From NCBI GenBank assembly GCA_037447605.1, contig CM074815.1, positions 1,364,001-1,428,000 of the forward strand: DNA of 64,000 nt, in the 5' to 3' direction. Origin of the DNA: Zygnema circumcarinatum SAG 698-1b. Lineage: Eukaryota > Plantae > Zygnematophyceae. The stretch's first letter is position 1. Each line of letters starts with the position of its first letter. A model generated the notes under the pieces. The model was not told the DNA's origin, did no database searches, and saw nothing but the letters and a program-made list of their open reading frames with translations. The position numbers and the translations under genes are program-made. Below, in pieces: positions 1 through 64,000 of this stretch.

Positions 1-1059
1 TATGTGGGACCTTTCAAAGTCGTGAAGCGCATTGGAGAAGTGGCTTACCGGTTGGATTTNNNNNNNNNNGGTTGGATTTACCAGCCCATATGAAAGTGCA
101 TCCGGTCTTTCATGTGAGTCTGCTAAAGGCTTACCGACACGACGGGAGGATCCAACCACCTCCTACACCAGTGGAGATTGAAGGCGATCTTGAGTATGAG
201 GTTGAAGCCATTCAAACCCACCGAACAGTGCGAAAGGGTCGCAGATCCCATCACGAGTATCTCGTGAAATGGTTGGGCTATGGGGTTGAACATAGTACTT
301 GGGAGAAAGAAGGCAACTTGACCAATTGCCAGGAGCTCCTTGATTTGTATTGGGAGGCGCGGGCCGCCGGAGCGCGGGCGAGGGCTGAACGGGGGGTTCC
401 TGGGCAGTCTTCGCGCAACTCGGACGGGGACTTGACCGGGATTATCGCTGAGCCCTCCCGTACGTCACGCAGAGTTCGACGCGTGTCGTCGAAACTGCGA
501 GCTGCTTTGACTTGATTTACCCTCGTGAACGAGGACGTTCACACTTCGCATTGGGGGGGGGAGTAATGTAGCGAACTGAACGCTACAGACACCACGGTGC
601 CGCCGGCATCCTGAGGATCTCCGTACGGTTCGGCCGTACAAGCCGTCCGTACAGTCGTACGGTGTAGCCGTACGGATCCGTACCACCCGTACGGACGGTA
701 CGGACTGACGGCGATTCTGCGGCGTCGCGCGTCGCGTTCGAGATCGGAACGCGACCACGCACGCCGGTCGCCATATTGTGAGGACGGTCACGGCCGCCAC
801 ATCGAACGCCATGACCGCGACCGCCTCTCATACAACCGGCATTGACCAGCCGATTGGCCACGTGGCATAGCGCCATTGGCTAGCCCTGCTCCGGTCCCTT
901 CGCGGTAAAGAAGGGTTGGCCCGAGAGGGAGAAGCGTATAAAGAAGATAGGATGAATGCAAGAGGGGTCATGAAGGGGCACTTGTCGTTCAGAAACGGCG
1001 TACATTTAAGTGACTTAGTCTCTAGCAGGCTTTGGGTGTTGTGCTCAAGGCTTGTTACA
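1..1059 (+). mobile_element. Ty3/gypsy chromovirus (family A), 3' end: integrase tail, chromodomain, PPT, 3' LTR
   Basis: ORF 72-515 has the GPY/F-type tail (HPVFHVSLLK) and a chromodomain (EYEVEAI...YLVKWLGYGVEHSTWE). PPT GGGGGGGGGAGTAA at 553-566 is followed by LTR 567-1059 (TGTAGCG...GTTACA). Confidence 0.93.
567..1059 (+). repeat. 3' LTR of family A
   Basis: Starts with TG directly after the PPT and ends ...GGCTTGTTACA. Its right ~200 bp is the reverse complement of 52551-52748. Confidence 0.85.
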
Positions 1060-1997
1060 GCCGGATGGGTACGTTGTGAACGCCGGAGGTGAGGGTGTCT
1101 TCTGAGGAATCCCTTGCTCTGCTATAGGACTGCGTGCCGCTGCTGTGCTTGAAGGGACTCCTGGTGCAGTAGTTATCCGACTGAGATCTCGTGGGTTTTG
1201 TCTTTGGTGGGCCGCAGGGGGGATCTCAGGTTCGAACGGAACTCCTCTCTTCACGGCATCTGCGGCCGTTACAGCAACTGGGCAGGCTGCAAGCTTGATC
1301 ATCCTGCGTGCATATCGCCAGCGAAGTTTATGGCCATCACTACCTAGGTGGAGTCGCTGCAGCTCTTCAATCGACTCGATCTGCTCAAGGTAAGCCAAAC
1401 TGGGATAAGGGTTCTCTTCGGTGATGCCCATCTTCAGTCTCTCTCTGACTGCTTCTTCCTCTGAGTCTGAATCCGTCCTTGGATTTCCGATCGCCTGTTC
1501 TTCTTGAGGTCCCAAGTCTTCATCTGAATACTCATGAAGATCTGCTTGTCCCTCTTGTTGCAGCTCTTCATCCATGGCGGCTGTGACACGGGTCACAGGA
1601 TCGGCAGCCTCACGTATCAAGGTACGTGGATCTGCAAAACCTTCAGCTCTGATACCAAGATAAGTGGGGTTAAGAGAAGACTGCTGAGCTAGTTGCAGGT
1701 GCTGTACGGCCACTCGCGCGTCCGTGCTGAAACTAATGAAGGGTTGGGTTGGTGCTGTGGGTCTGCCTGCAGCATAGAGCCAGGATCCGGGAGATTCAGA
1801 GGTACGCGCAGCGGAAGACGTAGGGATCCTGAAGATGTTCCCACCGGCGGCTGGACTCGATGCGCAAAGGGCTCTTCCTTGGGGACTCTCCTCCCCTGTC
1901 CTCTTCTCGGCTAGTCTCTTAGCTAGGCTTCTAGTTATCATTGGTCATTGGGAGGAATGTAAAGAGATAGAACAAGATGGTAACTTGGCATAGTGAC
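1060..1997 (-). mobile_element. Fragment of a PBS-bearing retroelement (family G): partial LTR-like/leader region, tRNA-iMet PBS, acidic Gag-like N-terminus
   Basis: TGGTATCAGAGC on the minus strand at 1646-1657, then an ORF from ATG 1575 (MDEELQQEGQADLHEYSDEDL...). Truncated on both sides by gypsy LTR termini (1059 and 1998). Confidence 0.6.
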
Positions 1998-2740
1998 TGT
2001 AGCGAAACGCTACAGTCACCCCAAGGGGGAAGGGTTACTTAGAGCCCGGCGTGGCTTTATGTTTCCATCCAATGCAGTACCTAACGGTTAGGGCATCGGA
2101 TACCCTATAGGACCACGTAGGTCCTAGGTTCGAACCGTAAGAACTGGTTCACCCGTGGGGCCGCCACATAATCTCTATGGGCCCCACGTCAGCGGCCAAG
2201 GTCCCCTCCTCGGCATAAGGGAGGATTGGGGATTACTGGGACTATGGGCTCAATCTGGTCCCGTGACTCGCATCTCGGGCGCCCGCACCCCCTTTTGGGA
2301 GTCCGCGCACCATTACGAGACCCGCTGTACGGACGCAGCTCGCACAGCCCAGCCGCGCGCGCTGCGATTGACCGTGCACTGATGCATGCGCGCGCGCGCC
2401 CGTGTTTGCGGCCCGCGCGCGTGGATGCGGTGAGCTGCTTCGCACGCTGTACACCTCTTACCCATTCGTCGAGAGAGGACGCGTGGCGATCACACTTAAA
2501 TTACAGGCGGCCCGCACTTCCAATCCTCCATCTTTGGTAGAGAGGTTCGCGGGGCGTAGAGGATGAGGGGTATTTGTCGTCACCCAACCAACGTACCGGC
2601 ATACGGTTGCACCCCCGCCCCGGGCTGCTCCACTCTCTGAAGCTCTCTCTCTCTCTCTCTCTCTCTCTTGATTGAGACGCTGAGTGCAGGACTGAGTGCA
2701 ATTCCGCGCACGGCTGAAGAGGCAGATTTCAGCCGTTACA
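1998..2740 (+). repeat. 5' LTR of family C
   Basis: TGTAGCGAAACGCTACA...GCCGTTACA, followed directly by TTGGTATCAGAGCC (PBS). Confidence 0.92.
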
Positions 2741-2741
2741 T

Positions 2742-2754
2742 TGGTATCAGAGCC
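2742..2754 (+). promoter_or_regulatory. Primer-binding site, tRNA-iMet
   Basis: TGGTATCAGAGCC, 1 nt after the LTR end; complementary to the 3' end of plant initiator tRNA-Met. Confidence 0.92.
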
Positions 2755-2903
2755 GCGTTGCGGCCTTCCTCTGCAAGGAGGACCTGTTGGTCATGGTGAC
2801 CACTACTTGGGCGAGGAGGACCCGGGAGGCCCTACGGGGCTTTTCCTGTCCCCAGGGGCCGAGGTGATGGAGAGGAAAGAACTTTCAGCTGAGAAGCCAC
2901 CCC

Positions 2904-4304
2904 ATGGAGGGCCCGGTCAGAAACCCACCTGAGAATGACAGGTCATCCACGGTGGCTACTACCCCTTTCGCGTGCGGAGCCGCGCTGGCTCGATCCACGC
3001 CGATCCCGGTCGGGGCCCACATCACGGTGGGCGCGTCCCTGAAGATGAAGAAGAGAATCGACGAATTGGGAGCGGATGTAAGGCAGCAGCGCGTCGCGCC
3101 ACCATGGCCTGTACGAGGCAGGTGGACGACATGGAGCTCACGGTCCGCCGCTTGGTGGACACGCTCCAAATGGAGTTCCGGGGCCTTTCGGACAGGCTCC
3201 GGAGGATCGAGGAAGGTATGCCCCGAACCCCCCCTCAGGCTGTAGAGGCAGTGGATGCAGCAGGTCCTGGGGAAGGGGTTAGGCATACCACTCCGAGCGC
3301 GCCTGTCCCCGGCGCCCAATGGTGCCCGAAGGACCGGAGAGTTTGGACCCCTGGTCTTCCACGGAGGAGTCACCTCATGGGGGGCCCAACCACCCACAAA
3401 GTAGGGACCCCGTCGGGGAAACACGGCCGGAGGAGATCCCACTCTCGGGCTGCTCCTCCCATGACCCCTACTTGAGGATGCAGGGCGAGATAAGGCAAAG
3501 GTGGCCCCGCTTTCCTTTTGGGGCGAACATCCTACCACGGACTGCTCGATTGAGCAGTGGTTGGGTCAAACGAAGGGTTACCTTCTGGCGACCAACTGTC
3601 CCCCCCTCCAGTGGGTAAGCTTTGCTTACCCAGCACTCAGAGGAGCCGCATACCGTGTGTATGAGGGCCTCTCTGATGAGATTGGGGACGATTGGGATAA
3701 GTTCAGAGATGAACTTATCAAACACTTTGGGGCCTTGGATCTCGGCTTGGAGGCCCGGGATAAGTTTCAGAACATGGTCCAAACCGGCAGCGTCAAGCAG
3801 TTTCTGCGAGACCTGCGACAAGTGGTGCCCCAAATCACCACTCACAAGCCTGGACAGGCTGAGTTCTTTTTCCACTTCAGGAATGGCTTGAAGCCACACC
3901 TGAGGAAGCAGCTGAGAACTAACCCACGGACTCTGAAACCGTGGGACCCCGCTGACTCTGAGCTGTACTTTGATGCAGCCATTCAGTTGGACACCGCCCC
4001 TGCAGGCGATGCAGGCCCTTCCCGACCCCAGCAGAGGTCGGGCGACGTGACAGGGTCGTGGAAGGCGGGACTCTCAGCTCCTGCCAAGATGGCAGGAAAG
4101 AACAAGCGGAAGCAGCCGGAAGCGACTGCCCGCCCAGCCACTGCACGGCCGCAGAAGTTGACTCCAGAGGAAATGGAGAAGATGCAGCGGGAGAACAAGT
4201 GTTTCCGCTGCCGCAAGGAGGGGCACAAGGCCCGGGATTGCCCTCTCAACACCAAGGACAAGAAGGGCAAGGGGCCGGAAAACCCCAACCCACCAGCAGC
4301 TTAG
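2904..4304 (+). pseudogene. gag: gag of family C (N-terminal part split over frames; capsid plus CCHC knuckle intact in 3501-4304)
   Basis: Retrotransposon capsid motifs (W..F...L...F, L.QTGSV..F) and zinc knuckle CFRCRKEGHKARDC. Upstream coiled-coil-like segments lie in ORFs 2904-3245 and 2972-3475. Confidence 0.8.
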
Positions 4305-5288
4305 GGGTCGTTGCTGGTGGGCATGTTAGGCTAGGGGGAGGGAATGGAACTGCCATCAAGGATAGGAGACTATTATTTCTTAGAACCTTGGACATTCCTA
4401 AATTGATTGGCAAACCTTTGGGAGTGCAAGATCTCTTTGTGTTGGATGTACTTCCTTCTTCCATTTCGCTTTCCCCTGCCACTGTAGTGACTCCTTCTGG
4501 ACTTATGGATGTGGTGATGCATGGTCAATGGAACGTGTTTATCCTCAATGTCATGGGTAATGATGTCTTGGTGAATTGTGCCACGAATGCCATGCATGTC
4601 ATGCGGGACACATCCCATATCCTTGCGCTGCATGTGCTGGTTCCTCAGCACATGGCAGTTCGCACCTTTCCCAGCGCCACTTGGCGGTTGGTGAAACAGT
4701 TGAGGAAAGGGCACACGTTGGTGCAAGAGATGGAAGGATCCACCAGCTTGCTGGTTGGCTCACCCTACACATTGGTGTGGAGGACGGCTCGTCCTCAATC
4801 TTCGCACATAGTGCGATCTATGTTCCACCTTGCCCATCGTGCCATGACCTTCATCGGGTCAGCCAATGGCCACCCAGCAGTTCTACTGCTAGATACTGGG
4901 GCAGATGCTAACTTTGTTAGTTCTGCGTTCACCCAGAGATTTGGGTTGACCACAGATCCCCATTCAGAAAGTGTTACTTTCGGTGATGGACGCAAGGGCC
5001 GGATCTCTGGTAGCGTTACACTCAAGATCAAGCTCCAATCCTACTCCGGGAAAGTCAAGTGTCTTCTAACACAACTGGCCCCTGGTACTGATGTTATTTT
5101 GGGGAGTGCTTGGTTAACCATGGTCAAAGCACAAATGGACTTTTCTGTCCCACATTGCATTCTGCACAGTGGTGACAGGCGGCTTACCCTGCACCCTGGC
5201 AGAGCCACATCCTCTGCTATCAAGCAGCCTGCTACTCCTTATCTGTGCTCAGCTATGCAATTGGCCAAAGCAGTTAAGGAAGGTTGCA
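4277..5288 (+). CDS. pol: pol N-terminus of family C in the -1 frame: unknown ~180-aa domain plus aspartic protease, truncated by an LTR insertion
   Basis: ORF 4058-5293 overlaps the gag end in the -1 frame. Protease motifs LLDTGADANF and DVILGSAWL. The ORF stops where an LTR begins at 5289. Confidence 0.85.
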
Positions 5289-5710
5289 TGTAGCGAAACG
5301 CTACAGTCACCCCAAGGGGGAAGGGTTACTTAGAGCCCGGCGTGGCTTTATGTTTCCATCCAATGCAGTACCTAACGGTTAGGGCATCGGATACCCTATA
5401 AGACCACGGAGGTCCTAGGTTCGAACCGTAAGAACTAGTTCACCCGTGGGGCCGCCACATCATCTCTATGGGCCCCACGTCAGCGGCCAAGGTCCCCTCC
5501 TCTCAGCGTAGAGGAGGATCACGGACCAACGGCCCCGCGAGACCAATCCGGTCTCGCGATTGGATCTCGGGCCGAGGCCCGGATCCCCCTTTTGGAATTC
5601 CCCGTTCGTCCGTACAATAACGGTTACCCGTTGGTACGGACGGGCTGACAGTCGGACCCCGCGCCGCGCGCGTAGGATCCGACCGTGCACTGACATACGG
5701 CGGCGCGCTT
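5289..5710 (+). repeat. Truncated family-C-type LTR inserted in pol
   Basis: First ~150 bp nearly identical to 1998-2150 and 19413-19565. Joins directly to RT coding sequence (TTCCAGGCTGTCATGAAC, FQAVMN) at ~5711 with no PBS. Confidence 0.85.
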
Positions 5711-6393
5711 TCCAGGCTGTCATGAACGAATTGTTCATCGGCATGGACGACTTTGTTTTGGTTTACCTCGATGATATCCTTGTCTTCAGTAAGACAGAGG
5801 ACGACCATCTTGAACACGTTCGGAAAGTGTTTGAGACCCTGAGGAAACACCAGTTTCATGCCAAGAGAAAAAAGTGTCACTTCATGCAACGCGAGTTGCT
5901 CTATCTTGGGCATATCTTGAATGATCAGGGCCTTCGGCCTGACCCTGCCAAAGTTTCAGCGGTAGAAACGTGGGCGCCACCGACTGACTTGCATCAGTTG
6001 AGGTTTTTTCTCGGCTTTGCGAATTATTTTCGTAAGTTCATCCAAGGGTTTAGTAAGTTGGTTACTCCCTTGACTAATTTGACACGTTCCGGTGTCCCCT
6101 TCACATGGACCCCTGAATGCCAGGACGCGTTCGAGGGTGTACGCCATGCACTGGTTACCGCACCCACTCTCCGTTTAGCGGACCCGTCCAAGCCTTATGA
6201 AGTGGTTTGTGATGCTTCGGGATTCGCCTTGGGTGCCGTCTTGTTTCAGGATGGCCAACCTTTGGCGTATGAAAGTCGCAAAATGAATCCCGCTGAGCGC
6301 AACTATTTTGCAACAGAACAAGAACTGCTTGCAGTGGTCCACGCCCTGAGGACATGGCGGTGCTATTTAGAGGGGGCGAAAGCGGTCACGCTG
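5711..6393 (+). pseudogene. pol: Gypsy RT C-terminal half plus RNase H fragment
   Basis: VYLDDILVFS, LGHIL, FLGFANYFRKFI, VVCDASGFALGAVL, ATEQELLAVV. Cut at 6394 by a copia LTR. Confidence 0.92.
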
Positions 6394-7356
6394 TGTTGGT
6401 GGAGGGACTCCTCCACTGCTGCCGTCCGTTCCTCCATTCGGGTCACCCTCCATCGGAGTTCGCGTTCCAATCGACGATGACATCTTCAAATCTCTCACAT
6501 TCACTCATAGCCCATTTTACTCACAGAGTGAATCACAGTAAATAATGCACAGCGGAATAACAGAGAGAAATGAATAGGAGAAAGCTCCTGGCTCTAAAAC
6601 TCCTTAATAGTGAATTCACTCATACATTGAGAGACCCCCTCTCAAATCGACCGCTCAGCAATCTCAAAAGCTCACTACCTCACAGCACGAGTAAGTGTAG
6701 TGTCGCAACACGAGCGAACAGCATAACAGAGACTACAACAGCCTGAATGAATTGTTTGCCTACAACAAAAACAATCCTTAAATACTATGTCACTACACAC
6801 GTGACAACAACATGCTACGAAGCTTCACAACATCGACTAGCGGCCTGCAAGGGCCTTATCCCGATCCTAATCCTGCGCCGTCGGATCCTCGTAGACTCAC
6901 ACGGATCCAGCATTTTGCTTCCGTCGGATGCGACTCAGCCTTCCGCTCAATCCACGTTTGCCGAGGATCTGACCTTGCTTTCAAGATAGATGACGCGTCA
7001 TCGTCGTCTCATGTCGAGACTCCGACGGAGCTCGTAGCATTCCTGAATTGTGCCGCTCACAATCCTGACGCCACTTTGCGCCAAGTCCAAATCAGCCAAT
7101 CTAAGCTGACGCGTGCGCGTCAGTTCTGATCTCGCGTCAACGCGCGCCGCGTCAGCACTTTGGATCCGCTCCGTGCCGCGTCCGCGCCACGTCATCTCTG
7201 ACTACGTCGCGCCGATCCTCTCCACCGACCAAAGTCCGTACCGCCGCCCGTCGGTCTAGGCGCACATCGCCGCCAAGGGCCACACACACAACACACGCAC
7301 ACAAAACTAATGTCCCAACAACAACTTGTCTAGTGACTAACTACTATACACTTACA
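6394..7356 (-). repeat. 3' LTR of copia family E
   Basis: On the minus strand it starts TGTAAGTGTATAGTAGTTAG right after the PPT and ends ...CCACCAACA. Confidence 0.85.
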
Positions 7357-8439
7357 ATCCCCCTCTTTGGGACTTTAGTTTTGTTAGTGTAAAGTAGTTA
7401 GCGACTTGTTGTACACTAAGTTGTTGGTACTAATTTCTAAGGAGGGGTGTGCTCATGTTGTCGACATTGTACGGAGGGGCGTCTAGGCGACCGTACAAGT
7501 CTTTAAGGGGTGTGCGTATAGCGCGCAGAGTCTGATTTGGCAAGGCAAGGCATCAGAATGTCGGTGGAGCCAATCAGTGGTACGATTTGTAGGGCCAGGA
7601 CCTCGAATGTACGGACATTGGTCGGTGGCGCGGCGCGGCGTGGCGGAGTCAGATGTGACGTGGCGCGACGCGACAAATCGAGAAGTGACAAGGCGCGAAT
7701 CAGCGCGCGGAGCAGAACTGACAAGGTACGGAGTCAGCAATGATTCATTTGGAGGACAGTGGCGAATTGGAAGGCGCCACGTGTCGGGTTAAAGGGAAGG
7801 CCTGTACGGCCTAGGTCGGTGGCGCCTCGGGAGTGTGGGGGTCTGATACCATGCCAAGTATGGAGTTAGATCTACGGCGGAGGACAACGCGACGGAGATA
7901 AGGCTGAGGCGGATCTGACGGCATTGATGTGCTGGATCCGTGCAAGCTGAGGAGGATCCGACGGCGCGAGATTAGGATCGGGATAAGGGTCTTGCAAGGC
8001 GTAGCATGTGCGGCCGTGACGTGACAATGTCACTAATGGCGCCATATTGTATTTAAGGCTTAGATTGTTTGGTAGAAGTTAACCTTCTCGTGACTCACAT
8101 TGGGGAGTGAGGCTATCTTGCTTAGGGCCAAGAAGATAGTGGGAAGAGTTCAGCTTGTAGTGGGTGGTTTATTCACGTAGCTTGAGTAGAGGTGCTTGAA
8201 GCTTGGCTCTAGTGTTGTCAAGTTGTATTTCATCTTTATCTTAAGGAGTTTTAGGCTGGTGGCTTTCTCCTTACATTTTCATATTTCCGCTGAGTTGTTC
8301 TCTTGCATTTAGTGTGCTTTGTGTGATTGAGCAATTCATTGAAGATGTCGAGTTCTACCCAGGGTAGAGGAGAAGTGGCAGCCCCACCAAGGGAGGGCGC
8401 TGCAACAACAAGTGGTATCAGAGCCGAAGGCGAAGAAGA

Positions 8440-9330
8440 CGTGAAGTTTACCATTCCAACTTTCGATGGGAAGAACTACAAGCGGTGGAAGTTTCGCATG
8501 CTCACAGTGCTGGAGAACAAGCGGCTGTTGGGGTATGTGAATGGCTCCATTGTGGCCCCCGATTCTGAGATTAATCCACTTGAGTTTGAGAAGTGGAGGG
8601 TTAAGGATTGCAAGGTTAGGACCCTGCTTTGTGCTGGCGTTAGTGAGGAACCTACAGACCTGATTTCAGAGTTAAAGACAGCTCGGGAGATGTGGGATAC
8701 TCTAGAGAAGATTTATGATGTGGTAGATAATGCCACTGTAGTGTATCTCTACACGGAGCTAGGAAAACTCAGTTTGGATTCAGGGGAGGAGCTGAAAGAT
8801 TATGTGATCAAGTTTGATAATCTGATGCAAAAGTTTGATGGGATGAAGCAGCCCCTTCACTTGGATCACAAGATTAGTCTATTCCTTGGAGGCTTGCCGG
8901 ACAGATTTGACCCTGCTTGCACTGCTCTACGAACTCAGCTTTCCACGACTAAGATGACCTTTGAGCAGGTCAAGAGGAGAGTGGTAGAGGAGGATGGTCT
9001 TCAGGACAAGAAGCAGTACAGGTCAAGTTCGGAGAAACTGTATGCTGCAACTGCTCGCCCATACAGGAACGGCAAGGGACCAAACGCAGCCAAAGATGGT
9101 GGAGAGCTGAAGACTCAGAGGACTTGCTACTCTTGTGGGAAGACCGGTCACTTCAAGAGGAACTGCCCCAACGTTCAGAATGGCGGTTCATCCTCGAATG
9201 CAGATGCTCCAAACGAGCAAGAAGGGAGGAGGGGTGATGGCAGGTATCCCAGAGATGAACGCAAGAGGATTCACGAGACGAACTTGATGTTCTCGGATTG
9301 GGGACCTAATGATGAGTTTGTCGGATGTCT
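8440..9330 (+). CDS. gag: Copia Gag (UBN2-type plus CCHC knuckle) of family D; exact start uncertain, runs into a gap
   Basis: FDGKNYKRWKFRM, AREMWDTLEKIY, KISLFLGGLPDRF, CYSCGKTGHFKRNC. Clearly homologous to the gag of family E (ORF 16928-18019). Confidence 0.88.
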
Positions 9331-9598
9331 NNNNNNNNNNGATAGATCCAGTCCAGCTTGGAGGAGGAAAGGGGATGCTAGAGCAAGCATTGAGGCTCAG
9401 GGGAGCAGGGGATTATTTCGCCAACGACATTTCAGATAGCCAGGCTAAGGGGGTCAAAAGACCCATCACCGAAAGGGTGGACATTAGTGGTGGTGAGAAT
9501 GTGTGCGAATTCCAGGATCACTCAGAGTTAGTGAGCTCCAGGGAGGCCGGAAACACGGGCTTGTTGCATCCAAACAAGGATGGAGTTGAAGTGGAGGG

Positions 9599-11227
9599 TG
9601 TTGGTGTGAGGGGGCAGAAGGAGAGACTAGTGGAAGAATAAAACATGCTTGAGTGAAACTCCAAAACCTCTTCCACTTCTACTTAGTCCACATACCGCTT
9701 CCGCCACGATATGCCTTCTCTTCCTCCCCTCACCAGGTGCGCACAGCGGATAACAAAACGCGTCACCTACAAGAACACTTCTTCATCTCCTCCATGGTCT
9801 TGGCTCCTTCAGCTCCACGCTCCTCCAATGGTCTCCACGTGTGATGCGACACACCGCCCATACAATGGTCGCCTCCACTCATCCATCACTCCAATCCAAC
9901 ACAAGGATTCACATGTGACAAATGACACAAGTATAAGGAGAAAGCCCTCGGCCCTAAAACTCCTTAACATTCAAAGGTGTAATACAAGCTCTCTTAGGAA
10001 ATCTACATATAACCTTATGCCCGATTCTCCTCCTCACATGAGCACTACCCTATCCACTGATAGGCAGCTTACACCCCAACTGCAGTAGCTAAGCACTATA
10101 TGCTTGCTTGAACTTCTCCTCTACCTCAACACGAGAGGGACACATCTCTAACTCTTTCACTAGAGCTAACCATGATGAGAGACAGTTCTTTCACGACCCC
10201 CTACACAAGGCCGGACTCCTCAAGGCCTCCGCCTCTGCCTACTCTTCCTAACACGAAGGTTGAGCAGCATAACGTTTCGAGTGAGTGAGTATGAGCGAGC
10301 AAGTAGGGAGCCAAGCTTGCTCCCTCATATACTATGGCGGCCATTGTCACGTGACGCCGTCATGTCACGGCCACCCATGCAGCGCCTTACAAGGGCCTTA
10401 TCCTGATCTTAATCGTGCTCCGTCGGATCCTCCTTGGCTCACACGGATCCAGCTCCTCAGCCCGTCGGATCCAACTCAGCCTCATCTTGATCCTCGTCCT
10501 GCACCGTACGATCTGACTCCTCACTAACTCAGCTGCATGTGGGACCCCGTAAGCCTCCAAGTCAGCCACAGCCTAGGCCCTACAGGCCTTACCGATGTGA
10601 CACGTGGCGCCTTCAGGATCCCCGCCAGTGTCCTCTCCACATGAGATCACTCCAGGTTCGGTCACCTCCTCACTCCTGATTCAGCCGGCGACATCTCGCG
10701 GCCGCGCCCTTGTTGCTTTCGTGCAGGCGTCGCACCACGTCACTATGGCTCCGCCGCGGTATCTGCCCCTCGGCCACCGGCCAGAATCCGTACTCGGAGG
10801 GCATCCTAGTCATGCGAGGTGTGCGCAAGGAGTGGTGGCGATCTGTCACTGCTCGCAGCGACGACCGGTCATGTCACTTGTGGGATTCACCTTCGGCACC
10901 CGGGAAACTCCACGTTGCGAACTTATGCCCCACATCGTTGCCGTACAGTGCGCGCGCATCCGTAGTGGCGCTCAAACCAATTCCATAATGCATTCAGCGC
11001 ACCCCCCCTTTGTGCGAGGTCTAGGGCCTAAGCCGTGAATCTGCAACCCTCAACCTTCCCTGCAACCCCCGTGCATTGCCCTAACATTTGGGCATCCCCC
11101 ATGTTTGGTCCTATACCAAACATGACCATTCATGCATGACATTGTCCCTACATCAACACATGATCTCCCGGACAACATCCATGCTAGGAACTAAGTACCA
11201 ACACCTTGATGTACCTATACATCAACA
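9599..11227 (-). mobile_element. Solo LTR of family F
   Basis: TG...CA termini, TSD GAGGG at 9594-9598 and 11228-11232, homologous along its length to the LTR at 48174-49789. Removing it joins ORFs 9309 and 11252 in frame (EVEG-SFQPSVVEQPEY). Confidence 0.93.
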
Positions 11228-13348
11228 GAGGGGTCCTTTCAACCCAGTGTAGTGGAGCAGCCCGAGTACAAGGTTGCAACTACAAAGGAATACCCGGTTG
11301 CTGGACCTATGAGGAGTTCAGCGGAAGCGCCCAGGATCGAGTGTGGAAGGCGACCAAGTGAGGATCAAGAGGGGGATGATGATCTCTCGGGCCTTTGGAT
11401 CAAGAGGGGGCAGCTTGTTCAGACAAGGGAGCATACATGTAGTTGTGGGACACTAGGGAATTGTAGTGGTCTCATGAAACTAGGGCCCAAGGGGAACTAA
11501 GTACCAAGAGGGGGATTGTTAGTGTAAAGTAGTTAGCGACTTGTTGTACACTAAGTTGTTGGTACTAAGTTCTAAGGAGGGGTGTGCTCATGTTGTCGAC
11601 ATTGTACGGAGGGGCGTCTAGGCGACCGTACAAGTCTTTAAGGGGTGTGCGTGTAGCGCGCAGAGTCTGATTTGGCAAGGCAAGGCATGGGGAGAAAACC
11701 GATTGGAGCCAATCGGTGGTGATGCGATTTGTGGGGCGGAACCTCGAATAATGTCTGGACATTGGTGTTGATTGGCGCTGGCCCTTGGCGTGGCGGAGTC
11801 AGATGTATTTGTGGCGCGGCCGCGACTACAAATCGAAAGTGACAAGGCGCCGAATCAGCCCGGGCTTGGCCCGGCCCAGTGCCGAATTAAACTAATGATT
11901 CATTTGGAGGGCGATTGGCCGGGTGGAAGCGCCGTGTCGGAGGATGCAAAAGGAAGGCCTGTACGGCCTGGAGTGATTAGCGCTCGTAGGAAACACGGGG
12001 TCCCACATGGCGCCAAGTAATGGTCAGAATCCCTACGGTGGAGGGGCGGATGGAGATAAGGCTGGCCGGATCGGCTGGCATTGATGTACTGGATCGTGCA
12101 AGCTGAGGAGGATCAAAGCGGCGCTAATTAGGATCGGGATAAGGGTCTTGCAAGGCGTAGCATGTGCGGCCGTGACGTGACAATGTCACTCATGGCGCCA
12201 TATTGTATTTAAGGCTTAGATCGCTTGGTAGAAGTTAACCTTCTCGTGACTCACATTGGCAGTGAGGCAATCTTCCTTAGGGCCAAAGAGATAGTGGGAA
12301 GAGTTCAGCTTGTAGTGGGTGGTTTATTCACGTAGCTTGAGTAGAGGTGCTTGAAGCTTGGCTCTAGTGTTGTCAAGTTGTATTTCATCTTTATCTTAAG
12401 GAGTTTTAGGCTGGTGGCTTTCTCCTTACATTTTCATATTTCCGCTGAGTTGTTCTCTTGCATTTAGTGTGCTTTGTGTGATTGAGCAATTCATTGAAGA
12501 TGTCGAGTTCTACCCAGGGTAGAGGAGAAGTGGCAGCCCCACCAAGGGAGGGCGCTGCAACAACAAGTTTTGCATGGGCCCCAGCCCAACCAACCTGCCA
12601 TTCACCAGCAGGGTTTCTCCGCTAACTCCTTTCGTCAGCATATCGGCGGCTTGCTCCTTCGTACCTACGAACTTCACATCGATCAAACCCTCCTCGACCA
12701 ACTCCCGTACATAATGGTACTGCACTCTGATGTGCTTGGTCCGCTTGTGAAACACCGGGTTTCCCACCAGGGCAATCGATGATTGATTATCGGTGAACAA
12801 GGTAATCGGGCGTTGTTCTCTCTTGCATTCATCAAAGAAGTGCTGAAACCACACGCCCTCCTTTGCAGCATGACAAGCACCCATGTACTCGCCCTCTGTA
12901 CTCGATAACGCTACCGAGTCCTGCAACTTGGAGCTCCACGAAATCGCTCCACCTCCATACAGGTAAATGAAACCTGAAGTCGAGCGCGATGTATCTACAT
13001 CACCGCCCCAATCTGAGTCTGTATAGCCAATCACTCTGGTTGGCCCCCTCTCATACCTGATCCCATAATCAAGCGTCCCTCTCACATATCTGAATATCCT
13101 TTTCACGGCCTCCCAATGCTCGAGGCCCGGATTCTCCATGAATCGGCTGGCCGAGCTCACTGCTTTCGCCAGATCCGGACGCGTTCCAATCATCAGGTAC
13201 ATCAGACTCCCAATTGCAGACCTGTAAGGCACACCGAACATCTTCTGTGCCTCTGCTGCACTCGAAGGTGACATCTCCTTCGACAATCTAGCGCCTATCT
13301 CCATCGGGCTGGAGCACGGCCTAGAATCTTCCATGTGGNNNNNNNNNN

Positions 13349-14397
13349 AGATAGTGGGAAGAGTTCAGCTTGTAGTGGGTGGTTTATTCACGTAGCTTGA
13401 GTAGAGGTGCTTGAAGCTTGGCTCTAGTGTTGTCAAGTTGTATTTCATCTTTATCTTAAGGAGTTTTAGGCTGGTGGCTTTCTCCTTACATTTTCATATT
13501 TCCGCTGAGTTGTTCTCTTGCATTTAGTGTGCTTTGTGTGATTGAGCAATTCATTGAAGATGTCGAGTTCTACCCAGGGTAGAGGAGAAGTGGCAGCCCC
13601 ACCAAGGGAGGGCGCTGCAACAACAAGTTTTGCATGGGCCCCAGCCCAACCAACCTGCCATTCACCAGCAGGGTTTCTCCGCTAACTCCTTTCGTCAGCA
13701 TATCGGCGGCTTGCTCCTTCGTACCTACGAACTTCACATCGATCAAACCCTCCTCGACCAACTCCCGTACATAATGGTACTGCACTCTGATGTGCTTGGT
13801 CCGCTTGTGAAACACCGGGTTTCCCACCAGGGCAATCGATGATTGATTATCGGTGAACAAGGTAATCGGGCGTTGTTCTCTCTTGCATTCATCAAAGAAG
13901 TGCTGAAACCACACGCCCTCCTTTGCAGCATGACAAGCACCCATGTACTCGCCCTCTGTACTCGATAACGCTACCGAGTCCTGCAACTTGGAGCTCCACG
14001 AAATCGCTCCACCTCCATACAGGTAAATGAAACCTGAAGTCGAGCGCGATGTATCTACATCACCGCCCCAATCTGAGTCTGTATAGCCAATCACTCTGGT
14101 TGGCCCCCTCTCATACCTGATCCCATAATCAAGCGTCCCTCTCACATATCTGAATATCCTTTTCACGGCCTCCCAATGCTCGAGGCCCGGATTCTCCATG
14201 AATCGGCTGGCCGAGCTCACTGCTTTCGCCAGATCCGGACGCGTTCCAATCATCAGGTACATCAGACTCCCAATTGCAGACCTGTAAGGCACACCGAACA
14301 TCTTCTGTGCCTCTGCTGCACTCGAAGGTGACATCTCCTTCGACAATCTAGCGCCTATCTCCATCGGGCTGGAGCACGGCCTAGAATCTTCCATGTG
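13349..14397. other. Gap-flanked duplicate of ~12289-13338 (probable assembly overlap)
   Basis: Appears identical at an offset of 1060 nt and is bounded on both sides by 10-N gaps. Confidence 0.8.
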
Positions 14398-17300
14398 NNN
14401 NNNNNNNGTTCCAATCATCAAGTACATTAGACTCTCAATCGCGGATCTATACGGCACTCCGAACATCTTCTGTGCCTTCGCATCTGTCGAAGGTGAAATC
14501 TCCTTCGATAGCCTAGTGCCTACCTCCATGGGGCTGGAGCATGGCCTAGAATCCTCCATTCGAAAACGGGCAAGCACATCTGAAGCATACTTCTTTTGAC
14601 ATAGAAACAAGCTTCCATCCTGCCCCCTCTTCAGCTGCATTCCTAGCAGATACTGCGCCTCCCCCAAATCTGACATCTTGAAATTTGCTTGAAGCAACTC
14701 TTTCAAGGAAACGATTCTTTCAAGCGAGAGGCTCACCATTATGAGATCGTCAACATAGATCCCGACGAACATGATGTCCGCCCCCTCTCCTTGACGGTAC
14801 ACAGAATGATCTGTTTCGAATCGGTCAAATCCATTCCTTCGTAGAAGATCATCTATCTTCTCGTACCACACTCTGGGCGCCTGCTTCAAACCATATAGGC
14901 TCTTCACTAGTCGACAGACTAGGTGTTCCTTCCCTGGGGCCACCTTCCCCTCCGGCTGCTCCATGTAGATCTCTTCCGTTAGATCTCCGTACAGGAATGC
15001 CGTCTTGATGTCCAACTGATGGACATGCATTCCTTCAGCCGCTGCGATGGAAATCAAGGCTCTCAAGGAGTTGAACTTTACCACTGGAGCGAAAGTCTCC
15101 ACGTAGTCAACTCCATACTTCTGGGCGTATCCCTTCGCCACTAGCCGCGCCTTGTATCTGTCCACGCTTCCGTCTGCCTTCCTCTTGACTTTGAAGACCC
15201 ATTGCGACCAATGGCTGGCCTCCCGCCAGGGAACCCAGCTCCTCCAACCTCCGCGATGTAGTTCTCTATCAAAATTTGTCCACTTTCTTCTCGATAGCCA
15301 CCGCCATTTATGCGCCATCGACTCCGTGCGTGTGCTTCTGAGATGCATTGGTTCCGTGATCATAAAGCAATGGGCAACTCCCACGAGGTCAGCTGAATCT
15401 GAAGGCACTCTTTCTTGGATGAGGTTGTTCTCAGGCGAGTACCGATCTGGTCGCCTCCTGTCCCGACTGCTCTTCCGAATCTCCTTCGCGCTTCGTCCTC
15501 TCGGATAGAAGTAGAGTCCGGGTACAAAACCTGGAGGCATGTTAGCTAACATAGCCTCTCTCTCGGCCGCTTCAAGGTCCTCTAACTCTTGCGTGTGCAG
15601 CGGCACCGTCTCCACGGAGTTCTCCTCTTCCTCACTCAACTGAGTGTGCACTGGAATCGTCTCCGTCGAATTCTGCGGCTCCTCCGCATGCGCCTCCTCT
15701 GGCGACTCTCCAACATCAGCAGGCTCGCTTGACGCAGCTGCTGGCTCGGCTCCTTCACTCTGTGATGTGCTGGCATCCTGCACAGTGACATCACGCTCTC
15801 CACTCGTCTCTCCCTCCTCATACACGATCTCAAAATCCGCTTTTGGCTGGAGGAGATCGAGAGTCTACAACAGCTCCTTGACACTTCCCTCATCAGCTCT
15901 TAATGTTACCGTGCTCGGGACCTCCTAGCGGTCGAGGGTTCCACTACCTATACGTCGCATTTGTTGGTATTTTATAGCGAAACATAACCCTCCACGCTTT
16001 CGGGGGTCAAACTTCTTCTACGTCGCGCCTTGGGCAGTCGCATTTAACATCAGCGCCAAAGGTCCTCGGTGGGAAAGCGTAGGGCTTCCTCCCCTCCACA
16101 TACGCTTTCGGGGACCTGGTGCTTCGAGCAGAAGGCGGACATGTTTCTAATAATGCGCCCGATTAGAAACCGCTTCTCCCCAAAAAGAAGCTGGAAAGGG
16201 GGAATCAATCAACATGGTCCGAGCCATGTCCCCCAATGTCCGATTCACTCGCTCAGCTGCTCCATTGCTCTGAGGGGAATAGGGGGCAGAGAATTCATGC
16301 CTTATACCGCGGTTCTTCAGGAACTCTGCGAACTCCTTCGATTTGAATTCGCCGCCATTATGCGGCGCAAAGCCTTCAACTACAATCTGATTCTGTCTCC
16401 TTCCAGTTCGACCAATCTGGCTCTCGAAAGCCTCGACTTGTTCTTGAGGGCGTAATCAAATCTTCCTAAAATGTCATTTGAGCGTGTGAAAATGCTTACG
16501 TGCTCCACCGTTGGTCGCCGGTGTAATTGGGCCACACAAGTCAGAATGTACCAATTCCAACTTCTCTCGCGCTCGATAGGACTCGTCTCCACTCCTCACG
16601 AATGGTCTCCTGTGCGCCTTGCCCTCCACACACTCCTGGCACAACCCAAGCTCCTTCTCCACTACACCCGGGTCTAGCCCACGGACTAACCCCTTCGCAG
16701 CCAACTGCTGCATTCCTCTATGGTGTAAGTGACCAAGTCTTCTATGCCATACATCTACGGCATTCTCTGAGATTGCATTGGCATGCTCATAATTCTCCCT
16801 CTTATAATCAAGATAATACAGCCCTCCTCTCTCATAACCCCTAAACAGCTGTCTCCCAGTTTCTGTATGGATGGCCACGCATGACTTCTCCTCAAACAGA
16901 ACACTGTATCCTTTCTTACACACTTGGCTAACAGACATGAAATTCTGCCTTTAGCTCAGGGGTGTGAAGAACGTCACCAATTGACAACTTCTCTTGTATG
17001 TCTTCTTCATTGATGACCGAGCCGTCTCCGAGTATCATCCTCACGGCTCCACCTCTCGTCACGGTGACTCCTTCACCGGTTGCTGAATGGACTGAGCGTG
17101 TCTTCTCCAAGTCGTCGAGCTTGGAGAACATCGATGTGTCTCCGCACATATGCGTAGAAGCGCCGGAATCAATCAGCCACGGCCGCTTCGGATCCTCTAC
17201 CTGAATCCTTCCCACAAACGCATTCTCAGTATTCTCCGCCAGCATGAGGTTGTTCTCAACTGCTACCTTGCAGTCTGAACTCCTGTGGCCTCTCTTCTTG

Positions 17301-17908
17301 CATTTGAAGCAAGTGCCACTGAACGCCTTCTTCTCCTTCTTGCTGGATGAAGTCGCGTTTCCTCCCTTCTCTTGGCTGCCTCTGTTCTTGAAGCAATCGC
17401 TGGAGTAGTGGCCGATCTTGCCACACGTATAACACGTAATCGCCGAGCGTTCTCCTCGGGCTGACTTTGGGGCGCCTCCTCTTCGATTCGGTCGAGTGTG
17501 CAACGCAAGCACTTTCTCCTCAGGGCTGCCGACATCCTGAATGGAGTCCTCCTCCTTTATCCTACGCTTGACTTGCTCAAGAGTCATCGTGGTATTAGTC
17601 AGGACTGTCCTCAAAGCCGCCACTGCCACATCGAATCTACTGGTCAAACCCCCTAGAAACTGGCTTATCTTATGGTCTGCCTCTAATGGTTTCCCAAGGG
17701 CTATGAACCTCTCCATCAGAGCATCAAACCTGACCATATAAGCTTCTAGTTTCTCATCTGAAGTCATCTTCATCTTGCCTAGCTGCGTGTAAAGACTGAC
17801 GATCGTCACATTGTCTTTTACATCATACATTTCCTCTAGGCATCTCCACATGGCATGAGAGGTCTTCAGATCATAAAGCATAGAGGACGGACTTCCTCNN
17901 NNNNNNNN

Positions 17909-19206
17909 CTTCGTACAGGGGTCACATGGGAGTTGCCAGAACTCGTGAGGCACTGCTCCGAGAGTTCTGGTGGCCTGGACTCTCGAGGGACGTGAAAGCG
18001 TATGTACTCGCTTGTCCAACTTGTCAACGAAACAAACCCCGCACTGGCAAGATCCCTGGCCAGCTGCATCCCCTCACACCTCCTTTTCGGAAATGGGATA
18101 GTGTGGGTATGGACCTGATCACAGATCTTCCTGTGACCCCTCGGGGGCATGACTCCATCCTCGTCTTTGTCGATCGGCTCAGCAAGATGGTGCATTTTGC
18201 ACCAACTACTAAGACCGCTGGGGCCGACGAGATTGCACGGTTGTATGTTGACAAAGTGTGGAGCCAGCATGGTCTTCAGTCAGAAATTGTGTCTGACCGT
18301 GATCCACGATTCACCGGCCATTTTTGGACGGAAGTGCTCAAAATCGTTGGGACCAAGCAGGCGTTGAGTACAGCTTTCCACCCGCAAACCGATGGCCAGA
18401 CGGAACGGGTGAACAGGATCCTGGAGGATTACCTCCGGCATTATGTGGGACCTACCCCGGATGGGTGGGACGAACTGCTCCCAGTGGCTGAGTATGCCAT
18501 CAATAATGCTTACCAGGAGTCCATTGGTACCACCCCTTTCTTCTTGAACTTTGGCCAGCATCCTCTAAATCCCCTGCAACCAAGGGATCAGCCCCCTGAT
18601 CCGTGGAACATGGGCGTCCACAGAACCCCCGATCCTTGGAAGCTGAGAGGGACTGATGGGACTCAACCTCCCGCAGTCAGATCTTTTGTCCGGCTAATGT
18701 CTGAGGCGCTGCAGAGGGCACGGCAGACCCTGCTAGCGGCCCAGTCGCGACAAAAGGCCTATGCTGACCGTCACCGTACCCAACTCACCTTCAACGAAGG
18801 CGATGAGGTGTTGCTAAGTACGGCGAACTTGAGACTCAAAGCTTATGGCGGAACACGTAAGCTGTGGCCCCGTTTCATCGGACCTTTTAAGGTCGTGAAG
18901 CGAATCAATGAGGTCGCTTACCGGTTGGATTTACCAGCTCACATGAAGGTGCATCCGGTCTTTCACGTGGGATTGCTAAAGGTCTACCGTAGCGATGGGA
19001 GGATCCAGCCACCTCCCCCACCAGTGGAACTTGAAGGTGAACTTGAGTATGAGGTTGAAACCATTCAAGCCCACCGTCTTGTGAGAAAGGGTCGATCTTC
19101 CCGTCACGAATACCTCGTGAAGTGGTTGGGCTATGGGGTTGAACATAGCACATGGGAAGCCGAGGGCAACTTAACCAATTGCCAGGAGCTCATCAACTTG
19201 TACTAG
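17909..19206 (+). CDS. pol: Gypsy integrase plus chromodomain (family C)
   Basis: WWPGL...CPTCQ zinc finger, MDLITDLP, IVSDRDPRFT, AFHPQTDGQTERVNR, GPFKV, chromodomain YLVKWLGYGVEHSTWE. Confidence 0.95.
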
Positions 19207-19412
19207 GAAGCCGGGAGGCCGGAGGAGAGCTGGGCCAGGGGTGGCCCTGGGGGTTCCTAAGCTGTCCGCCACAACCGCAAAGGGACTCACCGGGATCACC
19301 GCGAGCCTTCCCCTATCACGCAGGCTTCGACGCGTGCGTTGAAACTACGAGCCGCCCTTTACCACCCACACGCGTGAACGAGGGCGTTCACACTCTCACA
19401 GGGGGGGAGTAA

Positions 19413-20063
19413 TGTAGCGAAACGCTACAGTCACCCCAAGGGGAAGGGTTACTTAGAGCCCGGCGTGGCTTTATGTTTCCATCCAATGCAGTACCTAACG
19501 GTTAGGGCATCGGATACCCTATAGGACCACGGAGGTCCTAGGTTCGAACCGTAAGAACTGGTTCACACGTGGGGGCACCACATAGTCACGGTGCGCCCCA
19601 CACCAGCAGCCAAGGTCCCCTCCTCGGCTTAAGGGAGGATTGGGGATTACCGGCACCACGGGACCAATCCGTCCGCGATTGATCTCGCCCGATCCCCTTT
19701 TGGTTTCGCCGCCCGCATAATTACGGGTACCCGCTGGTACGGACGAGCTACATTAGCCTAACTCACGCAAGGATCCACCGCACTGGTGATGCGCGCCGCG
19801 GAATGCGGTGAGCGTTCGTACGTTGTACACCTCTGGCCCATTCGGGTCAGAGAGGGACACGTGGCAGTCTGCCATTGGACAGCCCTGCTTCCAATCCTCC
19901 ATGCTGGTAGGAGGTTCAACGGGGGAAGCGTAAAGGGGCGAGGGTGACTGTCGTCACCCAACCAACGTACCGGCATTCGGTTGCTCCCCCGCTCGGGGCT
20001 GCGCCACCCTCTGAAGTTCTTGCTCTTTCTCTCTTGCCCTCTCTCGCTGAACTCGGAGTGCTG
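19413..20063 (+). repeat. 3' LTR of family C (end lost in N gap)
   Basis: Follows PPT GGGGGGGAGTAA and has the same start as 1998 and 5289. Confidence 0.88.
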
Positions 20064-21234
20064 NNNNNNNNNNNNNNNNNNNNNNNNNNNNNNNNNNNNN
20101 NNNNNNNNNNNNNNNNNNNNNNNNNNNNNNNNNNNNNNNNNNNNNNNNNNNNNNNNNCTGGAACTGAAGAGGAAGAAGAGAAGAACAAGACAACAAACCA
20201 CACAGCAAATACAAATACTATGCCCAGCGCTAAAAGACAAACTAGCATCACTGACATCCCATCTACTTCTAACTGTTATGCAATCTTGAGTCTTAGTAGG
20301 GACAGTCTCTGATTGGCCAACTGCCCACTGAGAGGCCTGACTGACTACGTGGAGACTTCTGATAGGTCAACAAACGACAATCGGCGGCATTATGCGGCGC
20401 TTCCGAGTGCGCCTTGCTGGATGGTGTGCCGTTCCGTGGGCCGCCAACGCATGGCGCCGCCTTCTCTCAATCTCCGTTGGCAGCTCCTGGATTCCGCTGA
20501 TCCGTGACACGGAAGAGGCATATGTCAAGTACAATTGAACTGATGCAGATCCGTCGAACGCAGCTCCGTGACGCTACATCCCCCTGTAGTACGAATAGTA
20601 TGAATAGTACGAATATACGAATAGTACGGCTAACACGAAGTTACCGTACAAAAAAGTGGTTTCGGCAAAATTGGTGCGAATTTATTGGTGACGCACTTTT
20701 GGAGGTGGAAAATATGATGGGGTCCTACTGTACAGTACACCTACACCGTACGGTTTATCCGTATTGATCATCCGTACGATTTGTCATTCAAAAAGTGGCG
20801 CAGAACCGTCTTGGCAGGTCTCCCTGCCGCCGGTCTGCTTGGTCCGAGCAAGGCAGGGCAGGGCAGGGCTGCGGCTGCCCCTCCTGCCTCCCTCCGCAGC
20901 CTTGCAGGAGTCCTGAATGTGACCAGGACGATGGAATGGTGCAGAGATTGTGGAGGCAGGTCAGGCTGTTTTTGCAGCTATTGCATGCGTCAATAAGCAG
21001 GGGTGCGCGCCTACTTGTTGGGGCTACAAATCCGTGCAGGAATGGCTGGCTGGTTAAGGCAGGAGAAGAAGGCGAGTGCTCAAGAGATGAGGGCTTCGTC
21101 CTGCAGCTGCAGCTTTACTCGCGCAGGATTTTAGGAGGCCATAGGTTTGAAAGGCTCGTTCATGGCGGTGGTTTCAACAATTTGGACGCATAGCATGACG
21201 AGCTGAGTGATTCTGATTGAGCAACGGGCACAAG

Positions 21235-24200
21235 ATGCCGGTGCCGGAGAGCCACGTGTCATCAGCTGAGGCCCTTGCCGGCGGCCCTTCTTCTCGGGCC
21301 CGAGCTCTCAGCCGCCATGACCGAGTGGCAGTATCAAACCTTCAACACGGCGCTTCCTTTGGAGCTGCTCCTCGTCAGCCAGCTGGCGCTCGGCAAAGCC
21401 AAACCGCCCTCCATCTGAACAAGAATAGGGTTTGGGCTCGTTGGTGGAACCGCCTAGTGCTGGGGCTGCTGCTGCTCCAATTGCCCCTCTTGGGCCTTTA
21501 CTTCTTGGGATCGCTTCCAGGCTTAGACGAAAGGATTAGTGGAAGATTGGCATACGTGACTCTTCTTTGTGACGAGAGCATGCTGGAGCCTTGCGCTGTG
21601 ATGGTACATTCTCTCCGACACAGCGGCACTATGAAAGACATTGTAGTGCTCGCAGGCAATGTTTCAGAAACAGCGCGTCGCACCTTGACCGTCCTTGGAG
21701 CTCAGGTGCAGGCAGTAAGCCTCCCTGTGCAATACTCTCCCCCGTCCGAGTTTAACGATGAAGAATTTGAGTACAGAGGCTGCCGATATGCAAAGCTGCT
21801 GCTTTGGAACCTGACAGCGTATGACAAGATTCTCTACCTCGACAGCGACATGCTCGTGCTGCGCCCTCTTGACCAGCTCTTCCAGCGCCCGGCCTTGGCG
21901 GCTGCGCCTAAGAGTATGCCTCCCGATCGCTTCAATAGTGGACTCATGCTGCTGCAGCCAAGTCAGAGCGTGTTTCTTGATATGATGACGCGCCTGAACA
22001 AAACGGCTGTTTCGGAGTTGGGGGATGAAGGTGAGCAAGGACCTTTTCCCATTTTATTCTGCACTCAATTAACCTGCTCGGGGGTTAAGCCCATTCCTGG
22101 GCTAAACACCGTTTGAACATCAAGGCTGCAGAGAACAGTGGATGGCAGCTCATCCGTTTTGCCTCGCTTCACAGATAGGACCTCAGACCATGTGAATATG
22201 AATTATCATCATCACCATCATCATGTAATGCTTGGACACAAGTGGGTGGCAAGTTGAACTCAAATGCAGATGGAATAAGAGGACGCAAGCAGAGCTGTCT
22301 CAATGTTATTAGGTTGCCGCTATTTCTAAAAATAAATAAATAACGGAAATAGTTCAATGCAGCAGTTTTCTTGCTGGAAGCCGACGGAAGCTAAAGTTTA
22401 ATAAAGGGGATGAGAGGGACGACCCTTACCATTTAGGAGAGAGCAGTTTGAGGGTCAAACAACTTCTCCGCCGTACACATTCAGGCCTCAACTTATGATG
22501 CAAGTGCTTGACGATTGCAGCTGAAAGTCATTTGGTGGGTAAATGGGTTTCAATTAAAAGAACATTATCCAATCTGGTCAGCTTTTTATTTACTCTAAAT
22601 GCAAGCAGCTTAACCGATTCTGCCTGCTTTTTCGAAAGGATTCTAGAGGGTTCTTGTGGTAGGCAAAGTCAAACTGGATGGCCGCTGAAAAGGTGCTTCA
22701 AGCGAGCAGGTGATCTGGATGCTTAGTGCATAAGTAGCGCAAAACAAGGTGGTGCAATGCACGATGTGCCGAGTCTGAGAGGCAGTTTTGAGGAGGTCGC
22801 AAGGTTTGCGGTCTGTTGGCTAGACAATCTTAGAGAGAGGTTGCTGGGAGGCCAAAAGGAGGAGGAGCATATGCTAAAGGATGAGCTATAAATCAGAGGT
22901 AACAAACTGTTAGTGGGAAACTGTCGTTAAACGTGGAGTATAAAGTTTATGTCCTTTATTTGGTTGCCCAATTGTGTAGGTGCAGAAATCCGGAGCATCT
23001 TTTGCAACTTACAGTTTCTGAAGCTTACAGAGCCTTTCTAGCAACTATAGAAGTGAGGGCGAGGAAATAATGAAAGCTTTACTTTGCAGAGAAATTCTAC
23101 AGGTCACAGTCTTAAAAATCTTGCATGAGGTAGTGTGGACATTGTAAGGGTGCCCACATTGTTAAGAACCTTGGCGCTGAAGTGTTGACACATGGAGACA
23201 TGTGTAAGGTCGGGTCGGATGTGGGAGAGGCCAGGGGGCGGTAGGCATGTTAACCGTAACAACATCGAGCTGACTGACTGATTGTCGGGAAAAGTGGTAT
23301 GGTGAGGATATTGCATTTTTCAGGTTCTGTCTTATAACAACGTGCAATCCAACGTGCATTTCCTTACCCAGCAAGTTGTTCATGAGGATAAAAGGTTGTA
23401 TAACATAGAATCTAGCTTTTGGAAACACTTTCTGTTTCATGAAGTCAACTTTAATGAGTCTATTATGGCCAAATGGACTGCACTCCGAGCAGCAATTGTG
23501 AGCATAACATATTCTGGAGTAATTTGGGCAGTCTCTACGTCGAACTCGAGGTTAGAGCGACACTGCAATGTCGGTTATGATCTTTAGGAGGGTCTGACAG
23601 ACTAACGCATTTCTTCACTCTCATCATTGTTATGCCGTGTGGATGGAGATTCCGGTGCGTGAAGGGGCTCTGAGAGGAGGTTTGAAGGACTGTGCAGGGT
23701 TCCTCAATGAGTACTTTAGCGAATGGTATCGGCAGGGGCCCGAGCACCACCTGGGGTATGGCTACAACGCGCATGTCCACATGGCGGCAGAGAGGTCGTG
23801 GCGGCCGTGGGTGGGCCCCCAACTCCATGTGCTACACTTCTCCGGAGCAGCAAAACCGTGGAACATGCGCATGGAAGCAGGCCGCCCTGCTGAACGCAAG
23901 TTCGATCGCTTTTGGTGGGCGGCGCTGTACTCCATGCATGAGACTTTGGCCAGGCAGGTGGGTTCAAAGACCCCTCTGTTAAACTGTACATTGCATTGCC
24001 ATTGTTCAATGCATGTGCATGCCATGGGTTATCGGGTCTTAAGGCCCTTTGCGATTGTAAGCTTTCCTAGCGTGGGTGGGCCTAAGGCTTTCAATCTTGA
24101 GCTTGGCAAAGTGTGCAGGGGCGTTCCACAGTGCAGCTGAGCCCTCAGTGCCGCAGCGATTTCATGGCGTATGGCCGCACATCCGATAAAACAATAGTGA

Positions 24201-25245
24201 AGAAGGAGAAGCTGAGTGTTCTACTGATGGCATTGGAGGAGAAGCCGGAGCTGGTGGGGTACTTGGTGAGGCAATACGTTGCGATGCGAATGGTGCATGC
24301 AGTCTATGTCATCCTCAGCAGTGCGCAAGGCGGCAAACAGGTGGGCTCAACCCTGTCTTAGAGCGTTCAGGACTCCATAGCAGTTCAGTGAAGGATGGTT
24401 CAACGGCGTGATGAGGACTAGTTTCTTTCTGCCTGCTCAAAGAGAATCAAAAAGCGTTTGAGCGTCCGATCGGTAACTGCATTTGTAGCTATCAAAAGTA
24501 GCGAGAGGAAGAAGAAGAGAAGAGAAGGAGAGAAGAAGTCCCTGCGAGTCGAGCTTGTTGAGAGCTTGCCCAGCCGAGACAATTTATCCCTCATTGTTTT
24601 GTAGATGCAGGCTAGTTAAATGACCAGGGGAACAAGGCAGGGTGCTGCAGGTGCAACTCGATTTTGGGCAAGATGGTGCCTCTATGCAGAAGACGGTGGA
24701 GGTAATCCGCGCCGCCCAGGGGAGCCCCAGTGAATTTTGGAAGCCCCTCAGGTAGTCTATTGTCCAGTAGGACCTTGCTCCTTCACAGTTCTGAGATGAG
24801 CAATTTTGCCTGTCCTAGGCGAGTACGCAAACAAGCTTGAACCCAACGTTACGTCGAATAGAACTTGAAGTTGAATTCGAAGCTGAAACGGATGTCACAT
24901 CATGCAGCTCTCTCGTTATGTCTTTGTGGCGCACTGAGGTTGGGGCAGGTCTCTGGAAACAGAGGCGGTGCTGGTGTGCAGTCCCACTGTGGAGGTGGCA
25001 GAGGCTGTGTTGGAAGTGGCCCTCCGCCGATGGAGAGATGGGCCCTTCCGCCTCGTGGGCTTCTTTCCTCGAGCACACTATCGCAGTGAGGGGGAGGAGG
25101 GAAGAGAGGCTTTGGTATACGTCAAAAGACCTCGCGTGGAGTATTCTATGGTGCTCTGCCGCATGGCTCTAATGCACGCCGACTACTTGCGAGCGTTTGC
25201 CTGCCAGACCCCTCCAGTTGGGACTCTCTCTCTCTCTCCCTCCCT

Positions 25246-25292
<47 letters not shown>

Positions 25293-28196
25293 NNNNNNNN
25301 NNCTCTCTCTCTCTCTCTCTCTTTCTCTCTCTATCTCTCTCTCTCGCTCTCTCCCTCTCTCTCTCTCTCTCTCCCTCTCTCTCTCTCTCGCTCCTTATGC
25401 TGCGTCTTTTCTTTATGATTACCTCTGGTGTAGTGTCACATTCTGCCTGTATCCCGAGCCTGTGCGTGCTTGTTTAGTTCCTCGTGGGCTGTGAAAGGAG
25501 TCATGAGCAGTCTTCATTTCTGCAGCTGAGTCGCTCCCTAAGAGAACTGCAGGGTCTCCTTGAGGCGGTGGATCGAAGCCCAGAATGCATGGATGTGGCC
25601 CTCAACTTCATGGTCTCTCACCTCTCCGGACTACCCCCACTGCTTGTGTTGGACCCCAGCAAGAGGGCCTTTGATTCTCCCATGGAAGCTGCAAGAGAAG
25701 CGAATGGATCCCGCTGTTTGGCAGCCATGGAGTCCTTTTGGGGATACACTCCCATAAAAAACACAAGTGAAGCCGTGGGAGTGTTCCTCAGCAGCCATTC
25801 GGTGCGCAGCAAATTGGAGGGTGCACGGGCACGTTCAATGGCTCTGCAGACTGACTGGGCGCCCATCTTTGATTTCAGCGGGAATGTATCTCGCCACATT
25901 GACGAGAATCTCAAGTTCATGCCTCTGGTCAGTGAAGGGACAAGTTCAAACCACTTTTTAGATAGGAATCTGTGTAAATGGTGCAGCTCTTTTTCTTAGC
26001 CAAGTCGCTTCAGGCATCTTCAATGTCTGCTTCCTTTCCTCCGTTATCGTGCAAAAAACCACCAGTATCTTCAGTTCGATTCTATTCCTCATTGCATTTG
26101 CGAAGATGTGCTTAAGGCGTTGCAGGCCGCATCCTTATCGACTCTATCCCTCACAGCAGTTCCTCGTTTTCCTGTCCCCTCTCTTCTCGCTTTGCCTTCT
26201 TCTTCTTCTTTGTCGTTTCCATTCTTTCCGTTTCCCCTTCACCTCCAACTCCTCCCTTCCCCCATTCTGCATGATTCTCGCCCCCCATTCTCAAATCATT
26301 TACATGAAATGTGGGCTGCTGTACAGGTCGAGATATCGCTGCATTCTCCGGAGCTATCTCTAGTCCCCTCTGAAGCCGCCTCTGGGATGGCTCTGCTTTG
26401 TATTTGTGGCAATGACACAAGCAAAGACGTTGATTCTCGAAATCTCTATGCCTTAGTCTCCACCGAAAGCGTTCCACCCAACGCCCTGCGCCTCCCCGGA
26501 ACAACCTTCGTCGCCATGTCACGTCACGGATTCGCCGACCGTCCTCTACAGCTGCGAGTGCTTCTAGGAAACTTCTTCCACTTCTGCGAGGACTATAAGG
26601 GCAGCTGCTTTCCCCCCAACCGTTTGCTTCTCTTCCGCAGAGGGGGGCTTGTCCCCACTCTGACGAAGGTCAGTTTGGGTTCTGCACAGGCCCTTTTGGG
26701 GCCCTCCATTCAGCCCATGAAGATGCCGGATGCCTCTACTCCCGTCTGCTTTGATCGCGCTGTAGTGGTTCGCCGAAATCGAGGAGAGCTTGCAGACCGA
26801 CCAGGCCTCCTTGCTCGCATGAGACGACACGTGTGGAGTTTCTGTGCGGGAGGGAAACTGCCCGCAGTGACACGTGTCACTGTCCTAGGGGATGAGCGAA
26901 CAGGGGGGCGAGGGCGGCTGCTGAATGCGGTGGAATTGGCGACGGAACTAAGGAATGTTTGTGGGACAAAGTGCCGGCCTCATAGGACAGCGCTCACAAT
27001 GAATGGAAGCTTCTGTCATCTGGTGGGCTGCCTTACGTTTCGGCAAGCCTTTTTCCTGCTTTAGCGTATGTGGGGGTTTGTTTCACCAGCATGTAGGAAG
27101 CTGTGAGGTTTTGAAGATGTCTATCAGAGCTTTTTCGTGCTTATCTAATCGCTTGCAATTGCACTGCAGTAGCCTTTTGCGTCTTCCAGACTTCCAACCT
27201 AGTTTCTTTTCCATTTTTCGTTCTCCACTCTGTGACATGCTGGCTAAATCTAATCCCACTCCCCCTTTTATTTCTTCATCTTCACCTCTCGATCAAAATT
27301 CCCTTCTTCTTGCCTCTCACTCTCTCCCGCTTGAAGGTATCAAATCAGAGCCCCTGCATGGCTGTTCTGTGCAGGTACGCTCTGTGAAGACGGCTGCCAT
27401 AGTGGTTGCTGCGCACGGCGAGGCCCTCGCCAGCAGCAGTCTCTTTATGACACCTGGCACACTGGTATTGGAGCTTGCTGCACCCTTGGACGGAGCCCCC
27501 AGTGAAGCTGCAATCTTAAAGGACTGTATGGTGGAGAAAGATGCTGCCGCCCTGGGGCTCCGTTGGATGCGCATGGTGATGCCGCCTGAGCTGCCTCGGC
27601 CAGAGAGAGGCTCTCGCTATGAAGTCCGGGCCAGCCTGTCTGCTGTGGGGCAGGCGGTTCTGGAGGAGCTGAAGACTCATGGTGGGATAATGAACCGTTC
27701 AAAGGATGGCTTGCATGTGGATCATTCTGCGGCTCTTGAAGAGAGGCCTCAGAATGAGAGTAGTACTGTGCAGAATCTGAGTCTGGCGGAGGACATACAT
27801 GCGGAATCGGATGTTGGAAAGGGGTGGAGGGATGGAGGAGGAGGAAGGGAAGAGAAGGGAGAGCTTCACCGTGGAGAGGGGACAGAAGTGGCGTTGGTAT
27901 CTGGGCAGGGCTGGCGCAGGAGTCTAAAGGCTGTCAACGCGCAAGACGACCGACGGGGGGCTTCCAAGGGAGGAGGGCGGAATGTGGGGCCGGCTCACGA
28001 AGACAACGAGCAGGTACATAGATTTGGAGGAGTTGGTGCTTTTAGAACTGCAGAGGGAGGAGCAGGTTGGAGCAAAGTAAACAATAGAAGTGAAGGTGGC
28101 AGAGGAGACTCGAATAGAGCCTCGTCGGGTAGACGGAAGTCGAAAGTTTTTGGAAGCAGGATACGGTTACGGAGACATATGCACACGGAGCACTAG
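21235..28196 (+). CDS. Putative type II membrane multi-domain glycosyltransferase: GT8 + GT64 (exostosin C/EPC1-like) + GT61 (DUF563)
   Basis: Predicted exons 21235-22030, 23698-23957, 24137-24340, 24651-24751, 24949-25216, 25526-25927, 26327-~27000, ~27375-28196. The first six junctions are GT-AG and phase-compatible. TM segment LVLGLLLLQLPLLGLYFL. GT8: YLDSDMLV, FNSGLM, GDEGFLNEYF, HFSGAAKPW. GT64: RLVGFFPRAH, YSMVL, CMDVALNFMV. GT61: R.LLNA.EL, IVVAAHGEAL...FMTPGTLVLE. Confidence 0.7.
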
Positions 28197-29549
28197 AATG
28201 TAGTCTTTTTTCTTCATGTAAATGTTCTTTTTTTAATGTATGTGATTTCCCTTAAAGAGTCTGTAAACTTTGTACTTTGGATGCCCTCTACAATTACAAT
28301 GCTCCTGTCCGTTTCTTGCCATGTCGTCTGTTCCATTACATAGTTTTGATACAACTTTCACAGCCTTCCTCTTTTCTGCCCTCCAGAAGGAAGTTTCACT
28401 CAGCATAGTTTGACGCCTTCGAAATCAGAGCAAGCTTTCCCGCAAAATTAGTTATAGCGCCTTTCAAAACAAATTCCAGTTACGAGCCATACTGAGTCAT
28501 ACAAGGAAAACCTTGGTCTAGATTTGGCAGCGCTTCCATGGAATAAAAAACCAGGAAAGGACAAACAGGTAAAAAACCAGTCACCTTCCAAGGATCTGTT
28601 ACCCATTGCAAGCCAGCCAGGCAAAATGGATAAAAGGGAAGCCATGACCATGCTGCCATAGCTTGTGTACCCATGGCTTCATACAAGTCCATGCCCACGA
28701 CTTCATGCATGCCATGGCATGACTTCATGTACAGTACGCCATGCTTCAGACATGCCTGCTTGGCATGCGTGACAGCACAAGGCGTTCACCTCCTGCAGGG
28801 ATTTCCAGGAGGAAGCCATTCGCACTGCCACCCTTTTTGAGGGGTGCAGAACTATGGCAGACGCAGTAATAACCATAGAAACCCTAATCGAGCAGCAGAA
28901 CGCCTGTCCAAAGCATGACAGTAAAGCGACCCGCATAGGGAACAAATCGAAAAGGAAGTACAGCAGGAGAGCCATGGGCCAGTGGAAGAGAAATGGAAAC
29001 CCTGAGAAACACCTGTGAAACGCATGTGGTGCCCGAAGCCACGTTATTCATTACGTACATTAGATCCTTGCAACAAATGCCAAATGCGCGGCAGCCTTGG
29101 CATCCAGAGGGGAGACCGCTCACCAAGGGGCACAAGCACCTGAGAGCACTTCTGGTCTCGTCCAGGTTTCAAACAGAGCCGCTAGCCTGCCTATCATGGC
29201 TGGTTGGCTGGCTAACCAAGCCAAGACTCGGTTACTATGGCCGAGCAGCGAATCTGAATCGAATCTTCTTGAAGTAGCCGAGAGAGTTTTCTAGAATCCT
29301 CAGCACAGACCGCATGACCAAACCTTGGAAATCACCAATTCTAAATTATGAGTCAGAGCCTGAACAGGGAGAGGCCCCCGTTTTAATTATGAGTAACCCT
29401 TTCTGAGCTCACAGACAGCTGCTGGCGTACTATCACTGATCAATAAGACATAGTAAAATGGGATCAATTTGGTCCATAAATGGGAACATGTACCAAATGA
29501 AGCTTTGTTTGGTGGACATCCTCGCTAGCTTGCTGAGGGCCGTCAAGAG

Positions 29550-32178
<2,629 letters not shown>

Positions 32179-33762
32179 TCAACCTATACAACCACCGTTA
32201 TTCCCTCCTCTACTTCCCGCAGCTCGTCTGGCCCTTCGCCCTCATGCCTATAATCGCGTCCTTTTCCTGCAATAGTGCCCGCCCTAACCGCCACCCTCCA
32301 AGACCTTCACTCCAGCAGACGCCCTTCCCTCCCTCCCCTCCTCATTCTCGCTTCATCCTCCCTTCCAGCCTCGCCCCTCCTTGCCCCCGTGCGTCCCCCT
32401 AACAAGCACCTATGGCTTCCCTTACCTCCCCTCCCCTCCCCTCCCTTCCTGCTCCTCCTGCAACAGGAGCCGGAGCAGGAAGGCGAGAGGAACGCCTGCC
32501 TGCCTGTCTGCCTGCCTGCCTGCAGGCTTCCCAAGGCCCGCCAGTCCTGTGAAATCGGACGGCCAGGACACGCCCTCCGTCCGCTCTACCCCATTATCAG
32601 CCGTCCGATCTGCTGGTGCCAAGGCGCTGGCGGGGCAGTTCCTCCAAATTTTCTCCCTCTCCCTCGCGCGCCCTCCGCCAGCTGGCGCGGATTCCGGGCT
32701 CCGGCGTGATCGCCGTATGGTACGGCCTCGAGGCATCGCCCAGCGCTGATATTTTTTTCTGACCGAACTTGGGGGAAAAGATTTTCCTGCCGCGGCGTCC
32801 GCCAATGGGAGCTCGCGACACAGGAAATTTTCGTTTTCGGAGCGGGCAGCCCGCGCGGGCGGGCGGGTTCCGTACGGCTTTTGCCGGGCGGTTGGCGGCC
32901 CGTGGCGCGAGTGCCTTTGGAGGCGTACGAACGGTGGGCGACCGTACGGGGATCAGTACGGCGATGGAACCGGGAAGACTTTCGTAACTGCATTTTTACT
33001 ACTTTTTTCAGCCAAAAAAAAGGGGAAACGCCCTACGGCTGCTCTGCAGAACGCCAACGGGACTGTAACTGTAGCTGAACGGGGGCGTAACTGAGATGAT
33101 ATGCTCATGGAGCCGGAGTCGTTCTCAGGCCCTCGTCCATGGCCGGGCTGTAGGGCTGAACAGTTTGTAACGAAAACCCACCGACTGCCGCATGATTACA
33201 GAGGCTTCAAAACCGGAGGCGGGAGGGGGAGGCAAGGAAGTGATCAACGTGGTAATGCACAGGAGCTTTTGAATGTTCTACTGCGAGATGTGTTGGCCAG
33301 CCAACAAGGGCAGGTAGAACTTTCCACCTTCTGCCTCATGCAGAACACAAATTTGGGTGTGGGGCCGGCGTTGCGGTGTGCCATTGGCCACCAAACTGTT
33401 GTTTGTTTAGGTACCTTTTTTGCACTCGTACTCGAGCTCGCAATTCATAACCGCAATTCGTAACAGCAATTGTTGCTATGTCGTTAGATTACGCTTGGAA
33501 AACGCCAGCAAAACTGAAAGTCATTTGGCCCAGGTTTGAAAAAACCAGCCTCAGCTAGATGAGAACGATATCGGCTGCATTGAAGCTGGTGATGGTGAAT
33601 GAACTATCTTCTAAAGGTGCAAAAAGTGGCTCTGTACTCCGAAAGCTTCTTGCTTCTTTTTACTGCTGCCTTCCTTTTTGGAAAACCGGGTTGTCCACGT
33701 GAGTGGTGATGAGCAGCCAGCAAAACGATAGTTCTGAGCAAATGTACCCAAGCCTCCTTCTG

Positions 33763-34241
33763 CTAAGCTCCCCAGAGCGATCGTGACGCTTGCTGATTGA
33801 AGCCTGTGTTTTGCTCAGACAAATTTTGTAGTCGGTTTTCAAGGTCCGCCGCCTGCAAGGACAACAAAGCACTTTGGTCGGAGACTAGAGTTTGGATACA
33901 TCAAGGCGTGTTGGGAGGTACTAACGGAAAACAAACCAGTGGTTTCTTCAATACCAAGCAATGGCATGAGCAGCAGCAGCTACACTACACGGTCATTGTC
34001 GCATGTAAAAAACCTCCGAAATGAGGCTCGTGAAGCATCAGGTAGGACCACCGAACGCACCTTCTCAACCACGCACATCAATGTTGTGAGCTGATTGTTG
34101 AGAATGAGGTGCACTGCCTCCAGAGGACTCGACCCCTCTGACGTGGCACTTTCGCCTCCCTGCACTCATCAAAGACATGTCCTGATTGAAACCTATGTAT
34201 TTACACCAATGATCACAAAGATGTTTTTAACGGGATGCATG

Positions 34242-34282
<41 letters not shown>

Positions 34283-37175
34283 ACTCTCTCTCTCTCTCAT
34301 GTCACCCCACGAACAGAAAGACGCCGTCTAATCGATAGCCCACAGAACACTTCAAAACAAAGCACTAAATGATGGACTGGATGCTCAAGAAACAAAGGAA
34401 AAAATACCTGGGGAGCATTGACGAGGCTAATGGCATCTCGAATCTTATTGCTGACTTTTTCCAACTCCTCTTCCACAAGCTGCGCCTGTTCATACCTGCT
34501 CCCTTTCAACTCTCCATTAGCATCCCATCGACTGTGGTGGCTGCAATATAAAGAAAATTGAAACAAAAGCGCTTCTACTGCAAACTGCTTATAGATAATG
34601 CAAATGGACTAAAATCGTTCCCGATTCAGTTAATCAATAAATCCTATGTCTACCACACGACATTTTACTGCTCAGATGTGGCTCCCTCCTCTTAAGGATT
34701 CACTCCTGTGTAGAAAGATTCAATTATTTAGCGAACTGACCACACCATCCTGAACATATGGAAGTGCAGATACAGAAGCAAGCTTACATCATATCACGTG
34801 TTGTAGCGGCATCGTCATCCACGAGCCTTTCCTGCTCATCCTGAAAAAGTTTTTCCGCTTCCTGTTCCATTCTCTGCAGGCATACGTCCACCTGGACAGA
34901 CAAAGGAGGGCACAGAAAAACCCAATGGAAGGCATTGGCAAACACACAAAAATGAAGGGTGCATAATGTAGGGTTGTTAAGTCTAAACAAGTGTTAGCTT
35001 CTATAAAAAACCATGCCTAACAACCTTCCTCAAAAGCGACAAAAGCAAACTGAAAGCTCTGTATGAGGTTTTGGAAGCGCACCTCCTGCTGGTGTATATC
35101 GATTAGATCCAATTGCTTTTCCAATCCATTCCGTGTTTCAGTCACAATGCCCACGTCCCTCTGTGTTCCTCCCGAGAAGCAACCGGTCAGCCCTTTTGCT
35201 ACCACACACTAATGCAGTCGACAATGCATGCCCTCCATGCCTTAAGGATAGAGCCATCACAGCCAAGTAGTAATCTTGAGTAGTAATCTTGAGCATACGC
35301 GCTGCTTCTCTGTTTAGAACGGGGAAATCTGAAAGGTTTGACTGCCCCAGCAAAGGTCAATACCCACCTGAAGTGCTACAAGTGCACTACGATTGGTCCG
35401 AATTCGCTGATCCCACTCTTGAAGTGCTTCAGCTTGCTGTCGGAAGGCGGCACACCGCGCCTCTAGCTCATAGCTCCATTCTCGTATAATCTGGAAAGCG
35501 GCATATCAAGCACATACATTTGCATGGAAAGAAATCAGCTCACGCAATCGGCAGCTCTCACTGGTTACATCCTCCTGAACAAGTTTCATCACTTTGCCAC
35601 CAAAGAATTACATTTTCACTTTCCGATCACAACAGCGGTACAGGAAATGCGGAAGATAACCAAACGACGCAAAAAAAAACAGCACAAAACGATTTGAAAC
35701 GTTGCGACTCCCCCGTTCATGCATTCAATATTGGCTAACATCTTGGCAGGACGTACCTCCTCAACGGTTTTCCCCTTGATTTCAGACGGAGGTTTAATTG
35801 GCTGAGATAATGGAGCTGCGCTTGGAGCCGCAGCCGCCATAGTTCTGTTAAAGACATGCACCTCCCGGTTAGTAGCTTGAAGCTTAATAGCCGAGTGGCA
35901 CAAGTTGATCTTCCCGGACAAATCCACTTTGAAGTGGGCTTTTGCACGAGGAACTATGGCTCCACAGCTTCGACAAACATGTTAATACTGATTCTTAACA
36001 CTGGGCCATCTGACTGTATATGCGTACAACCACTACTCACAGCATCCACAAAAAGACCTCGTTAACATACACCCGAAAAGGTGTAGCTTCAGCAGCCCGA
36101 CTCGCAGCATAGACAATAGTCCAACAGAAAGATTAAAACGGCCAGTAGCACTTCTACTTGCCAGTGACCTTAAACATGGCAGACGAGTCTAAAGCAGCTC
36201 AAAGTCTCTCATATGGAGCTGCGAATTTCAAATGTCAAAAGAGGAATGGTTAAAACAGAATTTTCCATACCCAAAAGCTGAACTGGAAGCAACGGCAGAC
36301 GAAGACCCACTTGCTGTGGCTCCGACCACTCCGAATGAAGATGCCAATGAAGAAGTTCCCGCAGCAGGAGTGGTAGAAGTGAGGGGTGCTGAGACAGTCC
36401 CAAATGCAAATGGTGGTCCAGTTGCAAGAGAAGCTGCTGATGCAGAAGTTGGTGATGATGCTCCAGAAATTGCTGGCCAGCTCTGGGCAGCGCCGGCAAC
36501 GGGACTTGCAGTCAGACTCGGAGTCGAGGCGGTGGCAGCAAAAGTACCAATTGAAAGGGGAGATGCTGAGGTCGGGGTTGATCCAAAGAGGGGAGAGGCT
36601 GAGCATAGAGATGAGGAGCTGGTGGGCCCGGTGGTGTTTGGAGTTCCCACAAAACTTAAGCCGGAAGATGCAGCAAGATCTGATCCATCTTGACCTTCGA
36701 CTGGAGGGGCACTTGCGGCAGGTGTAATGGCGTTGGCCAAAGAGGAGAATAGTGAAAATGTTGTCGCACTTCCGAGCGGAAGCAAAGGCGAGGAAGAAGT
36801 CAGGGCACCGAACGGTGAAGAAGCTGGGGACGCTGTTGAGCCGGACGTTGTGGAGACTCCTCCCGTCCCGGGCAGAGAAGTTCCAGAAATTCCACCGGAA
36901 GTTGAAGTCCCAGAGGCTGTTCCTTGTGCGGGAGAATCTCCCCCGAAAGCTGGGGTTGTGCCGGGTGCGCCGAATCTGAAAGCAGTGGCTGAATCAGACG
37001 AGGTTTGCCCTGGTGGAGGCGCTCCGGACCTGCAACAAAGGAGCGCGAGAAGCAGCAGGAAAGAAAGGTGAGGAAATTGTCAACTCAATTGAATAGCAGC
37101 AAAATTTGACAAACGATTCAAGAAAAACCAGGAAGAAAGAGGAAGGAAGAACCGGGACCTCGGCGTGAGCGCCAT
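33763..37175 (-). CDS. NUP62: Nucleoporin NUP62/Nsp1 (FG-rich N-terminus plus Nsp1_C coiled coil); first exon unresolved
   Basis: Large S/T/A/G and FG-rich exon ~36270-37029, then exons PSEIKGKTVEE, IIREWSYELEARCAAFRQQAEALQEWDQRI, LEKQLDLIDIHQQE, MEQEAEKLFQDEQERLVDDDAATTRDMM, YEQAQLVEEEL, ILNNQLTTLMCVVEK, AADLENRLQNL...stop at 33763. Confidence 0.93.
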
Positions 37176-38265
37176 GGCTGCCGAAAGCGCTCCGTCCACT
37201 TCCCGGTCCCCTCTTCAAACGTTCTGGCAAAACGCCTATACCTGACTTCATCCGGGTTGAATTGCAAACGCTTCTTCGGTACTTTATCAAGGGCCAATCG
37301 CAAATGTCTATACATTGACTTTATCACTTAAGTCATTTGTAAAACAACAGGCTGCGGATCAAGATCCTCGTGCGTTGCCTTTTTATAGAAATAGGGCGTG
37401 TCAGACTTAAAAAATTCTCGTAATACTAAAAATTCGATATTCGTAACATTTCGAGTCAACGTCAGTAAAACTAAAATTCTCGAGCGTAGTTTTTCGCACT
37501 CGCGGCGCGGTCCTGTTCGCACTCCGCGATCGCCGTCTTCGCACTTCTCCAAACGCCGTCTTCGCAACTTCGCCCTCGCGCGGGGCCCTCAGACTTAGAA
37601 ACAGCGCCGGCGCGGCGCGCGGAGACCGCTTGTCGTTGTGTCGTGTTGCGCGTCACGTCGCTGCGCGCCGCCACCATCTCCTCCCCCTCCGCCGCCGCCG
37701 CCTCCTCCTCCTCCTCCTCCTCCTCCTCCTCCTGCCGCCCCGACTTAAGCCGAGGGTCTTGTTCATGCTTGCCCGCCGTCCCTTGTCAGCGCCCAACTCG
37801 ATCAGGCGAACAACTTCTTGTGGCCGCTCCCCAGTCCCCACACGCTCCCTTTGCTCCAGGTACTCCCGCCTGCCCCCCTGCTCCCTGTCCCTGTATGCCT
37901 GCCTACTTGCCCGCTTGCCGGCCTGCACCCTTGCCTAGCTACCCCCCCTTGCCCGCTGCCCCCCTCCCTGCCCCCTTGCCCCACTCCCTACCCCTTACCT
38001 TGCCCCCTTGCCGGCCTGCCCCCTTTCCTATGTACCCCCCTTTGCCCGCTGCCCCCTTTTCTTTTCTTTTCTTTTCTTCCGTGCTCCCTTGCCCCACTCC
38101 CTGCCCCCTTTTCCCACCGCCTGCCCCTTTCCTTGCCCCTTCCCCGCCCCCTTGCCGGCCTGCCCCCTTGTCTGCCTACCATCTTACTACCTTTTTTGTT
38201 TCCTTTTCTTTTTTTTTATCCTTTCCTGCAGCATTCAAAGCTGCATTCGAAACATTGCCATCATT

Positions 38266-38523
38266 ATGCCTCGACAGTCAGATAGAAATCGCATACTTGC
38301 AGTTATAGAGGGCTTAATTGCATTTGCTTATTTTTATGAGGATGAAGAAGAAGCAGATTCTTCTGACGACGAAACAGAAGCAGAAGAATTGATGGATTTG
38401 TATCAGCAAGTAATATCTTCACGCTATTTTTATGAGCGTTTTTTTTATTTAAATGGGTCCAAATGGAGTGAAAAAAGGGGTGCATATGGGGCATACATGG
38501 GCTTTAAGGGGGTTGCTATCTGA
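38266..38523 (+). pseudogene. Remnant resembling the N-terminus of a PIF/Harbinger-type (DDE_Tnp_4) transposase
   Basis: MPRQSDRNRILAVIEGL...acidic tract...ELMDLYQQVISSRYFYER resembles from memory the N-termini of such transposases. No catalytic domain seen. Confidence 0.45.
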
Positions 38524-40625
38524 ATATAGCAAGGTGGCTAAATTTTTCCTTTAAATTTGGAATTTTTTCTTAACGTCGTTTTTTATTTCTGCAGGTTTTT
38601 GGATCGAGCGTGAAAATGGAAGTGGAGATTCCATCGGACTAAAAGTGTTCAAAATTTCAGGGCAGAAAAATAGTAAAAAAAAACGGTGGCGAAATATTGT
38701 TGAACGGGTGAAATAGTTTGTTTTTTTTTAAATTCTTGTAAACCCACCGTCCATCACCTTAGAATTGGGGGGGGGAGGGAGGGAGAGGGCGGGGGGGGGA
38801 GGGAGGGAGAGGGTGGGGGGGGGAGGGAGAGTGTGGGGGGAAAGGGAGGGAGTTGGNNNNNNNNNNAGAGAGATGGGCAGGTGAAAGAAAAAGGAATAAA
38901 AGAACAACAAAAAGACTACAGTTTCCAAGACAATTTTTTTTCAAGTAACCACCTCGACCTCCGCCTTCTCATGCTCAAAACTAGGCTCTGAAACATCCCC
39001 TCCCTCATGGAACGGCTGTTCCGTATGGTCTAACTGACGTAGAGCCTCATAGATCCCCACACTCGTAGCCACGGCCAGATTCAATGAACGGACGTGCGTT
39101 TCTATGATCGGAATTCGGGCGATTCCGCCCGCATGGAAACCGTTGGAGCACTGCTCCAAAGCTTCTTTGGGGATACCAGTGGTTTCAGAACCGAAAAGGA
39201 GCCAATCGCCAGGGCGGTAGCGGAGAGTCTGCGTGGGAGAGAGTAGGGAGAGGAGGGAGAGGAGGGAGAGGAGGGAGAGGAGAGAGAGGAGGTAGAGGAG
39301 AGAGAGTAGGGAAAGGAGGTAGAGGAGGGAGAGGAGGTACAGAAGGGAGAGGTTATTAGAGGAAGAGGGCGGGAGTGGGAGTGGGAGTGGGAGTGGGGAA
39401 AGGGGAGGGAGGTGGGGGAGGAAGGGAGAGAACGAATATGGAGTCAGGGGATTGAGGGGGAGGGAGAGGGGAGGGAGAGGGGAGGGAGAGAGAGAGCGGG
39501 AGCGGGGGGGAGGGAGGAAGGGGGGTGAAAGGGAGGGAGTGGAAAAGGAGAAACGGAGGGTGGGGGGAATGGGAGGGAGGGGGAGTGGGAGAGGGCGAGG
39601 GAGAGAGGGAGTGGGAGGGGGGAAGGGGAGGGGGAGTGGGAGTGGGGGCGGAGGAGGGGGAGTGGAAGGGGGACGCGGGGAGACGAGAATGAATTTTAGG
39701 GGGAGGGGAGTGAGAGGAGGGAGAGAGAGTGCGAGAGGGGGATGGGAGAGGAAGGGGGGTGAAAGCGAAAGAGTGGGAAAGGAGAAACGGAGGGTGAGGG
39801 GGAGGGGGAGAAGGGGAATGGGACGAGTGGGAGAGAGTGGGAGTGGGGGGGGGGGAATGGGAGGGGGGGAGGCGAAGGGGAAAATGATTGATGGGGAGGG
39901 GAGGGGAGGGAGAGGGAAAGTCAGGGAGGGGGAAGAGAGCAGCGGACGAGAGGGAGAGGGAGAGGAGAAAGGGAAGGTGAGCGAGAGGGGAGGGGGTGGT
40001 AGAGGAATAGGAGGGGAAGGAGGGAGAGGGAGACGCACCCAATGAACTTGACTGCCTCTCTTTGAAAATGCAATGAGTTGTTTTGGCTCCTCCTGCAATC
40101 GTGGAGAGAAGGGAAAGCGAACATTGTGCAATCAGTGATGTGAGGAATCGCAGGTGAGGGAGGGAGGGAGGGAGGTAGGAGAGGCAGAGAGGGGGAGAAA
40201 CAGGAGGGAGGGAACGTAGGAGGAGGTAGGGGAGGGAGGGTAGGAGAGAGGGAGGGAGGGTCGGAGTGAGGGAGGGAGCGGGGGAGGGGGAGAGAGGGTG
40301 GGAATGGGTAGGGTTGGGAGGGATGGAGGGGAGGAGAGGGGCGGAGAGGGGAGGGGGAGGGAGGGAGGGAGTGGGAGAGGGGGGGGAGGGCGAGGAGAGA
40401 GAGAAAGAGGGGGGGGGAGGGAGAGGAGAGAGAGAGGGGGGGGAGGGAGAGGAGGGAGAGAGGAGAGGCAGAGAGGGGAGGGGAAAAAGCAAAATCAGGA
40501 CGGAAATACAGACATTTTGAAGATAAAAGGGCAGGGATAGGAGTGATGCAGACATCAACAGAGAAGTGACGGAGAGAGTGAGCGGGAGAGAGTGGGAGAG
40601 AGAGTGGGAGAGAGTGCTCTTCGAA

Positions 40626-40696
40626 TGGAACTGCCTGGGAATTGAACCCAGATTTCTTGCCAGAGGCAAGTGCCCTCCCAGTTGGACGAGCAGCAC
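40626..40696 (-). ncRNA. tRNA-like cloverleaf (tRNA pseudogene or SINE head)
   Basis: GTGCTGC-TC-GTCC/AACTGGGA/GGGC-A-CTTGC/CTCTG/GCAAG-AAAT-CTGGG/TTCAATT/CCCAG-GCAGTTC-CA. D, anticodon and T stems pair and a B-box GGTTCAATTCC is present, but the anticodon loop is only 5 nt and the acceptor stem has a mismatch. Confidence 0.6.
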
Positions 40697-41645
40697 TTTT
40701 TTACTCCCTCTCCTCCTAATTTGACAAAAGTTTTTATTGCCATTATAATTTTCTTTTCGCACAGGTCCATGAATGAATTACCTAACCCTCCCTTTCCATC
40801 TCCCTCATTTTCCTCTCTCCCAATTCCCTCCTTCACTCTCCCCCTCCCTTTCCCTCTCGCCCACACTTCATTTCTCCCTCTCTCGTCCTCTTCTTCACTC
40901 CCTCGCACCTCTCCTCTCACCCTCCATCAGTCACTCTCTCTTGCCTCCCTCCCCCTCTCCCTCCCTTTCCCACTCCCTCATACTTTCCTTCTCTCTTCCT
41001 CCATCCCTTCCTCTCCCCTCTCCCTCACTCCTCCCTCTTCTCTCTCCCTGCGTCCCTCCCTCTCTCCCCTTGACTGTCCTACACTCTCTTTCTGTCTCAC
41101 CTCTTTTCTCCCACTACCCTTCTCCCTCTCTCCTCTCTCGTCCCTCCACTTTCCGGCCTCTTCCATCCTCTCTCTCTCTCTCTCTGTCTCTCTCCCTCTC
41201 ACTCACCTCCACAAGGTGCAGCCCCACCGATGTCGCCGCACATGTCCGCGCAATCGACCCAACGTTGCCGGGAATCTGCAATTAACTCAGAACATTATTA
41301 AAAAAACCACAAAAAATGAAGTATTTCAGAAGTTAAGAGATAAATTTCAAGTGTACGACTCAACTCCCAGATGCAAAATAACCTTGAACCCAAAGAAAAC
41401 GATCGCTAAAGATAACGCAGAAATAGTAGGGTCAATCAGACAAATCTGAGCAATTCTATACAATTTTTTCAGCAATTTTTATGAAGGTATTAAAGAACTT
41501 AATGAGATTTCAAGAGAAAGCAAAAATAATAATATATATATATACATAATATATACATACCAAGGGAGACACAAGAACCACGTGAAGGTCAGCGCGTTGT
41601 TCGTTCTCTGAAGCTCCACTTCGGCTTATAGCAGCAGCTACAGAC

Positions 41646-41782
41646 CAAGGCAAGGAAAGGCAAGGAAAGGCAAGGAAAGGCAAGGCAAGGAAAGGCAAGG
41701 AAAGGCAAGGAAAGGCAAGGAAAGGCAAGGAAAGGCAAGGAAAGGCAAGGAAAGGCAAGGCAAGGAAAGGAAAGGCAAGGAA
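41646..41782. repeat. Pentamer microsatellite (GGCAA/GGAAA)n
   Basis: Alternating CAAGG and AAAGG pentamer array inside the first predicted trmL intron. Confidence 0.95.
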
Positions 41783-42339
41783 CGAGGGAGTACCTCAAGC
41801 AAAGTTAGCGCGTGAAGCGCAGCCACACGTCGGTTTCGAGTCCCTCCGGAAGGGAGGGAAGGGCACAGGCAGGTGGCGGCAGGCACAGAACCTCGGGCCA
41901 TGGCGGGCGGCCGGATCAAGGAGGGGGAGGGGGAGGTTGTTGGGGGGTGGCTCGACGACAAGAGAGGGACCCGGCGCGCGGGCGGGCGGGAAAACAACCA
42001 TGACGTCACGTTGACGCGATTTTCGCCATTCTTTTCTTCGCACGTCCATTTCGGCGCCTCTTTTGGGTGCGAACAAAATCGTGCGAAGAAGTGCCCTTTT
42101 TAGTAAGCCCCACGGGTCAATCTTCGTAACGTTGACCCGTTGACTTAGCACAGTTGACTTCCGTTCGGTTCGGTTTAGGTTCGGGGGCGCGATGATTTTT
42201 AGTACTTAGTAACCTCGATTCTCGTAATACTAAAAACTCGATATTCGTAACATTCTGTTAAGTCTGACACGCCCTAATGTCTTCGAACCTTAATTATGTG
42301 AAGTGAACTGAAATGGAAACTGATCGAACACATAAGCTG

Positions 42340-43165
42340 AATGGGTACGCGATATACCCCATTTTCTGCGCATTCGATCCAACGAAACGTACAACCAATC
42401 AGGTCGCGCGACGTGGCAATGTCAGACTTGCGGCAACTATACCCCATTTTCTTTAAATTCATCTTTGACAACCTAATCGAATCCGTAGGTCACATAAAAC
42501 ATTCAAATCAAACGCTGTCGTACGTAGAAAACGACTGAAAGTTTGCGTATTTTCTTTAGAAAACGACACTTGGCAATGACTGAATGGTTACGCGATATAC
42601 CCCATTTTCTGCGCATTCGATTCAACGAAAAGCACAACAAATCCGGACGCGCGACGTTGCAACGTCAGACTCGTGGCAACTATACCCCATTTTCATTAAA
42701 TTCTTTTTGCGTTGCCGTAGGCAAAAGCTTTGCGGTCGTTTTGATCCGTACGACGGGTTCGATTATGTTGTCAAAGATTAATTTAATGAAAATGAGGTAT
42801 AGTTGCCGCGAGTCTGACTTTGCCACGTTGCGCGTCCTTACTGGTTGTGCTTTTCGTTGGATCGAATACGCCGAAAATGGGGTAGATCGCGTACTTATTC
42901 TGTCATTGCCACGTGTCACTTTGTACGTACGACGGCGTGTTTTATGTGGCGTACGGATTCGGTTAGGTTGTGAAGGATGAATTTAATGAAATTGGGGTAT
43001 AATTTCCGCGAGTCTGACGTTGCCACGTCGCGCGTTCTGATTGGTTGTGCGTTTCGTCGGATCGAATGCGTAGAAAATGGGGTATATCGCGTACTGATTT
43101 TGTCATTGCCACGTGTCTTTTTCTATGTACGACAGTTTTTGGTTTGAATGTTTTACGGAACGTAT
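42340..43165. repeat. Palindromic array of a ~240-bp unit (two forward copies, two reverse copies)
   Basis: Unit CGCGATATACCCCATTTTCTGCGCATTCGAT...GGCAACTATACCCCATTTT is forward at ~42345 and ~42590 and reverse-complemented at ~42790-42895 and ~42985-43092. Confidence 0.85.
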
Positions 43166-43227
43166 TGTTGTAAATAGGGTATTTGCGCAGAGTGTTTAAA
43201 GTGGCCACGTGGTGCATTCCTATTTGT

Positions 43228-43825
43228 TAGCACGAACGGAATCTGTTATACTTCTTATCCAGTCAAAAATTGCCATCTTGGAAATGTAGTGTGTTTTTGA
43301 ATGTCTGTTATCCAGTCAGGTGTTGCCACGTAGCCCTAAAATGGGAAAAAAACCAAAAAAAAACCACACACAAACTGCGAAAACAGAATGAGGCCTCATT
43401 CTGTTTTCGCAGTTTGTGTGTGGTTTTTTAACAAAAATAAAAAATCAATCTAAATATTACAACATGAGCACGAACGGAATTAGTTATAATTCTTATCCAG
43501 TCAGAAATTGCCACGTTGGTACTGTAGTGTGTTTTTGGATGTCTGTTATCCAATCAGGTGTTGCCACGTAGCCCTAAAATGGGAAAAAAACCAAAAAAAA
43601 ACCACACACAAACTGCGCCGACAGAATGTGGCCACATTCTGTCTTGCAGTTTGTGTGTGGATAAAAAAAAAAACACAATCAATCTAAATATTACAACATG
43701 TGGCCTCATGTTGTATATATTAGTTTGATTTTTTGTTTTTTGTTTTTTTGTTTGTAAAAGTCACACAAAAATACACACAAAAATACACACACACACAAAC
43801 ACACACACACACACACACACACACG

Positions 43826-43860
<35 letters not shown>

Positions 43861-43885
43861 TCACCCACACACACACACTCTCTCT

Positions 43886-43921
<36 letters not shown>

Positions 43922-44055
43922 TTCACTCACAGAAAAAGAAAAAAAAAACATAATCAATCTAAATATTACAACATGTGGCCTCATGTTGTATTTATTAGTT
44001 TGATTTTTTGTTTTTTTTTTTTTTTTGTTTGTAAAAGTCACACACGAAAATACTC

Positions 44056-44095
<40 letters not shown>

Positions 44096-44112
44096 TCACC
44101 CACACACACACA

Positions 44113-44157
<45 letters not shown>

Positions 44158-44200
44158 GCACAAAAAATGAAAAAAAAAAAAAAAAAAGAAAATGATGAAG
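43228..44200. repeat. Tandem ~240-bp repeats with internal palindromes, followed by (CA)n-rich duplicated units
   Basis: GCACGAACGGAAT...TTATCCAGTCA...GTTGCCACGTAGCCCTAAAATGGG occurs at ~43229 and ~43467. (CA)n tracts span ~43780-44160. Confidence 0.85.
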
Positions 44201-44239
44201 AAAAAGATGAAGAAAATGATGAAGAAAATGTAAAGAATG

Positions 44240-45001
44240 CGAACATCACCATATCCAGGACCGGGTCCTTCCGAAATCTTTCCAGGGTTATTTGCTATAC
44301 AATACATGGGTGTGAGCGTAAGTACGGACCTTTTTTCATGAAGATCTTATGTTTCCGAAATTTTTTCGATCTTTTCGAACATCGCTATATCCAGGACCGG
44401 GTCCTTCCGAAATCTTTCCAGGGTTATTTGCTATACAATGCAAGAGTGTGAGCGTAAGTACGAACCTTTTTTCATCATGATCTTATGTTTCCGAAATTTT
44501 CTCAATCTTTTTGAACATCGTCATCTCCAGGACCGGGTCCTTCCGAAATCTGTCCATGGTTATTTGCTATAAAACACATAAGTCAAGCGTAAGTACGAAC
44601 GTTATGTACATCATGATGTCATTTTTATCATTTTTTTTTTTTTTTTGGTAATTTTCAAAACTGCGAAATGTCCAAATTTCCAGATGTCCAAGATTTTAAA
44701 ATTTCCAGCTTTTCAAAATTTCCAGCGATTTCCAGCGATTTCCAGCGATTTCTCTTTAAAGTCCAGAGGACTGTAAAATCTTTTAAGTCCAGAGGACTGA
44801 CTGACTATGGACGGACAACCTAGCTGACTGACTGACTGACTGACTGGCCGACAGACTGATAGACACTGACTGACTTCTGATTGACTGACTGACTGACAGA
44901 TGGACTCATAGACTGACTGACTGACTGGCTGACTTGTTAGTTTGTTGACTTTTTTGTTTGTAAAAGTCACACACGAAAATACACACACACACACACACAC
45001 A

Positions 45002-45082
<81 letters not shown>

Positions 45083-48000
45083 ACTCCTTACCACGAAAAA
45101 ATGGCTATCCGCAGAACGGCCCGACTTCCCGATTGGCCCAGCTTGAGCGAGCGGACAGACTAACAGACTGGTGGCCTGACATGTTAGTTAGTAGCCTCCA
45201 TCCTTCCTCAACACCCTCTTCAACTTCTTCCTTCGCCCTTCCACCATTCTCCCTCTCACCACACTCCATGTTCCTTCCTCCGCCTTCCTCCTCAACACCC
45301 TCCTTCCTCCTCAACACCCTCCTTCCTCCTCCTCCTTCCTCAACACCCTCTCGTTTTAGCCTGGTATGTTGGAGCTATGATTAATTTGACCAACACCATA
45401 ACCGTTTCGGGCGTTGTCAACCGAACCATTCCAAATCTTGCGTGTCCCGTGTTTGACAGAACAAGCTGTTACGGTTTACCAACCCACCCGGTACAAACAT
45501 GCCGTTTCGGGCATTGTCAACCGACAATCACAATCCCCCTATTACGAAAACCGTACAAAAAAGGGCCACATCCTCGTCCAAAAGACGATTGTCCTAATAG
45601 AGCCTGCTGCGTCGCACGGGTGACGCCGACGACGTGCTCCGACGCGACGCTCGACTCCACTCTGAGCAGATTGACCGCCGCATGCATTCCTCCGCCCGCC
45701 AGTCCCATTCGCCATTTTCCCGCTGCTACATGAGTGGTCCACGGGCGCTACCTGATTCGTATCGGCTATTCCCCGCTTACTCCACCGACGCTTCGTCTGG
45801 CCGCTTCGCGGCACCACCGCGATCTTCCATCCGCCGCGCTACGGCGCGGCGCCTCCACGCCCGCACTCTCGCCGGAATTAATCAGCCCACCAGCCGCATA
45901 CCCTCAGCACTACCCGTACAACTACATTTCGCCCACCTGCGCGCCGCGCTACGCCAAGAAACCCCCAAGACTTGTAATGGTCGCGAAGGCGGTCCTCCAT
46001 GCAATATGGACGCCATAAGCACACCACTTAACTCAGCCGGCGCCGCCCTGGCCGTGATTCGCGCTGTCAAGCGCGCTGCGGTCGCGATGAACGACGCCGC
46101 TGTCGCACGCTAAGCCGCCGGGCCACGTGGCTTAACCGCCACGGGAAGGCGTAAGAGCCACGCTGGCACCCGCCACCGCCAGCCCTCGCTCGACGGATAT
46201 TGTTCCGGGCTTTGGCGACGCTGCTGCTGGTCGGCCGCTACCGCATTTCCGGCGCTACCGTGATGCGCCTGTCGCGATGAACGACGCCGACGTTGTCAGC
46301 CGTCGCATCGCGCTACATACGGGCGCCAACAAAATTAACGGAAAAGGAAAAGCTACGAAGTACTCCTCTATATGGTCGCCATGTCACCGGAGTACTCGCT
46401 CTAGTGTCAAACATACCGACGCTTGTTACGCTTGGTTTTGGGTGGTATCAAACCGTAATCAAAAATTGACGGAAAAGGAAAGTTACGAAAGTCAACAGCC
46501 ACTGACCGCCGCTACCGTGATCTGCGCCGGGTCAGATATGCCAGAAACGCATGAACGATGTCGCCGGTGTCGACGCTGCCGCTAAATTTGACCGTCCGAT
46601 CAGCCACTATTGATTAATGATGACGTCAGCCACCCCTCGCTGCGAGACAATCACAGAAGTCGTGACGCCGCGCGTGGAGCCGCGACCACGCTGCCGCCGC
46701 AAGTACTTCGTCAACCCACAATCACAATCCCGCATTACGAAACGTAAAAAAAGAGAGCCGAATAGAGCCAAATAGAGCCGTTTCTGTGCCTCAGACCGGG
46801 ATCGCCGACGACGCTTCGATGATCTAAACTCCTACGAACAAATCAGCGAGCATCATCTTCCCCTCGCTTCACCTCTCCTCACCTCCCATTTCTTACACTC
46901 ACCGCCTAGCTGAGGAGTTGCTGGTGGTGCTTGCTGCCGTTTTGTTCCGAAATCTACCGTAACCAAACCTTATGTCGCTGCGGTTTCTCTGCCGTTCTGC
47001 TGCTGCAACAACTGCTGCATTTCTTCCTACCAGAGAAACCGAAATGACCGACAAATAATGATTGGTGGAGGAGGAGGAGGAAAGAGGAAGGAGGAGGAAG
47101 GAACATGGAGTGTGGTGAAAGGGAGAATGGTGGAAGGGCGAAGGAAGAAAAAGGAGAGGGTGTTGAGGAAGGAGGAGGAGGAAGAAGGGTGTTGAGGAGG
47201 AAGGCGGAGGAAGGAACATGGAGTGTGGTGAGAGGGAAAATGGTGGAAGGGCGAAGGAAGAAGTTGAAGAGGGTGTTGAAGAAGGATGGAGGCTACTAAC
47301 TAACAAGTCAATCAGTCAGTCAGTCAGTCTGTCGGCCAGTCTGTGAGTCCGTCTGTTAGTCAGTCAATCAGAAGTTAGGCAGTGTCTGTCAGTCAGTCGG
47401 TCAGTCAGTCAGTCAGTCAGTCAGTTAAGTTGTCCGTCGTTTTTTTTTTTCATTTTCAGTGTGTGTGAGTGTGTGTGTGTNNNNNNNNNNTCAGTCATTC
47501 AGAAGGCAGTCAGTGTTTGTCAGTCAGTCGGCCAGTCAGCCAGTCAGCTAGGTTGTCCGTCCATAGTCAGTCAGTCCTCTGGACTTAAAAGATTTTACAG
47601 TCCTCTGGACTTTAACGAGAAATCGCTGGAAATCGCTGGAAATCGCTGGAAATTGCTGGAAATCGCTGGAAATCGCTGGAAATCGCTGGAAATTTTGAAA
47701 AGCTGGACATTTTAAAATCCTGGACATCTGGAAATTTGGACATTTCGCAGTTTTGAAAATTACCAAAAAAAAAAAAAAAAAATGATAAAAATGACATCAT
47801 GATGTACATAACGTTTGTACTTACGCTTGACTTATGTGTTGTATAGCAAATAACCATGGACAGATTTCGGAAGGACCCGGTCCTGGAGATGACGATGTTC
47901 AAAAAGATCGAGAAAATTTCGGAAACGTAAGATCATGATGAAAAAAGGTTCGTACTTACGCTCACACTCTTGCATTGTACAACAAATAACCCTGGAAAGA

Positions 48001-48173
48001 TTTCGGAAGGACCCGGTCCTGGATATAGCGATGTTCGAAAAGATCGACAAAATTTCGGAAACATAAGATCTTCATGAAAAAAGGTCCGTACTTACGCTCA
48101 CACCCATGTATTGTATAGCAAATAACCCTGGAAAGATTTCGGAAGGACCCGGTCCTGGAAATGGTGATGTTTG
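44240..48173. mobile_element. Foldback-like element with ~1.1-kb internally repetitive inverted arms and a GC-rich non-coding centre
   Basis: 44240-45350 is the reverse complement of ~47090-48173. Arms contain 136-bp tandem units (44254, 44390, 44526), (ATTTCCAGCG)n, (GACT)n, (CA)n and a CT-rich block. The right arm is cut by the F LTR at 48174. Confidence 0.65.
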
Positions 48174-51100
48174 TGTTGATGTATAGGTACATCAAGGTGT
48201 TGGTACTTAGTTCCTAGCATGAATGTTGTCCAGGAGATCATGTGTTGATGTAGGGACAATGTCATGCATGAATGGTCATGTTTGGTATAGGACCAAACAT
48301 GGGGGATGCCCAAATTGTTAGGGCAATGTACGGCAGGTCTAGGGAAGGTCTAGGGTCGTAGGTTTGCGGCTTAGGCTTAGACCGTACCAAAGGGGGTGCG
48401 CTGGATGCGCATTAATTGGTTTGGAGCGCGACTGTACGGATGGCGCGCGACTGTACGGACGACGCGGAAATGTTCGGACGCAGAGGTCTTTGGCGCGAAA
48501 GGCGGATCTGCACTAAGCGACATGATTGGTCGCGCCAGAGTGCAGATCGCGACGCAATCTCCTTGCGGGACATTTCGCATGATTAGGTATGTACTTTCGA
48601 AGTACGGATTTTGGTCGGTGCTGAGGCACATCGCATCGGAGTCAGAAGTGACGTGGCACGATGCGGCAGATTCGAAAGTGACAAGGCGCGCCGTCAGAAT
48701 GTCGGCGCAGTGAATCAGGAGTGAGGAGGCGCTGCATCAGCAGTGTCTCATGTGGAGGACAGTGGCGAATCGGAAGAAGCCACGTGTCCGATTCGGGGTA
48801 AGGCCTGTAGGGCCTAGGTCGGTGGCGACCATAGGCTTACGGGGTCCCACATGCAGCTGAGTTAGTGAGGAGTCAGATCGTACGGTGCAGGACGAGGATC
48901 AAGATGAGGCTGAGTTGGATCCGACGGGCTGAGGAGCTGGATCCGTGTGTGCCAAGGAGGATCCGACGGAGCACGATTGAGATCAGGATAGGGCCCTTGC
49001 AAGGCGCTGCATGGGTGGCCGTGACATGACGGCGTCACGTGACAATGGCCGCCATAGTATATGAGGGAGCAAGCTTGGCTCCCTACTTACTCGCTCATAC
49101 TCACTCTGAACGTTATGCTGCTCAACCTTCGTGTTAGGAAGAGCAGGCAGAGGCTGAGGCCTTGAGGAGTCCGGCCTTGTGTAGGGGGTCGTGAAAGAAC
49201 TGTCTCTCATCATGGTTAGCTCTAGTGAAAGAGTTAGAGATGTGTCCCTCTCGTGTTGAGGTAGAGGAGAAGTTCCAGCAAGCATATAGTGCTTAGCTAC
49301 CGCAGGTTGGGGTGTAGTTTGCCTATCAGTGGATAGAATAGTGTCGTTGAGAGGAGGAGAATCGAGCATAAGGTTATATGTAGATTTCCTAAGAGAGCTT
49401 GTATTACACCTATGAATGTTAAGGAGTTTTAGGGCCGAGGGCTTTCTCCTTGTCACTGTGTCATCTGTCATGTGAGTCCTTGTGTTGGGCTGAAGTGGTG
49501 ATGGATGAGTGGAGGCGAACATTGTATGGGCGGCGTGTCGCATCACACGTGGAGACCATTGGAGGAGCGTGGAGTTGATGGAGCCGAGACCATATAGGAG
49601 ATGAAGAAGTGTTCTTGTAGGTGGCGCGTTTTGTTTTCCGCTGTGCGCACCTGGTGAGGGGAGGAAGAGAAGGCATACTGTGGCGGATGCGGTATGTGGC
49701 CTAAGTAGATGTGGAAGAAGTTTTGGAGTGTTCACTCAAGCATGTTTTATCCTTCCACTAGTCTCTCCTTCTGCCCCCTCACACCAACAAGTGGTATCAG
49801 AGCTTATGGTTGAAGTCTTGGAGCATTTGGTGCTTAAGGTTCAGTCCTAGCTTATGGGTGAAATCCTGAAGAGTGCCAAGTGATAGTGAGGGTCCTGGAG
49901 CATACTGAAGTGAGGGATGCAGTTCCTTGAGAGTATGGGTTCCAAAGGGAGAGATCCTTGACTAGAGAAAGAGCTGAAGGAATAGTTCTTTGGGGGAGCC
50001 TAGTGGTTGGCTCAAAGGTACTCAAGAGGATAGATATGGTCAAACTCCTAGTCACGTTGATGGTTTCGTTTGTAGCAAGCAAGTTGCTGAAATAGTCAGC
50101 TTGGAGAAGCTACAGGAAGGAGAGAATGCGTTTAGAGTTCTAGTCTTGACAGCTCGATGGAAAGAGTGCAAAAGAAGGCTAGATTAACGACATTCGAATT
50201 GGCGCTGTTTTGAGAGACTCGGTTCAAGGGAGTCAAGGTCCGACGGCGTGGAGGTGGTGCATTGAGTTGCACACTTTCGAGGTGACCCAACTCAGCGGAG
50301 TTGGTGGTGGCAGCGTGAGGGACGCACAAGCAAGGGTAGACTTACCCTTCGGAAGCTTGTATGCTCGGATAAGGTCGAAGGCTAAGTTGCTTCATCGGCG
50401 ATTCGAGAGGACTTGACGGCACCCCCAGAAGTGGGAGAGGGCCTGTGCCATCAGATTGCCATGGTATGTGGAGGGGATGACCCTTCAAGCACACTCTTGG
50501 GATTAGAGACTAGCTTTGGAGTTAGAGACTAATGAACTAGAATCTTCACATAGGTTGTGGGAGAGGCTAGGAGAGGTGCTGGGTGGCAAGGAGTGCCACG
50601 GATGGAAAGAGTTCACTTCAAATGCGTTTGGGGTGAAGGAGGCCCAAGATCTAGGGTCTAAGAGAGAGAGCTGCCCAAGGAACCATTGCTTAAATCCTGA
50701 CTAGTCTGGTGGACAGAGCTAGTAGAATTGATAGTCACTAAGATGTTAGTGATGGACCACTAAGGAGGAGTTTAGGGAATTCCCCAAGGAGTAGTGGAGG
50801 AGATCAATTCGGAGGTAGGAAGGTCGCAACTTCCTATGAGGAGTCTACTTCACGGAGGAGTAGATGTAGCAAAGGAGGAGAATGGATAGAGTCAAGCGGA
50901 ACTGACAACCATTCAAGGAGGGGCAAGGCTGAAGTCGGACGAGGAGGATTCCACTCCAAGTCGACATTATGGAGCCGTGAGCTNNNNNNNNNNNNNNNNN
51001 NNNNNNNNNNNNNNNNNNNNNNNNNNNNNNNNNNNNNNNNNNNNNNNNNNNNNNNNNNNNNNNNNNNNNNNNNNNNNNNNNNNNNNNNNNNNNNNNNNNN

Positions 51101-52550
51101 NNNNNNNNNNNNNNNNNNNNNNNNNNNNNNNNNNNNNNNNNNNNNNNNNNNNNNNNNNNNNNNNNNNNNNNNNNNNNNNNNNNNNNNNNNNNNNNNNNNN
51201 NNNNNNNNNNNNNNNNNNNNNNNNNNNNNNNNNNNNNNNNNNNNNNNNNNNNNNNNNNNNNNNNAGAGCTTGAAGATGCTTGCAAGGACTAGGATCTTGA
51301 GAGGTGCCTAGGTTCGGAAGACACAAGAGGAAGAGACGTCGACATGGAGCTTGCGAGATCGCACTCATGAGGGGATGGCGCTCTTGAGCAAGGTACCGCA
51401 ACCTTGCATACCTTGTGTGTGATAGAGTTTTGAGGGGGAGGTTTCGTTTCCCTCAAAGGAAGAAGATAATAAGACTCGGCGACTTGGTTGGAGGAGGATG
51501 CTACAAGGGTAGCCCAATAGGCCCAATCATGCTTATCATTAGCGGAGGAGTAGCTAGACGATGGACCGGTGATGCTGACTTCAGATGACTTCTCTCCGGA
51601 GTAGGAGACATGAAGAAGGTGCTATGATAGAGGAGGCTGAGCAGTCTTGAAGAGTTGAAGCGACGAACTTGAAGGTTTGAGGAGCTGCAAGTGATCATGG
51701 AGATCAAGAGGCGGCAAGGAGCGCTTGAAGGCGCGGCTAGTGGCAACGGAATCAAGGGACGAGCAGAGTGTGGAGAATGTCATCATGATGATGGTGCAGT
51801 ACACTTCCCTTCGTGGTATTCCTTAGAAAGTCACTAAGCTAGAGTGAGGTGTTTTCAGATGCATATGAAAGGTGCAAGTATTACACTCTTGGAGAAATTG
51901 ACACACAAATGAAGAAAGTGTCAAGCAGGGTTTGTAGGACCCTGATAGGGGAAGAGGAACATCCGGTTTGCCAGCTCATTGATGGAGTAAGTGAGCAGAA
52001 TTGAGACCCCAAAGGTGGAGTACAAGAGGAGGGTGCCGAGATGTCGAAGCTAGAGTTGTGCTTTGGAGGACCAGTCTTTGTACAGGTAGGCTGTTTAGCT
52101 TAAGAGGGGGTAGGCAAGGTGTTCAGATTCGACCTTGGCAGATGGCGCTGAGGAGAGATTGTCCATGGGGGACATGTGAGTAGAGATTGTCCATGGGGGA
52201 CATGTGAGTTCATAGTGTGAGGTCCCAGGATCATGAAGAGGAAGTTGTTGATGAAGCGGCACTTCATTTGGGAGGAGGCCTACAACAAGTGGCGAGAGTA
52301 CCACAAGGAGGATTCATGGGACAGATATGAACGACCTCATGTTTATGAGGGGGTGAGCGGCATATGGAGAAGCTGTCTTCATGGATATGTGCGTTGGGAG
52401 GAGAAGATGGGACTTCTCAGGTTTACCTTGGAGGATGACTCGTTGTAGAGTTCAGAGGTTGAAGGTTCCCACCACATTGTTGACAAGGTGTCAACTACGC
52501 TCAAGGAGATTATGATGTGCGAGGATTGCACATGCGAAGTGAAGACCATC
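48174..52550 (+). mobile_element. Family F LTR element (5' LTR, PBS, internal region without recognisable gag/pol; LARD-like), truncated by a family A insertion
   Basis: LTR 48174-49789 (TGTTGATG...CACCAACA), PBS TGGTATCAGAGC at 49792-49803. No long ORF or retroelement motif seen in 49804-52550, which contains a ~280-N gap. Confidence 0.8.
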
Positions 52551-52748
52551 TGTAACAAGCCTTGAGCACAACACCCAAAGCCTGCTAGAGACTAAGTCAC
52601 TTAAACGTAATGCTGGTTTATGGAACGATTGCAAGTGCCCCCTTCCAAGGACCCCCTCTTGCATTCATCCCACGCCCCTTATACGCTCCCCCCGTCGAAC
52701 CCTTTACCAGCGTAAGGGACCGGGAGCAGGGCTAGCCAATGGCGCGAT
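52551..52748 (-). repeat. Distal end of a family A LTR (minus strand), probably the 3' LTR of the element at 59519-64000
   Basis: Reverse complement of ~860-1059; runs into a 10-N gap. Confidence 0.8.
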
Positions 52749-52758
52749 NNNNNNNNNN

Positions 52759-55700
52759 CTCAGCCGATAACTCGGCTAAGGATCACCGCCACGCGGCGGG
52801 CTCTGATTGGGCAGTCCCGCTCCCGGTCCTCCATGCTGGTAGGGGGTTCGAAGGGGGGAGCTTAAGGGGGCTGCGCCCGGATGGGGAGGCCATCCGAGCT
52901 CTTTGTACCAGCATTGAGCTCACGCTCTTCTCTCTCTCTCTTCCTCTCCTGACACTTAGACTCTCAGAGCAGCCTGCCAGGGGGCAGGGTGTTACATTGG
53001 TATCAGAGCCGAGTTTAGAGCCTCGGGAATTTCTTTTGGGAGGGGGCCAGCACGCGCATCGCAGTGATGCCGAAAGCGCGACCGAAACAGATGGCGTCGC
53101 GCCACTCACCTCCCCCTTCTCCAGATTCGGAGGAGGACGTGGACATGGGCGCGAACCAGGGGCGCGACTTCGGCGACCCCATGGACACGGGCTCCCGGCC
53201 TCGCCCCACCTCCAGCCGACCCTTCTTCAAGGGACCGAGATCGGGCGACCAGCCGCCGCCAGAGAGCAGCGCCAGCCGCAGCCGCGAAGGAGCGCAGCGC
53301 CCCGAGGCGCCCTCGACGGAGGTCGGAGGGGCTACTTCCTCGGCGCAGAGTGACCCGCATCACCCCCGCGAGTATAGTGCTCATCCCCGATGGGGATGAA
53401 GTCCTCCACGCAGCCGGAGGCCGCGAGCAAGCGTTTTTCCGCTATTGAGGAGGCGCTGCTCGATGGCGAGCTGTACAGACGCTGCCCGCCAGAACGTGCG
53501 CCTCTGGCCAGATCTTTGAGCAGGGCCGGGCAGAACCGAGAGTGACCCTCCCTCCAGCCCCACCGGTAAGCTCATGACAACCCCTCCTCCCGGTAGCATT
53601 TGCCGATGAGGAGAGGCTACAGCCTCCTAGGGGGGAAATAGAGAGTCAGCAGCTGGGCCCCAGAGGCACTGTTGTCCGGCTGCCTCGCGCCGGGCGCGGT
53701 CCACGGGGCGCTTCCCAAACCACGAGGGCCGGGTTCGCCGGGCGCCATCTCTACTCCGAGTACGCCGCCTTTTGAAGGAGGGCGACCGCCAGCAAAGAAT
53801 CCACCTTCGGGCGTGCCGGGCTGGCGACGGGCGACCCCATCGGGGGGTCCGCCCCGGCTTTGCAGGACCCTCCCCGAGAAATCGGGCGAAGGTCCCTCCG
53901 ATCTCCTTATGGGGGGATCGGCCGCATGCCGACTGCCCAATTGATCATTGGCTGGGGCAGGTGCGTGGGTACCTTTGTGCTACCCAATGCCCTCCCGATC
54001 AATGGGTGAACTTTGCTTCACCCGCTTTGAGGGGCGTGGCATGGAGCGTCTATGCCGGCCGCAAGGCGTTAATCGGCAAAGACTTTGAGAAGTTCGAGTC
54101 GGAACTTCTCAAACACTTTGGCATCCTGGACCCCAGTGCTGTTGCACGGGACAGGTTCCAGTCGCTCATGCAGACTGGAAGCGAGGCTGAATTCCTACGG
54201 ACGCGCATGCCAATAATTACCGCTCCCCACCGACCCGAAGAGTTCTTCTTCCCGTCAGCCCATGGATTGAAGCCGCGACGCTCAAACAGCTTCGCCGAAT
54301 CCTCGCACTTTGGAACCCTGGGGACCTATGGATGATGAGTCGAGCGTTTGCAACAAGAACCAAACCGACGTTGCGCTCTACGTGATGGTGCAGTAGCTCC
54401 CCGGCCCGTCATAGCGGACACGTCGCAATCGTACCACAAGAAAACTGAAGCGCCAGCGTCGACCTAAGGAAATGGGCAAGAGGAAATTTCCTTCCTCCTC
54501 ACCAAAGAAGAAATAATCTCAACGGCCACGTGCTCGCGTAAAACTTGCCCACGTGAGACGGAGGTGCTTGCGCGCGGAAAACAAGTGTTTCGCGCAGAAA
54601 GCGGGCATGTCTATGACCGCCATCTTCAAGAAGGATAGAAGGGAAAATGCAAGGAGTCGACTCCCCACCGCCAGCCTTAGGAGTTCTCGGCCGTGGGCTT
54701 GATAAGCAGGGGGGCAAATGCGATACCGCCATCACTTTCAAGGTAGAATGTTATCTAAGGGCGATTCTTAAAGTGATCGTGGAGTTTCAAATGAATGTTG
54801 TTGGTGTGCCATGCATTCTCACATTATTCATTGCCACCGCTATGCTTAGATCTAACAAAGATTTCCGAATGCCGCTCTTGATGAAAGAATGCATGTCATC
54901 ATCTCAATGCCAGCGCGCTGATGCCTTAGTGCAATGTGTGCATTTGATGCCCGCGCTGTCGCGTCGAAAACCATGTACCTCGCCATTTAGCACGCTTCCC
55001 ACAACACGCGGCGTTGAAGGCATATCCACGACCGAGTGGAAAGTGGTAAAGCTGAAGAAGCTGGCCTTTCTGTGGGTGGACGCTCCTACCACCGGCCGGG
55101 AAGTCTCCTCATCCCCAGTGGCGCTAGTCGCCCCCACGCAATCAATGTGCTACGTCCATTTTCCACTTGTCTCTCATCGCGCTATGACCTTCCGTGGTTC
55201 GCCGATGGACACCTCACAGCGGTTTTGCCGACACCGCGACGCCAAATTCTCATATGCGTACTTTGGCCGATCAAGGGCTCATAGCCCGTACTCTCATTCC
55301 GGATAAGGTAACTGTGGATGGACGACGGGCCGATTTCGCGCCGCTGGAAATTGAAGATTCAGCCTTACTCCGGTGGCCAACCTGTCAATGCTATTAGCCC
55401 CAGAAATGCATTCTGATCTGGGAGCAAATGGCCGACGCTATGGGCGCTCGCTAGATTTTTGTTGTCCTAATTGCGTCCTCCGCAGTGAAGGAAGACGCAT
55501 GACTCTGCAACCAGGCACTCCTTCGGGACCAGCCTCGTCGCGGTCATCTTTGTCGTTTTTGTGCTCTGCCATGCAATTGGGCAAAGCATTAAAAACGAGT
55601 AGCATCTTGTTTATGGTGCAAGTCATGACGGCAACCGAGGACGCTCATGACGGGGACCAGGAGTGGCAACCCACGGCGGGTGAAACAATGCCACTTGTCC

Positions 55701-58700
55701 TAAATCGTTTCAACCCCTTGCCGGTGCGTTTCGAGGATGTATTCCTTGCACGATTCGGCTAAGGTCTGCCTACCGCAGGGGTGGGGCATACCACCCCCTT
55801 GAGCCGCACGTAAACCTCCTCTGAGGCCTATCTATAGGCTTAACCGGGCGAGACCGCAGGAGATGTAAAGCACCCGGCAGTGGAGAAGGCCGGATCAGCC
55901 CAAATGCCTGTGAAAGCCCTGGGGCTCCCCATCCTCTTCGTTGGTAAGAAGGATGGGTCTTTGAGAATGTGCATCGATTATCGAGCACTCAATAAGATCA
56001 CGGTAAAGAACAGGTTCGCTTTACCGCGCATAGATGATCTTCTGGACCGTCTGCAAGGGGCGAAGGTATTCACCTCGCTCGACCTTGGGCAGGGGTATCA
56101 TCAGATCCGTGTCACGGATGCTGATGTTCCTAAGACGGCATTTCGGACGCCAATTGGTCACTTCCAGTACAAGGTGCTACCTTTTGGACTGACCAACGCT
56201 CCGGCTACATTCCAAGCTGTGATGAACGAAATGTTCGTCGGCATGGATGAGTTTGTCCTTGTCTACCTGGATGATATCCTGGTATTCAGCAAGACGGACG
56301 CTGAACATCTTGTGCACGTACGCAAAGTGTTCGAGGTGTTGCGAAAACACACGTTTTATGCCAAGCGAAAGAAGTGTAACTTCATGCAACGAGAGTGGTC
56401 GTATCTTGGGCATATCTTGAACGATCAGGGACTGAAACCTGATCCAGCCAAGGTGTCTGCTGTAAAGACATGGGCTGTACCAGCTGATCTTCATCAGTTG
56501 CGGTCTTTTCTTGGATTTGCGAATTATTTTCGTAGTTTATCCGCGCTGCGAAGTTGGTAACACCTCTACCAATTTGACACGCTCCTGTCGCTGCATGCAT
56601 GGACACCGTGAGTGCCGCATTTGGCATTTGATGGTGTGAGACATGCGCTTGTGACAGCACCTACGTTGAGGTTGGCTGATCCGCGGTTGCCATATGAAGT
56701 GGTATGTGACGCTTCGGGGTTCGCTTTGGGTGCGGTCTTGTTCCAAGACGACCAACTTGCTTACGCGAAGATGAACCCAAATTTCAGCTTAAACTACTCA
56801 CCAATGCAGCGGTGAGAGCTCGTCGGCTGTTCACGCCCCGGTGACACGGCAAGTTGCTATTTGAGGGGCGGTGGCAGCCACGCCGGGTCACGTACTCACC
56901 GTCCATCGGACGTTCCTCTCCACGCAGCAAACTCTTTCGAGGCGGCAAACACGCTGGTCTGAGTTCCTCCAACGGTTCGACTGCAAGTGGGTATACCGGC
57001 CTGGACGGCTGAATGTAGCGGACCCACTTAGCAGGCAACCCATCCATCTAGCCTGGATGATGCGCTCGTCGACTCGAGTGTTGGTGGTACGAGATGGTGG
57101 AGACGAAGGGCCGGCCAACCCAGCGTTTACATCTCCAGTATGTTTTGTCATAAACCCCTCCACCAGTGACGCAGTCAACCCTCCTGCTCTCTCTGATTTC
57201 AGACAGATGATTCAGGAGGGGTACACTGGTGATCCTTTGTTCCTGGACGGCCAAGGCAATGGCTATAAGAACAAGCTCGCAGTTTCGACCGCTTTTGGTA
57301 CCACTTATGCTAAAGTAGTTGTACCCAAGGCCGATCTCTGGGCAGTTTCATAATGAGCGAGATGCACGACCGCATGTGGCCATAAGTATGGGGAGCTGCC
57401 AAAACCCGCGGAAGCACCGCCTGAGAATTCCCAGGCCCGAATTACAACCGACGCGGAGGCGCATTTACTCGCATGCCCAACTTGTCAACGGGATAAGCCC
57501 CGCACAGGAAAAGTGACGGGCTTGCTTCAGCCGCTCACGCCTCCTTACAAGAAGTGGGAGAGTGTAGGCATGGACTTGATCACAGATTTACATGTGACAG
57601 CTCGGGGTTTTGACTCCATCCTCGTGTTTGTCGACCGCCTGAGCAAAATGGTGAATTTTGCAGCCACTGCTAAGACGGCGGGTGCCGACGAAATAGCAAG
57701 GCCATATGTTGACAAGGTCCGGAGTCAAGATTGACTCAATCCGAGATCATCCTATCGCGGATACCTTCCCATTCACCGCCATTTTCGAAAGAAATCCTCC
57801 GATTATCTGGACGGCAAAGTTATGAGTACGTACCTTCCACCGCATGCATGGCCAAACCCGAGCGGTGAACCTGGATTCGAAGACTATTTGAGGCATTATG
57901 TGGGACCCATCCCGGATGGATGGGATGAACTGCTCCCGGTGGCTGAGTATGCCATTAATAATGCATTCCAAGAATCAATCGGTACCACTCCTTTCTTCTT
58001 GAACTTTGGTCAGCATCCTCTAAATCCCCTGCAGCCAAGAGATCAGCAGCCAGATGTGTGGAACATGGATGTTCACAGGCTCCCAGATCCTTGGGGCATG
58101 AGAGGAGCTGGCGGGAGTCAACCTCCCGCCGTTAGTGCTTTCACTCGGAAAATGTCCGAGGCGTTACAGAGGGCAAGGCAGACCCTGTTAGCAGCCCAGT
58201 CGCGGCAGAAAGCCTATGCTGATCGTCGTCGTGCTGCATTAACCTTCGCTGTAGGCGATCAGGTACTGCTGAGCACGTCGAACTTGCGCCTGAAGACTTA
58301 CGGCGGAACCCGTAAGTTGTGGCCTCGCTTCATGGGACCTTTTTCGGTCGTGAAGCGAATCGGTGAGGTCGCTTACCGGTTGGCTTTACCGGCTCATATG
58401 AAGAAGTGCATCGGTCTTTCCGCGTGGGTCTTCTTGGGCATACGCGTGATGGGGAGGTCAACCACCTCCCCTCCGGTGGAAGTTGAGGGTGACCTCGAGT
58501 ATGAGGTAGAGACCATCCAAACCCACAGGACTGTGAGTAGAGGTCAGACTTCCCGCCACGAATATCTCGTGAAATGGTTGGGCTATGGGGTTGAACATAG
58601 CACGTGGGAACGTGAGAGCAATCTGACAAATTGCACGGAGCTCCTGAGATTGTACTGGGAGGCGCAGACCGCTGGTGAGCGGGCGAGGGCGGCTAGGGGG

Positions 58701-59518
58701 GTTCCCGAACCGTCCACGCGCTACTCGGAAAGGGACTTGACCGGGATTAACGCTGAGCCCTCCCGTACACCCCGCAGACAGAGACGAATACCTCTTAAAC
58801 TGCGGGCTGCCAAGATTACTTTTCCCCAGTGAACGAGGGCGTTCACATACTCACAGGGGGGAGTAATGTAGCGTAACGCTACAGCGTGACCCTGGAGGCG
58901 TACTCATAGTGATACTATGACTATCCCTTCATCTCAGCGCCTAGCGGATAGGTTAGGACGCTGCCAAGACCGCAGGAGGTCTTGGGCTCGATCCTTGTGG
59001 CGTGCAAAGGATCTCTTTTGGATCGTACTGGTCGTCCGTACAGATGTACGGACGCACCGACATACGGATCCCGCGGCCAGAGATCGGCGGCGCGCATGCG
59101 TCGGCGGCGCCGCGGCGGCGCGACCCACGAAGATCTTGGCGGCATCTTTCTGACAAGTACCCGTCGGTACTATGCGGACGAGGCTGGTAGTCTGACTCTG
59201 TCGAACCAGCAAATCTTGCCCGCTGCACGGCGGCGCGCGGCGGCGCGCCCGTGGGGAATCTTGGCGGGACCTGAGCTTGTCCTCAGCGATATTTCGGCTG
59301 GATCACCGCCCTTGGCGGCCGGGCTCTGATTGAGCAGTCCAGCTCCGGTCCTCCATGCTGGTAGGGGGTTCGAAGGGGGGAGCTTAAGGGGGCTGCGCCC
59401 GGATGGGGAGGCCATCCGAGCTCTTTGTACCAGCATTGAGCTCACGCTCTTCTCTCTCTCTCTTCCTCTCCTGACACTTAGAATCTCAGAGCAGCCTGCC
59501 AGGGGGCAGGGTGTTACA
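52759..59518 (+). mobile_element. Ty3/gypsy chromovirus (family B) with a heavily frameshifted interior
   Basis: 5' LTR part 52759-52996, PBS 52998-53010, gag, protease-region, RT (YRALNKIT, YLDDIL), RNase H, integrase and chromodomain fragments, PPT, 3' LTR 58867-59518. Inserted into the chromodomain coding sequence of the minus-strand A element. Confidence 0.9.
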
Positions 59519-62500
59519 CAACCTCATACTCAAGGTCGCCTTCAATCTCCACTGGTGTAGGAGGTGGTTGGATCCTCCCGTCGTGTCGGTAAGCCTTTAG
59601 CAGACTCACATGAAAGACCGGATGCACTTTCATATGGGCTGGTAAATCCAACCTGTAAGCCACTTCTCCAATGCGCTTCACGACTTTAAAAGGCCCCACA
59701 TAACGTGGCCACAGCTTACGGGTGCCGCCATAAGCTTTGAGTTTAAGATGAGCGGTACTCAACAAAACTTCATCTCCCTCAATAAAGGTAAGTGGAGTCC
59801 GCTTGCGATCAGCATACGACTTCTGTCGGGAGTTGGCCGCTTGCAGGGTCTGCCGCGCCCGCTGCAAGGACTCAGACATCAATCGGACAAAAGAAGTAAC
59901 GGCAGGAGGTTGAGTCCCACCAGCTCCTCTCGTACACCAAGGATCGGGATTTCGGTGGACACCCATGTGCCACTCAGAAGGGGATTGATCCTTCGGCTGC
60001 AGGGGATTTAGAGGATGCTGACCAAAATTCAAAAAGAATGGAGTAGTACCGATAGATTCCTGGTACGCATTATTAATGGCATATTCAGCCACCGGGAGCA
60101 ACTGATCCCACACATCCGGTGTAGGTCCCACATAATGCCGAAGATAATCTTCCAGGATTCGGTTCACCCGCTCCGTCTGGCCGTCAGTTTGCGGGTGGAA
60201 GGCTGTACTCATAGCCTGCTTGGTACCCACGATTCGTAGCACTTCTTTCCAGAAATGTCCAGTGAATCTGGGATCTCGATCAGAAATAATCTCTGATTGA
60301 AGCCCATGCAGACTCCACACTTTGTCAACATATATCCGTGCCATCTCATCGGCCCCAGCTGTCTTAGTAGTTGGTGCAAAATGCACCATCTTGCTGAGCC
60401 TATCGACGAACACTAAGATGGAGTCAAAACCCCGTGGTGTGACAGGAAGATCAGTGATCAAATCCATGCCAACACTCTCCCACTTCCGAAAAGGAGGTGT
60501 TAAAGGTTGCAACTGATTAGGAATTCGGCCAGTACGTGCCTTATCGTTGACAAGTGGGACAGGCGAGTACATACGCCTTTACATCCCTCGTGAGCCCGGC
60601 CACCAGAACTCACGGAGCAGTGCCTCACGAGTCTTGGCAATTCCCATATGACCTCTGTACGGCGGATCATGCAACTCACTCAGAATGAGTTGCCGTACAA
60701 CCCCGGTCTTGGGCACGACCAATTGCGTCCCGTGATACCAAAACCCATCTGTTGAGAGCACCACTTTGTCCTTATAGCCACTACCCTGGCCATCCAAGAA
60801 CAAGGGATCACCAGTATAGCCCTCTTGAATCATCCGTCTGAGATCAGAGAGAGCAGGAGGGTCGACTGTCCTACTGGTGCGGTGGTTTATGGCTAGGCAT
60901 ACCGGAAAGGGAAAATCAGGGTTGGCCGGCCCTTCATCTCGACCGCTTCGTTCCTCCATCACCCGAGTCGACGAATGCACCATCCAGGCTAGATGTCGCG
61001 ACTGCCTGCTCAATGGGTCCGCCACATTCAACCTCCCTGGTCGATAGACCCACTGACAGTCAAATCGTTGAAGGAACTCGGACCAGCGTGCCTGCCGCCT
61101 AGTCAATGTCTGTTGAGAGGAAAGAAATGTCAACGGCCGATGATCCGTGACAAGCGTAACCGCTTTCGCCCCCTCTAAATAACACCGCCATGTCCTCAAG
61201 GCGTGGATTACTGCAAGGAGCTCTTGCTCAGTTGCAGAATAATTGCGTTCGGCTGGGGTCATCTTACGACTTTCGTACGCAAGAGGTCGCCCATCCTGAA
61301 ATAGGACGGCTCCCAGAGCAAATCCGGACGCATCACAAACCACCTCATATGGTTTGGTAGGGTCTGCCAACACCAATGTAGGTGCGGTGACTAAGGCATG
61401 TTTAACACCCTCAAAAGCCCTCTGGCATTCAGGCGTCCAAATGTAAGTGACACCGGCACGTGTCAAATCTGTCAAGGGAGTAACAAGTTTGCTAAACCCT
61501 TGAATAAATTTACGAAAATAATTCGCAAATCCGAGGAAAGACCGCAACTGATGTAAATCAGCCGGTACTTCCCATGTCTCAACCGCAACCACCTTAGCCG
61601 GGTCCGGTCGAATGCCCTGATCATTCAGGATATGCCCAAGGTAAAGCAGCTCACGCTGCATGAAGTGACACTTCTTCCACTTGGCATAAAAATGATGCTT
61701 CCTCAGAACTTCAAACACCCTTCTCACGTGTTGAAGATGGTCCTCAACTGTCTTACTAAAGACGAGGATATCATCGAGGTACACCAAAACAAAGTCATCC
61801 ATGCCAATGAACATTTCGTTCATGACGGCTTGGAAAGTTGCTGGAGCATTAGTCAATCCAAAAGGTAAAACCTTATACTGGAAATGACCGATAGGCGTAC
61901 GAAACGCCGTCTTAGGTACATCAGCATCCGTCACACGAATCTGATGATAACCTTGTGCAAGATCGAGTGATGTGAATACTCGAGCACCTTGCAATCTGTC
62001 CAGCAAGTCATCAATACGCGGTAACGCATACCGATTCTTGACAGTTATCTTGTTAAGTGCCCGATAGTCAATGCACATTCGCAAAGAACCATCTTTCTTC
62101 CCCACAAAGAGGATTGGAGCACCGAAAGGACTCTGGCTGGGTTCAATCCAACCTTTGTCTCTCAAGTTTGAGAGTTGCTTACGCATCTCTTCGGTCTCCT
62201 TGGGACTTAACCGATAAATCGGCCGCCACGGCGGCTTATGCCCAGGTTCCAAGGGAATAGTATGCCCGACACCTCGTGACGGAGGCAATCCCCGAGGTAA
62301 GTCATCAGGAAAAATATCCCTGAATTCATCCAACAACGGTTGGATCCGAGATGGAACAGGTGACAACACATCCGTAGGTGTGACATGCCACTCTTGTTCC
62401 TCGTCATGAACATCTTCCGTGGTATCCATGACTTGTACCAAAAACAAGGTACATCCTGCCTTAACAGCTTTAGCCAACTGCATGGCTGAACACTGAAAAG

Positions 62501-64000
62501 GTGTATCAGACTGCTCAGCAGCATCTGAAGTCGTAATGCCTGGGCGCAGAGTTATTCGTCGTGCGCCACAACGCAAAACACAAGTGGGTATGGAAAAATC
62601 CATCTGAGCCTTGACCATGGTTAACCACTGACTTCCCAGAATAACATCTAGGCCAGGCGCCAGATTAGTGACCAAACACCGAATCTGCCCTGAGTAAGTC
62701 TGAATCTTCAGACGTGTGGTTATGGTGCCAAGGATTTGACCCTGTCTTCCATCACCAAAAGTCACGACTTCGGTGAGAGGGGAGACAGACAAGTCAACAA
62801 GCTTAACAAGTACAGCACTAATGAAATTAGAATCAGCACCTGAATCAAGTAAAACTACTACAGATCTGCCGCCAATGAATCCTTGAAAGGTCATTGCACG
62901 GTGTGCAAGGTGGAAGAGTGACCGCAATACATACGATGATGGAGAACATGAAGTCCGCCAGATCAAAGGGTACGGCGATCCAACCAGCAAACTGGTAGAA
63001 GTATCCACCCAATGTAGCATGGGATGGCCTTTTCGCCACATCTTGACCAACTTCCAGTTAGTATGGCTAAAAGTCCCAATAGAAGCATGCAAAGGCATCA
63101 ATACATGCAAACTTGAAACATGATTAGTGGTGCGCTGTAAACGTAAAGCAACAAATAGGCAATCAATAAGAGACACATTACCTGAAGGATTCAAAATCCA
63201 AACAGTCAATTGTTCTCCATTCATCACAACATTCATGAAAGAGTCAGGAGTCACGATTAAGGAAATCGAGAATGGAATCACATTCAGATGCTCAGGACAC
63301 AAAGTCACAAAGACATCATGGTCATCCGGCTGTCTGCCCATCACATTCAGAATGTCAAGAGGTTGTGGTACAAGCAAGCCTCTAGAACTGATAGCAGCAG
63401 CTGCAATCCTTAATCCATCTTCTCCACCCGCAGCGACTCCTACACTGCTGGTGGTGTGCCGTTTTCCGGCCCTTTTCCCTTCTTGTCCTTGATGCTTTGC
63501 GGACAGTCCTTCGCCATATGGCCAGACTGCCGGCATCGGAAACATCGTCCTTCCTTCTTCATCTTCTCCATTTCCTGTGGAGTAAGCTTCTGCACCTTCG
63601 CAGAAGGCTGTGGGGCAGAGGTTGCACTCGGCTTCCTCTTCTGCGGATTTGCCCCCTTAAGCTTTGGAAATGAAGGGAAGAGCTTCCGGTCTGCCTCTGG
63701 AGGTGGTGGACGTGAAGGCCCGGCGCTGCCGCCAGGAAAGGAATCAGCTTGCAAAGCCGCCGCATAGAAGAATTCTGCATCCACGGGCTCCCACGGTTGA
63801 GATGTACGTGGATTTAATCGCAATTCCTTCTTCAAATGCGGCTTCAGGCCCATCCAAAAGTGATAAAACACTGCTTCATCAGTAGGACGATGTGTCTTAA
63901 TGAGTGACACCGTCATACGCAGATCTCGCAGGAACTTCTTGGCACTACCAGTCTGTACCATACTGTGGTACCTTTGACGCGCTTCCATTCCAGGATCCAA
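59519..64000 (-). mobile_element. Ty3/gypsy chromovirus (family A), near-intact gag-pol
   Basis: gag 63440-64000; pol 60579-63545 (unknown domain, [10 protein letters not shown] protease, RT, RNase H); integrase 59519-60572 after two 1-nt deletions in the zinc-finger region. The C-terminal peptide HVSLLKAYRHDGRIQPPPTPVEIEGDLEYEV is identical to that of ORF 72-515. Confidence 0.95.
60579..63545 (-). CDS. pol: Pol polyprotein (unknown domain-PR-RT-RH-start of IN), -1 frame relative to gag
   Basis: 988-aa ORF with DSG protease, [76 protein letters not shown]. Confidence 0.95.
   Translation of the reverse strand: [988 protein letters not shown]

What the first reader, a model, noticed from the sequence alone, without database searches (positions are those of the whole stretch)
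21235..28196. Putative GT8-GT64-GT61 triple glycosyltransferase fusion
One TM-anchored reading path links a GT8 domain, a GT64 domain and a GT61 domain through six phase-compatible GT-AG junctions. The 25216 donor is weak and the last junction (~27000-27375) is unresolved. Established: in Arabidopsis the GT8 protein IPUT1/PGSIP6 adds GlcA to inositol-phosphoceramide, GT64 proteins GMT1/EPC1 and GINT1 add the next sugar of GIPC sphingolipids, and GT61 proteins add Ara/Xyl side chains to xylan; these are separate genes. Inference: a Rosetta-stone fusion forming a single-chain glycan assembly line, possibly for GIPC head groups or an algal wall polymer.
Basis: partly seen in the sequence, partly recalled or inferred. 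Interest (0 to 1): 0.75.

Follow-up and report, generated by a model that had tools for sequence, protein, structure and literature searches.

The report
Expressed three-module glycosyltransferase fusion gene
This alga makes one spliced mRNA for a membrane-anchored protein that strings together three sugar-transferase modules (GT8, GT64, GT61), but the middle module has lost its sugar-donor-binding motifs, so it is more likely a two-activity enzyme with a scaffold than a three-step assembly line.

Summary
Window 21235-28196 (+) is one 8-exon gene with a 3540-nt CDS (1179 aa). RNA contigs from 4 runs in 2 studies match the window exactly. They confirm four GT..AG junctions as internal joints, including the GT8-to-GT64 link. 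A fifth junction, at the weak 25216 donor, joins to 25553 and is confirmed by contigs that run on into exon 6. The assembly gap (25293-25302) lies in a (CT)n repeat inside intron 5 and is spliced out. The last two junctions (25927|26327, 27022|27375) rest on exact abutment in relatives' transcripts, not on this organism's RNA.

All three family calls are supported. GT8 and GT64 are hit by Pfam. GT61 rests on the closest orthologue's Pfam hit, a profile-profile match (99.95%), and a predicted fold that matches only POMGNT2.

The same architecture occurs in Mesotaenium, Closterium and unnamed algal transcriptomes, in three paralogue clades with complementary motif loss. In this gene's clade GT8 and GT61 keep their motifs. 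GT64 has lost DXD (now SPT), LNxRF, VWGN and NCED.

The GIPC reading is not supported. GT8-GT64 fusions also occur in Mucorales, which lack inositol sphingolipids.

The scan had already noted a paralogous triple fusion elsewhere in this genome. No paper describing the architecture was found.

The parts
21235..22030 (+). Exon 1. It holds the ATG (an in-frame TGA lies at 21214-21216), a cytosolic tail, the single TM segment (aa 74-92, nt 21454-21510), and the N part of the glycogenin-like GT8 module with DSD (21841-21849) and NSG (21934-21942).
   Evidence: Pfam PF01501 scores 34.7 bits against a cutoff of 24.3. Glycogenin-1 matches at E 2.5e-16 with DSD aligned to its DAD. RNA contig X5 record 15 runs 20900-22028 and then splices.
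23698..23957 (+). Exon 2. C part of the GT8 module, with HFSGAAKPW (23835-23861).
   Evidence: RNA joints 22030|23698 (X2, X5) and 23957|24119 (X1, X3, X5). PF01501 profile positions 214-250. Motif table.
24119..24340 (+). Exon 3. Linker and start of the GT64-like module. The VWGN motif is replaced by VILSS (24308-24322).
   Evidence: RNA joints. Collinear with L001, L002 and L003. Motif table.
24651..24751 (+). Exon 4. GT64-like module, with LNxRF replaced by PSEFW (24726-24740). A minor alternative donor at 24701 shifts the frame and gives a stop at 25087.
   Evidence: Joints 24340|24651 and 24751|24949 (X1, X5). Alternative joint 24701|24949 in X2 only. Its consequence was computed. Motifs.
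24949..25216 (+). Exon 5. Core of the GT64-like module. The DXD position reads CSPT (24977-24988).
   Evidence: PF09258 scores 56.9 bits at profile positions 74-154. In the alignment to EXT1, LDED lies opposite VCSPT. Family motif table. Donor 25216 is used in X1 and X5.
25224..25393 (.). (CT)n microsatellite holding the assembly gap (N at 25293-25302). It lies wholly inside intron 5 (25217-25552).
   Evidence: RNA contigs skip it. There are no missing residues relative to the Pfam profile or to orthologous transcripts.
25553..25927 (+). Exon 6. C part of the GT64-like module (ECMDVALN at 25583-25606) and the linker. The true acceptor is 25552|25553, not 25525|25526.
   Evidence: The loose-end consensus at 25217 equals window 25553 onward in X1 and X5. 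PF09258 profile positions 158-237. L001 abuts at 1156|1157.
26327..27022 (+). Exon 7. N half of the GT61-like module (NFFHF at 26570-26584, RGRLLN at 26909-26926).
   Evidence: phmmer finds fused orthologues and standalone GT61 proteins. Tree. hhalign probability 99.95%. The junctions are inferred from L001 (1507|1511 and 2206|2207), not from this organism's RNA.
27375..28196 (+). Exon 8. C half of the GT61-like module (HGEAL at 27414-27428), followed by a poorly conserved G/R/E-rich tail of about 165 aa and the TAG stop.
   Evidence: Atlas: 27 of 30 hits are GT61 clusters. Orthologue P0001 hits PF04577 at 32.3 bits against a cutoff of 27 over the equivalent region. The predicted fold of that orthologue matches POMGNT2 only.

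Best explanation
Shown: the locus is one expressed 8-exon gene for a 1179-aa protein with a single N-terminal membrane anchor, which reads as a type II, Golgi-type protein. The protein carries three glycosyltransferase-derived modules in the order GT8 (glycogenin-like), GT64-like, GT61-like. It belongs to a family of such fusions found in zygnematophyte algae. Shown at motif level: the GT8 module keeps DSD, NSG and HFSGxxKPW. The GT61 module keeps NFxH, RxxxN and HGxxL. The GT64 module keeps its fold signature but has lost every donor- or metal-binding motif examined. Inferred: the protein works as a two-activity enzyme. GT8 is a retaining family and would add an alpha-linked sugar. GT61 is an inverting family and would add a second sugar to the same glycan. 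This follows the logic of LARGE (GT8+GT49). The dead GT64 module would serve as spacer, acceptor-binding surface or oligomerisation surface. The paralogue clades have complementary losses, so hetero-oligomers of the EXT1/EXT2 type are plausible. The substrate is unknown. A secreted or wall polysaccharide or glycoprotein glycan is more likely than GIPC.
For: Gene model and phases. Own-organism RNA joints for four introns, and the exon 5 to exon 6 junction shown by contigs that run on. Relatives' transcripts are collinear with all 8 exons, with abutting junctions. Family calls: Pfam GT8 and GT64; glycogenin at E 2.5e-16; EXT1 and EXTL2. GT61: P0001 and P0044 score above the Pfam cutoff; the fusion-only profile hits POMGNT2 at 1e-4 and EOGT at 4e-3; hhalign gives 99.95%, E 5e-38, against standalone GT61 proteins; the predicted fold matches only POMGNT2, E 7.5e-11 over about 285 columns. 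Motif states across 21 family members. Clade structure, with the window plus P0001 plus Mesotaenium P0002 grouped at 94/91. The GT64 exon 5 is as conserved between the window and P0001 (72%) as the other modules (61-78%), so the module is retained and not decaying.
Against: No enzymatic data exist for any member. Motif loss does not prove inactivity. The Q of the GT8 D-Q-G motif is E here. The GT61 calls rest on orthologues and profiles, because the window's own exons 7 and 8 gave no Pfam hit at E<=1 when scanned separately. The exon 6-7 and 7-8 junctions are not confirmed in this organism's RNA. A follow-up on a paralogue elsewhere in this genome read that protein as a non-catalytic helper.
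Confidence: 0.6

Rival explanations
1. One reading: three active transferases in one chain build GIPC head groups. GT8 would act as IPUT1 and GT64 as GMT1 or GINT1, with GT61 adding a further sugar.
For: The order GT8 then GT64 is conserved.
Against: The GT64 DXD, LNxRF, VWGN and NCED motifs are lost in this gene and its clade. GT8-GT64 fusions occur in Mucorales, which lack inositol sphingolipids (PMC4174763). The closest solved GT8 relatives are glycogenin and Skp1 Gat1. IPUT1 orthology was not tested.
Confidence: 0.07
2. All three modules are active on some non-GIPC glycan, with the GT64 module using a non-canonical, DXD-independent donor site.
For: The GT64 module is well conserved between the window and P0001 (72% in exon 5). 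It still scores 56.9 bits against PF09258.
Against: Four separate motifs are changed. Sister clades and outgroups keep them.
Confidence: 0.1
3. The whole protein is a non-catalytic helper or regulatory subunit of a complex formed with paralogues.
For: Complementary motif erosion among the paralogue clades. An earlier scan note reads a paralogue in this genome this way (unchecked here).
Against: In this clade the GT8 DSD, NSG and HxxGxxKPW motifs and the GT61 HG motif are intact.
Confidence: 0.15
4. Two or three adjacent genes, or a mis-join across the assembly gap, are being read as one gene.
For: A gap with an estimated length lies inside the model. The donor at 25216 is weak.
Against: Spliced RNA contigs link exons 1-3, exons 2-5, and exon 5 to exon 6 across the gap. 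Single transcripts or ORFs in relatives cover all modules. The downstream modules have no start codon with a TM or signal segment.
Confidence: 0.02

Closest known systems
Mesotaenium endlicherianum ME000090S10179 (P0002, 1041 aa) and the transcript-derived protein P0001 (Logan SRR8128907)
   Same: Same GT8-GT64-GT61 order and same clade (94/91 support). Same loss of the GT64 DXD, and the same retention of the GT8 and GT61 motifs.
   Different: Only 41% (P0002) and 62% (P0001) identity in exon 7. Both are unnamed predicted proteins with no known function.
LARGE1/LARGE2 (GT8 + GT49 bifunctional matriglycan polymerase)
   Same: A type II membrane protein with an N-terminal GT8 retaining module and a second, inverting module in one chain (established knowledge). 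This is the working analogy for clade A.
   Different: The second active module here is GT61, not GT49. A GT64-derived module is inserted between the two. No polymerase activity has been shown.
EXT1/EXT2/EXTL3 (GT47 + GT64) and EXTL2 (GT64)
   Same: The GT64 fold signature aligns to EXT1, EXTL2 and EXTL3. They are multi-module transferases that work as heteromers (established knowledge).
   Different: The window's module lacks the DXD that lies opposite LDED of EXT1. It has no GT47 module.
Two-module GT8-GT64 proteins of Galdieria sulphuraria (named 'EXTL3 isoform 2' by its source), Mucorales fungi and Closterium
   Same: Same GT8-then-GT64 backbone.
   Different: They have no GT61 module. Most keep DDD, LNNRF and NCEDIAMN in the GT64 module.
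GT61: POMGNT2 and EOGT (solved structures), and uncharacterised standalone land-plant GT61-domain proteins (Riccia, Selaginella, Diphasiastrum, Psilotum, Cryptomeria)
   Same: Homologous over about 290 columns. The predicted fold matches POMGNT2. The HG..L motif is kept.
   Different: Here the module is fused, not standalone. The fused modules form their own clade (100/100). Its relation to the xylan XAT/XYXT clade was not tested.
Arabidopsis IPUT1 (GT8), GMT1/GINT1 (GT64)
   Same: Same CAZy families and the same order of action as the module order.
   Different: They are separate genes. The GT64 module here lacks the donor motifs. Orthology was not tested.

Membership tests
GT8 (PF01501, glycogenin-like) | Profile match above the curated cutoff | tested here: met
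   Exon 1 scores 34.7 bits against a cutoff of 24.3. Exon 2 covers profile positions 214-250. Glycogenin-1 matches at E 2.5e-16.
GT8 (PF01501, glycogenin-like) | DXD metal site, NSG, and HxxGxxKPW | tested here: met
   DSD is aligned to DAD of glycogenin. NSG and HFSGAAKPW are present.
GT8 (PF01501, glycogenin-like) | D-Q-G motif before LN | tested here: inconclusive
   The window reads GDEG where most members read GDQG, and the motif spans the exon 1/2 junction.
GT64 (PF09258) | Profile match above the curated cutoff | tested here: met
   Exon 5 scores 56.9 bits and exon 6 scores 29.1 bits against a cutoff of 21.3. The profile positions are contiguous.
GT64 (PF09258) | DXD donor/metal motif | tested here: not met
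   CSPT lies opposite LDED of EXT1 and opposite DDD of P0041, P0042 and P0053.
GT64 (PF09258) | LNxRF, VWGN and NCEDIAMN motifs | tested here: not met
   They read PSEFW, VILSS and ECMDVALN. Only the D of CED is kept.
GT61 (PF04577) | Profile match of the window's own exons | tested here: not met
   Exons 7 and 8, scanned separately, gave no hit at E<=1. The domain is split by intron 7, and the joined product was not scanned.
GT61 (PF04577) | Homology of the module to GT61 proteins | tested here: met
   P0001 (62-65% identical to exons 7-8) scores 32.3 bits against a cutoff of 27. P0044 scores 29.4. hhalign gives 99.95%. POMGNT2 and EOGT are hit by the fusion-only profile.
GT61 (PF04577) | GT61 catalytic-domain fold | tested here: met
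   The model of P0001:235-560 (pLDDT 73.7) matches only POMGNT2 chains, at E 7.5e-11 to 1e-7. This is a proxy, not the window's own chain.
GIPC pathway enzymes (IPUT1; GMT1/GINT1) | Orthology by domain phylogeny | not tested
Indirect evidence against it is the GT8-GT64 backbone in Mucorales, which lack GIPC.
Bifunctional two-module transferases (LARGE-like) | Two catalytically competent modules of opposite stereochemistry in one chain | tested here: inconclusive
   The motifs are intact in the GT8 and GT61 modules. There is no activity test.

The most novel reading that the evidence does not exclude
Zygnematophyte algae carry an ancient family of GT8-GT64-GT61 fusions. Its paralogue clades have each disabled a different module: GT64 in clade A, GT8 in clade B, GT61 in clade C. 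The clades would then assemble into an EXT1/EXT2-like hetero-oligomeric synthase that builds a lineage-specific extracellular glycan. The standalone land-plant GT61-like proteins would be what is left of the same machine after fission.
Probability: 0.2. Interest if true: 0.75.

Novelty: new variant of a known kind. Interest (0 to 1): 0.55.

Why it matters
Multi-module glycosyltransferases such as LARGE and the exostosins build repeating or multi-step glycans of major biological importance. A conserved three-module chain in the closest algal relatives of land plants, with paralogues that decay in complementary modules, is a natural experiment. It shows how such enzymes subfunctionalise and how pseudo-transferase modules are kept. 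It also points to an unknown glycan made by these algae. It links an uncharacterised GT61-like clade of non-flowering land plants to a defined partner set (GT8 and GT64), which gives testable hypotheses about what that clade does.

Tried and rejected
The word search with exon 7 found nothing in the 128-406 aa range. Pfam found nothing on exons 3, 4, 7 and 8 scanned alone. PDB phmmer with exon 8 gave only chance hits. The word search with P0001 returned only P0041.

Literature searches found no description of this architecture. They covered GT8/GT64/GT61 with 'fusion' or 'bifunctional', the Pfam accessions, the run accessions, and Zygnematophyceae, Mesotaenium and Closterium with the GT families.

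Rejected readings:
- Separate genes.
- The gap breaks the frame.
- Exon 6 starts at 25526; RNA and orthologues both show 25553.
Full report
**Observation**

Translating the three + frames of 21000-28400 gives a chain of open stretches. Canonical splice sites join them into eight exons:
- 21235-22030
- 23698-23957
- 24119-24340
- 24651-24751
- 24949-25216
- 25553-25927
- 26327-27022
- 27375-28196

All seven introns are GT..AG, and six of the seven acceptors read GCAG|G. The phases fit, and the CDS is 3540 nt (1179 aa plus stop). An in-frame TGA lies 18 nt upstream of the ATG. Only one segment is strongly hydrophobic (aa 74-92, Kyte-Doolittle 2.17). That fits a type II membrane anchor.

Every search on the window was exon by exon by reference, and database orthologues served as full-length proxies.

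**The gap**

The N run at 25293-25302 lies in a (CT)84 microsatellite, 25224-25393, between exons 5 and 6. Three independent lines show it is intronic and harmless:
- Pfam GT64 profile positions 74-154 (exon 5) continue at 158-237 (exon 6).
- In a relative's transcript contig (L001) the exon 5 and exon 6 equivalents abut at 1156|1157, with exon 6 starting at the residue encoded from 25553.
- RNA contigs of this organism end their match at 25217 and run on with GTCTCCTTGAGG..., which is window 25553 onward (X1 and X5).

So the weak donor CCA|GTTGGG is real, and the acceptor is 25552|25553.

**Expression**

Four Logan contig sets from two studies match the window with zero differences and are spliced, so they are RNA. 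The joints seen are:
- 22030|23698 (X2, X5)
- 23957|24119 (X1, X3, X5), the GT8-to-GT64 link
- 24340|24651 (X1, X2, X5)
- 24751|24949 (X1, X5)

One contig covers exons 1-3 and another covers exons 2-5. Two contigs, 1644 and 2148 nt long, start in exon 5 and extend 1.5-2.0 kb beyond it. X2 also shows an alternative donor at 24701. It shifts the frame to a stop at 25087.

**Family assignments**

GT8:
- PF01501 scores above its cutoff on exon 1, and the profile's end is covered by exon 2.
- Glycogenin-1 matches at E 2.5e-16, with DSD opposite its DAD.

GT64:
- PF09258 scores 56.9 bits on exon 5 and 29.1 bits on exon 6.
- EXT1, EXTL2 and EXTL3 are hit by phmmer.

GT61:
- Exons 7 and 8 alone gave no Pfam hit. 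Exon 8 alone gave no meaningful PDB hit.
- phmmer of exon 7 against 1.84 billion representatives found 37 proteins.
- The best were long fusions: P0001 with GT64+GT61; P0002 with GT8+GT64+GT61; and P0003 with GT64+GT61 by Pfam, its N-terminal part aligning to exon 1 by tblastn.
- Further down came standalone land-plant proteins carrying PF04577 at 1e-13 to 1e-15.
- A profile of the fusion C-modules alone matches the standalone set at 99.95% (E 5e-38, 289 columns).
- In the PDB that profile hits only POMGNT2 and EOGT.
- An AlphaFold model of P0001:235-560 (pLDDT 73.7) matches only POMGNT2 chains, at E 7.5e-11 to 1e-7.
- The Atlas features for exon 8 agree.

**The fusion elsewhere**

- tblastn of each exon shows all eight collinear on L001, an RNA contig at 61-78% identity. 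The junctions abut at 567|568, 1156|1157, 1507|1511 and 2206|2207.
- Exons 1, 2, 3, 5, 6 and 7 are collinear within the single 1008-aa ORF of L002 and L003.
- Further triple fusions are Mesotaenium ME000090S10179 and ME000214S03274, Closterium NIES-68 and Naga37s-1, and a EukProt transcriptome ORF.
- Two-module GT8-GT64 proteins occur in Closterium, Galdieria and Mucorales. A reverse-order GT64-GT8 form also exists.
- A tree of the exon 7 region puts all fused modules in one clade (100/100), separate from the standalone land-plant proteins. Three subclades each contain several genera, and the window groups with P0001 and Mesotaenium P0002 (94/91).

**Motif states**

| Clade | Members | GT8 | GT64 | GT61 |
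|---|---|---|---|---|
| A | window, P0001, P0002 | intact (DSD, NSG, HFSGxxKPW); not seen in P0001, whose ORF starts within the GT64 module | DDD changed to SPT or RAS, LNxRF to PSEFW, VWGN to ILSS, NCED to ECMD | keeps NFFHF, RGRLLN, HGEAL |
| B | P0003, P0050, P0044 | eroded | keeps DD | not retained (HG is AG/SG) |
| C | P0041, P0042 | intact | intact | degenerate |

In clade A the GT64 exon 5 is still 72% identical between the window and P0001. No other exon except exon 2 is better conserved, so the module is kept under constraint.

**Mechanism**

The following is inference. The protein is a Golgi-type enzyme with two working sites, a retaining GT8 site and an inverting GT61 site, acting on one glycan as LARGE does. 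The GT64 relic serves as scaffold, binding surface or oligomerisation surface. The complementary decay among paralogues suggests heteromers.

The GIPC reading is disfavoured for two reasons. The GT64 site is gone here. The GT8-GT64 backbone also exists in Mucorales, which are reported to lack inositol sphingolipids (PMC4174763).

**Novelty**

I found no paper on this architecture. The proteins do exist as unnamed models in public proteomes. The scan had already noted a paralogous triple fusion and a GT64-GT8-GT8 fusion on other pieces of this genome.

**Surroundings**

LTR-retrotransposon fragments lie upstream at 16931-19203. No neighbouring glycosyltransferase gene was seen among the ORFs of 120 aa or more between 16000 and 34000 that were scanned.

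Noticed in passing
window 24701 / 24949: A minor alternative donor inside exon 4 (GAG|GTAATC) is used in run X2. It shifts the frame and gives a stop at 25087, so the product would be truncated after GT8 or the mRNA would be an NMD target.
   Followed up: partly
window 20832-21234: RNA contigs extend upstream of 20900, so the 5' UTR is at least about 400 nt. It holds 8 upstream ATGs (20917-21195), which may mean uORF control, or an overlapping upstream transcript.
   Followed up: no
window 22496-23398 and 24329-24677: Low-depth RNA contigs lie inside intron 1 and across intron 3 in X3 and X5. They are either unspliced pre-mRNA or intron retention.
   Followed up: no
window 16931-19203: Retrotransposon fragments lie just upstream: a copia-type gag with zinc knuckles on the - strand, and a chromovirus-type integrase with SH3 and chromodomain on the + strand.
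   Followed up: partly
L001:640-715: The relative's transcript contig shifts reading frame by one base within the exon 3 equivalent, which splits its ORF into 281-aa and 737-aa pieces. This is either an assembly error or a real frameshift.
   Followed up: no
P0054 (Mesotaenium ME000292S04847), P0056: A reverse-order architecture: GT64 (aa ~85-330), then GT8 (~420-590), then about 450 further residues. It matches an earlier scan note on a GT64-GT8-GT8 gene in this genome.
   Followed up: partly
P0008, P0009, P0013, P0016, P0019, P0022: The nearest standalone relatives of the fused GT61 module are uncharacterised GT61-domain proteins of liverworts, lycophytes, a fern and a conifer. No angiosperm protein appeared among the 37 hits.
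   Followed up: partly
P0046 (Closterium sp. Naga37s-1, 1119 aa): A GT8 module is annotated in one protein together with a kinase domain and EF-hands. This is probably a merged gene model.
   Followed up: no
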